This document shows, piece after piece, positions 1 to 64,000 of a DNA stretch of 64,000 nt (its first letter is position 1; every line of letters starts with the position of its first letter). The notes beneath the pieces are model-generated. The model had not been told where the DNA came from, did not search any database, and saw only the letters and a program-made list of their open reading frames with translations. The stretch is from an uncultured Nitrososphaerales archaeon. Its GTDB lineage: Archaea; Thermoproteota; Nitrososphaeria; Nitrososphaerales; Nitrososphaeraceae. The position numbers and the translations under genes were made by a program. Location: positions 128,001-192,000 of the forward strand of contig CAWJCY010000006.1 in the NCBI GenBank assembly GCA_963841565.1, read 5' to 3'.

Positions 1-368
1 TCAAGTTCACCAATAACTCTAATAATGAGAGAAGAGTATTCTGAATCGAACAACTCAAAAATGAGCGAGCTAGCCTTACTACCTCATGCGAATCTCAACA
101 TGACGGCAGCTAGGAAAATTGATCGTGATGACGAACCACTGATTTTGAAGTATAATGGTGCTGTGATTGGTTGCAATTTTGAATCTATTTCTAGGGGTTT
201 GAAACCTTCATGTCATAGGTTAAATCAGGTTTTCGATTCTAATAATATGAAATACTCGAGACCATCAGTTAGGAGAAAAGGAGTAGATGGAGAGGGAAAA
301 TTCCGTTTAAAGAATGGTATAGACAATAATACTGCCGGAATAACTTTTCAATGGTGAATTGTTGAGAG

Positions 369-770
369 ATGAACTCCACAAATCCTACAAAATCTGATCG
401 TTCAATCGCCCCGCATGGAAACCGACCGCTTTCATACAATTGGGTGTTTGCCATTGGAATTACGATGATCCTATTGGGAGTAATATTATTTGCATTAAGG
501 GCAGCTCTAATTAGCCTTGTGATCATGATTATAGGAATTTCTCTATTTACAGCCTGGCTTTACCTAAGCACAAGGTTAAAGGAATCAAAGAATCTTCCTC
601 AAAAAGGCGGTTTGTCAAATAGACAAGTTCAGGGAGAATTGAACGAGGAATGCATATGTGCTATATGTAAGCATAAGGCATCAAGCACCTGCATTAATGA
701 AAATTGTGCGTGTTGTATTCTGATGAAAGATGACAGCGTGGTAGGGCATTCGAATAATCCCTTGCAATGA
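369..770 (+). CDS. Two-TM membrane protein with Cys-rich C-terminal tail
   Basis: Two hydrophobic helices (WVFAIGITMILLGVILFAL; ALISLVIMIIGISLFTAWLYL); tail CICAICKHKASSTCINENCACC. Confidence 0.7.
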   Translation: MNSTNPTKSDRSIAPHGNRPLSYNWVFAIGITMILLGVILFALRAALISLVIMIIGISLFTAWLYLSTRLKESKNLPQKGGLSNRQVQGELNEECICAICKHKASSTCINENCACCILMKDDSVVGHSNNPLQ

Positions 771-1005
771 TATAATTTTATAGCTGAGCTTTCGTAATAT
801 TTCCAGATCTAATTTCTTTCACAAGACCACAGGTATGGAGGCGACAAAACATTAACTGAGTTTCAGACATCAAGGCTGTTGGCTAATAATTACACATTCT
901 GATAGCCATTCTCAATGGTGATGTCGTCTTGAACGGGCAAGACGACATTAACGGTTGAAATTAATGTGATATCGAAATGCGCTTAAATTCTTATCTCAAC
1001 AGTTG

Positions 1006-1428
1006 TTATTTCATATACTTGACTACTCGAACATCTCCATCGTTTGCTGTTAAAATAATTCGATCAAATTCCAGTTCATTTGGATTTGGAGAAGAAAACA
1101 CAGATGCGAAGGGCCCAATATTTCCTAAGCTCTGGGGAATACCGTTCTCTCCAAATTGAACCACTACGTCGTTCAACGAATCAAAGTTATTGTTACTGAT
1201 TTTAGCAGTTACCGAGCTAATCAATCCCCCTCGTTCAATTATCTCGATGCTTACTCCAGCTCTAGGGAGGAATACCGAGAATACAACCAGAGCTACAACG
1301 ACAAAACCAACAATTATCCCAACCTTAGCAATTTTTATATAATTTCTTCTCACTTTACCACGAAGACCATTTTCCTGAAATTTGTCTTCGTCCCATTTAT
1401 CATTCAATTGGAATGCACCTGTGTTCAC
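1006..1428 (-). CDS. Hypothetical single-TM protein with beta-rich extracellular domain
   Basis: 140-aa ORF, basic stretch then TM VGIIVGFVVVALVVFSVFL, followed by a beta-strand-like domain. Confidence 0.6.
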   Translation of the reverse strand: MNTGAFQLNDKWDEDKFQENGLRGKVRRNYIKIAKVGIIVGFVVVALVVFSVFLPRAGVSIEIIERGGLISSVTAKISNNNFDSLNDVVVQFGENGIPQSLGNIGPFASVFSSPNPNELEFDRIILTANDGDVRVVKYMK

Positions 1429-1614
1429 GGGAATCTACCTGCATTCTTGTACTCTCTGTCATCATAAAGCGACCTGCCTTAAATAAGTACAGATACAAAT
1501 AGACAATCCCCGAAGCGATCAGCAGAACCTCAGTGATTCATTCTTCCAGATTATGAATACAAGGTGAATTAAAATGAATATACGAAATCCAAATGTCTCC
1601 ATGTTCACTAGTTT

Positions 1615-1845
1615 TCACTTTCTTAATTGGAAATTAACTTCAAACATTGTAATAATGTCCTTGATGTTTTCGTCTGAAGCAAAACTGCAGATCGTAATCC
1701 ACTTTCTATTTTTCCTTGCCATGATCTGACAAACAGCCCTAGGATTATCAGGGGTCACTTCTGCCTTCACATCATACCTGCTTCTCAATTTTTCTTCCAA
1801 GATGGCCGCAATTCCACGGGGGGCGTGGATTGTAATTTTACGCAT
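1615..1845 (-). CDS. Small hypothetical protein
   Basis: 76-aa ATG ORF with protein-like composition and an AT-rich TATA-like element upstream. Confidence 0.6.
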   Translation of the reverse strand: MRKITIHAPRGIAAILEEKLRSRYDVKAEVTPDNPRAVCQIMARKNRKWITICSFASDENIKDIITMFEVNFQLRK

Positions 1846-1963
1846 TTCCTTAGATAACTGGGTATGGACGAGATAATTCTTTCGTTAATAAAGCCTCTAG
1901 TCAGCTCAGACTATTCTATTCGGCAAATGGAAGATCAATTACGGCGAATCATAGTGCCAAGTC

Positions 1964-2182
1964 TCATTTCTTTGATCTTTCAAGTAGGTCTATTACATTA
2001 CGAAGGCTATCCTGGATCTCCTCTATTGGACTATTTTGATAATCCATTCTACTCTCGAGGTCTACCAGCTTGTTGACTACAACTAATAGGTTATTTATCG
2101 GATCATCGAATTCATTTCGCGGCTTGCCAATGGCCATTGAGGTATCCTCCTCGTGCATTAGAGCAATACATGATTCATTCAC
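1964..2182 (-). CDS. Small hypothetical helical protein
   Basis: 72-aa ORF with amphipathic helical pattern. Confidence 0.45.
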   Translation of the reverse strand: MNESCIALMHEEDTSMAIGKPRNEFDDPINNLLVVVNKLVDLESRMDYQNSPIEEIQDSLRNVIDLLERSKK

Positions 2183-2491
2183 GCATATATCTATACTTTA
2201 CGAGCGTCAACTGGATCTAGTTCGTTATCAAGCATGGACGGTCAAGGCGCAAGGGCAAAAAAAGACTATCGATTTAGGCTTGTTGATTGAGTTGAATACC
2301 TTTGATAAGCAAGTATTCTGAAAGAATATTCACTAACGCGCGAGTAACCAATCATACTCCGTTTGTTAATACTGATAAATAGTGTTGGATTGATGTTGAA
2401 TTAAGCCAATTAGTCCAAATCTTTCACGAGTATGAAAATGATCGTGATGTTTCCTTCCATATTCACAACTTTTAGCTGGAATTTGGACTAG

Positions 2492-2577
2492 AGGTGGGGA
2501 AGGGATTCGAACCCTTATTGATTCGCTTACTACATTCAATTCTGCAGGCGAACGCATAGCCGCTCTGCCACCCCACC
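2492..2577 (-). tRNA. tRNA-Cys(GCA) with 14-nt canonical intron (2528-2541)
   Basis: Minus strand: acceptor GGTGGGG/CCCCACC, discriminator U, anticodon stem TTCGC/GCGAA, loop CT-GCA-G[AATTGAATGTAGTA]A, T arm AAGGG-TTCGAAT-CCCTT. Confidence 0.95.
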
Positions 2578-2778
2578 GTTCATTTCTTGCCCGTTGGTAA
2601 CTAGGCAAGATCGTACTAGATTTCTACGATTATTTAAATTAAATCCTATTGATTTACTTAACGCATAATACTGAATTCGAGTATTGCAAAACAACAGGGT
2701 CAGATTCTACCAGGATTCAAATTATTAGTCAACAAAAACTAAATGAATTAAAGCAACGGTCTGGCTCGAAGTTGGAGA

Positions 2779-3108
2779 TCATATGTCTATCATATCGTAT
2801 TCAGTGGTCTTCTTCCTATGGCACTGCCAGCACAATAATTGCATATTTCCGATGTCGAAGACTGGTCCCCCTTTAGATATAGGAATGATGTGGTCTACTG
2901 TAAGCAAAGCGATAGGAAAATATTTGCCACAACCAAATTTGTAATATTTGTTGTCCACGCCTTGGAAAGCTGGGAGGCTATAGCCAGGATTACATCTAGA
3001 ACCATACTTTTTTGCTAGAGTAGTCTTATAATTCTGTCTCATGGAGGGAGGTAGCTGATACCAAGAATCTCCACTTTTACCAGCAACATAGATTCTTTTT
3101 CGCACCAT
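2779..3108 (-). CDS. HNH endonuclease
   Basis: LTVDHIIPISKGG...N.QLLCWQCHRKKT HNH motif with Zn-binding Cys. Confidence 0.88.
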   Translation of the reverse strand: MVRKRIYVAGKSGDSWYQLPPSMRQNYKTTLAKKYGSRCNPGYSLPAFQGVDNKYYKFGCGKYFPIALLTVDHIIPISKGGPVFDIGNMQLLCWQCHRKKTTEYDMIDI

Positions 3109-3671
3109 GGTTCAACGAGTAGAACGGATATGTTATATGCGTAAATAAAATGTTTGCTTCTCTTGATTTTGTGATTAAGATACAAGTGATAGAAATTGAA
3201 TATTTAATAATTTTTCTCGACTTTTACAATGCTATTTTGATTCTATTTAACACAGTACCTGTTTGACCTTATGCGATTAAACGCATTGCCGAACATTATT
3301 TTCCAGTTGGCCAGAGTAGAGGTGCTCAGATTAACAGGTTTTGGTTATCTGTCGTATAACATTCTATCATGTTGTGTTCCCTTTCAAGTAACGGCCTATC
3401 GTATCGTAATGGTCTCTTATCTAGATATCTTTATTGATAACTAGTTGTTTACCCAATCTAGCTCTACGAAATCAATGCATCTTCATAGCCCGTTAGTTAC
3501 TCGCTAGCGAGTCTCCAAGCACTCGTTCTACCTTTGACGTCTCAACAAAGCGTTTGACGTGCCCATGTTCTTAAGTAGTAAATCACCAAAAAATACCGAA
3601 AAGACTAGGCATCATAAACATTCGATTCGACTACCTGGGGTATTTTTTTATTTGTGTGAAAATTGGACCCT

Positions 3672-4040
3672 TTAAATTGGCTCCCCTAGCTGGACAGAGT
3701 CAACATAAATCCCGTTGTCGTGTTCCTCAATCTTATACAATCTCAAATTGCCTGACTTTCGCCAATTAGGGCTCTGCTCCATCCAGCTATCTTCCTTTTT
3801 CCAAGATTTCATATTTTCTAGCACACCTGTGAAAAGATTATACTCATATCCGTGCATGTAGCATACTATGTTATTGCCATTAAAGTGTCCCTTTGATAAG
3901 GAGGCTCCTCTGTGAGGACAGGAATTGCTGCACGCGAATAACTTTCTGTTTCTTCTTCCTACGAGGATATCCCTATTGTTAATTGTGAAAACATTCAAAG
4001 AATTATCCTTTATTTCATCACTATTGCAGATCCTCATCAT
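3672..4040 (-). CDS. Rieske [2Fe-2S] ferredoxin
   Basis: CPHRG and CYMHG Rieske boxes. Confidence 0.9.
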   Translation of the reverse strand: MMRICNSDEIKDNSLNVFTINNRDILVGRRNRKLFACSNSCPHRGASLSKGHFNGNNIVCYMHGYEYNLFTGVLENMKSWKKEDSWMEQSPNWRKSGNLRLYKIEEHDNGIYVDSVQLGEPI

Positions 4041-4287
4041 CTCTGGAATCGTAAAGTTACCGATCGAGATACTATAAATCTATTTACTCAATTGTACTTC
4101 ATTTTTGATAGGAATTATTATCGTAAGGCTAATTTGACTTCGATGTAGATTAGGAACATCTAGTTTTATATCCCTAATTAGCCATACTATGTGGTCGTAG
4201 AAATTAAGACCTGATATGCATACTCAAGCAATATCTGGGCAAGTATGAAGATTTTTATATGTATGTTGGCTACTAATAAATTACATT

Positions 4288-4740
4288 TTGCCATCAGAAA
4301 TAGTTACTCCTATGAAAATTTCAGTTAAAACTAGAAATAGTTTAGTTGAACAGGCACTCCAAACCATCTCTCGAAGTGGAGAGAATGGAATATTCCAAAC
4401 CGAACTTTGTAAGACTTTTTCTCTAGACAGCCGAGATGGGTCAAGGCTTGTTGGGAATCTGGAAAAGCAGGCCCTTATTTCTAGGGAAAAAATCCTTTAC
4501 AACGGTAGGTGGACTTACAAGTTGATAGTAAAGAAGCCTACTACTTCTGAAATTGAAAAAAGACAAGTTGAGATAAATAGTGTTGAGGGAGCCCCGTGTT
4601 TCAGTTGTAATTATCAACATTTATGTTCGTCTGAAGATGAAATGAGTCAGTATAGCCCAGCCAAGTGTACATGGATCGCAGAATGGGTACTCTCTAGTTT
4701 TAGCAGGACACTGAATCATCAGCGTCACGTCGATCTATAG
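4288..4740 (+). CDS. Transcription factor E beta subunit (RPC34/C39-like: wHTH plus 4Fe-4S domain)
   Basis: N-terminal wHTH (GIFQTELCKTFSLDSRDGSRLVGNLEKQALISRE) and C-terminal PCFSCNYQHLC...SPAKCTWIAEW motif; start may be ATG 4312. Confidence 0.8.
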   Translation: MPSEIVTPMKISVKTRNSLVEQALQTISRSGENGIFQTELCKTFSLDSRDGSRLVGNLEKQALISREKILYNGRWTYKLIVKKPTTSEIEKRQVEINSVEGAPCFSCNYQHLCSSEDEMSQYSPAKCTWIAEWVLSSFSRTLNHQRHVDL

Positions 4741-4919
4741 TCAAAGAATTATGCAAAGGCTAGTGGCAGCCTTCACATTGTAATAGGGCTAGTCCTAATT
4801 TGAAAGTGGTTACATAATCCAATTACGATCTCATGTGCAACATGTGTATCTGGAAAGAGCTTTCTGAACTGATCTTATTTTTACTTGAATATTATGGAGG
4901 GTTCGCGCTCCAATGAGAT

Positions 4920-5465
4920 TTATGAAGAACGCTGTAGGTCATCCTTAAAGGCCAATGGAGCTGTAACAAATCCAGACTCGATATCAGCAGTCCCTTCCGC
5001 TTCCCAATTTATGTCAGAGCTAGTGAGATTTCCAATATTGATTTGCGTAAGAGTTGGATCGTTACGCGGTATTTCGAACTTTGACATGATTGTAGCTTCG
5101 CCTCCAGACAAAAGTTGTGGCCGCCCGTGAACTGGGATATCGATATAGTCGATATGTCCGTTACCTAGAGACTCACCATTCGCGAAAAGGGTATAATCGA
5201 TTTTAGAGGTGGTCAAGGTCTTATCAGTAGGGTTATCGACTTTAAAAAATACGTTAAGAGTAAGCAGATTCGCTGTTTCCTCTTCTGGAGAGGGATTCTC
5301 AATCTCAACTTTGTCGAGGTTGATTTTCACAGCATTGATATCGGGCGGAAGGGTGAGAGTCAAGATAAGTGGTGTAAAAATTATTGCTGCGGCTATTGCT
5401 GCAACAACGCCAATGAGAAGGGCTCTACGTCTGGTAAGAAACATTCTGGCATTTAAGCTAATCAA
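4920..5465 (-). CDS. Membrane-anchored LEA_2/WHy-like domain protein
   Basis: N-terminal TM; F.V.NP...L....IDY.L..NG..LG.G pattern. Confidence 0.7.
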   Translation of the reverse strand: MISLNARMFLTRRRALLIGVVAAIAAAIIFTPLILTLTLPPDINAVKINLDKVEIENPSPEEETANLLTLNVFFKVDNPTDKTLTTSKIDYTLFANGESLGNGHIDYIDIPVHGRPQLLSGGEATIMSKFEIPRNDPTLTQINIGNLTSSDINWEAEGTADIESGFVTAPLAFKDDLQRSS

Positions 5466-5530
5466 AAGCGCATTAAAATCCTTTCTAAGACAATACGAAT
5501 AATAGTATTAACGTCAATCCCTGTTTCGTA

Positions 5531-6034
5531 ATGGTGTTGGGGGATGTCTTAGTTTTTTGGGTGCATCTAACCTGTGCATCAATCTGGGTCGGTGGATCCT
5601 TATTTTTAGGGATAGTTTTGGCACCCATGTTAGGAACGATTGCTGAATCGCCAGCAGATCGTCTTGCCCTAATGCTAAGGATCGGAAGGAGATTCAATAG
5701 AATTGCATTGCCGGCATTTATAATACTGATGATAACCGGAATTTACAATTCTCGCGCTTTTCTTTTGCAGCCGGTTGCACTAATAGATTCAGACTATGGT
5801 ATTATTTTGCTTATCAAGGTCATCTTCGTTATTGTTACGCTCATAATCTATATTATCCACATAAGGTCTATTGACATCGAAACAGAAAAGCGGATTATGA
5901 GTGGTGACTCAAATTCTTATATTCAACCTGTAAGATCCAGAATTATTCTTCTAGGAAGAGTGATTGTGGGATTATCGTTGATAATCTTGTTCCTTGGGGC
6001 ATTGCTAAACAACAGCGGTGCCCTACCATTGTGA
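5531..6034 (+). CDS. CopD-family copper resistance membrane protein
   Basis: WVHLTCASIWVGG, RFNRIA, ITGIYN, YG.ILLIKV motifs; 4 TMs. Confidence 0.8.
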   Translation: MVLGDVLVFWVHLTCASIWVGGSLFLGIVLAPMLGTIAESPADRLALMLRIGRRFNRIALPAFIILMITGIYNSRAFLLQPVALIDSDYGIILLIKVIFVIVTLIIYIIHIRSIDIETEKRIMSGDSNSYIQPVRSRIILLGRVIVGLSLIILFLGALLNNSGALPL

Positions 6035-6326
6035 CGAATGACTATTCATTTCAAGTGGATCAATATTGTATCAGACCATTCGAGTTAGCTGAGCAGACTA
6101 GATATCTACCAAAAGTAACAAATAAACCACTTTCTACCATGAGGGATCAATGGTTACTTTTGAGGGACTTTTAAGGCAAGTGAGATCACCTGTTCATTCT
6201 ATATAGTCCCCATTATTAGAGACACCAAGGTAAGACACTTCATAAAGCTTCCATATATTGAAAACCAGACATATCCTAACGCTTTAAACCGGAAGACCAA
6301 TCAGTGACATACACTTTTATAGTAAT

Positions 6327-6530
6327 ATGGCATATAAGAATTTTGAGAGCAAATTGAGGAGTTTAAATATTTTCCTGGAGAAGTCGGACGACATAAAAGT
6401 CGCCAAAGACAATTACGCTGCTGGTTTTGAAGATAATCTTCCTTATGATTTGGTCTCTCGGCCTTATTACGTAGATTCTTTTTTCTCTAACCTAGACCGA
6501 TCCGCTTCAAGTGATTTCGATTCTGAATAG
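6327..6530 (+). CDS. Small hypothetical protein
   Basis: 67-aa ATG ORF behind AT-rich promoter-like sequence. Confidence 0.4.
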   Translation: MAYKNFESKLRSLNIFLEKSDDIKVAKDNYAAGFEDNLPYDLVSRPYYVDSFFSNLDRSASSDFDSE

Positions 6531-6602
6531 TAGATTCAAAAAGGATGGATATATAGTAGCGGTTCCTATTAGATTGATATTAAACTAACACAAAAAACCC
6601 TA

Positions 6603-7121
6603 CTAGCTTTTGGGTGCAATGTCCGAAATAATTTGTTCAATCTTATGCCGCAAAGCCTCCTTGACTTGATTATTGTCAATAAGGTTCAGCGGTTCCTTAC
6701 ACGTACTGCATTTGAAGAACTGCTCTACCGCAAGATCGAATTTGACATGTGAACAATCGTTGTTCCCACAATGGTAAAACTCGGAGGATTCTTCGTATTC
6801 AAGTCGCTTTTGTAACCTATCAAGAATTTTTTTCTTCTGATTATCGATAAAATTGTCTACTTGATCCCTTTTCGCTCTCCATCTGTATACAAACCATCCT
6901 TTCTTCTCGTCCTTTACACGAATGCCCGTGATCAACGCTTTCCCAAACATATCATAAAGAACTTTTCGAATGATGTTGATTCTAAGCCCAGTTGCCCCTG
7001 CAATTTCCTCATCAGTTGCATCTTCTGTATGCAAGAGGGCACGTGCAACTTTTAGATATTCCTCACCTCCAATGAGTGCAGCAATCTTTACAAAAGAATC
7101 TTCAGTATCGTCCTGATGCAT
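6603..7121 (-). CDS. tfe: Transcription factor E alpha subunit
   Basis: TDEEIA...NIIRKVLY wHTH, GWFVYRW, Zn ribbon (HCGNNDC...FKCSTC). Confidence 0.93.
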   Translation of the reverse strand: MHQDDTEDSFVKIAALIGGEEYLKVARALLHTEDATDEEIAGATGLRINIIRKVLYDMFGKALITGIRVKDEKKGWFVYRWRAKRDQVDNFIDNQKKKILDRLQKRLEYEESSEFYHCGNNDCSHVKFDLAVEQFFKCSTCKEPLNLIDNNQVKEALRHKIEQIISDIAPKS

Positions 7122-7349
7122 CTTTTCTATATCATCAATTTTTAGATATATAGTTACCGACAGACGAATGAAAGTGAATACTTAACATCAAAGTTCAAAA
7201 TAATTTGAGTTGGGTAGGCAATATTTCTACCCACACATTCATGATATTTTTGTGATAAACGAATTTTAGTATTTCCCAACTGATCGAATTCTTACTAAAC
7301 TTGAATTAATCCACTGGTACCGTAATGAGGGACTGCTTCTAGAACCAAA

Positions 7350-8681
7350 CTAAAGGGACCGTTGGTGAAAGCCTCTACCATATCTCTTCTGATTGTTATA
7401 GCGACTTTCTCCTCTTCCTCGGTACCGAGAGTTGCTCGTCTCATTGCTATACTTCCTTTGACCATACTGATTTTCTCGTCTATCTCGATAACCGTTAGAA
7501 GGCCTGTACGACCTACCCCTTGAATAAGATGGGCGTTGGGTCCTACCTTCGTACACAGGGACTTCTATACCTAGTTCAAAATTCAGCTTGCGGATGGGCT
7601 GGTCTGTTCGATTGATTATTCTCTGAAAGTCTTCAACCCGTTCTACAGAAACTAAGGAGACGGCCTTGCCAGTGCCACCTGCTCGAGCTGTTCTACCGAT
7701 GCGATGAAAATAAATCAATGGATCCTCGGGGACATCATAATTTACCACATGACTTACTGCAGGGATGTCGATACCTCGAGCTGCTATGTCAGTGGCGACA
7801 AGGATATCTTCCTTTGCTGCCTTGAATCTATACATTGCTACTTCTCGTTGCTTTTGTGACAAATCTCCATGTATAGAGATGGCCTTAAAGCCTGCATATT
7901 TCAGATCATTAGCCAATCTATGGGTTCGTTGCTTTGTAGCAGCAAATACGATCATCTGTTTTTTACTTTCATTTTTGATCAACTCACAAAGATGCTTAAA
8001 TTTCTGCCGTTCGTGAGTAACAAGATATGACTGATCGATTGTATCGAGGCTGATTTCTTCTTCGTTAAGTAGAACTTGTTTTGGATTGGTCATATATTCT
8101 TCCGCAAGGCGAAGGATTTCAGGAGGCATTGTGGCAGAGAAGAGACAGGTCTGATGCTTTTCGCTTATATAGAAAAGAATGAACCTGATGTCATCAATGA
8201 AACCCATATCTAGCATTCTGTCGGCCTCGTCAAGTACGACGTGACTTACCTTGTCCAGCTCGATGGTTCCTCTTTTCAAATGGTCAATAAGTCTGCCAGG
8301 AGTAGCAACAACCACCTGAGCCCCTCTCTCCAATCGTGATTGCTGCTGACCGATACTTACCCCTCCAAAAATGGATACCACACGAATTGGAATATACTTT
8401 GAATATTTTGTGATCTCATGGGTTACCTGAACCGCGAGTTCCCGCGTGGGTACTAATATCAAAAATTGTACCGGACCGTTACTTTTGAGACGTGATAATA
8501 CAGGCAAACAGAATGCTGCCGTTTTACCCGTTCCAGTGTGTGCCTGACCAATTACATCATGCCCTTGCAAAATAAATGGTATTGATGCTTCTTGAATAGG
8601 AAATGGCCTGGCGAAGCCCATTTCTTCCAATGCCCTAGTTAAAGGTGGGCTTACCCCTAATTCTTCAAATGTAGATTTCAA
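7350..8681 (-). CDS. DEAD-box RNA helicase
   Basis: Q motif, TGTGKT, PTRELA, DEAD, SAT, HRIGRTAR; Arg/Gly/Tyr-rich tail. Confidence 0.97.
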   Translation of the reverse strand: MKSTFEELGVSPPLTRALEEMGFARPFPIQEASIPFILQGHDVIGQAHTGTGKTAAFCLPVLSRLKSNGPVQFLILVPTRELAVQVTHEITKYSKYIPIRVVSIFGGVSIGQQQSRLERGAQVVVATPGRLIDHLKRGTIELDKVSHVVLDEADRMLDMGFIDDIRFILFYISEKHQTCLFSATMPPEILRLAEEYMTNPKQVLLNEEEISLDTIDQSYLVTHERQKFKHLCELIKNESKKQMIVFAATKQRTHRLANDLKYAGFKAISIHGDLSQKQREVAMYRFKAAKEDILVATDIAARGIDIPAVSHVVNYDVPEDPLIYFHRIGRTARAGGTGKAVSLVSVERVEDFQRIINRTDQPIRKLNFELGIEVPVYEGRTQRPSYSRGRSYRPSNGYRDRRENQYGQRKYSNETSNSRYRGRGESRYNNQKRYGRGFHQRSL

Positions 8682-8911
8682 TCTTTCTTTTCACTAATAT
8701 TTTTCTGCACAAATGCACGGAAGAAATGATAAGTAGTATTCTGATACTTGACAGATCTGCCGTTGCTTTTGACGACTGATATTAGAAAGCACAGAAATAT
8801 AAGGGATACGGAAGCTAATCCGGTCTGAATAATGGGTACCTATATGATTGCCTAACTAGTTTTTAGAGCGTAATACAAGTCTTTTATATTCAGACCCGAT
8901 AATAGTTATTC

Positions 8912-9742
8912 ATGCTAAGCGAAACTCCCAGAAATGACTACCAAGAGAAGAAACTTCGCGGATCTGGAGGATATGTTCTAGCTAAAATAACAGATGAAGA
9001 ACAGAGAAAAGGTAACCTAGGAGGGCCTGAGCTATTCTTAGCAGGTGTAGGAAGACTAGACGAAAATAGGCTCCTGAAACACTATTGTAACAAATGCGAA
9101 GTACAATTTGATGGTCCTCCTTCTATTGTGTTTGATAGCCCGAACGAGGATCTAGGGGAAGGGGTGATCTTAGAAGAGAAAGGTGAATACAAATGCAAGA
9201 AATGCAAGAACACGATTGCGCAGTACCGCAAGTTTCGATCTCCTCAGAATGAAAAGGCAATACAAGCTGATTCGTCGTCTGTCAATCATCAGGAAGTAGT
9301 TCAACAAATATCACCGACGAAGCCAGAGGAAAATTCGGGAGCGCCTCAACATTCTACAGTAGGCTCAATACATGAAGTGCATAACGCCTTACTTAACGGT
9401 GAATTTCTCCCAATACACTCACTAATCGAAATGCCAGCCTATGATTCGGAAGCAATGCTAATTGGAAATATAAAGGAAATAGGCCTTAGAAGGTTAAGGA
9501 ATGGAACAGTCGATGTAAGTATCGTGGTCAACAATCAATTGAAGGATAAAGACGCCAAATCTTCTGAAATCCTATGGTCAAAGATATCTAAGATTGGTGA
9601 CATTGTGCTAATTAATGAAAATCGGTCCAAGGTTGAGCCCGACTCGCATAATGGATCTGCAAGTCTCGCGAAGTGTAAGGCATGCGGATATACAAATGAA
9701 GAAGGTTCGAAGTATTGTGAAGAGTGCGGAGTAAAATTATGA
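8912..9742 (+). CDS. Zn-binding/PRC-barrel/zinc-ribbon protein
   Basis: CxxC pairs; PRC-barrel-like LIEMPAYDSEAMLIGNIKEI...ISKIGDIVLI; C-terminal CKAC...YCEECG ribbon. Confidence 0.75.
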   Translation: MLSETPRNDYQEKKLRGSGGYVLAKITDEEQRKGNLGGPELFLAGVGRLDENRLLKHYCNKCEVQFDGPPSIVFDSPNEDLGEGVILEEKGEYKCKKCKNTIAQYRKFRSPQNEKAIQADSSSVNHQEVVQQISPTKPEENSGAPQHSTVGSIHEVHNALLNGEFLPIHSLIEMPAYDSEAMLIGNIKEIGLRRLRNGTVDVSIVVNNQLKDKDAKSSEILWSKISKIGDIVLINENRSKVEPDSHNGSASLAKCKACGYTNEEGSKYCEECGVKL

Positions 9743-9813
9743 AAATAGGATACTTGTTTCTAATGGAAGGGATTTTGGAGATCGCTTCTCATAGTTCTCC
9801 AGCTCAATAGTTC

Positions 9814-11346
9814 TTACTGAGGTTCAATTGTAGCTGGTGGCTTGCTCGACACGGCGTAAGTCACCCAAGTTACTCCTTCCACCTCATTGCTGATTCGATT
9901 GCTAATTTTTCCGATGACATCATGAGGTAGTCGCACCCAGTCAGCCGTCATTGCATCAACAGAATCGACGACCCTTATTATTGCAATGTGTCCATATAGC
10001 CTTCCATCGCCAATTACACCTACCGCCTTATCGTCGCCTACTGCCACATACGCTTGCCAGACTTTATCGTACCAGCCTTCGGCCATCAACTCATCTTCCA
10101 CTATCTTGCTGGATTCTCTGGCTATACGAATTTTCTCATGGTTCACCTCGCCTACAATTCTTACAGCCAAACCAGGTCCAGGGAAAGGATGCCTTTTCAA
10201 TAATTGCTCTGGGACGCCTAGAGCCGCTGCAAGCCTCTTTACTTCATCTTTATAGAGTGTACTCAGCGGTTCAATAACCTTTAGATTAAGCCACTTAGGC
10301 AATCCTTTCACGTTGTGGTGACTTTTAATAACGGATGCTGGGCCGTGAGATACCCCACTTTCTATGATATCAGGGTAAAGAGTTCCTTGTGCCAGCCATT
10401 GAAAAGGACCATGTTCAGATGCAACATCACTAAAGACTCGTGCAAATTCGTCACCTATTATCATTCTTTTTTCCTCAGGATCTGTGATTCCACTCAATCT
10501 TGTGATGAATCGCTCTGATGCATTGACTACTATTAGTGGTATGTTTAGAACTTGTTCAAAAGTTTGAACTACTAACTCCTCTTCTCCAACTCTTAGCAAA
10601 CCATGATTGACAAATACACACCGAAGGTTGCTTCCGACCGCTCTATGTAATAAGACCGCTACCGTGGTCGAATCAATACCTCCGCTAACGGCGCATAGTA
10701 CTCTATTACTTCCTACAGTTTTGCGGAGCTCTGAAATAGTTCTTTTTAAGTAGTCTTTCATGTTCCAGGTAGGCGCTGCTCCACTTATTTGAAATGAAAA
10801 ATTCTTGAGAATCTCCGTCCCCCTTTCCGTGTGCAATACCTCAGGATGGAACTGAATTCCAAATAGCTTCTTGTTTCTATTTACGATTGCCGCTGACGCA
10901 GAGCTATCGGTATGAGCCAGAACTTCGAAATCTTTTGGTATTAATTCAGCTGTGTCGCTGTGGCTCATCCAACATCTTATGTTACCATCTATGTTACTAA
11001 AAAGGTCGTCATGGTCATCAATTACAAGATTCGAACTACCGTACTCACGAACAGTAGATTTTCTTATCCTTCCCCCAAATCTGTCAACAATTAATTGATG
11101 TCCATAGCAAATTCCCAGGATAGGTATTCCTAGATCAAAAATACCGTAGTCAGGTCTAGGAGACCCTTCAACATATATACTAGCCGGACCGCCTGAGATA
11201 ATTATTCCTTTAGGTTTTGTTTCCCTAATCAATTTTGCAGGAGTATTATGAGGCAACAACTCGCAGTACACATTTGCTTCCCTTATCCTCCTACAAATTA
11301 AATGGCTATACTGCGAGCCGAAATCGAGGACTACTATTCTATCCAT
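9814..11346 (-). CDS. guaA: GMP synthase (glutamine-hydrolysing)
   Basis: LDFGSQY, GICYG, QFHPEV, SGGIDS, KSHHNV, KPPATIE. Confidence 0.97.
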   Translation of the reverse strand: MDRIVVLDFGSQYSHLICRRIREANVYCELLPHNTPAKLIRETKPKGIIISGGPASIYVEGSPRPDYGIFDLGIPILGICYGHQLIVDRFGGRIRKSTVREYGSSNLVIDDHDDLFSNIDGNIRCWMSHSDTAELIPKDFEVLAHTDSSASAAIVNRNKKLFGIQFHPEVLHTERGTEILKNFSFQISGAAPTWNMKDYLKRTISELRKTVGSNRVLCAVSGGIDSTTVAVLLHRAVGSNLRCVFVNHGLLRVGEEELVVQTFEQVLNIPLIVVNASERFITRLSGITDPEEKRMIIGDEFARVFSDVASEHGPFQWLAQGTLYPDIIESGVSHGPASVIKSHHNVKGLPKWLNLKVIEPLSTLYKDEVKRLAAALGVPEQLLKRHPFPGPGLAVRIVGEVNHEKIRIARESSKIVEDELMAEGWYDKVWQAYVAVGDDKAVGVIGDGRLYGHIAIIRVVDSVDAMTADWVRLPHDVIGKISNRISNEVEGVTWVTYAVSSKPPATIEPQ

Positions 11347-11349
11347 GAT

Positions 11350-12099
11350 TCATCGCGAGCCTTTTTCAATCATACGACTAAAAACCCAAGCGCATGTGTT
11401 GAATATTTCATTGAGTCGTTCCTTCTCCCTGTAATTGTTGATCCTTATCCTACGTATTATATTGCTTTCATTTTCTTCTACAATATACGTCAAAGATTCT
11501 GTCTCTTTAATCTGCAAATCACGAACCTTTTCCTCATCTTTAACCTTCATACCATCGAGAATTCTTCCCAAGAAAAAGGATCGGAACGGGGCGGTGTTGA
11601 TACTTAGTAAGATATTCTCGGCAGGAACGATATCTACAAAATGAGTAGTAACCTCTGCTTTGGCGAGCAGGAGGTTATCTCTCACTCGATGAAGTTCTTT
11701 AGTTTCTGTAATTTGAGATCCTGATGGATCAGAAGCTGTTGGACTAGATTCTTTTCCTCTATGCGGTATGTCCGTTGCAGCAGTTTGATCATTAGGGTCT
11801 CCGATATTTGAGGCTGTAGTTTGCTTGGATGCATGGTGACTTGGGATGCCATGGAGATCAGAGGAGGAGGAAAATTGATTTGTTGGATTTGATTGTAGCG
11901 TATAAGTATCCTTTAAGCTAGATGCTGCCTTGAAACTTCCTAATTTAAGCATGCTATCGACTAGAGAAAGAGTTGCACGTAAGTTTTCAATCTCCTCATG
12001 TTTGTCAGAAATCAACTTGACAAGCCATTCGCGGATCTCAGCAGCTCGCTTGATTTCATCGTCAGAATAGCTAGAGGACAATTCAATTTGCATTGACAT
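11350..12099 (-). CDS. Hypothetical protein (coiled-coil N-terminus), co-oriented with guaA
   Basis: 249-aa ORF ending 3 nt before guaA start. Confidence 0.75.
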   Translation of the reverse strand: MSMQIELSSSYSDDEIKRAAEIREWLVKLISDKHEEIENLRATLSLVDSMLKLGSFKAASSLKDTYTLQSNPTNQFSSSSDLHGIPSHHASKQTTASNIGDPNDQTAATDIPHRGKESSPTASDPSGSQITETKELHRVRDNLLLAKAEVTTHFVDIVPAENILLSINTAPFRSFFLGRILDGMKVKDEEKVRDLQIKETESLTYIVEENESNIIRRIRINNYREKERLNEIFNTCAWVFSRMIEKGSR

Positions 12100-12258
12100 A
12101 AAAGATATAATAGCTTTTCAGAGGTCAAGTATCAATTCGTAGTTCCCAGCTCTGGGATGAATGAACAACCTCACTAGCGTAGACCGAGCTTAGAATTCGA
12201 GTTAAGGCAATGCCTATAAGATTGCTTCCAAGTTTCACCGGAGAGATTCTCTCATATA

Positions 12259-12993
12259 TTATTTCGAAGTTTGTTTAAGATATGCGAATCCTTTAATGGG
12301 ATTTATCGAAGTATCAAATAGCTCTGATCGAGTTCTAACTGCCAGCATCGCTAGTAATCTTTTTGCTACCTTCATCTTCGCCTTCTTTAATTTTGAATCC
12401 TGCACCGTACTCTTTGAATAATACTTCCCTATCTCGTTTCCTAAATCCATACCAACAAGTATTATTTGGGTCGCCCCCAATGCTTCAGCAAGAAATACGG
12501 ATCGATCACCATCGGTGAATCCACCGAAATTGTACACATTATTCATAGGCATTACCTGAGTAGAGCCTATGACGTGTCTGAGTTTGGGCACTAATTTAGT
12601 CATGAGTGAGATGTTATCTCCATGGGCGTGAACTACCATTATTGCTCCTAGCATATCAGCTTTCTTGAGAAATAACTGATTCCCATCCAAGTCTGTGACC
12701 ACGACATCCGGTTTGATCCGGTGTTCTAAAACTGCTTGAACTGCTCCATTAGCCACAATTTTCGTGAAATTTCGGTTTCTCTTGATATATGGGATGCTAG
12801 CTTCTAGATTAACCCCTGCACCTATTACCATGACTTTTTTTCCGTGAATTTTCTTTCTTAGCACATTGAGATCTAAAGCCTTCCTACGGGTCATGTAAGC
12901 TAGAATTTTTGCAGCCTCTTGGTCCTTCTCGGTGCTATAGCCAAATTGTTCCCTGATTTCCTGATAATAAGGAAACCATTCGATAAACTCCAC
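12259..12993 (-). CDS. mptE: 6-hydroxymethyl-7,8-dihydropterin pyrophosphokinase (DUF115)
   Basis: PDVVVTDLDG, VHAHGDN, NFGGFTDGDR, LVGMD motifs. Confidence 0.88.
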   Translation of the reverse strand: MEFIEWFPYYQEIREQFGYSTEKDQEAAKILAYMTRRKALDLNVLRKKIHGKKVMVIGAGVNLEASIPYIKRNRNFTKIVANGAVQAVLEHRIKPDVVVTDLDGNQLFLKKADMLGAIMVVHAHGDNISLMTKLVPKLRHVIGSTQVMPMNNVYNFGGFTDGDRSVFLAEALGATQIILVGMDLGNEIGKYYSKSTVQDSKLKKAKMKVAKRLLAMLAVRTRSELFDTSINPIKGFAYLKQTSK

Positions 12994-13151
12994 GGTTAAC
13001 GTTGTAAAGAAGTTACTAATAGGTTGTTTGTTCGTGGGCTTGAAAATCTGACGACATAGATACTCTCACCACTAACATCAGTTTGGTTCTGATACTTATG
13101 ATTACCGAATAATTTTGTTCCTCTGTAACAATTATAACTTTCTAATACAGA

Positions 13152-13805
13152 ATGACTCTTATAGCTTTGACAATTGAAAAAATGAAACTAACGCCTAGCT
13201 TTCCAGGCGATCAGATTGCGTTTATAGAAGAGTTTGAGAGCGGCAAGAACACGTACGTCGACGATGGTAGTATTCGATCCAGCACGGTTGGAAGCAAGGT
13301 GTACGATTTGAAGAGACGTATAGTAAGGATAGAACAAAAAAATACTCCGAAATTGCCAAAAATAGGAGATATTATTGTTGGATATGTTGATATGCTCTTT
13401 GGTAGCATGATATCAGTAAGAATTTTATATATTAATGACTTAAAATCTATCTCGGGATTTTCCGCCATTTCATCTACAAAGGGTATTTCGTTTTCAGGTG
13501 GACAAGGTGGTTGGTCGAGGGAAAGAGGAGATCGTAGGTCAAGAATCACGTTTAGAGTAGGAGATATTATAAGAGGAAGAGTAGTAAGTCTCCTCAACTC
13601 TAACATTCACATCACTATCGCAGAGAAGGATTTTGGTGTAGTCTATACATTGTGCTACAATTGTGGAGGAAATACAGTGAGAGTGAATAATGCAGTGAAA
13701 TGTGTAGAATGTGGGACCTACGAAGAGAGAAAAATGACGTCAGACTATGGAAAGGAGACTTTTAGTACGATTCACAACGGCAAGACGTTAAATGGTGGTA
13801 AATAG
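13152..13805 (+). CDS. csl4: Exosome complex RNA-binding protein Csl4
   Basis: FPGD...EEF start, S1 domain, C-terminal Zn ribbon CYNCGG...CVECG..E.RK; start may be ATG 13182. Confidence 0.9.
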   Translation: MTLIALTIEKMKLTPSFPGDQIAFIEEFESGKNTYVDDGSIRSSTVGSKVYDLKRRIVRIEQKNTPKLPKIGDIIVGYVDMLFGSMISVRILYINDLKSISGFSAISSTKGISFSGGQGGWSRERGDRRSRITFRVGDIIRGRVVSLLNSNIHITIAEKDFGVVYTLCYNCGGNTVRVNNAVKCVECGTYEERKMTSDYGKETFSTIHNGKTLNGGK

Positions 13806-14625
13806 GGTCGCTTTTCAAGGTGAGAGAGGCGCATATAGTGAGCTTGCTGTCATTCATTTCTTCCCAAACTCTACTCCAATTCCGGTGCGATCATTTCAAG
13901 AAGTAATCGAGACATTGTTATCAGGCATGTGCGATTATGCAGTAGTACCTATCGAAAACTCAATTGAGGGAAGCGTAAATGAGGTATACGATTTACTATT
14001 GCAAACGAACTTGTACATTGTAGGAGAGACTTATCAAAGAATCAACCATTGTCTTATTACAATAAAAGGAAACGATCTGGGTTCCTTAAGAGAAGTCTAT
14101 TCACACCCCCAAGCTCTGGCGCAATGCAGGCATTATTTAAATGAGAAGAAACTTGCCTCTATACCAGTATATGATACCGCGGGCGCAGTGAAGATGATCA
14201 AGGAAGGTCAAAATAGAAGAGCAGCGGCAATCGCAAGCAAGCGTGCCGCCGAAATCTATGGAATGGAGATTTTGGACGTTGGAATAGAAGATAGGAAAAG
14301 CAATTTTACAAGATTTTATGTACTATCAAGACAGCCTGCAAATACGAAGCCAACAGGGAATGATGGAACGTCCATCATTTTCTCTGTCAAGCATGCACCA
14401 GGATCGTTAGTGAATATCTTGTCTGAATTCGCAAGGAGAGAGATCAACCTTACTAAGATCGAATCACGCCCAACCAAGGAAACCCCTTGGGAGTACAATT
14501 TCTTTACTGACTTTGAGGGACATGTTCTTGACTCAAAAATTAGAGATGTTTTGAAAGTCATAGAACCTAAGACAGCCTTCGTAAAGGTTCTCGGCTCGTA
14601 TAGGAAGGAAACGACTGATAGGTGA
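13792..14625 (+). CDS. pheA: Prephenate dehydratase
   Basis: GERGAYSE, PIENSIEG, SHPQALAQC, TRF, ACT domain INLTKIESRP. Confidence 0.95.
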   Translation: MVVNRVAFQGERGAYSELAVIHFFPNSTPIPVRSFQEVIETLLSGMCDYAVVPIENSIEGSVNEVYDLLLQTNLYIVGETYQRINHCLITIKGNDLGSLREVYSHPQALAQCRHYLNEKKLASIPVYDTAGAVKMIKEGQNRRAAAIASKRAAEIYGMEILDVGIEDRKSNFTRFYVLSRQPANTKPTGNDGTSIIFSVKHAPGSLVNILSEFARREINLTKIESRPTKETPWEYNFFTDFEGHVLDSKIRDVLKVIEPKTAFVKVLGSYRKETTDR

Positions 14626-14637
14626 CATTAAGTATTT

Positions 14638-15105
14638 TCATCGAAGTTTAGCTCGTAAACCAAGCCCGAGTACTATAATTCCGGTTACTATAAGCATAAG
14701 CTGTCCGCCTAAAGCTATCTGACTACCTTTTGTGAAAGCACTGCCAGTTATGCTCAAATCAGAACGTCCCAAGTTCTCTATGGATATTAAGTACTGTCCA
14801 TCCATCTGAGCTGTAAAGTTATACTGAAAGTTAGCAGTGTTGGTTACTGACCTAATTACCTCGTTTTCAGGATCCACAATTTCAATGCTTGAATTAGATC
14901 CTGTGACAGATAACACTACAGGATTACCCACATTCATGTTAGGTGTTAATGTGTCACTCTGACCTGCTCCAACTGTTCCATTCAGAGATACTGGGACAGG
15001 TGTTAGTGTATAAAGTGCTGATGCCGAGCCTATGATAATAAAAGAAACTCCTGCGCCAAGTAAGATATAGAAGATCCTTGACTTAGACGCGAACGAACCT
15101 CTCAT
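14638..15105 (-). CDS. Membrane protein with extracellular beta-sandwich (GOLD-like) domain
   Basis: N- and C-terminal TMs flanking YNFTAQMDGQYLISIEN beta domain. Confidence 0.65.
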   Translation of the reverse strand: MRGSFASKSRIFYILLGAGVSFIIIGSASALYTLTPVPVSLNGTVGAGQSDTLTPNMNVGNPVVLSVTGSNSSIEIVDPENEVIRSVTNTANFQYNFTAQMDGQYLISIENLGRSDLSITGSAFTKGSQIALGGQLMLIVTGIIVLGLGLRAKLR

Positions 15106-15467
15106 GTATCATGTGGAGAGTATAGGGGCTATAAATACATCGTTCTGAATTCTTGCAACATTGTTGTTATTGTTCTAGGCCCTCCGATCTCGTCGGAACC
15201 AATACTATCAAAATGTAGTGGCGAGCAACTTCGAGGAATCAGGGTTGTTAAAGAAGGTAATATGTCATATTCTATATATAGTTCAATTTCATCTTATAAT
15301 GTGGTTATCCGATCCTACAAATACCACTAGCTCATAAGGATGGAAAATGAACCTCAAACATTTTCTGGCCATAGGCTGCGCTACCATAGATTAGCAACAA
15401 TTTGTGATTAGTGATAGACACAATAATTGGTTTACTTTACTGATAAATGGAACTAACCACGCATATT

Positions 15468-16229
15468 TTAGTTGCTTCCCATCCTTTCATCTGAATCACT
15501 GAGTGTTTTCTGAATTTTGCTTTGTGTTTCCTTCGTAGGACTGCTATAGTCTAATAGCCTTCGGATGCGAATAGCACGGTTTGTCCCTAGCCCGGCAATC
15601 ATTGATAGCTCTGCTACTGATGCAGTTAGGGTCCTAATGGGAGTTCCAAATTTTTTTAACATACGAACAGCTGTTTTGTCACCGACACCTGGCAAAGAAG
15701 ATAGAACTGATAGCTGCTGAATGTAAATAGGATTTTGCTTACGAATTCTTCTGAGAAGTGGACCATCTGTTGATCCTTCCCTGCGAACTAGACTCGCAAT
15801 CATCATGAGTACTCGAGATGTGTACTCAGGAGTAGGAGTTGGTATTATAGGAATCCGAAATTCAAGTGCAACCCGGGCTAACGCGTCAAGTATAAGAGGC
15901 ATTTGTTCCGCGTATGAATCACGGTAACTGTCGTCTATGGTTTGGGAATACTCTTCCGGTCCTCCTAGTAATGCTTTTCCTTCAATCACGATTAATGGTC
16001 TGGGATAGTATTGGACCAAATCGTTACACTGCAGGAACAAACGCCCATCATAAATGGAACTTATCAAATCCGAAATAGTTTTCCTTTCAATGGCAGTCTG
16101 AGGAGATACGATGTAATCTCCCACCGTTAGAAGGGAAAATTCTATTGAGGCCCCAAGGCTACCTAGCAGCTCAGGAACACGGCTGCCTTTCTCTCTCTCG
16201 TCAATTACGATCCTGGCTCCAACTCCCAC
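15468..16229 (-). CDS. xpf: XPF/ERCC4-type structure-specific endonuclease (short form with HhH)
   Basis: IVIDERE, GDY, ERKT..DL..SI.DGRL, HhH LPGVG. Confidence 0.92.
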   Translation of the reverse strand: MGVGARIVIDEREKGSRVPELLGSLGASIEFSLLTVGDYIVSPQTAIERKTISDLISSIYDGRLFLQCNDLVQYYPRPLIVIEGKALLGGPEEYSQTIDDSYRDSYAEQMPLILDALARVALEFRIPIIPTPTPEYTSRVLMMIASLVRREGSTDGPLLRRIRKQNPIYIQQLSVLSSLPGVGDKTAVRMLKKFGTPIRTLTASVAELSMIAGLGTNRAIRIRRLLDYSSPTKETQSKIQKTLSDSDERMGSN

Positions 16230-16383
16230 AGTTAGCTATTAAATATCTCTCGTTAATGTTTCTAACTAGAGTCAACGGGGTCATCCTTGACCCAAGCCCT
16301 TCTTCATATAGTCTAAGCTGCTGTTGAGATAGTATAATTGATTGATTTTTATCAGAGAATTTGCGAGAGTATCCCTATACGTA

Positions 16384-16806
16384 TCACTGGGGGCTTTGAG
16401 CGGACGAGTTGGTGCCTCCTACAATCCCAGGGCCCCCAGCGGGACCTAAATTCCCTTGTGCGCCCCTTATCATTTGATTAATCTTATTTTCAACTTCCTT
16501 TAGGTTATCCTTTACCCTTGCTTCCTGTTTTGAAAGCACCATTAAGCGAGTCTTTGCTAACTCCTTCTTCTCTTCTAGTTCTTTACTAATATCCTCTTTT
16601 TTAGCTCTAATTAGTAATGGGCCGGCGCTTTTGTAAACTGTATCTTCTGGACCAGCCTTGCCGAGGTCCTCTAGTGCTCTATCAAGCTCAACGGATTCCA
16701 ATTCGACCTGCTGCTTTTGCATCATTATGGCTTGCAAGTTTTGTTGAAGCTGTTGAAAGCGTGATACTTGTTCTTTCAGCCAAGGTGGAAGTTCTTGTTC
16801 ACTCAT
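16384..16806 (-). CDS. pfdB: Prefoldin beta subunit
   Basis: Coiled coils around VYKSAGPLLI hairpin; exosome superoperon position. Confidence 0.93.
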   Translation of the reverse strand: MSEQELPPWLKEQVSRFQQLQQNLQAIMMQKQQVELESVELDRALEDLGKAGPEDTVYKSAGPLLIRAKKEDISKELEEKKELAKTRLMVLSKQEARVKDNLKEVENKINQMIRGAQGNLGPAGGPGIVGGTNSSAQSPQ

Positions 16807-16849
16807 TTATATGACAGGTTTTAACAAACACCAACATAAAATCATAGCG

Positions 16850-17125
16850 CTAAATATCTGATAAGGTGTTAATACATAACCGCAAGAGCCTAAGATACGA
16901 ATTTAGACTTGCCCGTAAAGAGGATATATCATTCGCCTGCACTTGGATTATTATCATGTGATCATCAAGAAAAATTCTCGACTTAGATGAACTATCTCTC
17001 GAAAAATATTTCGTATCCGGGCGAAGTGCAAAGAATGCAGCCTCTGCGACGAGTCTCGCCCTCTGATTATTTTGGTGAAATGAGAATCTGATCTCTGATC
17101 TACAATGCCTGTGTGCTGATATCAT
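16850..17125 (-). CDS. pcc1: KEOPS complex subunit Pcc1
   Basis: ANDISSLRASLNSYLRL motif; lies between rpl37ae and pfdB; start moved to internal ATG 17125 to avoid full overlap with rpl37ae. Confidence 0.82.
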   Translation of the reverse strand: MISAHRHCRSEIRFSFHQNNQRARLVAEAAFFALRPDTKYFSRDSSSKSRIFLDDHMIIIQVQANDISSLRASLNSYLRLLRLCINTLSDI

Positions 17126-17333
17126 AAGCTCCCGAGGCCACTTTAAAATGACATTTTGGACAATGCCATATCCCAAGTGCAATCCGAGAAAATCTCTTAG
17201 AGCCACAAGACGGACATTTTCTGTGCTTCTTGAGGATTCTGTACACAGCCCCATATCGCTTTCGGACAGTCGCTCCAAATTTGACTCCTAATCCCTTAAG
17301 AGATGTTGATTTATGCCTTCTTCTAGTGACCAT
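17100..17333 (-). CDS. rpl37ae: 50S ribosomal protein L37Ae (eL43)
   Basis: KFGATVRKR, CPSCG...GIWHCPKC. Confidence 0.93.
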   Translation of the reverse strand: MVTRRRHKSTSLKGLGVKFGATVRKRYGAVYRILKKHRKCPSCGSKRFSRIALGIWHCPKCHFKVASGAYDISTQAL

Positions 17334-18153
17334 TATTAGTAAGCTCTTTAATTTTGGTTCGAACTTCCTCTCCTTTAATTCTTGCTATTTCTGCTGCCCT
17401 TTTGATCTGGTCAATCGTAAATGACCCGGTGGATCCTTTTTGAAGAGCTGCAAATTTACCCTCAGAATTAGTAGTTATCGTGATCCTCGCATCCATACAC
17501 GCTTCTTCTTCAGCAGTCGGGTCAAGTATCACGGAATCGCCTATTTTAACAGCGGTTATGGATACAGGAATAGTTGTAAGTGGAGGATCCATTTTCTTTC
17601 CAGTGTTTACCACTGCTTCGCCGTCTTGCACCTCAAACACTGGCAATTTGCTAGACATTAGTGCTGAAACCACGGCGTACGATGATGCATCGAAGAGATT
17701 ACCGTCATAATTAATGATACTGCAATCAACGAATATAGTATAAACTACCTTTCCCGGAATTAGTGCTAGCTTGTCAAGATCAACCATTTCAGATTCTCTC
17801 ACTCCTCGATCAACAACTCTGGCCAATTCAATAGTCTCCTCATCTGGAGGGCCTGGTTCGATATGAGGCGATGCTGTCGGAAGCACTTCTGCTGACAATA
17901 TTAGGGCACCCTTATTCTCCAATCCTTCGAATGGCTCTCCCGTTTCCACTTTAACCCCAGCAACAACTTCCGAATTCCCTAACTTTACCCTTGATGAACC
18001 GTCTGCCTTGCCAATTATGCCCAGCTCGATCTCTAGAGGTCTCATTTCATCAAGATCTCTTCCATCGAGCCTCCTAGATTGCGAGATCGCCTCTCTCATC
18101 TGTTGCCTTCGAAGATGCTCTACTATTATTGTTGAACGTTTTGATGAACTCAA
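17323..18153 (-). CDS. rrp42: Exosome complex component Rrp42
   Basis: RLDGR, ADGSS.VKLG, EPGPPDE, ARVVDRG.RES, DGNLFDA. Confidence 0.95.
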   Translation of the reverse strand: MSSSKRSTIIVEHLRRQQMREAISQSRRLDGRDLDEMRPLEIELGIIGKADGSSRVKLGNSEVVAGVKVETGEPFEGLENKGALILSAEVLPTASPHIEPGPPDEETIELARVVDRGVRESEMVDLDKLALIPGKVVYTIFVDCSIINYDGNLFDASSYAVVSALMSSKLPVFEVQDGEAVVNTGKKMDPPLTTIPVSITAVKIGDSVILDPTAEEEACMDARITITTNSEGKFAALQKGSTGSFTIDQIKRAAEIARIKGEEVRTKIKELTNNGH

Positions 18154-18890
18154 GATTCCTCTTTCAACTCCTGTTCGTCTCCAAAGTATTTCTGAATAAG
18201 AGCTTTTCTTTGAATTTCATAAATCATTTTGCAACCCTGTAACGCCTTGTCTAGACACTCATTAAACTCTTCCTGGTTCAAAATGCCATCAAGTTGTAGA
18301 AGAGTGACCCGTTCAAGATGTGGCATATACGCCAATGGCATATCAGCACTTCCTTCCTTATCTTCAACATCATTAATGTCAAGAACTATTTTCCCGTCAA
18401 CCTTTCCGGCTGCGCATGCGGGAACAATATCTCGCATGTTGATTCCTGCATCTGCCAAGGCAACTGAAGCAGCAGTAATGCCAGCACACCTTGAGCCTCC
18501 GTCTGCTTGCAAAACTTCAACAAATACATCGATTGCTGCCCTTGGATAATCCTCGAGCATCAACGCTGGCTCCAACGCCTCCCTCATAACTTTTGAAATT
18601 TCAACCTCTCTTCTTGAAGGGGCAGGATTCTTACGGGTATCAGTAGAAAATGGCGACATATGATATCTACATCTTAAAACACACCTATCAGGTTGTGCCA
18701 TATGTTTAGGATGGACTTCTCTGGGACCATAGACAGCTGCAATAATTCTGTTTTTCCCAAACTCTATATAGGCAGATCCGTCCGCATTTTTAACCATTCC
18801 CACTTGTATCTTGACATTGCGCAGCTCATCTATGGTTCGCCCATCAGTTCTCAGCCCTTGTTCATCTATTAGGCTCCTAGTCTGAACCAT
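18150..18890 (-). CDS. rrp41: Exosome complex exonuclease Rrp41
   Basis: RTDGR, AVYGPREVHP, PSRRE.EISK, LQADGGSR. Confidence 0.96.
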   Translation of the reverse strand: MVQTRSLIDEQGLRTDGRTIDELRNVKIQVGMVKNADGSAYIEFGKNRIIAAVYGPREVHPKHMAQPDRCVLRCRYHMSPFSTDTRKNPAPSRREVEISKVMREALEPALMLEDYPRAAIDVFVEVLQADGGSRCAGITAASVALADAGINMRDIVPACAAGKVDGKIVLDINDVEDKEGSADMPLAYMPHLERVTLLQLDGILNQEEFNECLDKALQGCKMIYEIQRKALIQKYFGDEQELKEES

Positions 18891-19681
18891 TATTCTTTGT
18901 CACCTTTTTCCAATTCTTGCGACATCTGTTCTTCTGGTTCGTGGGTACCGTTTAATTTTTGGCCTTCTGGTTCCGACACCTCTGAGAGTGTTTCAGTAGG
19001 TTGAGGCTCAGGAACGTTCAAAAGCGTCTTAATCCGCTGAGTGAGATTTGATGTATGTGCTTCCTCCTCCACCATCCGAATTGCTCTAATGGCGAGTTGA
19101 GTGCCATCAGCATTTCTGCCGCTAACAACTACTATACCGTTCTGTCCTATCAATATTCGAGTCTGAGTTGCTTGTTCTATTGTCTGAATCATAGAACCGC
19201 GTTTTCCAATTAATCGTGGAACACGAGTAGCAGAGATTTTCAAAAATTCACCTCGCGGAATTCTTCCAAGATCCTTATCCTGAATAGTTAGCATAGGATC
19301 ACGTGTCCTGTCAAACGCCATTATTCTGGCAGTAACTAGATCGCCTATTGCAAGTTGCTTATTCATATCATCACGCGCCGGGGAAAAATCCCTTCCAAAA
19401 ACATCTTGAGCTGGCAAATGCGCAGAAAAGCATGAACTTATGTCGACCTGCCAAGACAAAGAAGAATGATCGATAATTTTGCCAATCACTATATCATTCA
19501 CACGAGGAATATATACTCCGGACAAAGGAATTACCTTGATCCCGTCTCTTGTGGCTTCTGCAATACCAATTCTAGTTGCAAAAATAGAATTTCCAGACTT
19601 AGTCACATTTGAGAGAGGACGGAAATTGCCATCAATAATTCTGTCTCCGGGAACTACGTATTTTCTCTTAATTTCTTGCAT
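18890..19681 (-). CDS. rrp4: Exosome complex RNA-binding protein Rrp4
   Basis: VVPGD, YIP.V.DIVIGKI S1 domain, KH VPRLIGKRGSMI. Confidence 0.95.
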   Translation of the reverse strand: MQEIKRKYVVPGDRIIDGNFRPLSNVTKSGNSIFATRIGIAEATRDGIKVIPLSGVYIPRVNDIVIGKIIDHSSLSWQVDISSCFSAHLPAQDVFGRDFSPARDDMNKQLAIGDLVTARIMAFDRTRDPMLTIQDKDLGRIPRGEFLKISATRVPRLIGKRGSMIQTIEQATQTRILIGQNGIVVVSGRNADGTQLAIRAIRMVEEEAHTSNLTQRIKTLLNVPEPQPTETLSEVSEPEGQKLNGTHEPEEQMSQELEKGDKE

Positions 19682-19792
19682 TGACTATCAATTACTCCCC
19701 CAATCTATCATATTGTTTTTAGTACAAGAACTTGTCATTTCTTTCTCGCATTTGGGAAAGATGATGGGATTTATATTTTAAGTGAATTTCGG

Positions 19793-20485
19793 TTAGAGAT
19801 CTTCTTTTATTTGAGCTGTTCCTCTGGTTGCCGAACCAATCTTTTCAATAATTCTACCCTTCATACCTGCGTTGACTTCTAACGTAACCCGAACTGAACC
19901 ATCTGCAAGCCACTCATCACTCTTGAAATTTCCTATACTCTTTAAGGCACTATATCCTTGGGCTGAATGGTTTGCTGGAATAATCACCGTCAGTTTCAAT
20001 ATTTCGGATTTTAAAGGAAGGACCTTTCTTAGCGCATCGATAATGAATTTCGCTTGTTCATCCGCCTTCTTGAAGGGATCAATGCTAACTCTGACATCTT
20101 CCATAGCACTTTGTATTCTCAAAGGTGGGTGCGGAAGATGTGTCTTGGGGTCAACAAAGCTCTTGCTAATGAAGTCGATAATCTGTTTTTTCTTCTCTTC
20201 TACCATTTTTCGCCTCTGTTCCGTAGTTAAATTTAGCTCACCATTCATCAGAATCTGCTGAGCGACTTCGCCCAAGTCATTAGTCTTAAAATATTTAGAA
20301 AGCTTATCGCTGGAAGCTCTAGAACCTTTGTTTGCATCCGAATATACCTCATCAGATATCAAAACATTGGTCAGGTCATTTCTCTTGCCTAGTCTATAAT
20401 CAAGAGCAAGGTCAGGTTTGACCAAGATTTCAAATCTATTACCTTCTATTACCAATTTCACGACAGTCACCTTGGCTTCAGGCAT
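19793..20485 (-). CDS. Ribosome maturation protein SBDS/Sdo1
   Basis: FEILV.PD, LTTEQRR, DPKT.LPHPP.RI; start placed at ATG of MPEAKV. Confidence 0.92.
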   Translation of the reverse strand: MPEAKVTVVKLVIEGNRFEILVKPDLALDYRLGKRNDLTNVLISDEVYSDANKGSRASSDKLSKYFKTNDLGEVAQQILMNGELNLTTEQRRKMVEEKKKQIIDFISKSFVDPKTHLPHPPLRIQSAMEDVRVSIDPFKKADEQAKFIIDALRKVLPLKSEILKLTVIIPANHSAQGYSALKSIGNFKSDEWLADGSVRVTLEVNAGMKGRIIEKIGSATRGTAQIKEDL

Positions 20486-20784
20486 ATTTCCATCCTTTAT
20501 TCTTAGACAGTTTGGAAGCAATATATGTATAGTGCAGTAATTTGAGGGCTATTGGCTAAGAGTAAATTGAATCATCATCAAGATTAATATAATTGCCTGA
20601 GATTTTGAATGCTTATGTTTGACGAAAAAACCATGTATTGATGAACTAATGATCAGCCTCGTTGTACTGCAAGTGTGTTCTCGAATACATATTCAATACG
20701 GATATTGTGCTAAATCAAGCTCTAGGATTCCAAATACAAACACGAAGACGGAATAAAATAAGATAGAAAAAAAGGAGTAATCCT

Positions 20785-22254
20785 TTATTCCGTTACGTAT
20801 GCTCTTTCTCCATGTTGTGAAAGATCCAGACCGACTTCTTCTTCTTTTGGTGTAACTCGTATTCCTCCAGGCCAAACGAGGTCCATCACCTTAATTATGA
20901 GTGCCGTAATGCCAACCGCCCATGCTAAAGCCGCAAATGCACCAATAGCATTGTTCAGCAATTGAACCGGATTTCCAAAAGCAAGTCCATCAGCTATTGG
21001 AGTGTAAATTGTCTGGGCGAATATTCCTGTTAAGAGTGCACCTGCGAGACCACCCATGCCATGAACAGCCCACGTGTCAAGTGCATCATCCCACTTTCTG
21101 CGGTTCTTGAATACTACTGCTGCGTAACAAACAAGCGATGCCGAAATGCCGATTATAATCGCCGCCATTGGCCCTACAAATCCTGAAGCCGGAGTAATTG
21201 CTACTAAACCAGCAACAGCCCCTGAAGCCGCTCCCACCGTCGACGGTCTACCCGTATGCGCCCAAGAAATTAACATCCAGGTTAAAGCCGCAACCCCAGT
21301 TGCAATCTGAGTTGCAACAAATGCGCTAGTTGCATTTGGTCCCGCTGCACCAGCTGAGCCGGCATTAAACCCGAACCAGCCAAACCACAGCAAAGCTGCA
21401 CCTAGCACTATTAGTGGAATATTGTGTGGTTCCATGGGGACTTTTCCATATCCCAATCGTCGGCCGAGCATTATAGCGATGACTAATCCAGCCCAACCTG
21501 ATGTAATGTGGATTACAGTACCTCCTGCAAAGTCCAGCGACGGTAGCGCTCCAGTCCAGCCTACAGCAGTTCCTCCTGAACCGAGAGACCAAGTCCAGTG
21601 GGCGGCAAAATCATAAACAAAGGTAGCCCAAATTACAACAAATACCACGAAAGCGCTCCACTTCATTCTTTCCGCTAAAGCCGCAACAATAAGAGCCGGT
21701 GTAATTATGGCGAACATCATTTGGAAGATCATGAACGTCGCGTGAGGTATCGTTATAGCATACACGTCTGAAGGGACATTATGCCATACGTAATTCAAAC
21801 CAGCCCAGTCAAAGTTCCCTATGAAGCCATGACCTGTTGCGTCCGGACCAAATGCCAGGGAGTATCCCCAAAGAACCCATTGAATCGTCACTAGTCCTAC
21901 AGCCATGAAAACCATATGAATGGTACTTACAGCGTTCTTGTGTCGTGCTAGGCCACCGTAGAACATGGCCAATCCAGCGGGTGTCATAACGAGAACAAGC
22001 GCAGATGCAGTAAGCATCCAGGCATTATCTCCTGAGTTTATTTCACAAGGTATCAGAAATCCATCTTCATCAAGTATATATTCACCGGTGGCTTCGTCAG
22101 TCTGAAAACAACTAAATTGGATCCCTGACTGATTTGCTGTGTACTGCTGTGCAGACGCATCATTCACTGCGCCCATAGAGACCAGTGCGCCCAAAATTGC
22201 AAGAACTGGAAAGATAGCTAACAGTCGTGACTTTTGCATTATATTGCAATCCAC
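20785..22254 (-). CDS. amt: Ammonium transporter
   Basis: GDNAWML, FQMMFAIIT, DFAGGTVIH, WFGWFGFN, DDALD...VHG. Confidence 0.97.
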   Translation of the reverse strand: MDCNIMQKSRLLAIFPVLAILGALVSMGAVNDASAQQYTANQSGIQFSCFQTDEATGEYILDEDGFLIPCEINSGDNAWMLTASALVLVMTPAGLAMFYGGLARHKNAVSTIHMVFMAVGLVTIQWVLWGYSLAFGPDATGHGFIGNFDWAGLNYVWHNVPSDVYAITIPHATFMIFQMMFAIITPALIVAALAERMKWSAFVVFVVIWATFVYDFAAHWTWSLGSGGTAVGWTGALPSLDFAGGTVIHITSGWAGLVIAIMLGRRLGYGKVPMEPHNIPLIVLGAALLWFGWFGFNAGSAGAAGPNATSAFVATQIATGVAALTWMLISWAHTGRPSTVGAASGAVAGLVAITPASGFVGPMAAIIIGISASLVCYAAVVFKNRRKWDDALDTWAVHGMGGLAGALLTGIFAQTIYTPIADGLAFGNPVQLLNNAIGAFAALAWAVGITALIIKVMDLVWPGGIRVTPKEEEVGLDLSQHGERAYVTE

Positions 22255-22687
22255 CTAGCAAGCACTATAAAAAACATAACTAGCTTTCTGTATGCGTCAT
22301 AGTTATAATAATACGGTTTGAAAGTTTCATTATTATCTGAATATTAACTTTTTATGATATTAGTTTTTGCTCAAGATCCAGACGCGCCGGTTGCCGATTT
22401 CAGCCAGCGAAATAAGTGAACATTTTCAATTGACAAAGCCAACAAAGACTCTAAAAGACAAAATCATGACAAGAGATGGAAGCCATCGTAATCGGCTAAT
22501 TGTCAGCTTATGAATAATTGGTTCACACCGAATCCACGCTATCCAATGATAGATTGAATTCCAATTATGATCCTGTTTTTGACAATAAGCAACGCCAAAA
22601 TGCACCGTTCGGTTCCTTTCCAAACAACACAACTAAATTATCGACTTCGAGTAAAGTTTAAAGCGTTAAGGACAGAAACACTAGTTC

Positions 22688-23014
22688 GTGAGTCTAAATT
22701 CTTTCTTGCAAACTGGTGTCATCTTAATGATCTTCCTTTTACCTGCAATGACATTCCTAATGTCCGTGCCTTTGCCTTTGGTGAGTTCGACAACAGGCAC
22801 AGGTACCTCAGAAGACATACCCACGGGAGCTAATGATCCAACATTGCCTCCAAGCTCAACACCTGATATGTCTAACACAACATCTGAAGACATACCCACG
22901 GGAGCTAATGATCCAACATTGCCTCCAAGCTCAACACCTGATATGTCTAACACAACATCTGAAGACATACCCCCGGGAGCTAATGATCCAACGGTATTGT
23001 TACCGAGTTCATAA
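22688..23014 (+). CDS. Small secreted/membrane-anchored repeat protein
   Basis: Hydrophobic N-terminus then about 2.5 copies of SEDIPTGANDPTLPPSSTPDMSNTT. Confidence 0.55.
   Translation: MSLNSFLQTGVILMIFLLPAMTFLMSVPLPLVSSTTGTGTSEDIPTGANDPTLPPSSTPDMSNTTSEDIPTGANDPTLPPSSTPDMSNTTSEDIPPGANDPTVLLPSS
22811..22992. repeat. 75-bp tandem repeat, about 2.5 copies
   Basis: gaagacataccc.cgggagctaatgatccaac recurs at 22811, 22886 and 22961. Confidence 0.95.
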
Positions 23015-23122
23015 ACAAACTTGTCCTGCATTCGAGCTTTTGTATATTCGACATGACGGCTTGTGCATGACATGGGCTATTTTTCGGTAGATTTTTAATA
23101 GCCTCTGGTTAACAATGAAAAG

Positions 23123-23783
23123 TTGGTTCAGGCGCCTTCTCTAGATGTTGTGAGTAAAACAAATGATCGCATCGTGTTGAGGTTTAATAATGTTCCTAGA
23201 CAATATGTTAATGCAATAAGAAGGATTTCGATAAGTGAAGTCCCCACATTAGCGATTGATGATGTGGTTATGATGGAAAACTCGTCGGTAATGCACGACG
23301 AAGCAATCGCGCATAGATTAGGATTGATTCCGCTTCGTACTGATCTGAATAGATTTGTTTTGCCTCAAGAGTGTGATTGTAACAATTCTCTCGGTTGCTC
23401 AAAATGCAGAGTGCTGCTAGTATTAGATTCTGAAGCCAATGACAAGACTAAGCTTGTTACTTCGGGAGAACTGGTCTCTGAGGACGATGTTGTTAGGCCA
23501 GTGAGTAGTGGAATTCCAATCATAATATTGGCGCCTTCTCAAAAATTAAAGTTTGAAGCATATGCCAGACTAGGATTAGGTAGCAATCATGCCAAATGGC
23601 GAGCCGACTACATGCTCAATAGTCACAGACGGGACAGAACAAAATCAATCAATATTGACTGTCGAAACTACGGGGGCGCTTACCGCGGAAGAGACAATAG
23701 ATGCGGCTATCCAGAGGTTGATTTCGAAGGTAAAAGGTTTTACCGATACTGTCGCGTCCTTGCATGTTCCCTCCAAAACTTAA
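23123..23783 (+). CDS. rpoD: DNA-directed RNA polymerase subunit D (Rpo3), frameshifted near 23600
   Basis: NAIRR..ISEVPTLAID.V...EN.S...DE..AHRLGLIP and HAKW; the homologous C-terminus (PTT...L.VETTGAL.AEE.I..A) is in the +1 frame ending 23783. Confidence 0.92.
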
Positions 23784-23832
23784 GTGAGTACATTTATTTG
23801 GGGATTCAAAAAGTAACACTCCAAGATTAATC

Positions 23833-24183
23833 ATGCTAAATGACGGTGTTATTGCAGACACAATATGGACGCTTAGAGTGGCATCCAAAAGGACTAAAGC
23901 ACCTCTCTGGAAAGATGTAGAACGCAGACTCCTTAATTCGAGAAGTAATAGACGAGAGGTAAATGTGGATAAATTATCAAAGTTTACGAAGGAAGGAGAC
24001 GTGATTATCGTTCCTGGCAAAATACTCGGTGCCGGAAATTTAGGTCATTCAGTTATAGTATATGCATATTCGATTTCAAAATTAGCTTCGAGGAAGATAA
24101 ATGAGGCTGGTGGTCAGATCCTTGCTCTTACCGACCTTATTGAAAAGTACCCTCACGGCTCGGGAGTGAGGATAATTGGATAA
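23833..24183 (+). CDS. rpl18e: 50S ribosomal protein L18e
   Basis: APLWK, R.EVNV.KL, VPGKILG.G. Confidence 0.95.
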   Translation: MLNDGVIADTIWTLRVASKRTKAPLWKDVERRLLNSRSNRREVNVDKLSKFTKEGDVIIVPGKILGAGNLGHSVIVYAYSISKLASRKINEAGGQILALTDLIEKYPHGSGVRIIG

Positions 24184-24637
24184 GAAACACCCACCGTCAA
24201 CAATTATTGTTGATATAACAAATTGCATTGCGGGTAGAACTTGTTCGCGCATTTCCAAGCTCCTATTGGAAGGTAACAAAGTATCGGTGATAAATGCTGA
24301 AAAAGCTATGATATCTGGAAACAGGTATAAAACCATAGAGATCTATAAAGAGGATCTAGAGATAAGCTCGGTCACTAACCCAATTCATGGTCCATTTCAC
24401 CCTCGTAGGCCGGATACAATATTATCAAGGATGGTCAGAGGGATGATCCCCAAACGCAAGACGAGCGGTATCGAAGCTTTCAAGCAGTTGAGGGTTTATA
24501 TTGGCGTGCCTGAAAAATTAAGCCGCGAGCAGCCAAAAGTATTTGAAGATTGTAGAATAAGAAAACCAGAGTCTTATTATATTACCGTTGGAGATGTTGC
24601 TAAACAAATTGGATGGAAGGATGAATACAATAAATGA
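24176..24637 (+). CDS. rpl13: 50S ribosomal protein L13
   Basis: IAGR..S..SK.LL.G, NAEKA.ISG, GPFHPRRPD, RMVRGMIP. Confidence 0.95.
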   Translation: MDKKHPPSTIIVDITNCIAGRTCSRISKLLLEGNKVSVINAEKAMISGNRYKTIEIYKEDLEISSVTNPIHGPFHPRRPDTILSRMVRGMIPKRKTSGIEAFKQLRVYIGVPEKLSREQPKVFEDCRIRKPESYYITVGDVAKQIGWKDEYNK

Positions 24638-25077
24638 ACAAGGTAGATCTCTATCCAGGACAGCGTAAGACAAGTAGGGCCACTGCCACCATATCAAAGG
24701 GCAACGGCAAAGTCAGGATAAACAATATTCCTGCCGAAGTTATGGAACCGGAGGTCGCAAGAGAAGTTGTGTTGGTCCCAATCCATTTGATAGGAGAAAT
24801 AAGAAATAGGATAGATCTTAGCGTAAAGGTACACGGAGGTGGATTCATGGGACAAGCCTTCGCCAGTGCAGTTGCCATTTCTAGGGCTCTGACCGGAGAA
24901 GGAAAAGGAGGAAAAGACCCTAAAGATCATCCTTTGTCAAAGAGCATTCGTGAAGAGATAAGAAGGAAAATAACAGAATATGACCGCCACTTTTTGGCTG
25001 GCGATCCTAGGCAGACTGAATCAAAGAAATTTGGCGGTCCAAGTGCTAGACGTAGAAAACAAAAGTCATATAGGTAA
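24634..25077 (+). CDS. rps9: 30S ribosomal protein S9
   Basis: RKTS.A, V.GGG..GQA, D.RQ.E.KKFGG..AR...QKSYR. Confidence 0.96.
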   Translation: MNKVDLYPGQRKTSRATATISKGNGKVRINNIPAEVMEPEVAREVVLVPIHLIGEIRNRIDLSVKVHGGGFMGQAFASAVAISRALTGEGKGGKDPKDHPLSKSIREEIRRKITEYDRHFLAGDPRQTESKKFGGPSARRRKQKSYR

Positions 25078-25190
25078 CCTAAATCCACCTTCCGTATACG
25101 TTAGACAAATAGGATTGACCTATTTGTTCTCAAGGGAAGTGAGGATAAACCCTTATCACGCTAAATCCGGTAATAGTCATTTCTGACGTA

Positions 25191-25415
25191 TTATAATGCG
25201 CTTCTACCCGATTGTTTCGTAAGATTCCTACGATCGGGAGTTAGATAATATTCTGCGAGTTTTTTTTCGTAGCAATCTCCGCAAAGATAGCCATCTCCTG
25301 CAAGATTCCACTGAGCCATCGGTTTGAAACGAAAATCTACTGCATTCTTACACCAGATACATTTTACTACATTCTTGGTCAACTTGATATTTAGCATTCT
25401 TGAATAGTAGACCAA
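25191..25415 (-). CDS. Small zinc-finger protein (CxxC...CxxC)
   Basis: KCIWCK...KPM.QWN...YLCGDCY. Confidence 0.7.
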   Translation of the reverse strand: MVYYSRMLNIKLTKNVVKCIWCKNAVDFRFKPMAQWNLAGDGYLCGDCYEKKLAEYYLTPDRRNLTKQSGRSAL

Positions 25416-25590
25416 ATTAATAGTTACTTGTTAAAAGTGAACAAAGTCTTAAAATCCTTCTCGGTGGGTATAATGTCCAATATACTTACTTTAAATCAGC
25501 AGTTGGCCATCTAGAGAAGATACGTGAGGTGTTCACCGAATTTTGGTATCAAGGATTTAATATGGGTCAGTAATTAATGAACCTGCCAAG

Positions 25591-25999
25591 ATGGGATCAG
25601 TTGGAAAAGTAGCATTTGTATCTATACTTGGTTTGGGTGCAATAACCGGAGTTTTAGTATATTATATTTTTGGTAATGCGAGCACCTGTCCCCGGAGTGA
25701 TAGAATCAATTTATCGTCAAAATTTACCTACCACGGAGGGAGCTGCGCAGGACAATGCTCAATCTTCATCTGAAGGAACCAACTCTACGTCAGCCAACTC
25801 TACGTCAGCCAACTCTACGTCAGCCAACTCTACGTCAGCCAACTCTACGTCAGCCAACTCTACGTCAGCCAACTCTACGTCAGCCAACTCTACGTCAGCC
25901 AACTCTACGTCAGCCAACTCTACGTCAGCCAACTCTACGTCAGCCAACTCTACGTCAGCCAACTCTACGTCAGCCAACTCTACTTTGTCTTCAACTTAA
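25591..25999 (+). CDS. Membrane-anchored Ser/Thr/Asn-rich protein, apparently split by a frameshift in a T5 run at 25667-25671
   Basis: TM-bearing N-terminus (25591 frame) joins [14 protein letters not shown]...(NSTSA)n in the +1 frame if one T is removed. Confidence 0.6.
25781..25983. repeat. Perfect 15-bp tandem repeat (aactctacgtcagcc)x13 plus partial copy
   Basis: Directly visible; encodes NSTSA. Confidence 0.98.
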
Positions 26000-26140
26000 C
26001 CTATTTAGAACTAACGTGCCCCCCCTAAAGATCTTAATGGCATATCGAGTGAAAATCTACAGGACTGTAAAACTAGGGCTTATTGTATGGTCCAGCGATT
26101 GATATATACTTATATTAAGCATTTCGAAGTACATAATTTA

Positions 26141-26917
26141 ATGGTCTTTCTTGAGGTTAATGACCTTCATGCAAATATCGATAATAAGGAAATACTGAAT
26201 GGACTAAATTTGAAGATTGATAAAGGGGAGGTTCATGTAATTATGGGCCCAAATGGTTCTGGCAAAAGCACATTTGCAAACGTCCTGCTTGGGCATCCCA
26301 AATACACAGTTACGGGAGGAAATGCTCTAGTTAAAGGCGAAAGTATCATGAATCTTACCACTGATGAGAGAACGAAGAAAGGTTTATTCCTTGGCTTTCA
26401 GTATCCTATCGAAATCCCAGGGGTCGGGTACAGCCACTTTTTGAGAAATGCCTATAATACATTGAACAAATCATTAGCCGACGACCAAAAAAACCGTGAA
26501 GTATTCCTTACAGTAAGAGAATTTCATGAATATGTCAAGAAGAATTTAGATTCTGTGGGCCTAGACAAATCATTTCTAAGCAGGTATTTGAATGAAGGGT
26601 TTTCTGGAGGAGAGAAAAAAAGATCTGAAGTCATGCAGATGTTGGTCCTTAAGCCAAACTTAGCGATTCTCGATGAACCTGATTCAGGCCTCGATATAGA
26701 TGCCGTAAAAGCAGTTGCAGAAGCAATCAATCAACTTATTGATACTGGTGCTGGCGTACTTGTGATAACGCACTATGCTAGGATTCTGCGGTACTTGTCG
26801 AAACTTGATTTTGTACATGTGATGTCAAGGGGTAAGATCATCAAGTCAGGGGATAAAACTCTTGCCGACGAGCTCGAATCTAGAGGATATGGCTGGCTAG
26901 GTTTGGAAGATAAGTAG
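26141..26917 (+). CDS. sufC: Fe-S cluster assembly ATPase SufC
   Basis: MGPNGSGKST, FQYP.EIPGV, NEGFSGGEKKR.E, LDEPDSGLDIDA; start placed at ATG 26141. Confidence 0.95.
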   Translation: MVFLEVNDLHANIDNKEILNGLNLKIDKGEVHVIMGPNGSGKSTFANVLLGHPKYTVTGGNALVKGESIMNLTTDERTKKGLFLGFQYPIEIPGVGYSHFLRNAYNTLNKSLADDQKNREVFLTVREFHEYVKKNLDSVGLDKSFLSRYLNEGFSGGEKKRSEVMQMLVLKPNLAILDEPDSGLDIDAVKAVAEAINQLIDTGAGVLVITHYARILRYLSKLDFVHVMSRGKIIKSGDKTLADELESRGYGWLGLEDK

Positions 26918-26948
26918 GCCTCATTAAACCCATTTAGAGTAGGATATA

Positions 26949-27650
26949 ATGGAAGTTCAACGCAAAAGGGATCAGGTCAAGACATCAAAATCTACCTTCC
27001 TCAACTATTCGTTTTTCAAACTTGACCCAAAATGGCGTTGGATGAATGAGGTGGCAAAGGAAGAGGCAGCTAAGGAATTTGCCACCCTAGTGAGTGTCGC
27101 GAACACCAAATTGCGAGTTCATACATATACAACTCTTGGCCTTCACAGCGGGACAGATTTCATGCTTTGGATGGTATCCGATTCGGTTGAAATGTTTCAG
27201 ACGTTTACGTCTAAAATCTACAGTACCATTCTAGGAAAATACATTGAACCTGCTTTCTTGTACCTTTCGTCATTCAGAAGATCTGTTTATTCCGAGAAGA
27301 TGACGCCGTCATTTATGACAGATTCTAAGCCGCTGAAATATCTAGTGGTATATCCCTTTGTTAAGTCTAGAGAGTGGTATCTTTTGCCATTTGAAGAACG
27401 TAAAAAAATGATGGATGAGCATATTACAATTGGCAGAAAATTTCCCGAGATCAAGCTGAATACATCATATTCGTATGGAATCGATGATAATGACTTTACT
27501 CTCGCGTTTGAAACGGATGATCTAACAAAGTTTCAGGATCTGATTCTCCAATTACGTGAAACAAAGGTGAGCTTGTATGTTGTGAAGGATACTCCAATGA
27601 TAGTATGCGTGCAAAAAGATATACAGAGTATTATCATGGGGCTTGGGTGA
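26949..27650 (+). CDS. Chlorite dismutase-superfamily heme protein, coproheme decarboxylase (ChdC/HemQ)-like
   Basis: YPFVKSREWYLLPFEERKKMMDEH with Tyr, Lys and proximal His; no distal Arg (IKLNTSYSYGIDD). Confidence 0.82.
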   Translation: MEVQRKRDQVKTSKSTFLNYSFFKLDPKWRWMNEVAKEEAAKEFATLVSVANTKLRVHTYTTLGLHSGTDFMLWMVSDSVEMFQTFTSKIYSTILGKYIEPAFLYLSSFRRSVYSEKMTPSFMTDSKPLKYLVVYPFVKSREWYLLPFEERKKMMDEHITIGRKFPEIKLNTSYSYGIDDNDFTLAFETDDLTKFQDLILQLRETKVSLYVVKDTPMIVCVQKDIQSIIMGLG

Positions 27651-27660
27651 GGCATCGATC

Positions 27661-28236
27661 ATGACAATATCTGCGTTAAAGGAATGGGCTATTGTATGTA
27701 AGGGATTAGAAGAAGGGAGGCAAACAATTCTGCTAAGAAAAGGCGGGATAATGGAACGTAAGCACGGTTTTGAATTGAGACATAATGATTTCTACATGTT
27801 TCCAACTTATGAGCATCAATCAAAGGATCTTTTACAGCAAGAATACGCGGATAGGTTCGAATCAATATTGCATGATAAGCCTCTAGATGATTTGAATACA
27901 ATTTACCTTTACGCAAAGGTTATCTTTATTACTGAGACATTTAGCAGGAGAATGCTTAACGGCCTAAGCGACTTTCATATATGGAACGAGAAGTACATAA
28001 TTGCAAGGATGGATTACAACCCCGAGAAACCTCTCAGTATTATATTACTTCGTGTATACAGACTGAACAAGGCCTTAAGTGTCGCTCTCAGTCCGCAACA
28101 GGCAGGCTGTAGATCATGGATCGACTTTCAATCATTAAGTTCGAAAGATTCTCAAGATAATATAGGAAAACCGGTTCTAAGCAACGATATCTTTCAGGAA
28201 AGGCAATCGCAATTAATGGAGGTACTTGATATCTAG
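27661..28236 (+). CDS. DUF1802 family protein
   Basis: ALKEWA...L..G.Q.ILLRKGGI.E, FPTYEHQ, GCRSWI. Confidence 0.88.
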   Translation: MTISALKEWAIVCKGLEEGRQTILLRKGGIMERKHGFELRHNDFYMFPTYEHQSKDLLQQEYADRFESILHDKPLDDLNTIYLYAKVIFITETFSRRMLNGLSDFHIWNEKYIIARMDYNPEKPLSIILLRVYRLNKALSVALSPQQAGCRSWIDFQSLSSKDSQDNIGKPVLSNDIFQERQSQLMEVLDI

Positions 28237-29229
28237 ATGAAATATCGTCGACTGGGGAAGAGTGGAATTATGGTAAGTGAGATAGGATTCGGCGCATGGA
28301 CAATAGCGTTGGACTGGTGGGGTGGAAAAAAGATTAACGATGAAGAAGCCATTAGGATGTTAAAGCGAGCATTTGATTTAGGCATCAATTTTTTTGAAAC
28401 GTCTGACGTGTATGGAAAGGGGAGAAGTGAAAAGCTCATAGGTGAAGCCTTTAGGGGAGTGAATCGTGATGAGGTAATCTATTCGACCAAATGGGGTTAC
28501 GATATTTATGGCGCTGAACAGGTTGGCCATAACGAACTCCCGCAGAAACATGACCCATCTTTCATGAATTATGCGTTACAAGAGAGCATAAAGAGACTGC
28601 AAACGGATTTCATAGACGTGTATAGTCTACACAACCCCAAGATGAATGTAATCCAGGATAATACTCTATTTGAGACACTTGATAGGACACGCAAAGAAGG
28701 TAAGATTAAAAGTTATGGAGTCGCCTTGGGACCGGCAATAGGTTGGAAAGAGGAAGGAACTTTGTCAATGGAAAAAAGGGATGTAACTTGTCTTCAGAGC
28801 GTCTATAATCTTTTGGAACAGGACCCCGTAAAAGATTTCTTTCAGATCGCTGAAGCTAATGACGTGGGTCTTATGGCTCGAGTTCCTGATGCATCCGGTG
28901 TGCTAACAGGAAAAGTAAACATGGATACGGTATTTGATAAGAATGATCACCGAAGTACACGAAAGAAAGAGTGGATCATTCAAGCACTGCGGAAAATAGA
29001 GTGCATAAAACCAATTGCTGATTCGTATGGCTGGACAATTACTGAATTCGCTATAAAATTCATCCTCTCCCAAAACAAGATCGCATCGGTCCTGCCAACG
29101 GTAGTCAATTTAGAAGAGATCGAATTATTCACGAACATGTCTGATGGAAAGTACTTGAGGCAGAATGACTTGGAAGCACTCTCACAGATGTATGACAAAG
29201 ATTTTTACACAACAACCATTAGAAAATAA
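28237..29229 (+). CDS. Aldo/keto reductase
   Basis: YRRLGKSG..VSEIGFG.W, ETSDVYG.G.SE, RLQTD.ID.Y.LH. Confidence 0.93.
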   Translation: MKYRRLGKSGIMVSEIGFGAWTIALDWWGGKKINDEEAIRMLKRAFDLGINFFETSDVYGKGRSEKLIGEAFRGVNRDEVIYSTKWGYDIYGAEQVGHNELPQKHDPSFMNYALQESIKRLQTDFIDVYSLHNPKMNVIQDNTLFETLDRTRKEGKIKSYGVALGPAIGWKEEGTLSMEKRDVTCLQSVYNLLEQDPVKDFFQIAEANDVGLMARVPDASGVLTGKVNMDTVFDKNDHRSTRKKEWIIQALRKIECIKPIADSYGWTITEFAIKFILSQNKIASVLPTVVNLEEIELFTNMSDGKYLRQNDLEALSQMYDKDFYTTTIRK

Positions 29230-29378
29230 GTAAAATGAGCATTTCTTGGTCATAATTCTATCTATCTCTCCGAATTTATGACCAAATAAGTAGTTGTGTT
29301 TGAGCATCAGTCTTCGAGCCTACTACCGTCTGTAAATGAATCAAACTCAAATAATGATGAGAAAAGACGGTAATGTTC

Positions 29379-30371
29379 TTACTCAAAATACTTTACTCTT
29401 TGCTTCTTGAATTCACGGGTGCTGAAAAGAATAGAATAATCCTGAATTTTCACTACTGACGACATGGTTTCGGCTATCCTTTTTGCAGCCTTAAGCGTTC
29501 TCGCATGTACCATACTAAAGAGGTTAAACGGCCAGTCCGAAAATACAGGTCTACGGTAACAATGGCTAACTTGAGGAAATGCTCCTAACTTGTGTCCCAC
29601 TTCATCGATCTTGTCGTCGGGCACTCTCCATACTACCATACCATTTGCGGAAAACCCTGCATCTCTATGACGCAGAATGGCGGCGAATCTTCGCATCACA
29701 CCTATCTGCTCGTATTCCTTTGCTTTTGCAAAGAGCTCACCTGTTGTTATTCCAAGAACTCTCGCAGACTTCGTGAATGGCTCTGACGTAGTTTCGATGT
29801 CTTCTTGCAACACACGAATAAACTTTTTGTCTATGTCGGTGGCTGTAAATTTTGCTTGACTTACGGTTTTTAATTGTTCAGTAGGTTTTGGATCAGAAGG
29901 ATCCTGGTTCAGTACATCTAACTTTACACCAATCTTGTAGAGTTTGAGTGTGGGTAATACCCTGTACTTTATGACACCGTCCAGGGAAGCCATGCGTTCC
30001 AAGTCTCGCTTCATATCACCGAATGGAGGAACTGCCAAAGTGAACCACATATTGTATTCATGGTTCCTTTCGTAATTATGGCTGACTCCGGGATGGCTGT
30101 TTACCTCATTTGCAACCTGTTCAAGCTTGTCTTGTGAAACGGAAAACGCGACCAAAGTGCTCTTATAACCTAATCGTCTGGTATCAAAGATTGCATTGAT
30201 CTGTCTTATCAGACCAATCCTTTTCAGTATCCCAATCCTTTCTAGGACTTCATCCTCAGAAATATTGTATCGTTTAGAGATTTCCAAAAAAGGTCTATCC
30301 ACTAAAGGAAATTGCCACTGGATTTCATTCAATAGTTGTTTATCCAATGAATCGATAGTTTGCAGTTGCAT
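29379..30371 (-). CDS. Siroheme decarboxylase AhbA/AhbB fusion (NirDL/GH-like, Lrp/AsnC fold)
   Basis: Two AsnC-like modules with VSHNYER..EYNMWFT and VSHCYRRP...WPFNLFSMVH signatures. Confidence 0.85.
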   Translation of the reverse strand: MQLQTIDSLDKQLLNEIQWQFPLVDRPFLEISKRYNISEDEVLERIGILKRIGLIRQINAIFDTRRLGYKSTLVAFSVSQDKLEQVANEVNSHPGVSHNYERNHEYNMWFTLAVPPFGDMKRDLERMASLDGVIKYRVLPTLKLYKIGVKLDVLNQDPSDPKPTEQLKTVSQAKFTATDIDKKFIRVLQEDIETTSEPFTKSARVLGITTGELFAKAKEYEQIGVMRRFAAILRHRDAGFSANGMVVWRVPDDKIDEVGHKLGAFPQVSHCYRRPVFSDWPFNLFSMVHARTLKAAKRIAETMSSVVKIQDYSILFSTREFKKQRVKYFE

Positions 30372-30920
30372 CAGGTCGTCACAATTTACAGATGGGCCTG
30401 CATTATTAAATGCTCCTCAATCTGTCACATTTTTGAAAGTGTAACCATGAATCTACCTTATTGAACTTAAACTCTATCAGGATGATTTTTAAATCAGGAG
30501 CCTCATTTTAGTGGGGGGATAGAAGGACTGATGACTTGGTTTAGGGATCCTTATGGTCACATAATTGAATCTAAAAATAAAACACACAGGCTAGTGTATT
30601 GTTTGTTGTGCCAGAAACTGGCAAGTAAATCAGACTGTATAAAATTAAGAGTTAGTAATAGGAATGGAAAATTATACGAGATTAAATCTTACAAATATAC
30701 CAAGGTATCCAAAATGAAGCGCCCTTACAAAGAAAAATCTGCCGAACTGCTAATGGGTTCAGCAAATGAGATTCAGGGAGTAATTGGAGAAACCAATTAG
30801 GAATTCGAATATGTTGTCGCTTTGTGTCATTTAATTAATGGCGATTCATGCCTTGATCTAGGATATAAAAAGAAACCGCTTCCGTGAGATCTTTTTTTAG
30901 GATGAGCATTACTGAATGTT

Positions 30921-31466
30921 GTGACTGCGGGAACAACTTATTTTAGATATTCTGGGACCTCCATACCCGAGACCGAAATCATATATCATATCATTTCAAG
31001 CATACTTGGATCTGTAGAAGAAGAAGAAATTGCTACAAATGACAGCCGAGTCCCTACGATAATAGAAATTCACTTCCCTGTTCTCTACGGTGACGATTTT
31101 TTTAATCTATTTGGCGCTGACAAATGGTACAAGTTAAGGAATGTTATTACAGAAATAAAAAAAAGAAGAGGTAAGGGTCAGATGCGAATTGTGTTTAGTT
31201 TCCCCGGAGTTTCTGGGGTACGCGGTGCTACCACCAGGCTCATCTTACAGACTTTAGAAACGGACTCCAAGAATGTTGAAAGAGCCATCGATAGGGTTCA
31301 AGTGTTAGTTGAGATAATTGAATCTCAAATGTCTAAGATGCCTGCAGAAGTACTTGAAATGACGTATTGTTATGAATCTACACACTCCAGGTGGCGTCCT
31401 GATTTCGCGAAAACAGATAAGAGAATTTACAAATACTCAAATGACATTTGGAAAATTAGTGCCTGA
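30921..31466 (+). CDS. Hypothetical protein
   Basis: 181-aa ORF with protein-like composition. Confidence 0.6.
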   Translation: MTAGTTYFRYSGTSIPETEIIYHIISSILGSVEEEEIATNDSRVPTIIEIHFPVLYGDDFFNLFGADKWYKLRNVITEIKKRRGKGQMRIVFSFPGVSGVRGATTRLILQTLETDSKNVERAIDRVQVLVEIIESQMSKMPAEVLEMTYCYESTHSRWRPDFAKTDKRIYKYSNDIWKISA

Positions 31467-31499
31467 ATTTTAGTATTTAACCGAATGTTCAACAACTTC

Positions 31500-31955
31500 T
31501 TAACCTATTTGGCCAATTACCGATGATTCATGTAAGGATTTGAGGAGATCGCGATACTTTCGGTCAATAAAATAAAGCGATTCGGATAATTTTTTCGATT
31601 TTCCATATTTGAATCTAACAAGCTCCCGATGCCGCCAAAGATGCTGACCTTCGGGAACTGAAAGAGTTGTAAAGTAATCAGGCCCCTTTAGGTTGTCCGG
31701 AAGCTTGATGCTCTGTGGTATGATATATTCGATGGTAAACCATTCATCGCCGTCCGGATAATCATTACCTGTAGCTATATCGAAATACAAGTGCAATACA
31801 TCTTCAATATTTAAGCCGCTCTCTTTGCTCAAAGGATGCTTTATAAATGACCTTCGGTAATCCATTTTTAGCAATTCTGGCTCAAAATAATTCCTTATTA
31901 TTGCAAATCTAAAGATTTCATTTGACTCTTTAATATTCAAAGCTAGTATAACCAA
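31500..31955 (-). CDS. Hypothetical protein (start possibly ATG near 31865)
   Basis: Globular-looking ORF (FDIATGNDYPDGDEWF, GPDYFTT, WRHREL). Confidence 0.65.
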   Translation of the reverse strand: MVILALNIKESNEIFRFAIIRNYFEPELLKMDYRRSFIKHPLSKESGLNIEDVLHLYFDIATGNDYPDGDEWFTIEYIIPQSIKLPDNLKGPDYFTTLSVPEGQHLWRHRELVRFKYGKSKKLSESLYFIDRKYRDLLKSLHESSVIGQIG

Positions 31956-32088
31956 GGATCTCCGTTTAATAACCTTTTTAACACGGTGTCAGCAGGTACG
32001 TGGCTTCCAATCGTCCGAACTATTTTTTGTTCCCGACACAGATGGTAATCAATATCAATATATTGCCTTCCCAAAATCTCCAATTTAG

Positions 32089-32172
32089 GCGGGGGTCGCC
32101 TAGCCTGGTAGGGCGTGGGATTGCTAATCCCATGTTCGCAAGAACTCGTGGGTTCGAATCCCACTCCCCGCG
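32089..32172 (+). tRNA. tRNA-Ser(GCT)
   Basis: GCGGGGG/TCCCCGC acceptor, anticodon stem TGGGA-TTGCTAA-TCCCA, long variable arm, GTGGG-TTCGAAT-CCCAC, discriminator G. Confidence 0.96.
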
Positions 32173-32695
32173 CTATTGCGGTTTGCATTATTGCAGTGCT
32201 TCCTAAGTCTTAACATGAAGTCTAAATCCATCCCCAGTCAAGATAGCAAAGGGCAAGGCATATTGAAAATTTCTTCCAAGGGATCACATAATTAGCTTAG
32301 GACCGGATGTAATCTCTTTAGAGCTTCTCTCATATACCATGGTATTTACTGATTGCTTTTGAAGGCCTTAAATTGGGTACATCGTTACATCTAATGGTAA
32401 CCCTATAGTTAGCATATACACTGAGCACCAGTAAGGTGATGATCGAATCTCACTGACTCCTTTGGAAGACAATTAACGTGAAGTCATTCTAATTTTATTG
32501 TTAGTCAATGTTTTTTTATTGTTAGTCAATGTTTTATTGTTGTTTACCTCGGTGCAGGTTTTTCATTGAGTTTCACCATAAGGATTTATAGGGCTTATAT
32601 GGGTGTATCCTGCAACAGTAATAGTACAGTCTCACTCCCTAAATATCGGGCATTGTTTAAATACTCAAACACTGCAATACAATTAACGAGAAGGG

Positions 32696-33289
32696 TTGAA
32701 AGCGAGCGGGCATATAGATCAAAGAGTCTATATTCCATATTGTACACTTGCTGGATTTATAGCTGTATGGGCCATCTCTGGACTCCTCGTTGTTGTTGAC
32801 CTAGTCTCTGGAACTCCTCCTGGAACATTCTTTGCCGTGATCGGAATTTCGTTAGGCTTCAACGATCCGACAGTTGCGCAATATGTAGGATTTGCCTTGC
32901 ACTTGTTAACTGGTACCGTAGCAGGAAACATATTTGGACAAGCATCAACATATTGGAGGTGGATAGCACCACGCAACTATCGTCATGGAATAATTACTGG
33001 ACTAATAGTAGGAGCCGCATTATGGGCAGTATTATTTGTACCGGTTACCACATTTGGAATACAGCCTAGGCTTGATTCATTTTCCAACTCGGCGCCAAAT
33101 CAATACGTCTATGATATCTCTAGTCATTTCCAATCATTGTACCCAGTTATTGTTGGTGGTTCATTAGTATTTCATCTTATCTACGGTTCTTTATTGGGAT
33201 TTATAGCTGGACGGATGAAAGAATTAGGAACCTTTCTAAAGAAAGACATTCATCGAGCGACCTTTCACCTGACTATGAGCACAGATTAA
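32696..33289 (+). CDS. Multi-pass membrane protein with intramembrane His residues
   Basis: 4 TMs; GFALHLLTG and FHLIYG..LG motifs. Confidence 0.75.
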   Translation: MKASGHIDQRVYIPYCTLAGFIAVWAISGLLVVVDLVSGTPPGTFFAVIGISLGFNDPTVAQYVGFALHLLTGTVAGNIFGQASTYWRWIAPRNYRHGIITGLIVGAALWAVLFVPVTTFGIQPRLDSFSNSAPNQYVYDISSHFQSLYPVIVGGSLVFHLIYGSLLGFIAGRMKELGTFLKKDIHRATFHLTMSTD

Positions 33290-33492
33290 CAATAACATTA
33301 CCATTGTCAGTGGTTCATTGAACACCCTACTAGCTGAATAAGAAGGATTTTTTCATTTATGACTGAATCAATTCTCGACCACTTTGCTATTTGTAGAACT
33401 AACGAATAATGTGGATATTGGCGTAGATTGATTGTCGTATGACATCGGATAGTGTAAGTAGATTAAATAGCATAAATTACTAGTAATCTGGA

Positions 33493-34215
33493 ATGCATTA
33501 CTGGGTGGGTTCACATTGTCTTGTCACGGATAGCGAGAAGGGTAATTCGAAGAAGATTAGATCCTTCTTCCCATTGGGAGTAATATCTGTCGCAGACAGA
33601 ATTACAATCGTTAGTGAGATGGTGAATAACATTCCCGACAAATCATGGATGCTCTATCTCTTGGAAATTTTTAACACGCAGGACATCGCATTAGAACTAA
33701 ACCTCATCTGCCAATTCGACGGTCAGGACTATTTTGAGGCGATATTTCGAGGAGTTAATCAGTATAGGTTCGTGCACGTTCTTCCAGTTATTGGTCACAC
33801 TTACAATCGCCAGATATTTCTTGGTTCTCAGAAACAAATAATCAGATACGCTTTGACAGATAAAGAAACTGGACAAAATGAAACCTACGACCTCTCTGCG
33901 AAGAATGTCGCTGGATTTGATTTTCGAGGCTCAAGACAATTCACAGGAATAGAATGGTGGAATAAAATGAAGAATTCACCATATCCAATAAAGTATGAAG
34001 TAGAAATTTCCCAGTTATTGTTTGGACTTAGTGATAATTCTTCCGATGCATATTCAACTACCTTCTATCCCTATAACGCCTTGCTGCCTAATGACGATGG
34101 CTCAAGGGCCTTGTATCCCGTTTCGATGCAAAACCTGAAAATCAAAGATGATGGGTGTATATCTTATCATATTACTTCTGGTAGCTGCGGTACAGGGATA
34201 CGCTACGGCTGCTGA
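33493..34215 (+). CDS. Hypothetical protein (beta-rich)
   Basis: 240-aa ATG ORF with TATA-like ttaaata about 25 nt upstream. Confidence 0.7.
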   Translation: MHYWVGSHCLVTDSEKGNSKKIRSFFPLGVISVADRITIVSEMVNNIPDKSWMLYLLEIFNTQDIALELNLICQFDGQDYFEAIFRGVNQYRFVHVLPVIGHTYNRQIFLGSQKQIIRYALTDKETGQNETYDLSAKNVAGFDFRGSRQFTGIEWWNKMKNSPYPIKYEVEISQLLFGLSDNSSDAYSTTFYPYNALLPNDDGSRALYPVSMQNLKIKDDGCISYHITSGSCGTGIRYGC

Positions 34216-34259
34216 TGATATCATACTGAGGTTCTATTTATAAGCGAACTTGACCCAGT

Positions 34260-34859
34260 TTACTCCATAAAGTCAAGACATACTACGTAAAGCTCGCTGC
34301 TTTCCTGTCTGCTGGCAGGAGGCTTGCTAAGCTTTACTAAAGCAAAGTGCTCCGCAAGCTCGTCTACAAAGGATCGTGTTGAAATACCCTGAAAAATCTT
34401 ATAAACAGCATTTCCGCCACCCTCGAGGATTTTTGTAGAGACATGTAGGGCATGCTTCGTAAGAGAAATTTGTCTTTCATGATCAATTTCCCAAATTCCA
34501 CTTACGTTGGGTGACATGTCACTAAGCACAACATCAAATTTTTCACCAGGGCCAATAGTTTGGAGAAGAATTTGAGTTAGTTGCGGATCGTCTATACTTC
34601 CCTGGATAAATCTTGTGCCCGCCAACGGACTTATTTCCTTAAGATCCATTCCCAAAACAAAACCGGATTGACCGACTAATTGACTTACCACCTGAATCCA
34701 CCCCCCTGGTGCGCAACCAAATTCAACCACTTTATCAGATTTCTTGATTATTTTGTAAGACTTGTTGAGCTGAAGGAGTTTGAAGGCAGCCCTACTACGA
34801 TATCCTTTCTGTTTTGCTAATTTCCTATATTGATCTTTCTTGGCTTTGGTCAGCTTCAT
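34260..34859 (-). CDS. rlmE: 23S rRNA 2'-O-methyltransferase RlmE/FtsJ
   Basis: YRSRAAFKL, GCAPGGW, DVVLSDMSPN.SG, KP.ASR.ESSE.Y. Confidence 0.95.
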   Translation of the reverse strand: MKLTKAKKDQYRKLAKQKGYRSRAAFKLLQLNKSYKIIKKSDKVVEFGCAPGGWIQVVSQLVGQSGFVLGMDLKEISPLAGTRFIQGSIDDPQLTQILLQTIGPGEKFDVVLSDMSPNVSGIWEIDHERQISLTKHALHVSTKILEGGGNAVYKIFQGISTRSFVDELAEHFALVKLSKPPASRQESSELYVVCLDFME

Positions 34860-35284
34860 TATATTATGATGTTAGAGAATCAAAGCATGTACAAGAATAT
34901 AATTGATGCTGTCCCAAAGATGTAAAAACATGACAATACATGATACAGTTAAAGCAATCAAAAGTAGAAAGCGTTTGTTTACCTAATCCGACAGATTGGT
35001 CTCTCCAACGGTAATCTTATTAATCAATATTAAGTCGTTGTGATGCAGATTCAATACTGAACTAATAGTACCCAAGTCAACTACATTACTTGAATGCATT
35101 AACCTAACGAACTCAACCTAAAAATCTGGTTCGGCATTAAACATCTAAAAATCATGAATGCAGGATTCACCAAACAGATTTGAAATGCTTGAATGAAAAG
35201 AGTACGCCGCTATCTTGGAGAAAAATATCAAAATTACACCATAGTGAATTATGTGTCATCTAAGCCGATTATTCAGCTATAATC

Positions 35285-35590
35285 TCAAACGTTATTAAGA
35301 TAACCATCCTGTTGTAATTTCTCCGCATGCGCTCTAATATACCTCCATACTACGTCTGCTTTTGACGCTTGAAAATCCCATGGAGCTACCAAAACAACAT
35401 CATTATCTCTAATCCACATTCTTCTCTTTATTTTTCCACTAATACGACATACTCTTACCTGTCCATCTGTACACTTGACGACCACATTGTCTCCACCTAC
35501 GAGCTTAATAACCCTGCCCAGTAACTGTCCATCCTGTGGAAGAACCAATTCCTTCAAATGAGATTCGCTCAGTACTTTCCTTTTGCCTAT
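35285..35590 (-). CDS. eif1a: Translation initiation factor aIF-1A; probable ATA start
   Basis: GRV..LVGG...V.C.DG..R.CRI.GK..RR.WI...D.VLV.PWDFQ..KAD; GKRKV N-terminus begins at ATA 35588-35590 with an in-frame TAG 4 codons upstream. Confidence 0.93.
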   Translation of the reverse strand: MGKRKVLSESHLKELVLPQDGQLLGRVIKLVGGDNVVVKCTDGQVRVCRISGKIKRRMWIRDNDVVLVAPWDFQASKADVVWRYIRAHAEKLQQDGYLNNV

Positions 35591-36189
35591 TTTTAAGACC
35601 TACCTATATTACCCCGGCGAACATGTAATAAAAACGTATCATTTAAGGGAAAAGCATATCAGGTTTGGGATAAAACTTGGCTATAGAAAGAATTGCCGAC
35701 TATTACTTTTAATAAGAGATATCCTGTTCTGGTAATAATACTGAGCTAATTTATTTACGGAAAATAGTAATAAAAATACATTGACTGTATTGCTTCAACC
35801 TCCTTAGTAATGACTCTATAAATACCTTGTAAGAAGTCTCATGTTTTAAAGTAATGTGTATACCAAGATTTCTTCCTACATCCTCAAAGACCGCCGCAAT
35901 GGATAGCAGTCTAGATATTCTATATTTCCTATAGACAATAAGCTAGATAAAAAAATTGTATATAGAAAAAAGTATCGATTGTATTTTTCATTCTATTTAT
36001 TTTAAGAAACAATTTAGAAACGGTCAAAATATCTCGAACGCCTCTAACTCTTGTGAATCTCATTTTGCACCAAATTATTTCTGCATCTATTCTCACAACC
36101 GGCGTGATATAATTTCAAAGATCGTTACTGCATATTGCACCCTTACTTCCATTGTTTCACCTTAGCTGTAAAATATTACAGCGATCTAG

Positions 36190-36459
36190 TTAATCTTCCA
36201 CTTTCATATTGTCCATTGGTATCATTCTTTCCATACCACTATAAAGCTCTAGATATCTTTCGCCTTTATGAGTTATCTGATATGTTTTTCTATCTTCATC
36301 ATATTTCACAAGCCCATTATCTAACAATTCTGCAAGATATTCCCTCAATTGATTGGTTGACAAATACGCTTTAAACATGATCTTCGTCTTACTCGTCCCT
36401 CTACCTTGAGCAGCTTCCAAGATCATCGCAATAATGTCATTTCTAGCCCTATTCTTCAC
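36190..36459 (-). CDS. Winged-helix transcriptional regulator (HTH_45 type)
   Basis: R.R.DIIA.IL.AA...KTKIMFKAYLS..QL.EYL..L...GL. Confidence 0.85.
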   Translation of the reverse strand: MKNRARNDIIAMILEAAQGRGTSKTKIMFKAYLSTNQLREYLAELLDNGLVKYDEDRKTYQITHKGERYLELYSGMERMIPMDNMKVED

Positions 36460-37039
36460 TGCAATTCCCTAAACTATATTCACGCAATATATTTATGGAG
36501 GACTAATGCATCATCTAAAAATAAAATAGGTACGAATTCTACTATCAACTAATTAAACGTGGGTAATTAAAGATTATCACCTAACATTTATTGTTTTATG
36601 GATTTTGCCTTAATAATTTGGATCCGCCAATACTTTCTTCAATATGGAATCCAATAATCCCAAAATCCGAATCAGTGCTCATCTTAATAGAGCGCGGGAG
36701 TTCTGCAGGTCTAATGTTTTGAGCAGATGTGGGGGTAGTAACTAGTACAATATGGATCCTATCTGTCCTTTAATGGTACAATAGATGATTTCGAATCGAA
36801 TTTGCTATCCTTAGAGCATCCGGATGCACTAGGCTCCAGACTATTTCAATTTCCAGTCCTAGTGAACTGATTGACCAACTAACTAGTGAATCATAAATTA
36901 TTTGGCAGCAAGCAACATTATCTCTTCGTGATAGTTTAGTATTCCCCATAATGATATAGGTCCTGAGATTGGTAACTCTGTAGTCCATATAAAAGTGTAG
37001 AGGCAACCTATAAATGACGAATAGTAGATGTTCAATTGA

Positions 37040-37612
37040 ATGCCACAGCCTCACTTCACAGATGGAAATCTCATTATTCTCTTTGGTGTACATACTGAGG
37101 GCGAGGCAGCTGAAACTGTTCCAAATTATGTCGAAGAACGAATAAAAGTCTGTGTTGATTTGTATCGTATTGTTACGACTTCTAAGCCTGATCGTAACAA
37201 TACGCTGATACTAGTCGTTGTGGACACCAGCACTGGCTTGGCCATAAAAAAGATGCTAGTTGAAGGTGGAATTAAAGAAGATCTAATATTATTTGCTGAC
37301 TCGCCTAGGACCGTCGAGCAATCATTTGATTATGTGCTCAGATTCATAAAAAAGCGGGCGAATCCCCCGTATATGTACTTCGTTGGATCGGTGTGGCAAA
37401 AGGATATTTATGATTCCGCCATTCTTTCACAAATGAAAGATTATCAGGTAAGATTTGAAGGTGCTCCAGACCACAGACCAGTGGATAGTGTCGCCAGAGA
37501 AAAAGCACTGAACACACCAACAAGAGGTATTGGATATTACAAAGACAAACTAAAGAATAAAGCCGTCGACATGGTTATCAACTACGTATTTCCCGATGAT
37601 AAGAATAAGTAG
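37040..37612 (+). CDS. Hypothetical protein, weakly YdcF/DUF218-like
   Basis: IILFG...ERI...DLY, IKKMLVEGGIKEDLILFADSPRTVEQ pattern. Confidence 0.6.
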   Translation: MPQPHFTDGNLIILFGVHTEGEAAETVPNYVEERIKVCVDLYRIVTTSKPDRNNTLILVVVDTSTGLAIKKMLVEGGIKEDLILFADSPRTVEQSFDYVLRFIKKRANPPYMYFVGSVWQKDIYDSAILSQMKDYQVRFEGAPDHRPVDSVAREKALNTPTRGIGYYKDKLKNKAVDMVINYVFPDDKNK

Positions 37613-37707
37613 GGTGTCGTCGCTAGACCAGTTTATTCTCGTTCACCGGCCACAACTTGGGCGGGATTGAATTATCAAGACTGTTTGCTGATGTCATTTC
37701 GTTTCTG

Positions 37708-38214
37708 ATGTCTATAGTTATCCTCTTTTGTGGCTTGCCCGGAGTAGGCAAGACGACTCTCGCTAGGTCAGTAGCATCGAGAACAGGGGCTACCATATTA
37801 TCTTCTGACAAGATACGGAAAGAGCTAATAAAATATCCTACCTATACAAGGGCTGAAGGTCGTTTAATATATGAAGTGTTGATGTTATTGACTAAATATT
37901 TGACTGACGTCGGAATCGACTGTATCGTTGACGCAACATTTAACAGAGAACGATCTAGAAAGGAAGTTGGAAATAGGCTTTGTTCAAACAATGTGCAGCT
38001 GTATGTGATTGAATGCACTTGTCCAGAAGAGGTTGTACTAGAACGATTGAGAAATAGGAAAAATGACTTCTCTGATGCAGGTTATTCAGTTTATTCCAAA
38101 ATGAAGAGCATATATGAACCTGTCCGGGGACGGCATCTAGGTATAGATACTAGCCTACCATGTGAGGTAAACCTGCAAAAGATTCTATCGTATGTATTTG
38201 ACGCAGTACAGTGA
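37708..38214 (+). CDS. AAA_33-type P-loop kinase
   Basis: GLPGVGKTT, SSDKIRKEL, IVDATF, RL..R...SDA. Confidence 0.88.
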   Translation: MSIVILFCGLPGVGKTTLARSVASRTGATILSSDKIRKELIKYPTYTRAEGRLIYEVLMLLTKYLTDVGIDCIVDATFNRERSRKEVGNRLCSNNVQLYVIECTCPEEVVLERLRNRKNDFSDAGYSVYSKMKSIYEPVRGRHLGIDTSLPCEVNLQKILSYVFDAVQ

Positions 38215-38501
38215 TAGAAAAACTTCTAGGAATTTTCTTCATTATCGTCGGAAAGCATACCAGTACTTGATATATACCTGGGCAATAAAACTAGAAGAGA
38301 TTACGGAATTATACTGGGTCTTTAGTTCGTGGGTCACTAAATTCTCCTATTTGTTGTCACCGAGTGAATTGACTCATCCTTAATGTTTTCTGGTCCAAAA
38401 GGCGGATATCTTAGCCAATGACACATCAACAAATGATGGGTCAACACCCCCCAGTAAAGTGAAGTGAAGAAGATAACAGAAATAGAAAACTAGGCTTGAT
38501 T

Positions 38502-39006
38502 TTAATCTATTTCGAGGTCCCTTTCTTTGAGTTCTTGGTCATCCAGTTTCTTGAGCTCAGAAACGAGAAATTCTCGATATTTACCCTTTTCCTGTTCCGT
38601 CATCTTATCCAAGTTTGAGCTAAGAGCAGTGCCTATGGCAGAAGCTCTATCGATAAGGTCCAATGCCATAAATTTGCCTACATTTCCGAAGCGCAACATT
38701 ACATCTAACTGCTTTTGTATTATGTTATTTATCGACTCTACGTCCGAAGCCATTTCTAGCCCCTTCAAAGTTATTCTGTACCTACCATTTTCTGCCTCTT
38801 CAATTAGTCCTTCTTCCAATAGCCTACCTAGCATTGGATAGATAAGGCCAGGGGAAGGCCTCCACTTTCCATCGCTCTGGAGGACTGCCCTGTCAATAAT
38901 TTCTTTTCCAGTCATAGGAGCATCCTTAAGCAAATTTAATACATAATGTCTCGAGAAACCACGAGGAATCGAGTCTGCCTACCCTAGAAATCCAATTCGA
39001 TAGCAT
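38502..39006 (-). CDS. PadR-family transcriptional regulator, frameshifted near 38974
   Basis: W.PSPG.IYP.L.RL.EEGLI motif; ATG 39006 gives MLSNWISRVG, which joins SIPRGFSRHYVL if one base is removed (span 505 nt = 3n+1). Confidence 0.85.
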
Positions 39007-39099
39007 ATCACTAGTAATATCGCTAGAGACATATTTAAGCCTTATGAGTCATGGTTCTATTAACTTCATGGGCCCTACAACAGGCTGTTAACTGTCGGG

Positions 39100-39849
39100 T
39101 CATGAAGACAATTTACGAGTTTGTCTCTCATGTCTTCTGAACATCTTAAATGCATCTTTTTTTATCTCTGCGAATAATTCCGGCTTGTTATCAGGTCTGA
39201 CCTCATAGTCGACTTTTTTTCCATCTTTTCTCTCATCATCTGGTATGAACCATATATGCGGTGGATTTTTCTCTATTCCGACAGCAGAATGGAGTTTATT
39301 ATCTTCGATATGTTTGATGATAAAATAGCCTAATACTGCAACCTCTTTCATGGTGATTTCGGGGTACCAGAGTTTGTCTAGAAATTCTCTGGCAAAAATT
39401 CCACCAATACCAAGAGTATGAAATCCATCTATCAGGCGTTTTACCCCAGCGCCCATAATCCACGTTAGTGTAGACGGCTTATCTGGATGTCTAATAGCAA
39501 CGAGCAACTCCAAATAGTATTTTTTCATAAAATCGCGTTTTTTATTTATGTCTAGGACTATATCGCTCAGCATGAGAATAATGTTGTCGTAAGTTATTTC
39601 ATGATGATTTTCATTGTCATTCGCAATCATTTCTCGGATGCTCTTTCTGACCTGTTCAACTACATTCTCTCGGAATAGCTCGAATGAATCTGTAGAACCA
39701 GATGAACCAAAGATTACGCCATCCAAAATACCAAATAACTTATTCCTGTAATCAAAACTTATGGATTCATACTCGTTAGTGGACGTGATTTTCATATCTG
39801 CTACTAAAACAACTCCGTCTTTACAGCGTGAACCGAGAACAAATGTCAT
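39100..39849 (-). CDS. Stand-alone proteasome-beta-like Ntn hydrolase
   Basis: M-T-FVLGSRCKDGVVLVADMKIT, NKLF, IFGSSG, TLGIGG; Thr would be N-terminal after Met removal. Confidence 0.78.
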   Translation of the reverse strand: MTFVLGSRCKDGVVLVADMKITSTNEYESISFDYRNKLFGILDGVIFGSSGSTDSFELFRENVVEQVRKSIREMIANDNENHHEITYDNIILMLSDIVLDINKKRDFMKKYYLELLVAIRHPDKPSTLTWIMGAGVKRLIDGFHTLGIGGIFAREFLDKLWYPEITMKEVAVLGYFIIKHIEDNKLHSAVGIEKNPPHIWFIPDDERKDGKKVDYEVRPDNKPELFAEIKKDAFKMFRRHERQTRKLSS

Positions 39850-39889
39850 CTTATACGGATGAGTAAGATATTGCGTCAGTGTATATTCA

Positions 39890-40125
39890 TTACTGGTTAA
39901 CATTTTCGCGAAGTTTAGATGCGTTTTCGATTAGAGTTACCCATTTATTATCACCCTCAATCTTCACTCCGCATTTCTCAGCTGGCGTCGCATTTCCAAT
40001 GCCTTCATGCGGCCTGAAATAGTTGTGATACATTTGGTAGCCAGGTAGAACAGATGTATTCATCTTTTTCAATCCCCTCATAACTTTCTCACGGTCGCGA
40101 ACTTCACCGTTCAATCTTAACATAT
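39890..40125 (-). mobile_element. C-terminal remnant of a DDE (IS6-like) transposase
   Basis: RLNGEVRDREKVMRGLKK...YHNYFRPHEG...TPAEKCG..IEGDNKW.TLI; N-terminal catalytic region absent. Confidence 0.8.
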
Positions 40126-40290
40126 AATCAATGTTCTGGTCCGTATATTCCATTACGCCCTCGATATTTCGTACTATGCACTATGTTATTGAATACTGAA
40201 ATTGAATGCCCAACAGACAGCTATTATTGTCCAAATTGTGCATTGCATCATGGTCGGTCCCTTAAATAGTAGACTGGCAGGATACTGGGC

Positions 40291-40959
40291 GTGCTCTTCG
40301 GTTCTAAAACTAAGAGAGTAATAAATATCGACGCGGAACCTAAAGTTACAACAATACCGATCAAGGACGAAGATGAATTGTACAGAATCACAGAGATAAG
40401 TAGTATGTTAGACATAAATGAAAAAATCCTGTTAGTTATAACCCAGAGCAAGGTAAGACTAGTTGGTCTACCAATCAATTCTTACGTTATTTATGCTACT
40501 GACAGGAGAATAATTATCCGAGATATCTCATTACATGGATTAAAGGAAGACACCATTGGAATACCATACTCAATAATTACCGACATCAACTACAAGGAAG
40601 GATTTATTTCCGCTTGCATCAGGTTGACAGTGAATCGAATTCAAGGTGACCATGAATCAACTGCACTTGATCAGTACGGAACAACCAGGAACGGGTTTGA
40701 ATGGATAATTGAGCATATTCCTAAGAGTAAGGCCATTTTCCTAGTCAAAATAGTCAGAGCCATGATAAGTAAATGGGAGTTCCTGTCGGAAGAGCATCAA
40801 TCGGTCACCGATGCAAATGAACATATTGTTGTCCCATCCCCTATACTGGATTCACCAGCCGATGAGCTCTTCAAGATAGCTAGACTGAAAAGCGAAGGTG
40901 TAATAAATGAACAAGAATTCGCTCGGCTAAAGCAAAATATAATAGAACGTATTCACTGA
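40291..40959 (+). CDS. Bacterial-PH-domain protein with C-terminal SHOCT
   Basis: IYATDRRIII...IPYS.ITDI; ADEL.KIA.L...GVINEQEF...K..I. Confidence 0.85.
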   Translation: MLFGSKTKRVINIDAEPKVTTIPIKDEDELYRITEISSMLDINEKILLVITQSKVRLVGLPINSYVIYATDRRIIIRDISLHGLKEDTIGIPYSIITDINYKEGFISACIRLTVNRIQGDHESTALDQYGTTRNGFEWIIEHIPKSKAIFLVKIVRAMISKWEFLSEEHQSVTDANEHIVVPSPILDSPADELFKIARLKSEGVINEQEFARLKQNIIERIH

Positions 40960-40978
40960 GTTTGCCTCAACTCAGTGT

Positions 40979-41806
40979 TTAGTTTCTGAGAGGCGATGAC
41001 ATTACTATAGGAATACTACTGTACGAATTACTTGTGTCCGCTTTGGGATTATCAATGCTATCACCTAAACTCGAACGTTCATTTGTTAACATGGGATCTT
41101 GATGGTTATCCTGTTGGCGTAGAGCGTTCTTCGGTAGCACTGGCTCTTCTATATCATGAACCCCATTCGATACTGTTTGGTTATTCATGGATAGTGGTTG
41201 TTGATTGCTTTGCCACGGCCTCTCTAAAGAATTATCGATAGCAATCTTCTCTTCTAGTGGCTGTTCGATAGCTAGAGGCTCATACTGTGGATATTCATCA
41301 ACATATATTTTCCCGACGTCATTGCCTTGAGTATCGTTACTAACACTAGTACCAGTATCGTTCTGACCTACACTTTCAACTCCTTTAGGTGTGATTAAGG
41401 AGCTATTGGTCAGTAACGCTTGAAGCTGCTCTTCATTGATTACCATTTCAGGATTAACTGACAATGGCGGATAACTACTGCTATTTGTAGAACTTGTAGT
41501 ATTTGTAGCATTATTAGTGCGAGTACTGTTTGTAACGTCCCAAACATAAGGTGAAAGTTCTTCGTCCTTCATAACCATCTGACATATTGTCATATTATAT
41601 TGGTAGTTAGGTGAACATACATTCAAGTCTCCTTTTAGTATCCTGAAAAACATTGTATCTGATGATGGTTTATCTCCGCCTCCATGCTCCGTAAAGGCTA
41701 ATACACTGTAATTTGGCATCATCATAATAAGAAAAAATGCAACTGTCGAGGCTGCAATGATGTATTTATTGCTTGCCAGTCTTCCTCCGATCACTAATCC
41801 CTTCAC
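40979..41806 (-). CDS. Secreted low-complexity hypothetical protein
   Basis: Signal-like N-terminus, one Cys pair, Asn/Ser/Thr-rich with several N-x-S/T sequons. Confidence 0.65.
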   Translation of the reverse strand: MKGLVIGGRLASNKYIIAASTVAFFLIMMMPNYSVLAFTEHGGGDKPSSDTMFFRILKGDLNVCSPNYQYNMTICQMVMKDEELSPYVWDVTNSTRTNNATNTTSSTNSSSYPPLSVNPEMVINEEQLQALLTNSSLITPKGVESVGQNDTGTSVSNDTQGNDVGKIYVDEYPQYEPLAIEQPLEEKIAIDNSLERPWQSNQQPLSMNNQTVSNGVHDIEEPVLPKNALRQQDNHQDPMLTNERSSLGDSIDNPKADTSNSYSSIPIVMSSPLRN

Positions 41807-42203
41807 AAATTCGGTTCTTCATTCTGTGCTTAAATGAGCTTGCGAAGTATATCGTATTGTATTATCCAATTGCAATTTGACCCTAATATTTGCTGAGAAT
41901 TATGTCTATTAGCAAACGAAATAAGACGTGATACGTACATTGTTCCATGCTAAAGTCTAAATTAATTGGTATTACTTGCAGGAACGATGGATATTGAAGA
42001 GAATAACTCCAAAGTTCTCCATCTACACACATACTCACAACTAATCAAGCTTGCCCCTAGGCTAGATTTACCACAAAGGCACAGGATAATACTCCCGGGA
42101 TCTTAAAAATCTAACATAATAAAAAAATAAAGCATAGATCAAGTACTCACTTTGATTCACCTTAAATACTCAACAATCACCATGATGTTGACAGAACAAG
42201 AAT

Positions 42204-42500
42204 ATGAAGTATAGATGCAGAACTGACATTATTGGACTTATATTGAACGCGGCCAATGCAATTGGCGGGGAATCCAGATCGCACATTATGTACAAGAGTC
42301 TCGTCAACTATAATCAGCTCAAGGATTACCTTATTTTTCTACAACAGCAAGAATTAATAGAATATGATAGATCTGCCAGAACCTATAGGACAACAGTAAA
42401 GGGACGAGATTTTCTGGAGTTGCAGAGAGACATGGGTGAAATGGCCCGCCTTTATGGCGGAAGCTATGATTTATCCCAGCCTTCCCGGCAACAAGCATAA
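42204..42500 (+). CDS. Winged-helix transcriptional regulator (HTH_45 type)
   Basis: MKYR.RTDII..IL.AA...IMYK...Y.QLKDYL..L...YRTT.KG. Confidence 0.88.
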   Translation: MKYRCRTDIIGLILNAANAIGGESRSHIMYKSLVNYNQLKDYLIFLQQQELIEYDRSARTYRTTVKGRDFLELQRDMGEMARLYGGSYDLSQPSRQQA

Positions 42501-42603
42501 GCATCTGGTCCACTAGAAGCTTACCATTGCATTGGAAGGAGTCTTAACAATCCGGCCGACACAAGAAAAGATAGCAATTATATACTAAATAAGATAGAGT
42601 TTT

Positions 42604-42954
42604 TTGGAAATGGATTTGGGGAGCAGTGACAAAATTGAAGAAATTTCAAAATCAACTGAGGAGAAATGGTCAAAATGGCTTGATTTCAATCGAGAAACTA
42701 TCAGCTCTATTGTACCCGAAGAATCAGGATTGTTCAAAGTTCATGCTAGTATGAAAATATTGTACATAGGAATATCCCAGAACCTCAAAGCAACCTTGTT
42801 AAATTCCATTTTAGATCCTTGCATAGGCAAGGGACAAAGATTCAGTTATATGGTTAATCATGGAACCTTAGAAAATTTGAAAACGGAACTGCTGAAAGAT
42901 TATACCCTTAGGCATAACGGGTCGCTGCCAGCTTGCATGGAAAGTGTGATGTAA
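42604..42954 (+). CDS. GIY-YIG-like small protein
   Basis: VPEESGLFKV...KILYIG.S.NLK..L; degenerate GIY and YIG motifs. Confidence 0.6.
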   Translation: MEMDLGSSDKIEEISKSTEEKWSKWLDFNRETISSIVPEESGLFKVHASMKILYIGISQNLKATLLNSILDPCIGKGQRFSYMVNHGTLENLKTELLKDYTLRHNGSLPACMESVM

Positions 42955-43185
42955 TGAATAAGTCGCAATATGTAACAACTTAAGTGACATTTTTTTTGGG
43001 TTCTAGGCAGATAGCCTTCTCTTAGGATCATAGATTTATGCTACCTGTAGATTATGATATAACCAATGCAGATTATGACTGCGGAGTTCAAAAAGTTCGT
43101 TAATGAATAATAAATTCATAAAGTGTAATTCAGAAATAGATGGGTAGCTAATTTTTTTCAACAATACATTTGAGGAAAATATGAT

Positions 43186-44232
43186 TTGACAAGCTACTCA
43201 GAATGTTTTGCAAGGACACAAGAACCTATTCATAGGAGAATTTGGGTGAGTATCCTATTGAGGATCAAACGGACTGTTTACATAATGAGGAAAATCCCTG
43301 AACCCGGTCCTAGCATGTTAGCAAGGAAATACTCTGTTACGATGAATAGAAGTTCGTTCTCACCTTCTAGAAAGGAAATCTTGAGAAATGTTGTGGGTAA
43401 AGATGCGCTACTTTGCAGCCTGAATGAGCATATCGACAGGGAGGTTATGAAGAATGCAGGACCTAAGCTTAAAGTCATTAGTACTTTAAGCACTGGACAC
43501 GACCATATTGATATAGTAGAAGCAAAAAAAAGGGGGATTTCTGTTACTTTCACTGGGCAAGTTCTTTCTGAAGCAACTGCCGATTTGACCTTCGCCTTAA
43601 TTCTTGCTATATCCAGAAAAATTGTACTTGCAGACAATTACATAAGACAGAAAAAGTGGAAAGTAGGATGGTCACCTGAACTTTTTCTAGGGTCAAATGT
43701 TTACGGCAAGACACTGGGGCTAATTGGTGCAGGGCGAATAGGTAGAGCGGTAGCCCGAAGAGCGAAAGGATTTGGCATGAATATCCTTTACCACAACCGC
43801 TGCCGGTTAGGAAAAATACTCGAATCTGAAATGGGTGCCAGATATGTAGATATGGATACAATCCTAAGAGAAAGTGATTTTCTTTCCATACATGCTAATT
43901 TAAACACTGAAAGCAGTAAAATGATTAACGAGTCAAAACTAATGCAAATGAAAAATACGGCCTACTTAATCAACACTTCTCGTGGTCAAGTAATTGATGA
44001 AAGGAGTCTTATCAAAGCACTAAAGAACAAGTGGATTGCTGGGGCCGCACTAGACGTTTTTGAATTCGAGCCATTAAAAGCTAATAGTCCGCTAATCAGA
44101 ATGGAGAATGTAGTGCTCTTGCCGCACATCGGAAGTGCGACATATCAGGTTCGCTCGAAAATGTCAGAAATTGCTGCTCAGAATATTATAGAAATTTTAG
44201 GGGGAAGAAAAACACCCTATATGGTCAACTAG
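43186..44232 (+). CDS. D-2-hydroxyacid dehydrogenase (glyoxylate reductase-like)
   Basis: G.DHID, GAGRIG, INTSRG, ALDVFE.EP, LPHIGSAT; true start probably a little downstream. Confidence 0.92.
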   Translation: MTSYSECFARTQEPIHRRIWVSILLRIKRTVYIMRKIPEPGPSMLARKYSVTMNRSSFSPSRKEILRNVVGKDALLCSLNEHIDREVMKNAGPKLKVISTLSTGHDHIDIVEAKKRGISVTFTGQVLSEATADLTFALILAISRKIVLADNYIRQKKWKVGWSPELFLGSNVYGKTLGLIGAGRIGRAVARRAKGFGMNILYHNRCRLGKILESEMGARYVDMDTILRESDFLSIHANLNTESSKMINESKLMQMKNTAYLINTSRGQVIDERSLIKALKNKWIAGAALDVFEFEPLKANSPLIRMENVVLLPHIGSATYQVRSKMSEIAAQNIIEILGGRKTPYMVN

Positions 44233-44562
44233 GCCAATCCTCTGGAGTCTGGCCTAACAATTCAAGGATTCCTTGGTTTAACTCCGTCAGTGACCTGGGT
44301 TATGCAACATATATTCAGTGTACTTCACAGCGCTAACGCTTATGCCTATAATTTTGTCATTGTGGCTGAACATATCATCAACTTTTGGAAGTCCAACTCG
44401 TCGGTTTACCATCATTACAACAGGTTCAGTACGTCCCTAAGTTATCCGTCAAACTGCGTAGCTACATGTAATTTCTCAGTACCATTAGCAGGAATCTTTC
44501 TAATGTAAATTTCTTACTCAAGCTAAATATACTAACATATATGGTTTTGATTATAATTCATC

Positions 44563-44733
44563 ATGATAAACTCAGCTGAAAGTGAACCAGAGTCATTAAT
44601 TGAAACTCCTGAAGAAAGAAGGGAACGATTCTTGCTCGAATTTGAAAAGCCATTCAAATGTGAAAAGTGTAATGAAAGATTTAAGAAAAAAAAGTATTTA
44701 AGAGAACACAAAGCCGAAATTCATTCATACTAA
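44563..44733 (+). CDS. C2H2 zinc-finger microprotein (56 aa, not in ORF track)
   Basis: Manual translation: MINSAESEPESLIETPEERRERFLLEFEKPFKCEKCNERFKKKKYLREHKAEIHSY*. Confidence 0.85.
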   Translation: MINSAESEPESLIETPEERRERFLLEFEKPFKCEKCNERFKKKKYLREHKAEIHSY

Positions 44734-44888
44734 GTGGCTATTGCGGCACCAGCCTTTTCGTAGTTTGCGTTTACCGATTTCTGCAAAAATTACCTCATTT
44801 ACGATCAGACAGAAGCGGCATTTTCACTGAGGACTAACATTGACATAAAAAATTAAATTAAATCTTGAGTGAACTACTATCATAGCTT

Positions 44889-45464
44889 ATGAAAATTTAT
44901 ACTAAAACTGGAGATCTAGGAGAGACAGGACTTATAGGCGGGAGGAGAATATCAAAGCATCATGAAAGAATAATTGCTTATGGATCAGTCGATGAATTAA
45001 ACTCAAGTGTTGGTTTAATCTTGGCAACTTTGCAATCTTCTCAACATGTCAACAGTTTCTCAGATTTTGTTAAGATTCTGTTGACGATTCAGAACGATCT
45101 GTTCATCCTTGGTGCAGATTTAGCCGATGATAGCCCGATTACCGATAACCGTTATGGAAGCCCCCGAGTAAATGAAGAAATGATAACCAAGGTTGAGAAT
45201 ACTATAGACACTTTTGAGCAGGAACTTGCACCAATTTCTTTCTTTATACTACCAGGCGGCAGTCTTGAATCCGGTCACATGCACCTGAGTCGAAGCATTG
45301 CCAGAAGATCAGAGATCTCAGTTGTAACCCTATCAAAAGCTGAGTCAATCAATCCTCTCGCGATAATTTATCTAAATAGACTTTCTGATCTATTTTTCGT
45401 TATGGCTAGAACAGCCAATAAGCGGCTTGGCATTCCAGATAGTGCATGGATGAAGAGACATTAG
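44889..45464 (+). CDS. pduO: ATP:cob(I)alamin adenosyltransferase, PduO type
   Basis: KIYTKTGD.GET, AYGSVDELNS, FILPGG, R..ARR.E, YLNRLSDL.F. Confidence 0.95.
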   Translation: MKIYTKTGDLGETGLIGGRRISKHHERIIAYGSVDELNSSVGLILATLQSSQHVNSFSDFVKILLTIQNDLFILGADLADDSPITDNRYGSPRVNEEMITKVENTIDTFEQELAPISFFILPGGSLESGHMHLSRSIARRSEISVVTLSKAESINPLAIIYLNRLSDLFFVMARTANKRLGIPDSAWMKRH

Positions 45465-45858
45465 CTTTCGTCCTCTTCACCTTTGGCTCAATAGTCTGGC
45501 TTCAAAAAGATCATGGATTTTAGGTTGTGTTCTTAAGTTTAACTATACGTTTCAATACAATTAAAGTCCATTTAAATTGGTAAACTAAAACTAGATAAAA
45601 GGAATAGGCATGCCATATCTTTCTTAGTTAGTATAGTACAAAAAATATTAGTCTTGTATTCAACATAGTAACAGGGTAAAAATTCACATACTCTTGGAAA
45701 AGCCAAATGACAAATTTGTCCAAGTATAAAGCTCGGTTTTGAGTATGAGCTACGATGCCAGATGTTGAAATCAAAATTGATGGATTGCTAATTTTTGAAA
45801 TTTAGTCTGTTACATTCATGAGCGAAATCTTTTATTAGGCAATTGTAGGACAACATCG

Positions 45859-46428
45859 ATGGTGTTATTACCCGTTAACTATCAATTGTTGGCAAATTTC
45901 TTTAATTTTGTGATGGAATTGAAATCAATAAAGAGATCAGGATGGATCAGCAAGGTAAAAGTTAAGAATCCTGAATCTGTGGCAGATCACACGTATGCAA
46001 TGAGTACTATGGTCATGGTATTCTCTGACATATTAGGTATGCAGACAGAGAGAGCCCTGAAGATGGCAATCTTGCACGATCTGGGGGAATCAATCATTGG
46101 AGACTATGAACCAAACGAAATCTCTAGTAATGAAAAGAGAATCAAAGAAACTGAGGCAATCGATCGTATTCTAAATCACTTGCCTGCGGAAATACGTAAG
46201 GAATATGCAGATATTTGGAAAGAGTATCTTGAAAATAAGACTGATACGTCACAGCTTGTTCATGGAGTAGATAGATTCGAATTGGCTTTTCAAGCTAAGA
46301 CATATGAAAGTCAAGGATATCCGTCCAGTATACTTCAACAGTTCTTTACTTATACAATGGATGGTGAAGATGGTAACGATGTACTACTGCTTCTAAAACG
46401 TACTAAAGACGCTTCTTTTTCTGAGTGA
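45859..46428 (+). CDS. HD-domain 5'-deoxynucleotidase-like hydrolase (HDDC2/YfbR family)
   Basis: LK..KRSGW, ESVADH, ILHDLGES..GD. Confidence 0.9.
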   Translation: MVLLPVNYQLLANFFNFVMELKSIKRSGWISKVKVKNPESVADHTYAMSTMVMVFSDILGMQTERALKMAILHDLGESIIGDYEPNEISSNEKRIKETEAIDRILNHLPAEIRKEYADIWKEYLENKTDTSQLVHGVDRFELAFQAKTYESQGYPSSILQQFFTYTMDGEDGNDVLLLLKRTKDASFSE

Positions 46429-46647
46429 ATGTTTGTGAAATAGATCAGCTCATCTGGGACCATAAATAAATTATATTCAAACTTGTCTTATTAAATCTAC
46501 GATAATTCACGCGCTCTCAATATCGATTTTAAATTGCAATTAAATAATTACCAGTTCATAAAAGCAAATTCAACACAAGTATTGCAATGGTATTTGATAG
46601 CGACTAATGAAAACTTAAAATGAACAAGTAGATCTAAGTACAAACAA

Positions 46648-47928
46648 GTGGATAAAAAAATAGACCATGCCCAGGAAGTGGAAGTTAGGGGCCATCTAAT
46701 TGATTCGATGATCTTAGGCAGAATTCTAGATACCATAATGGATCTCAAGGGGGACTTTCAGATTCTAGAATTTCGTGTCGGCAAGAAAAAAGGAGAAGAG
46801 AGTACTTCGCGTCTTCTTATAATAGGGAAAGACAGGGACCATTTAGATATTTTACTGGAATCGGTGTACCGCGAAGGAGCACAACCGCTCTATGTAGATG
46901 AAGTTGTATTAGAAGCAGCCAGAAAGGACATGGTATTGCCTAATTCTTTCTATAGCACTACTAATAATCCAACTCAAATTTACTTTAGAAGCGCTTGGAT
47001 AAATGTAAAGAATATGATGATGGACAAATGCATCACATTGGACATTGAAAACAAGACAGCTCAATGTAAGATGATACGTGAGATACGAAAAGGAGACATG
47101 ATTGTCACAGGAGAGCAAGGAATTCGAATCATTCCTCAGGAACGTCCAAGAGAGGGAGTGGATATATTTCAGTTCATGAGTAGCTCGAGTTCGAGTGAAA
47201 GACCAACTCAACAAATCGCTCGAAAAGTAGCTTATGACATTTACAATACTAAAGAAAGATCTCATGGAAAAATAGTTGTAGTATCAGGACCAGTTATAGT
47301 TCATTCTGGTGCCTCGGGTGCCTTAGCACAGTTGATACGAATGGGATATGTCGATGGACTCCTTGCTGGTAATGCATTAGCAGTTCATGATGTCGAAAAC
47401 GCAATCATGGGTACCTCTCTTGGCATGCACGTAAGAGATGGAACTCTAGCAGTAAGAGGGCATAGAAATCATATGCAAGCTATAAACGAAGTTTTCAAAG
47501 CAGGATCATTAAAAAAAATGGTGACAAAAGGTGCTCTACGTAGCGGGATAATGTATGAATGCGTTTCAAAGAAAGTGCCGTACGTTTTGGCTGGTTCCAT
47601 TAGAGATGATGGTCCCATTCCTGATGTCGTGACTGATGTAGTCCAAGCTCAAAGTAGGTATAAAAAATTACTGGATAATGCTCGGATGGTCTTGATGTTT
47701 TCGACTATGCTTCATTCCATTGCAGTAGGCAATATGCTACCGTCATCAGTAAAGGTAGTTGCAGTAGATATCAGCCAACCCGTGGTAACAAAATTATTAG
47801 ACAGAGGCACAACTCAAGCAATCGGGGTGGTGACGGACGTAGGAACATTCCTGCCTATGGTAGTGGATCATCTGACACAGATCAGAACATCGAGCAGAGA
47901 CAAGCGGTCACAGTTTTTGCGCAATTGA
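46648..47928 (+). CDS. TIGR00300-family protein (LOR/SDH conserved domain; ornithine cyclodeaminase-like)
   Basis: GHLIDS, FYSTTN, F.FM.S..SSE, GNALAVHD, LAGSIRDDGP, MLHSIAVGN, KL.DRG. Confidence 0.88.
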   Translation: MDKKIDHAQEVEVRGHLIDSMILGRILDTIMDLKGDFQILEFRVGKKKGEESTSRLLIIGKDRDHLDILLESVYREGAQPLYVDEVVLEAARKDMVLPNSFYSTTNNPTQIYFRSAWINVKNMMMDKCITLDIENKTAQCKMIREIRKGDMIVTGEQGIRIIPQERPREGVDIFQFMSSSSSSERPTQQIARKVAYDIYNTKERSHGKIVVVSGPVIVHSGASGALAQLIRMGYVDGLLAGNALAVHDVENAIMGTSLGMHVRDGTLAVRGHRNHMQAINEVFKAGSLKKMVTKGALRSGIMYECVSKKVPYVLAGSIRDDGPIPDVVTDVVQAQSRYKKLLDNARMVLMFSTMLHSIAVGNMLPSSVKVVAVDISQPVVTKLLDRGTTQAIGVVTDVGTFLPMVVDHLTQIRTSSRDKRSQFLRN

Positions 47929-48305
47929 CAGTTATTGGGTCGTTGAACTAGAATGACTAAGAGAAAAAATGATACAGTGGCTTACAAGTAATATTGTGCA
48001 ATGGACGCCGGGAAAAATCTTTAGTTGACTACGATGTATCCATCTGCAGAATAGATGCTTGACAATTAGTAGTTGTCGACTTTACCACGTATCTATCCCA
48101 ACTAGTTTTCTCACTAAATTCTACTAGCTCAGGAATAGTGATAAAATTACCCGTACATAGTAACGTTAAATATGGTCATGACATATTTAAGTAATGTGCA
48201 ACACTTATTCCTGTTAGAATTGTATTCATTAAGGAAAATAACCTCAACTATACAACTATCCATTCAAAGTGGGGAGAACTTATAGCAATAGGAGATTCAA
48301 ATGGC

Positions 48306-49340
48306 ATGGATGCAAGTAAAAGGAAGAGCATGAATTTAGATCTCAAACAGAGTATACAAGACGATACCAGTACGCGTTTCAGGAAGTCCCTGTACGAAGA
48401 ATTGTTGTACTATTTCAATAACTTGAAAATATCATCGGATGATCCATTGTATTCTACCTCAATGTCATATGTAGAGAAGGTATCTGTACGGGAGCTTCAA
48501 ATTCAGCCTAGTTTTTTGGAGGCAGTAAGAGTAATTGTTCACGCTGCAAGAGCAACTGGATATTATTTTAGTCCTTCTGAATTATCGGACATACTTACTA
48601 TCTCTGTGGGAGAAATAAGGAAGGGTCGGACTACAGATGAAAAGAACCTTCAAACATTTGATCAAGTCGTATTTAACATCTACAAGGATCTTAATGAAAA
48701 CTTTCAAAATTTCAGCGACTCCTTAAAGGCATGCTACCCGGAAATACTTGTGAATGTGATTTCCGTAATCCACAGTGGAAAAGATGCTTCGGGAGTACGC
48801 ATTGATTCGTATAATGCTGAAGCATATTATCGAACTAAGAAAGCTCAACAACACTTAGCACAATCCTTGAATTTGGATTTCTCTAAGGAGGCTCTACCTA
48901 ATCAGATACGTAAACCAGTCACTGAAAGAGTGATATCGGACAAAGGGCTAGTTGATAGTTTAGCCCAGATAACAGGAAGAACCACAGATTCAGTCCATGA
49001 CGCTCTTAAGGGATTGTCGGAGTACGACTTGAATAGCATCAAGGACCTAAGTAGCAATTACACCAAGCTAGAAAAGTACTATAACATTGCTGGAGACGAA
49101 AAGGAATTCAAGGAAAGAGCGGAAAAAGAATTGGGGAGGAAGTTATTGGATAGTCAGGTTCAGCATGCGATCCTGTCGGTGAGAAGATCAAAAATATACA
49201 TTGAGAACATTCTTGACGATAAATTCGTTCCTGATAAGTCTCATGGGATAAATCATGTTAAGCATAACCTTGAGTATGGATATCAACTGATAGGGATCAT
49301 CCAAAGTAAAAGAAAGAGGAAAAACCGGAGGGCAGATTAG
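48306..49340 (+). CDS. Hypothetical protein with TFB cyclin/HTH-like segment and HD-like C-terminal motif
   Basis: 344-aa ORF with ggag upstream; see findings. Confidence 0.7.
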   Translation: MDASKRKSMNLDLKQSIQDDTSTRFRKSLYEELLYYFNNLKISSDDPLYSTSMSYVEKVSVRELQIQPSFLEAVRVIVHAARATGYYFSPSELSDILTISVGEIRKGRTTDEKNLQTFDQVVFNIYKDLNENFQNFSDSLKACYPEILVNVISVIHSGKDASGVRIDSYNAEAYYRTKKAQQHLAQSLNLDFSKEALPNQIRKPVTERVISDKGLVDSLAQITGRTTDSVHDALKGLSEYDLNSIKDLSSNYTKLEKYYNIAGDEKEFKERAEKELGRKLLDSQVQHAILSVRRSKIYIENILDDKFVPDKSHGINHVKHNLEYGYQLIGIIQSKRKRKNRRAD

Positions 49341-49654
49341 TCTTCTGTTCTTATCCTGGGACAATCAAGATAGATGAGAAATTTAGTGGCCTAATTCAAT
49401 CACAAGTTATTTGCGGCAATCGTAGCCAATTCAATTTGGAAATTGTAGATGGAACTTGCTTGAGCAGGACTAATTATAGTGTACGTTGATCGTGAATCGG
49501 ACAAGGCACTGGATTTGATGAGACACGGACACAAGAATAATTCTAAACAAGAATATTTTACAATGTAAGGAATAATAGGCTCGCAATTTATTATCAGACA
49601 TACTATGAATTGTTACTATTACAAGTGCTTAGTTCGAGTATGAACTTGTAACAT

Positions 49655-49978
49655 TTAAACCGGGAGTGACAATCGCCCTACGTACTCTTCAATTGCATTT
49701 TCTGACTTTATTTTAGATACTATACTGTTCTTTTCTTCTTCACTAAACCAATTTGCGAGACTCTTTGCGATTCCATTTTTGTCGCATATTACAATCATGT
49801 ATCCATTTGGTTCCTTTACAACTCCGTAAAGATTCTCTTCGCCTACTGGCTCCCATTGGTCGGCTTTGTTATCCTTTAGCGCTAAGGCAGGCATAGCATT
49901 TCCCGCATAAATCTTCAAGAAATCCTGGGCTGATTTGACCCTCTTTTCACCCATTTTAAGGGCGGTGAAATACTGCAT
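49655..49978 (-). CDS. Hypothetical protein
   Basis: 107-aa ATG ORF with TTTTTAAG about 25 nt upstream (leaderless-type promoter). Confidence 0.75.
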   Translation of the reverse strand: MQYFTALKMGEKRVKSAQDFLKIYAGNAMPALALKDNKADQWEPVGEENLYGVVKEPNGYMIVICDKNGIAKSLANWFSEEEKNSIVSKIKSENAIEEYVGRLSLPV

Positions 49979-50675
49979 ATTTTAGTTCAATTTTGTTTCT
50001 CTTAAAAAGGTTTATGGTCACCGAGGTATGACCCCATGGATATGGGGAATCTAAGCACAGGCAGGAGCTCTAGAGTTTTCTTGAAATTTTCTCAGTTAAT
50101 TATGAAAATTGAAAAATTATTACCAATCAACTATTTTATGTTATCCGGTTCGAATAAGCGTTGCAGTTATCAGTTTGATATTTTAATTCATAACTTGCAA
50201 TGATACTATTCGGCTGAAATATTCACTTGCGACCCTTAAAGAGCATGATTCTTTTTGTGACATAATCTAGCAGTTGCAAAGTGCCTTACGATATCTTCTA
50301 CCAATACTGCAAGGTTCAAGGGGTCATGTCAACAGCATTATATTCCCTTTTTTGATATGTGCAATTGGTTGGCCTCAAGGTGCAGATCCATAATTAGTAA
50401 AAAATTAGAACTCCATGATCTTATTGATACCATCCCCCTAGAGGATTCAATCCCGCTTTTTCTTCTCTACTGAACGCGGTCGTGCAATTTCAACGTACCT
50501 AATCATATAAACCAAAGGGAACGGCACGATCTTCATGAAAAGCAGACATCCTCTCATACCATCTTGCAAAATACGTATTGGTCAGCGAGTTAATTGTCAT
50601 CATAAAAAGTTCATGAAAGGAAAAACATTCATCTGGTTCATTTAAGCTATCGCGTCCACTACGATCTATCATGGG

Positions 50676-51869
50676 TTATTGGGATCTAGATTTTATCCAT
50701 TGCCCTACTTTAGGCAAAACGTTATTTTGAGAATAACTGCTCGCAATAAGCCCTACATGACCAGTATGGAATCTCATCAAACGTTTATCTTTACTCGATA
50801 CCAAGTCATTCAACGCAGAGCTGGATGCCGGCGCAACTAAGTGATCCTCTTCAGCGACTATATTTAGTAGCGGAACTGTGATCTTAGAAAGATCTATAAT
50901 GTTATGATCATCTGCTGCGTGATTGTTCCTGCCTGAAATTTCTTTTATTCGCATTTCGTTTTTTGCAAGCAAGTTGTTTTGGTATATGTCCTTTATCCAC
51001 TGTCTAAATGTTTCACCTGCAATAGGGGGGGTGTCATAAAGCCATTTCTCGACTCCTAGAAAGTTCTCTACGAACTTTTTATTGTCAATATTTTGCACTA
51101 GGTTGATGTATTTGTTTACCCCCTGCTTAAAGGGTTTAAGAATCGAATAACAAGTGTAAAGTTGTTCAGAAGTAAAATTCCCTAAAGTATCTACAAGTTT
51201 ATCGACATCAATATTCTTGGCAAAATTTGCCAGGACTGTTGAGTCTTGATCGGCATCTATTATGGGGGCAATAGTCACTAGATTTCTAACTTTCTCCTGG
51301 TGTGTTGCTGCATACATTACTGACATCGTTGCACCAAGACAATAACCATGCAAAGTAACTTTTTCCACGTTTGTTTTTTTCTTTACAATTTCAACACAAT
51401 GGTCCAAGTAGTAATTCACATAATCATCAAAAGAAATGTATTTATCTATAGATGATGGAGCGTTCCAATTAATCAGATACACGTCAAACCCTTGGCGAAG
51501 AAGATTTTGGATCCAACTTTTTCCAGGCTGGAGATCAAGAATGTACGATTTATTCATTAGGGCGTATACGACTAATATTGGAGTCGAAAAGGTCTTATTT
51601 GTCATAGGCCTAAAATGTAATAGAGTGTAGTTTCTCGTTTCATGGAGTATCTCACTGGGTGTGGTCCCTACTTTGATTGTCTTACCAGCCAGGTGGAGCG
51701 TTTTTCGACATGTTTCCAAACGCTTTGAATAGTCTACTAGTTCCTGGGCGAAATCTAGAGACGAATCCGGTTCGGTAGTGAGTTGACCTCCATTAGATCT
51801 TGGCACTTTTAACGTCTCGTCACTGGGTTGAACTCTCTGTTCAGTGGTAGTTTCTTCCTGTTTGGTCAC
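50676..51869 (-). CDS. phaC: Class III polyhydroxyalkanoate synthase PhaC
   Basis: VG.TP, PILVVYALMNKSYILDLQP, lipase box GYCLG, catalytic D (EEDHLV) and H (TGHVG). Confidence 0.92.
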   Translation of the reverse strand: MTKQEETTTEQRVQPSDETLKVPRSNGGQLTTEPDSSLDFAQELVDYSKRLETCRKTLHLAGKTIKVGTTPSEILHETRNYTLLHFRPMTNKTFSTPILVVYALMNKSYILDLQPGKSWIQNLLRQGFDVYLINWNAPSSIDKYISFDDYVNYYLDHCVEIVKKKTNVEKVTLHGYCLGATMSVMYAATHQEKVRNLVTIAPIIDADQDSTVLANFAKNIDVDKLVDTLGNFTSEQLYTCYSILKPFKQGVNKYINLVQNIDNKKFVENFLGVEKWLYDTPPIAGETFRQWIKDIYQNNLLAKNEMRIKEISGRNNHAADDHNIIDLSKITVPLLNIVAEEDHLVAPASSSALNDLVSSKDKRLMRFHTGHVGLIASSYSQNNVLPKVGQWIKSRSQ

Positions 51870-52129
51870 AAATATTCGCCTGCTTACGTAGCCTTCTCCT
51901 TCTAATTTTTATCGCTGAGATTTAAAAACTTATAGATTTTGTATTGAGGCAGATATAATACATTTAAGTTACAAGAACTTTTGAGCCGTGATGGGATTTT
52001 ATCGTAGGCGGTTGAAATCAAGCACTGTTCAAGACCTAGGCAGTTGAGGTTCCTGTGTCAAGCTAAAATGATTGACATCCAATTCGAGCACCCATTTGAA
52101 CTAAGTGATGTCTATAGCGACTGAAAATA

Positions 52130-53116
52130 TTAGAGCCATTCAGAAAGTACTGGATAATAGGCCTTACGTCTCGTATCATCCAGGCTATTTTTCTCTAGGA
52201 CTAATCCTTGTTCCTTAAGATCTTCAATGGCATTTTGAATTGTTCTCCTGGGTAAATGACTAATTCGGATCAATTCACTCTGTTCTACAGGGTATTTAGT
52301 TTTTATTATGTAGTAAATAAATTTGGACGCAGGACCACCTTCAGGATCCTTTCGAAAGTAGGAGACCCCGTACGCTGCTTTTGACATTAAGCCTCTTCGT
52401 TGTGTTTCAATAGACATGAGCAAATCTGGCCTAACTTCTGCCAAGTTTACGCGTTGTCCAAACTCAGCTATAAGAGCCGATTGTTGCGATTCAAGTGGGG
52501 CTTCAAAAACAAACGCTTTTGGAGGAAATTTTGATGTGAGTGCACCCATTAGGTGCCATTTCACTGCTCCACGTTCGTCATAAATTCCTACACCCATCCC
52601 TTCATTCGCCTCCAGTATAACCTTATTACTACCGAGCTTGATGCTTTGTTCAGTTCTTGAAAGAATCTGTTCAACGGTCAATTGATGCCTAGGATCCTTT
52701 CTTCCAATTTTCCAGAAGTACCGCATTTCCTTTGATTCAATAGTATTGACGATTTTTTCTTTTTCGTCCAAACTCAAATCACGATTGTTTTCGCTTATTT
52801 CTATAACGTCAATGCCCATTCTAGAGGCCTCAGTTACGAACCTCTCAAACACATTTTCGATTATCGCATACTCAGTCATTGTACTTCCCAACGACACTTG
52901 AACACCATGCTTGTGGTAAATCCCTATTTTCTTTTCGAGAATAATGTCAGGAATCAAAAGCGGATATGCTCCATAGATCTTCACCATATCTACTAACGGT
53001 GAAAGAGTTTCAATACCTTCGCTATCCATGCTAGGTAGCCTGTCAATCATGTAAGTTAGTCCTTCTTCTCGTGGTTTTTTCGAGTCGATTCGATCCTTTA
53101 TTATATCTTCAAGCAT
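52130..53116 (-). CDS. comA: Phosphosulfolactate synthase (ComA)-like TIM barrel fused to C-terminal wHTH
   Basis: KPREEGLT, IEISE, FEAP...Q, VNL, RRGL; C-terminal SELIRISHLPRRTIQNAIEDLKEQGLV...D.RR..Y. Confidence 0.85.
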   Translation of the reverse strand: MLEDIIKDRIDSKKPREEGLTYMIDRLPSMDSEGIETLSPLVDMVKIYGAYPLLIPDIILEKKIGIYHKHGVQVSLGSTMTEYAIIENVFERFVTEASRMGIDVIEISENNRDLSLDEKEKIVNTIESKEMRYFWKIGRKDPRHQLTVEQILSRTEQSIKLGSNKVILEANEGMGVGIYDERGAVKWHLMGALTSKFPPKAFVFEAPLESQQSALIAEFGQRVNLAEVRPDLLMSIETQRRGLMSKAAYGVSYFRKDPEGGPASKFIYYIIKTKYPVEQSELIRISHLPRRTIQNAIEDLKEQGLVLEKNSLDDTRRKAYYPVLSEWL

Positions 53117-53369
53117 CTTATCTGAGAATATTCATTAGGCTCCTTTACCTATATTGAAGTTGCTTACTTGATCTATATGTTGATAATCGCCCAATAGAAT
53201 AATGCTCTAATGTGTACCCCAAAAGTCGCAAGAGATAGTACCTTAATGGTCCTGTTTATGTCAACCAAGTCATTCCAATATGTCATATCGGTATATCTTT
53301 CTTTGAATCAGGAGCAATACCAATTTAATGTGATATGACTCAAGTCGGCCTAAATGAAGAAAAGCTGTG

Positions 53370-54230
53370 TCATATCCTATCCATCGCATCTTGAACCTGT
53401 AGAAGTGCAGAAATAATCTGCTCGGCGTCGACCGAAGACAACCGTTTAGTATTTACGAAGGGATCAATTACTCCCGTTTTTTCATTCTTAATAGTCCCAA
53501 TGTCCACGTACATGGCAACACCAACTTCTCCCTGCATTAATTTATTGTAATCAATTAAAACCGGTGAAACCTGGTATAGTTCTATCACGAGGTTCTCCAA
53601 TTCTTTGAATAGTAACTTCCTTTGATAATCAATGTTAAGGAATTGAGGGAATTCACTCTCAATCGACTCAGCTTTCTTCACTAGGTCACCATAGAGTCCT
53701 TCATTTTCAAGTAGGTTCTTAAATAACTCTTCCTCACTCATGTTCCCAAGCTCCCTAAATGACAATTCCTCCTTTATCATATTATTCGCTTGCTGAGATA
53801 TCTGGGAATAATATCGAATGCCTTTCTCTTCCAATTCTCGGAGATTTCTTTGTATGTCAAGCACTTTTTTATTTACCTGATAATAAGGTAGAGTATGAAA
53901 TTGAACTCCAAAATACCCTCTGACATCATACTTGCCCACAGATTTCCTAAATTCGCAATAGATCCTATTCAAATCCTCAATTTTGGACCGTGATATGCCA
54001 TAACTTTGCCACCCAGATAGGGATCGTATCAAGCGTTCGTAGAATTTCGAAACTCTTTCAAGATCAAATGTAGGTGATTGCGTCACAGTCCCATCTGCGA
54101 GCATAACGTTTACCTCATGCATCGAGATATTGGAAGAGATAGAGCGTAGGAAACACTCTCCGACGCGATAGTGAATGGAATTTATTTCTTGAATATTACT
54201 ATTGTTAGTATCCTTTAAAGGCAACCTCAT
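53370..54230 (-). CDS. Hypothetical protein (coiled-coil rich)
   Basis: 286-aa uninterrupted ORF. Confidence 0.7.
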   Translation of the reverse strand: MRLPLKDTNNSNIQEINSIHYRVGECFLRSISSNISMHEVNVMLADGTVTQSPTFDLERVSKFYERLIRSLSGWQSYGISRSKIEDLNRIYCEFRKSVGKYDVRGYFGVQFHTLPYYQVNKKVLDIQRNLRELEEKGIRYYSQISQQANNMIKEELSFRELGNMSEEELFKNLLENEGLYGDLVKKAESIESEFPQFLNIDYQRKLLFKELENLVIELYQVSPVLIDYNKLMQGEVGVAMYVDIGTIKNEKTGVIDPFVNTKRLSSVDAEQIISALLQVQDAMDRI

Positions 54231-54356
54231 AACGAGTTCAAGGCTATTATTTTACTGCAGATACTTATAATTCAATTGCGTTAATCGGGATTTAATCTTA
54301 CGCGGTTAACTCAAACTAGTCACACAACTGCCAGCCCCAGCTGCTATTGGTGATGT

Positions 54357-55140
54357 CTAGGACATAACAAAGAGTTTGTATTAGTTCCCGGTTATTCTAT
54401 TTGTATATTTCCACTCGTCGACCTGTGACGTAATCTCAGAAAACTTTTTTCTCAAAGTAGAATCTAACTCAAAATACACGTCCTCACCAATTGTAATTTG
54501 ATCGGCTTCCGTAATGGAGGTCATCTTGGAGGCTATGCTCATGCAATATCCCAGGATATCGACTAACGAACTCTTGTCTTGTCCATATAATACAACCACA
54601 TTCTCTCCTTCGTCAATTCCTATTTTTACACTCAACTCAGGATAATCATATTGATTTAGGATTGGATTAATTCCGTTCTTAACCACACTCAAGATAGACC
54701 GAGCACATCTAACTGAATTCATACAAGCAATGATCCTGTTTGAGGTTGAAAGAAAAAATGCAATAACCGCATCACCAACATACTTTAATACATACCCACC
54801 ATGGCTCTGTATTGCAGAAGTCACTTCGTATGAAAACGCTCGTATTATGGTAACGAGTTTGTCGACGGGCAATGTCATGCTCATATTGGTAGAACCGACT
54901 AAGTCGACGTACATAATTATGAGCCGTATCTTAGAACTGGCATGGTTAAGAAGATACCCTTTACCGGCCTCGAAACTAGTATCATACTCATGCAATCTCT
55001 TTAAGGCCTTTCAGACTCGGCGCTGAGATTGAGTGATAAGGGCTTCAATTTCATTGCCACTCAATTGAGGATTTTCCGATCGGTAATAAGCATCATCAGT
55101 CGGCAAGGTGCTAATTTCTTGTGAAGTAAGACGGTCATAT
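54357..55140 (-). pseudogene. Class III adenylate/guanylate cyclase pseudogene
   Basis: YVDLVGST, VLKYVGDAV, KIGID.G; in-frame TGA at 55011-55013 (QRRV*KALK) and TAA at 54381-54383 (ITGN*YKLF). Confidence 0.75.
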
Positions 55141-55269
55141 TACCTTATTCCGTTATCAGAAACAGTGGAATCATCGTCGTCGTACAGTGAAAGGCAGCAT
55201 GTGGTATCCCCTCTCGCTATGGCAAATGGTAAGGAGAAGCATATAAGACTCTGATACATTCAACGTTGT

Positions 55270-56103
55270 GTGGTTGAATTAAGCTTAGGTCATACTCCTG
55301 ACGCTGATGATGCATTCATGTTTTATGGGATTGCATCAGGCAAGGTGAATAGCGGTGCGTTTGAAATCAAGCACGTAATAGAGGATATTGAAACCCTTAA
55401 CAATAGGGCATTGGATCACAAACTTGATGTCACTGCGATTTCAGCGCATGCATATGCATACCTGAGAAATTACGTTATCTTGAGCTGTGGTGCCAGTTTT
55501 GGCCTAAATTATGGTCCAGTGATTATTTCAAAGAAAAGATTCACAATTCCTGAACTCAGTCATACCACGATTGCCATACCTGGAAGAATGACCTCAGCAT
55601 ACTTGATTTCAAGGATTGCATTAGGGAACTACCCTTACATTCAGATGCCTTTTCACAAGATACCAAGTGCTGTAAAGGAAGGAGAAGTGGATGCTGGTTT
55701 GGTAATTCATGAAGGGCAGATCACTTTTGATGCATATGGTCTCTTAAAGGTCCTAGATCTAGGAAGATGGTGGAGTGATATCACAAATGGTCTGGCAGTT
55801 CCACTTGGAATAAACGTGGCCAATTCAAAAACTATGTCAGATTTCCAGATTAAGGAATTTGAGCATTTGTTTAAAGACTCTATCCTTTACGGGCTTAGCC
55901 ATTTTGATGACGCAGTGGACTATGCCATGACGTACAGCAGAGGTCAGGCCAGAGACGTGATCGGTAAATTCATAGGAATGTACGTAAACCGGCTAACTAT
56001 AGACATGGGAACAGAAGGTATTGTATCGATCCAGAGAATGTTTGAACTGGCATCTAATAAAGGAATCCTGAAGGAAAATATCTCAAGTTTGATCAAAGGT
56101 TAG
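55270..56103 (+). CDS. mqnD: 1,4-dihydroxy-6-naphthoate synthase (futalosine pathway)
   Basis: GHTPDADDAFMFY, DIETLN, IAIPG.MTSA, IHEGQ, DLG.WW, FI.MYVN. Confidence 0.88.
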   Translation: MVELSLGHTPDADDAFMFYGIASGKVNSGAFEIKHVIEDIETLNNRALDHKLDVTAISAHAYAYLRNYVILSCGASFGLNYGPVIISKKRFTIPELSHTTIAIPGRMTSAYLISRIALGNYPYIQMPFHKIPSAVKEGEVDAGLVIHEGQITFDAYGLLKVLDLGRWWSDITNGLAVPLGINVANSKTMSDFQIKEFEHLFKDSILYGLSHFDDAVDYAMTYSRGQARDVIGKFIGMYVNRLTIDMGTEGIVSIQRMFELASNKGILKENISSLIKG

Positions 56104-56195
56104 GTGAAATCTGTTGAAAGGAATGATACCCTGGTGGTATACATGGCCAATATTAGAAGGGTCCAAAAATATAGGAAGATATTCCCGAATACTAG

Positions 56196-57296
56196 TCAAA
56201 AACGCTTGAGAATATTGAAAAATGTATCCCTTTGTGCAGGTTGTCTATTAATTTCACCGACTAAATTGATTAGCTCCTCTGTTGAAGTTATATTATGCTT
56301 TCCCGTTGCTTTGAATATTTCCTCAGAGAAAGCTGTCCCGACTAGGTCGTTGCCACCGTAATGAAGCGCGACTTGGGCTAACTTCTTTCCAAGGGCTATC
56401 CAATATACAGAGATATTGTTTAGTACGTTTGATAGTAGGATCCTCGAAACCGCTATAACTCTTAGGTCGTATGTCGATGGACTTTCTCTCTGGATCATAT
56501 GGTTCTTCTCAAGTTCAGTATTTTCTAGGCTAAATTTTAGGGGGATGAATGTATTAAAGCCGTTGGTATTCTTGTGTAACTCTCGGATCCGAATGATATG
56601 ATCAACGATGTGTTCAGGTTTCTCAACATGGCCAAAAAGCATCGTACAATTGCTCCTCAAGCCTATTTCGTGGGCTTGGCGGGCAGTATCAAGCCATTCC
56701 TCACCGGAACATTTCCCCCTCACAATCAAATTTCTTGTTTGCTCGTGAAAAATTTCTGCACCGCCCCCGGGTAATGCGTCCAGGCCAGAATCCTTCAGTC
56801 TGCTCAGTATTTCCTTTACGGAATTCCTTGTCAGCTTGGAAATGAAAAAAATTTCAGCTGGTGTGAGTGCTTTTACACATACATGAGGGAATTCCCTTTT
56901 AATAGAAAGGATCATGCGTTCATAGTAATCCAGTCCCAACTTCGGATGAAATCCTCCAACAATGTGCAATTCCGTGGCTCCCAATTCGTTCACTGCTATT
57001 CTAGCCCTTGCGATGAGTTGTTCAGTGGTAAGGGTATAAGCGTCTCCCTCTTGACCCTTTCTATAAAAAGCACAGAGTGGACAACTTGCGGCACAGATGT
57101 TTGTATAATTGAGATAGTACGAACAAACGAATGTTACGGTATTTCCGCTATTTTTCTTGCGTAAATTATCTGCAACCGCTCCCAGTAAGAATAGGTTCTC
57201 TTCATTCATGAGTTGCATTCCATCACTATGTGATAGTTCTTCGCCGGTCATCGCCTTCTCGAGTGCAGGGGTTACTCTTTCAATACCTTGTTGCAA
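56196..57296 (-). CDS. mqnE: Radical SAM aminofutalosine synthase (CofH/MqnE family)
   Basis: TNICAASCPLCAF, ELHIVGG.HP, PGGGAEIF, TMLFGH.E, FIPLKF, YW...G.K.AQVAL. Confidence 0.82.
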   Translation of the reverse strand: MQQGIERVTPALEKAMTGEELSHSDGMQLMNEENLFLLGAVADNLRKKNSGNTVTFVCSYYLNYTNICAASCPLCAFYRKGQEGDAYTLTTEQLIARARIAVNELGATELHIVGGFHPKLGLDYYERMILSIKREFPHVCVKALTPAEIFFISKLTRNSVKEILSRLKDSGLDALPGGGAEIFHEQTRNLIVRGKCSGEEWLDTARQAHEIGLRSNCTMLFGHVEKPEHIVDHIIRIRELHKNTNGFNTFIPLKFSLENTELEKNHMIQRESPSTYDLRVIAVSRILLSNVLNNISVYWIALGKKLAQVALHYGGNDLVGTAFSEEIFKATGKHNITSTEELINLVGEINRQPAQRDTFFNILKRF

Positions 57297-57600
57297 TCTA
57301 GTTGACTTATGTCAGTGAATGTCAATATAAAACCTATGCAATGCTCTGCTATCAAATAGGGACAATATTTTCTTCGGTCAATTGTCAGATCTTCTTCTTT
57401 TATTTTTAGCGCCTTGAACCGTTCGAGTAGAATTAGAATGCCACGGCATTATATGGCCTCTAAAAGGTTCGTCTCCATCCATTGAATTTGGAGTATAGTA
57501 GAAAGCGAGCTGATTGTGATATGGGTATGTTGTTTGTTAATTCATTAATTCTGGGGTTTGTAACGAATAAATAACATCATTAATTCACATATCATGTATA

Positions 57601-58731
57601 TTGAATAGCGCGACCGGGTTTGCTCAGAACTTGATCAACAAGTCAGATATTTCAGATATCATATACAACGTTCTTGATGGAAGTCGTCTTAATTTAAGCG
57701 ATTATCTTAGACTCTTGGAATCTGAGGATGTTTATTCTCTTGGTATTTCCGCCAATTATTTGCGCAATAAATTATTTGGCAATGATGCCAGCTTTGTTAG
57801 TAATATAATACTTAATTATACCAACGTATGTGTAACATATTGCAAATTCTGTGCATTCTATAGACCTCCTGGACATTCGGAATCATACTCATTATCTCTG
57901 AGGCAGATACTAGAGCGTGTGAATGGGGCTAAGCAGGCATATGGCATAACTCAAATTCTTATCCAAGGTGGTCATAATCCAAATCTTAGGGTCGAATATT
58001 ATGAAGAAGCATTTAGAGAAATAAAAAGGCGATATCCTGAAATCGGTATCCACGGTCTTTCTGCGTCTGAAATAGATATGATAGCGAGGGTAGAGAGAAG
58101 CAGTACGAGAGAAATTCTTCACAGATTAAAGTTAGCTGGGCTTGACTCGCTTCCCGGTGCAGGTGCAGAGATACTGGACGATAACGTAAAATCAATAATT
58201 AGCCCATTGAAAATTAAGACTGATGAGTGGTTAAGAATCATGGAGGAAGCTCATAGTCTGGGAATTAGGTCTTCCGCTACAATGATGTACGGCACAGTGG
58301 AGACGACAGAGCAGAGGGCGAATCATCTACTCTTAATTGCGAGATTGCAGGAAAAGACGCAAGGCTTTATGTCATTTATACCATGGAGTTTTGAGCCCAA
58401 CAAAACTGAAATGCAAAATGACGGTTCTGTGAGGTATTCTTCAGGTGGATTGGGCTTGCTAAAGATGATTGCGATCTCTAGGATAGTCTTCTACGGGTTG
58501 ATTAATCATTTGCAGTCCTCATGGCTAACCAACGGAATAGGTATGGCCCAGCTGGCCTTGAATTATGGAGCTGACGATTTCGGAGGGACACTTATTGGAG
58601 AAGAAGTTGTTAGCGCTACAGGGGCAAGGTCCACAGAATTAACCGCAAGCAAGATAATAGAGTCCATAAAACAGATAGGATATAGACCATGCGAAAGGGA
58701 CAACTACTATAACATAATTAGGTACTTTTGA
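57601..58731 (+). CDS. mqnC: Radical SAM cyclic dehypoxanthine futalosine synthase
   Basis: NYTNVCVTYCKFCAFYR, QGGHNP, PGAGAEIL, ATMMYG, FIPWSF, LQSSW.T.G, GADDFG. Confidence 0.88.
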   Translation: MNSATGFAQNLINKSDISDIIYNVLDGSRLNLSDYLRLLESEDVYSLGISANYLRNKLFGNDASFVSNIILNYTNVCVTYCKFCAFYRPPGHSESYSLSLRQILERVNGAKQAYGITQILIQGGHNPNLRVEYYEEAFREIKRRYPEIGIHGLSASEIDMIARVERSSTREILHRLKLAGLDSLPGAGAEILDDNVKSIISPLKIKTDEWLRIMEEAHSLGIRSSATMMYGTVETTEQRANHLLLIARLQEKTQGFMSFIPWSFEPNKTEMQNDGSVRYSSGGLGLLKMIAISRIVFYGLINHLQSSWLTNGIGMAQLALNYGADDFGGTLIGEEVVSATGARSTELTASKIIESIKQIGYRPCERDNYYNIIRYF

Positions 58732-58861
58732 TTGATTGTTCCTTCCTCTAGGACTTTAGCCATATTATATAACATTTGATATTGTCAATCGAGTTAAGAC
58801 AGTTGGTCAAATAAGCTTAGAAGTACCTTTAAATTGTCTATAAAGATCAAGTCTTATCATC

Positions 58862-60259
58862 ATGCCAGTAGGAATCGATGATCTGGCTATCTACGTTCCT
58901 AAGCTCTATGTAGATTCTAAAGAGTTTGCGGAGGCAAGGGGAATAGACCCTCAGAAGCTAGAATTTGGTATTGGGATTCGGAAAATGGCTATAGTTGATG
59001 TTAATCAGGATCCGGCCTGTATGGCGGCCAACGCATGTCTAACATTAATGGAGAAGAATGGTTTGCAACCCCAAGATATTGGGAGAATGTATGTAGCAAC
59101 CGAATCAGGACTTGACGAATCAAAAGCAATGAATTCTTTTGTGATTGGGATGCTGGAGCAGGTTTATGGTGAAGGTTCTTTTGAACACGCAGGAGGAATC
59201 GAGTGCAAATTTGCATGTGTAAGCGGATCTTATGCTCTATATGACAATGCAAATTGGATACGTGCCGAAGAAAATAATGGTAAAGCTGCAATTGTGATTG
59301 TAAGTGATATTGCCAAGTACGATATTGGTTCGGCTGCTGAGTACACCCAGGGAGCTGGTGCAATAGCCATGTTGATCAAGGAGAATCCTAGATTGTTGGC
59401 CTTCGATCAAAAGGTCACGTCGACTATAATTAGAAACGAGTATGATTTTTACCGGCCATTCGGAAAAGAAACGCCTTTGGTCAATGGGAATTATTCAAAT
59501 CTACTATATCTGATACAGGTCAGGAAGGCCTTTGACAGTTATAAAGAAAAGGCATTGAGGTATGGACTAATTGATCTAAAGGAAGGAGAATCCATTACGG
59601 ATCATATCGATCTAATCAGTGTTCATCTACCATACAGACGAATGGGTGAGAAGGCTTTGGCATATCTCTTAAGACATGAGTGGAGGAACCTTCCTAGATG
59701 GAAAGAAGTTATTAACGAAGTAGGGATAGAAGAGCCTTCTCCAAAAGATCCCAGGGGAACTATTGAATCTATTCTGGCTGATACAGAATTTATGAAATCA
59801 GATGAGAGGTTCCGGAGATTGTTTATGCAAACAACCCTTTACCACGAGGCTTATGAAAAGAAAATGGCGAGCTCTTTGGAGGCTTCCGAATTGATCGGCA
59901 ATCTATATACTGCTTCAATGTATATGGGGTTCAGAAGTTCGTTAGAGTTTGAATATAAGAGGGGAACTGATTTAGATGGCAAAAGGGTAGGCTTCGGTTC
60001 GTATGGTAGCGGTAGCAGCGCAATGGTTTTCAGTGGTGTAATTCAGCCCGCCTATAAGGAAATAGTATCTGAAATGAATCTAGAAGAGGAGATCGGCGCT
60101 AGGATGAAGCTTTCAATGGATGAATATGAAGGATTACACAGAGGGATAGGAAGGGGATTGTTCGATTCTATCAATCATAGCATTAAGGAATTTGTACTGA
60201 TCAAAATAGGAGGAAAGTCGACGGAAAAAGCCGGTTTACGGGAATATGCCTATACGTAG
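58862..60259 (+). CDS. Hydroxymethylglutaryl-CoA synthase
   Basis: VATES..DESK, CKFAC, SDIAKY, EYTQGAGA, DFYRP, HLPY, GNLYTAS, SYGSGS. Confidence 0.93.
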   Translation: MPVGIDDLAIYVPKLYVDSKEFAEARGIDPQKLEFGIGIRKMAIVDVNQDPACMAANACLTLMEKNGLQPQDIGRMYVATESGLDESKAMNSFVIGMLEQVYGEGSFEHAGGIECKFACVSGSYALYDNANWIRAEENNGKAAIVIVSDIAKYDIGSAAEYTQGAGAIAMLIKENPRLLAFDQKVTSTIIRNEYDFYRPFGKETPLVNGNYSNLLYLIQVRKAFDSYKEKALRYGLIDLKEGESITDHIDLISVHLPYRRMGEKALAYLLRHEWRNLPRWKEVINEVGIEEPSPKDPRGTIESILADTEFMKSDERFRRLFMQTTLYHEAYEKKMASSLEASELIGNLYTASMYMGFRSSLEFEYKRGTDLDGKRVGFGSYGSGSSAMVFSGVIQPAYKEIVSEMNLEEEIGARMKLSMDEYEGLHRGIGRGLFDSINHSIKEFVLIKIGGKSTEKAGLREYAYT

Positions 60260-60554
60260 ACATTTTTGGTCTACAGATATTAAGTTAGCCTATTGTCCAA
60301 TTTTTGCAGGTGGTTTTTGTCAGATATTATTATTTTAAATAAATGACTAGCCCTACTTTGTAAAAAAATAATAAGATTGACATTTTATGACTACTCCACT
60401 CGCTACTTTGAATATATACTAGTCCTTAGGCACCTAGTTCAGCTTGAAATTCTTGTACCGCAGAGCATACTGTTGCTTTGAGGACAGGCTATCGCATTAA
60501 GTATCTTGGATAAGAGGAGATATACACATGAAGGATTGGATTAACACGACTAAC

Positions 60555-60865
60555 ATGATTCTATACAATTTCAAATGGATGGGCTCATGTTAAGGAATGG
60601 GTCTCATTTCTTCTTTACTTGTGCCATTTCCCATGTCTCTGGCTCTAGCTTCGGGAGCATTTATTGCGGTTAATTTTGTGATGACTGATCTAAGGATATT
60701 AAGTAAGAATATTAGTACATTCTTTTTGATCCGTGCTACTTATCTTCAAACACGTCGTCGTCATATGATCAGAGTATGATAAAATACAATTTCATAAGAT
60801 GCGGTAATAAGCATAAGGATATATCGTGGTCAATTTGCAGTTCAAAGATGAAAAGACCAGGATAA
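60555..60865 (+). pseudogene. Degenerate membrane-anchored zinc-ribbon gene
   Basis: MILYNFKWMGSC*GMGLISSLLVPFP... (TAA at 60591) and, in another frame, IKYNFIRCGNKHKDISWSICSSKMKRPG*, a decayed CxxC...CxxC ribbon. Confidence 0.55.
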
Positions 60866-61464
60866 GAAAAACTTCCAATATTATTTGTAAATCCTTATTT
60901 TTCTATTGCAGATAGTACTAAAATCGAACGATGAGGTGGGAGCTTAGTGCTTGTACACAAACTTAGGTAACTCACGTCTCGATGAGTGTCTACAGTTATT
61001 AGCTTCGACGCATAAGATGGAAGAAGTTGCTCTTGTAATCATTTAGCTTATACACATTACAAAAGTTAGAGTGCAATAGTGTCTGCAACTCAATGCTGTA
61101 ACAAAATTTGAAAGATGTAATCTCAAGTGATTGGGCGGGTTTGATTTAGTCAGTTTAGCACTTTATACGCCTAATTTAATAATATAAAATGTATTTATTG
61201 ATTCTGAAGATCTAGCAATCATTGTTCCTGTCGGAGTAGATCTCTCAAAAAACTGTCACTAACCAGGATATAGATATTCAACAATATCAATGAAGAGTCC
61301 CTCGTTTTGATTTGATAACGCTTTGAGTGAGTAGGTAAGATATAATAGATGCCACCCAATCTACATGATAGTCGAAAGAAATTATAGAGTTCTTTAAGCA
61401 TATTAAAGAGGACCGAGATCCAAAGCACTATTCATCGTTCGCGACTAGATATTAAATCTGATAT

Positions 61465-62217
61465 TTATCTAATTTCATCAAACTCACCTTTGGTTTTTTC
61501 CAAGAAATGCATAAATTTCCTATCAGAAGCAATAAGACCTTTCATTGAACTTTCCAATTCATATAGCGAAACTCTTGCACTATCATTTTCCACAAGTGCA
61601 GAAGAAATGGTTAATAGATTTGACTCACTATACATTAAGGCCACCTTCACTGCGAGAACCTTGATTAATTCCTCTAATTCATAACCTAATGAATCGTCTC
61701 TCCTATCATGACTTTCCGGTTCGGATTTTAGAGGGAAATTTTGATTTGTCAATATTCTTGCACATTCAGTCAAATACTCAGTAATTGCCTCATAAAATCT
61801 AGCAGTGCCTTGACTTATCGTTTTAGTTTCAAAATACGGAAATACAAGCGTTTTGAGAACGGTATTTAGACTATAATTTAGGAGTAGCTGAGGAGGGTAG
61901 ATCAGCTTGTTCGCAAAAATATAGAGCAAACCATGAGTAGTAAACCTATATATCATACTCCCACCAAAGACTTTTCTCTGTTCTTGATTTTCTTCCACAT
62001 ATCGAAGCTCAATAAGCCTTTTTAATACCGCATAATCATTTCTTTCTTGGGAATTTTGCTGGCGAAATCTAAACTTTGATGATGATGATGCGATTCTATA
62101 AGTTGATCCTTCAGAGTTGATTATCCTGTAAATTAGTGCCTTTTCGTTACTGGGTATATCTCGAAGCTGAAAATCTCCTGTCGTATTTATGAGTTCTCTG
62201 TAATCCATTTGGTGCAC
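61465..62217 (-). CDS. Hypothetical protein with possible wHTH
   Basis: LKRLIELRYVEE...YRFTTHGLLY wing-like motif. Confidence 0.65.
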   Translation of the reverse strand: MHQMDYRELINTTGDFQLRDIPSNEKALIYRIINSEGSTYRIASSSSKFRFRQQNSQERNDYAVLKRLIELRYVEENQEQRKVFGGSMIYRFTTHGLLYIFANKLIYPPQLLLNYSLNTVLKTLVFPYFETKTISQGTARFYEAITEYLTECARILTNQNFPLKSEPESHDRRDDSLGYELEELIKVLAVKVALMYSESNLLTISSALVENDSARVSLYELESSMKGLIASDRKFMHFLEKTKGEFDEIR

Positions 62218-62519
62218 TTTTTCAATAGGTAGTTACTCCTAACAGTAGTTGACAATTGAATTAAAATGTATCTGCCCTAGAGATTCCAATATATGAAATA
62301 AGGTTCGCATGATTGCTGATACACTACAAGCACTAGAACTATTTTGATATTTTATAGTATTGACGCCTGAATTTCCGTGCGATCATATTGATCCTCAAAA
62401 TTAGAACAGAGTAGCTAATGGTTTCCTGCTTTCTGAGTTCATGGGTTAATCCAACACGCCTGCACAACTGGATGAAAGTTTAAAATAGGTTATAAACTGA
62501 TTTTTAAGATGTACTGGTT

Positions 62520-62948
62520 CTAACCGGTTGCGTTTTCACTTTCATTTTTTATACTATCAGCCTTCAACTTATCAGAAAATGAAACCAACTTGCCATGATC
62601 TTCGATTTTTATAGTGGTGTTCATTCTGATGTTCAATCCCAACATGCGGAAAAGTGATAATAATTCTCCTCCTGATATCTTCTGCTGTATGTCTCCTCTT
62701 TCTATTAAATCGAGTATGCGATTCATTACCGCTAGGGTTTGTGATGGAAATTGAGATTCAGCGGCAGATAAAACCTCATCCCCTCTATCATAAATATACT
62801 TGAGAAAAGTCTGTTTCTTTGACTTTTCTATAGATTTGGATTCATCTTGGATTTTTCGTCGCTTTTCAGTGGCAGCAGCTTGCTCCCTGAGCTTCAACAT
62901 TTTTCGAGCTTTTATGATTTCTAAATCTGGATCTTCTTCTGACTTCAA
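62520..62948 (-). CDS. PDCD5-like dsDNA-binding protein
   Basis: DPDLEIIKARKM..L, KISGGELLSL...LG....T.IKI; overlaps rtcB stop. Confidence 0.8.
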   Translation of the reverse strand: MKSEEDPDLEIIKARKMLKLREQAAATEKRRKIQDESKSIEKSKKQTFLKYIYDRGDEVLSAAESQFPSQTLAVMNRILDLIERGDIQQKISGGELLSLFRMLGLNIRMNTTIKIEDHGKLVSFSDKLKADSIKNESENATG

Positions 62949-64000
62949 CCCTTCATTACACCTAACGGGACTAATCTTGCCACTTTCGTTGCAATTCCTA
63001 CAGAATGAGAAATAGTAGCGACTCTATCGACGTCTTTGTATGCATACGGTGTTTCCTCCACGACACCTTCTTTAGTTAGAGCTTTGAGATAAATACCTTT
63101 ATCTGTGAGATTTTTTCTGACATCATCCAAGGAATATGCTCGCTTTGCGGCCGATCTCGACATAGTTCTTCCAGCACCATGAGCGGTAGAGCCGAAGCTC
63201 AAATCAAGTGATTTTTTATTGCCTAGTAGAATCCAACTGGCAGTTCCCATAGATCCAGGTATGATAACTGGCTGACCCACAGCTCGATATTTTTCAGATA
63301 CTTGATGCATTCCTGCTGGGAACGCCCTAGTCGCGCCTTTACGATGAACCATTAAATCACGTGTTCCCTCGCCATTAACATCGTATCGCTCTACTTTGGC
63401 AATGTTATGCGAGACATCATAGACTAGTTTCATATCTAGCGCTTGTTCACTCATACCAAACAGCTTTTCAAATGTCTTTCTTGTCCAATGTGTAATTAGT
63501 TGCCTATTGCACCAAGCAAAATTGAGTGCAGAATACATTGCTTTCCGATAGCTCATTCCTTCCTGGGAGTTATTTGGAACACAAGCCAATTCCCTATCAA
63601 CTAGTTTTAATTCGTACTTTCTTGCAATACTTTCAGAAAGGCGTAGGTAATCGCTGCATACTTGATGCCCAAAACCTCTAGATCCACAATGAATGAGAAT
63701 TGTCACTTGGCCTATTTCATTTAAACCCATAGCAGCAGCTGCCCTTTCATCAAGGATTTTATCTATCTTCTGAATTTCTAGAAAGTGGTTTCCAGAGCCT
63801 AGACTTCCTAGCTGGTTCATGCCTCTCTTCTTAGCAGTCTCCGAAACACTATCTGGATCAGCTCCAATCATCCTACCTCCCTCCTCACAAACCTCAGCGT
63901 CCTCTTCACTACCGTACCCATTTTCAATAGTCCATTTCACACCTTCAACGAGAAATTCATCAAGGCTAGATTTCGTTAATCTGATCGAACCTGTTTTTCC
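62945..64000 (-). CDS. rtcB: tRNA-splicing ligase RtcB (5' part outside window)
   Basis: QLGSLGSGNHFLE, HCGSRG.GH, SHNIAK, HRKGATRA, IPGSMG, HGAGR, EE.P.AYKD. Confidence 0.97.
   Translation of the reverse strand, partial: GKTGSIRLTKSSLDEFLVEGVKWTIENGYGSEEDAEVCEEGGRMIGADPDSVSETAKKRGMNQLGSLGSGNHFLEIQKIDKILDERAAAAMGLNEIGQVTILIHCGSRGFGHQVCSDYLRLSESIARKYELKLVDRELACVPNNSQEGMSYRKAMYSALNFAWCNRQLITHWTRKTFEKLFGMSEQALDMKLVYDVSHNIAKVERYDVNGEGTRDLMVHRKGATRAFPAGMHQVSEKYRAVGQPVIIPGSMGTASWILLGNKKSLDLSFGSTAHGAGRTMSRSAAKRAYSLDDVRKNLTDKGIYLKALTKEGVVEETPYAYKDVDRVATISHSVGIATKVARLVPLGVMKG

Follow-up and report, generated by a model that had tools for sequence, protein, structure and literature searches.

The window, the 64,000-nucleotide stretch of DNA analysed here, carries on its minus strand a gene for archaeal translation initiation factor 1A (aIF1A), whose coding sequence (35285..35590) comprises 101 codons when read from an ATA triplet to a TGA stop at 35287-35285. 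The product matches Pfam PF01176 (eIF-1a) over residues 21-83 with an E value of 2.4e-21 and 75.6 bits, against a curated cut-off of 30.2 bits that served as the threshold for assigning it to e/aIF1A, initiation factors with an S1-like OB fold. It is the one match in the whole genome, which is 88% complete, and thus a single-copy gene; relatives align over residues 1-101, and database relatives carry the name translation initiation factor 1A. Several genera have two aIF1A copies, one with ATA and one with TTA. The N-terminal tail is basic, and its residues G2, K3, K5, V6, E9 and L12 are invariant among 29 sequences; in eukaryotes, the eIF1A N-terminus touches the codon-anticodon duplex. RNA contigs over the gene span 35221-35354 and 35430-35580, with codon 1 and the 5' end (35581-35612) lying outside them.

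On the minus strand, the start region reads TAG (35602-35600), GTC TTA AAA, ATA (35590-35588) and then GGC AAA AGG AAA GTA CTG AGC GAA TCT CAT TTG, and the frame from ATA is I-GKRKVLSESHL. A preliminary description of this DNA had placed a non-canonical ATA (35588..35590) at the aIF1A start position, with an in-frame TAG (35600..35602) closing the frame four codons upstream and no ATG, GTG or TTG between the two; the sequence reads as it had stated, and the ATA also aligns with the start codons of relatives, being orthologous to TTA or ATA in all Nitrososphaeraceae examined and to ATG, TTG or GTG in other families and orders. The TTG picked by the ORF caller (35555..35557, minus strand) is codon 12 (Leu) of the protein read from ATA and is not conserved as a start; initiation there would cost aIF1A 11 residues and, as had been anticipated, its basic N-terminal tail.

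A sequencing error or a private mutation was ruled out by the contigs of two studies together with the ATA and TTA codons of relatives. The check, which used assembled DNA contigs rather than raw reads, found no difference at 35588-35590 in contigs of two independent studies spanning the stretch; they show ATA there and not ATG. In one of these studies, the contig of a second strain keeps ATA, and the ORF caller's TTG is CTG in it. Close relatives likewise carry ATA or TTA instead of ATG, and the codon is conserved.

Codon 1 across the family, the order and the class

Among 102 distinct Nitrososphaeraceae sequences, pooled, codon 1 is TTA in 71, ATA in 31 and canonical in none, counts that overstate independence because the sequences share kinship. 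The family pattern is WTA (W = A or T), with TTA rather than ATA in most relatives; ATT and ATC are absent from the 102. Non-canonical codons occupy this position in all 30 loci of a first set, in 10 of 10 further Nitrososphaeraceae loci and in all 80 named loci (TTA 61, ATA 19), the last being a subset of 585 relatives found in genome contigs; Nitrososphaera, Ca. Nitrosocosmicus and Ca. Nitrosopolaris are included. A noisy pattern search of 131 family genomes with two mismatches allowed gave ATA or TTA for every true aIF1A among the matches listed (150 of 562).

Elsewhere in the order, the aligned codon in 26 loci from 18 other families is ATG (14), TTG (6), ATA (4), TTA (1) or ATC (1), followed in these loci by GGN AAR MGN AAR GTN. 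The N-terminus MGKRKV, which the preliminary description had given for thaumarchaeal aIF1A, is accordingly what ATG or TTG before this string specifies in other families of the order. ATA, TTA or ATC also occurs at the aligned codon in five other small families, one of which has ATC at the start position; the families centred on G043 and G037 comprise one genome each. Outside the order, 13 loci of the class were read, and their codon is ATG (7), GTG (2) or TTG (4). The canonical codons of these other families and orders sit exactly at the WTA position, ahead of the same GKRKVL. The non-canonical trait is derived from canonical ancestors and is limited to some families of one archaeal order. 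In the order-wide pattern search, of which the results are the matches listed (150 of 332), a TTA match in G045 and an ATC match in G362 were set aside as probably other genes; a protein search places the G045 aIF1A elsewhere.

Mapped on a tree of 100 sequences, codon 1 has 0 changes at its third base, 0 at its second and 7 at its first, each of these an A/T switch, while seven strict A/G twofold sites taken as a control change 9-16 times on the same tree, which is a single-gene, poorly resolved tree with a total length of 11 substitutions per site. To judge from this pattern of substitution, the third-position A of codon 1 is under purifying selection, and it is very probable that the weak start codon is maintained by selection.

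We are also highly confident that translation of aIF1A begins at the ATA/WTA codon. Codons 2-16 vary synonymously across the family sequences, and conservation 5' of codon 1 is that of a nucleotide motif rather than of codons. Followed upstream in frame from codon 1, 89 of the 102 distinct family sequences reach a stop without passing a canonical start. In the other 13, canonical codons do occur in the upstream frame, at scattered positions; this frame is closed within 2-6 codons in 51 of the 102. Downstream, relatives have their first canonical codon at variable places between codon 6 and codon 58. The TTG at 35557, or any other canonical codon, was rejected as a general start, since the downstream codons are unconserved and this TTG is CTG in the second strain.

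Sequence signals around the start codon

The SD-like AGGTAGGT (35598..35605, minus strand) is separated from ATA by a 7-nt spacer (35591..35597), and a TATA-box-like TTTTTATTA (35626..35634, minus strand) has its 3' end 35 nt before ATA. Both had been pointed out earlier, the former as an SD-like motif 7-14 nt before the ATA and the latter as a TATA-like box further upstream, and a position profile of the 102 family sequences bears them out, with motif and box conserved at fixed distances. The conserved core of the SD motif is G-10 G-9 T-8, and the spacer has T at -6 in 96 of 102 sequences, a purine at -3 in 101 and A at -2 in 100, with T-5 also conserved. The purine at -3 and a conserved G at +4 flank codon 1 and resemble the eukaryotic context rule. 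The 3' end of the 16S rRNA in this genome is GGATCACCTCCT. SD spacers in the family are about 5-7 nt, GAGGT occurring with a 7-nt and GTGAT with a 5-nt spacer, so that both arrangements fit one register on the 16S 3' end. The mean predicted SD duplex energy is -7.0 kcal/mol for ATA genes and -7.3 kcal/mol for TTA genes, compared with -4.3 kcal/mol for shuffles. A 16S-complementary motif lying 5-9 nt before the start and conserved in register is the arrangement of SD-led archaeal initiation.

In leaderless archaeal mRNAs, the promoter box lies about 22-26 nt before the start codon (PMC6028130, in excerpt); the box here ends 35 nt before ATA, as in the family, where a T-rich box is conserved at -42..-33 (102 sequences), and this spacing does not match a leaderless arrangement. 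The usual archaeal TATA-to-start spacing would give a leader of roughly 10-13 nt, a length that is no more than inferred, since promoter-box distances for 479 ATG starts genome-wide form a broad profile, with no sharp leaderless peak. No conserved RNA structure was detected, the RNAalifold consensus being empty for -14..+46, -14..+76 and -30..+46, and Rfam gave no match at E up to 1 within 34800-36300. A scan for sigma-70 promoters and terminators, with models not meant for archaea, returned nothing relevant. Neither a feeding upstream ORF or start nor frameshift entry is indicated, as there is no conserved upstream canonical start. Termination-reinitiation through the TAG contained in WTAG was considered and rejected: the +1 frame has a stop two codons upstream, and there is no uORF.

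The feature is specific to this gene. Among 222 conserved ORF pairs, only aIF1A shows, in both genomes, a conserved stretch of 12 or more codons ahead of the first canonical start, and its start-region motif is unique in the genome. The aIF1 gene of the same genome starts with ATG. In a genome-wide SD scan for other WTA starts, SD enrichment was weak even at ATG, and a start-context profile over 165 inferred starts was noisy. The initiator tRNA has a CAT anticodon, A1:U72 and a GGG/CCC stem; the CAT-anticodon tRNA genes found are the three standard ones, namely the initiator and two G1-type elongator-like genes, which we take to be Met and Ile2. Of 36 family genomes, 33 have the same initiator anticodon stem-loop, as do 5 genomes from families with canonical starts. 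With one case in 222 ORF pairs and a standard CAT tRNAi stem-loop (modifications are invisible in DNA), lineage-wide alteration of initiation decoding is not indicated.

A proposed mechanism and its alternatives

Given that the codon is observed, corresponds to canonical starts in relatives, is conserved and under selection, follows an SD motif and is confined in this form to one gene, we propose that aIF1A is made from a short-leader, monocistronic transcript in which the SD-like GGT core, ~7 nt upstream, would set the 30S P site on the non-canonical codon (AUA in this genome, UUA in the majority of the family). The ordinary initiator tRNA (CAU) would, as we infer, read AUA/UUA as near-cognate. 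Selection that keeps the third base A and bars G would thereby pair a poor start codon with a good SD, and aIF1A synthesis would hinge on the stringency with which aIF1, aIF1A and aIF2 reject near-cognates, high stringency giving less aIF1A and low stringency more. Such a homeostatic loop would resemble those of infC and eIF1, whose products repress translation from their own start sites, an AUU in the case of IF3 and an AUG in poor context in that of eIF1 (PMC3326321, in excerpt); Sulfolobus aIF1 discriminates against non-canonical starts (PMC6237735, in excerpt). Feedback on aIF1A through initiation stringency is plausible, although we would place it slightly below an even chance. As a whole, a selected weak start with stringency-dependent homeostatic control of aIF1A is the best explanation, to which we hold tentatively and with somewhat less than even confidence.

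Several considerations weigh against this explanation. In yeast, eIF1A promotes the use of suboptimal start sites through its basic N-terminal tail (PMC5756025, in excerpt), so that the sign of any aIF1A feedback is ambiguous: it could be negative, positive or exerted via aIF1. In E. coli extracts, an infA mRNA with an AUA start performs like AUG or UUG and is little affected by IF3 (PMC5499595, in excerpt); AUA is thus perhaps no "weak" start codon. UUA mismatches AUG at two positions, and its near-cognate decoding should thus be very inefficient for an abundant factor. The absence of ATT and ATC in the family is also unexpected, because a stringency sensor should work with any weak codon. 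A more specific version, which we put forward as a possibility and with greater reserve, is that a UUA-started essential, abundant factor and a W-U-A rule with a purine at -3, A at -2 and G at +4 reflect a dedicated initiation mode. Here the 30S subunit, anchored by the SD on a leader of ~12 nt, would tolerate A:C34 pairing at the third position only as far as the occupancy of aIF1/aIF1A allows. Such a start-codon "fidelity thermostat" would be the first to be described in the e/aIF1A family or in an archaeon, and its history within ammonia-oxidising archaea would include at least three origins or else repeated reversion.

The pairing of a good SD with a poor codon could also arise by constitutive dosage tuning without feedback, the gene having acquired a strong promoter and SD and the poor start codon setting aIF1A output. 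This account is unlikely but carries appreciable weight, since start-codon weakness co-varies with SD strength (mean duplex energy -3.9 kcal/mol for ATG, -6.4 for TTG and about -7 for WTA), selection acts against a canonical start, and neither a conserved regulatory RNA structure nor an Rfam match is present. However, output is adjustable in many other ways, for example by a weaker SD or promoter, and turnover of solutions would be expected over 11 substitutions per site, whereas strong SD and WTA are fixed in 102 of 102 sequences; moreover, the gene belongs to the start-codon selection machinery and is the sole case in 222 conserved ORF pairs. We consider improbable a conditional or feed-forward switch in place of negative autoregulation, in which WTA initiation would go up when fidelity drops or through the basic tail of aIF1A, and in which low aIF1, stress, temperature or nutrient state would be the trigger and aIF1A output would report or amplify that state. 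The invariant archaeal tail GKRKV would suit it, as the N-terminal tail of eIF1A promotes initiation at suboptimal sites and stabilises the closed complex (PMC5756025, in excerpt), and so would the differing responses of non-AUG mRNAs to temperature, nutrients and ppGpp in E. coli extracts (PMC5499595, in excerpt) and the ATA and TTA copies in several genera, which suggest graded outputs. Positive feedback on an essential, abundant factor would, however, be unstable without another brake.

Agmatidine-type C34 in archaea and f5C34 in mitochondria read AUA. Special decoding, by a tRNA or modified base that pairs with third-position A and wobbles between A and U at the first position, or initiation without P-site decoding, would explain why WTA mirrors WTG (position 2 fixed, position 1 A/U with 7 switches, position 3 strictly A), why ATT and ATC are absent from the 102 family sequences and why the double-mismatch UUA is the majority form. 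It is nevertheless very improbable: this 88%-complete genome yielded just the three standard tRNA genes with a CAT anticodon, canonical-start families share the identical anticodon stem-loop of the initiator, one family uses ATC, and a change in decoding should act genome-wide rather than on one gene among 222 ORF pairs. Hardly credible is the remaining account, that nothing starts at WTA, translation beginning at a downstream canonical codon (TTG 35557) or an upstream one, or the conserved 5' part being a nucleotide-level element. Gene callers do pick such starts, and 13 of the 102 family sequences have an upstream in-frame canonical codon; but these codons lie at scattered positions, upstream frames are shut within 2-6 codons in half of the sequences, and no uORF or conserved structure was found. 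The downstream candidates are scattered over codons 6-58 and unconserved, with the ORF caller's TTG being CTG in the co-occurring strain, and truncation would delete the invariant G2, K3, K5, V6 and E9, residues that evolve by synonymous change.

Relation to known initiation-factor control

Feedback based on the start codon is a textbook matter for bacterial IF3, and eukaryotic examples exist in eIF1 and eIF5. In function, IF3 corresponds to aIF1 rather than to aIF1A, whose bacterial homologue is IF1 (infA); we know of no start-codon control of the infC kind for IF1, and of no start-site autoregulation of eukaryotic eIF1A, for which our literature search also found none. The homeostatic reading of the aIF1A start shares with infC an initiation-factor gene whose non-canonical start is conserved in a large group and joined to a functional SD, and a product that is part of the codon-judging machinery (PMC3326321, PMC5499595, both in excerpt). 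It differs in the codons (AUA/UUA rather than AUU/AUC), in that the product is a demonstrated repressor for infC and a candidate one here, and in being limited to some families of one archaeal order rather than near-universal. With eukaryotic eIF1 (poor-context AUG) and eIF5 (uORF) it shares homologous machinery and the use of a suboptimal start to read out stringency (PMC3326321, PMC6237735, both in excerpt). Unlike those cases, there is no scanning, the SD positions the ribosome, and the codon is a true non-AUG rather than a poor-context AUG; furthermore, aIF1 has a plain ATG here and the aIF1A gene carries the feature. Streptomyces sigR, with a highly unusual, IF3-repressed GTC start, likewise puts a regulatory gene under initiation fidelity (PMC5472188, in excerpt), although it is bacterial, encodes a sigma factor rather than a translation factor and uses a different codon. 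Organellar and Mycoplasma-type codes accept ATA and TTA as initiation codons, but do so genome-wide with an altered tRNA or code, whereas here one gene is concerned and the CAT initiator tRNA is standard.

To our knowledge, TTA is not among the table 11 start codons. Our literature search found no earlier description of an AUA/UUA start on aIF1A and no comparable start-codon feedback in archaea or the e/aIF1A family; for TTA/UUA start codons it found, judged by titles, only work on mitochondrial genomes and mitogenomics. If the proposed reading is true, UUA would join the start codons of free-living cells, as a cellular, non-organellar start two mismatches from AUG. A selected, family-wide AUA/UUA start on aIF1A would amount to a natural experiment on codon judgement by the eukaryote-like archaeal initiation complex. 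Gene callers disagree at this locus: an upstream extension is present in 74 of the best 120 database aIF1A entries and a truncation in 19, with the other 27 starting one residue ahead of GK[RK]KV, so that most current aIF1A models are probably wrong at the N-terminus, and the proteins affected are those of globally abundant soil nitrifiers.

The aIF1A gene and its start codon

Read on the minus strand, the start region of aIF1A (35590-35285) runs TAG (35602-35600), GTC, TTA, AAA, ATA (35590-35588), with no ATG, GTG or TTG between the in-frame TAG and the ATA, and continues GGC AAA AGG AAA GTA CTG AGC GAA TCT CAT TTG (I-GKRKVLSESHL). On the same strand, a Shine-Dalgarno (SD)-like AGGTAGGT occupies 35605-35598, its 3' end 7 nt from the ATA, and a TATA-like box TTTTTATTA lies at 35634-35626, its 3' end 35 nt away. 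The mechanical ORF list begins the gene at TTG 35557, for a product of 90 aa. Everything that the preliminary description had read from the sequence of this region agrees with the minus-strand reading and the ORF list. The product is an e/aIF1A protein (PF01176, 75.6 bits, residues 21-83), encoded once in the 2.05-Mb, 88%-complete genome. The gene stands alone between its neighbours: a winged-helix gene upstream ends ~600 nt away, and an FtsJ-type methyltransferase gene downstream starts ~425 nt away. Two plus-strand ORFs flanking the locus, of 240 aa (33493-34215) and 190 aa (37040-37612), gave no Pfam match at E up to 0.01.

The ATA stands in sequencing data, here assembled contigs rather than raw reads: 35588-35590 is identical in contigs (span 35100-35900) of two DNA runs from different studies, X2 and X6. 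X2 also contains another strain, 90% alike, that keeps the ATA and carries CTG in place of the TTG at 35557. These contigs, together with the ATA or TTA of relatives, rule out a sequencing error or private mutation. RNA-library contigs cover only 35221-35354 and 35430-35580 of the locus, short of any 5' end. Downstream of the aIF1A stop, X2 and X6 both differ from the window (C>A at 35145, a base missing at 35266, G>A at 35267); either the strains differ here or the 3' untranslated region contains a small assembly error.

Codon 1 in relatives and under selection

The full 101-residue aIF1A aligns from residue 1 in 60 related genomes. In all 30 loci fetched from the same family (Nitrososphaeraceae), residue 1 aligns with an ATA (14) or a TTA (16) codon, one TTA falling within the same genus; ten additional family loci have ATA (5) or TTA (5). 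A one-genome-per-species scan yielded 585 aIF1A relatives, the best 80 of which carry TTA (61) or ATA (19) and are nearly all named Nitrososphaeraceae, Nitrososphaera, Ca. Nitrosocosmicus or Ca. Nitrosopolaris. With duplicates removed, the 102 distinct family sequences comprise 71 TTA, 31 ATA and no canonical codon (ATG, GTG or TTG), so that the non-ATG codon first noticed in one genome is conserved in 102/102. The locus set includes one locus (L010) from an unpublished genome (G013), of which the conclusions are independent. The WTA start (ATA or TTA) of aIF1A is real and family-wide.

Elsewhere in the order Nitrososphaerales, 26 loci from 18 other families have ATG (14), TTG (6), ATA (4), TTA (1) or ATC (1) at the aligned codon, followed there too by G-K-R-K-V. 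In a pattern search of 401 genomes across the order, the matches listed (150 of 332) have ATG/TTG/GTG in large families and ATA/TTA/ATC in five small ones; one of these small families has ATC, ATC, ATA and ATA x2 across three genera. Thirteen loci from other orders of Nitrososphaeria carry ATG (7), GTG (2) or TTG (4). Because a canonical start occupies exactly this codon outside the family, the ancestral state was canonical and WTA is derived; the non-canonical families do not form one clade, and at least three state changes are needed on a weakly resolved single-protein tree. In another large family, aIF1A starts with TTG in 9/10 loci (L186-L192, L196, L197, L201), and TTG dominates a second large family among the matches listed, indicating that aIF1A tends to weaker starts across the whole order. 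By eye, a ATTATATA-type box ends ~23 nt upstream of the TTG in loci examined among L186-L201, which would make those UUG-initiated mRNAs leaderless or near-leaderless.

Several features locate the start. Residues 2-16 change synonymously (GGC/T/A, AAA/G, AGG/AGA/CGN, GTA/G/C/T, CTG/TTG/CTA/CTC), and an alignment of 29 sequences from across the order shows no variation at G2, K3, K5, V6, E9 or L12. In 89/102 family sequences, the stretch from the closest in-frame stop upstream to codon 1 contains no canonical start, the stop being 2-6 codons off in 51/102; upstream canonical codons in the 13 exceptions are scattered, and the first canonical codon downstream falls anywhere in codons 6-58 of the 102 sequences. 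On this comparative evidence, translation very probably starts at the WTA codon.

For a selection test, a maximum-likelihood tree was built from 100 full-length family sequences with the start codon left out (total length 11 substitutions/site). The first base of codon 1 undergoes 7 parsimony changes, every one A/T; the second and third bases undergo none, the third being A in 100/100. As controls, the seven third positions of aIF1A that are strictly twofold A/G synonymous change 9, 10, 12, 13, 13, 15 and 16 times, so an unconstrained A/G site is expected to change about a dozen times; the exclusion of G at the third base of codon 1 thus indicates selection against ATG and TTG. T and C likewise never occur there in the family. 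We consider it highly likely that selection keeps this codon non-canonical.

This behaviour appears to be peculiar to one gene. All stop-to-stop frames were scanned against 400 kb of a complete genome from another genus of the family, yielding 222 non-overlapping conserved pairs; among these, aIF1A alone has, in each genome, at least 12 conserved codons ahead of its first canonical start, in a scan blind to non-canonical starts with a chance canonical codon close behind. Four lesser flags were set aside: in two pairs the canonical ATG/TTG starts align, a third is probably an antisense shadow, and the fourth is a weak extension of the alignment at the N-terminus. In a genome search, the start-region motif precedes a long frame at aIF1A only, and aIF1 (SUI1) has an ATG start immediately after a stop.

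Upstream context and a candidate mechanism

The profile of 102 upstream regions contains a T-rich promoter box at -42..-33 and, nearer the start, G-10 (84), G-9 (80), T-8 (86), T-6 (96) and T-5 (86). Position -3 is a purine in 101/102 family sequences and position -2 an A in 100/102, and W-T-A-G-G follows; these surroundings resemble the eukaryotic start context in the -3 purine and invariant +4 G. The -3 purine also occurs in 5/6 non-canonical aIF1A loci elsewhere; by eye, -3 varies in canonical-start aIF1A genes of other families. The 16S rRNA of the window's genome ends in GGATCACCTCCT; GAGGT variants lie 7 nt and GTGAT variants 5 nt from codon 1, the spacings that in-register pairing of both with this end would give. 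Mean predicted SD duplex energies, descriptive values that ignore kinship, are -7.0 kcal/mol for family ATA, -7.3 kcal/mol for family TTA, -7.1 kcal/mol for ATA in other families, -6.4 kcal/mol for TTG, -3.9 kcal/mol for ATG and -4.3 kcal/mol for shuffled controls; the predicted SD is better where the start codon is weaker. From the usual archaeal box-to-start spacing (PMC6028130), the transcript would start ~10-13 nt before codon 1; the box-distance profile of the window's genome is too broad to calibrate this leader length. No conserved secondary structure around the start was found in the family comparison, and no Rfam family at the locus.

We propose that an SD on a short leader sets the 30S subunit with WUA in the P site, that the cell initiates there, and that evolution keeps the codon from turning canonical; this part of the mechanism is supported by the sequence comparisons. 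The preliminary suggestion that aIF1A may tune its own synthesis through this start is a reasonable one. The closest analogies are IF3 and eIF1, which repress their own AUU and poor-context AUG starts, respectively (PMC3326321). These analogies, with the discrimination of Sulfolobus aIF1 against non-canonical starts (PMC6237735, PMC8211752), lead us to favor, tentatively, a loop in which aIF1A synthesis would fall as initiation stringency rises, a purpose that we infer. On the other hand, UUA mismatches the CAU anticodon at two positions, and AUA on E. coli infA mRNA performs about as well as AUG in extracts and barely responds to IF3 (PMC5499595). The basic N-terminal tail of yeast eIF1A favors suboptimal sites (PMC5756025), so the loop may have either sign.

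Plain dosage tuning through the WTA start is a possible but somewhat unlikely alternative, and a conditional or feed-forward switch there is improbable. Since neither ATT nor ATC occurs in the family, position 3 seems to require A specifically; A:C34 could be the best-tolerated mismatch, or WTA could be specially decoded. Such decoding is very improbable: the initiator anticodon stem-loop is identical in 33/36 genomes of the family and is shared by genomes from five families with canonical starts. An aIF1A start elsewhere than WTA is likewise very improbable.

Database records, literature and further loci

Database models of aIF1A are inconsistent: among the best 120 matches, 74 carry an upstream extension, 19 are truncated and the other 27 start one residue ahead of GK[RK]KV. 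Models of TTA genes are extended upstream in the examples compared with their DNA. In a few NCBI metagenome-genome records the protein starts with MGKKKV or MGKRKV; judged from the protein records alone, this would fit a pipeline that accepted ATA as a start. The openly accessible full-text literature yielded no report of a non-canonical aIF1A start or of an archaeal initiation factor controlled through its start codon; the 8 matches on TTA/UUA starts are, by title, mitochondrial-genome or mitogenomic papers. In Haloferax, ~30% of putative alternative initiation sites are described as near-cognate and were set aside there (PMC7261190). Start-site control of an initiation-factor gene is a known kind of regulation; within the full-text literature searched, the e/aIF1A family and archaea would be new to it, as would UUA as a start codon in a free-living cell.

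The initiator tRNA gene (GGGCTCATAACCC; A1:U72, GGG/CCC stem, CAT anticodon) lies outside the window on the minus strand of the same genome (G000:C6 ~85,150-85,330); it is apparently interrupted twice, outside the anticodon loop, and was therefore unseen by ARAGORN even with intron search. Within the window, tRNA-Ser(GCT) is called twice, at 2491-2577 (minus) and 32089-32173 (plus); the former is unassignable without intron search (four-letter anticodon gcag) and Ser(GCT) with it. Some family genomes contain ATG-led M-R-K-R-K-V-L frames (G027:C3:10755, G025:C50:9536, G029:C105:2930, G421 and others), those of G025 and G029 not being recovered as aIF1A by protein search. Several genera of the family have at least two aIF1A copies, typically one ATA and one TTA (genomes G025, G026, G029, G411, G418, G419, G425 and G429), and G029 has two further open frames of 82 codons whose match is confined to residues 22-98, leaving out the basic tail.
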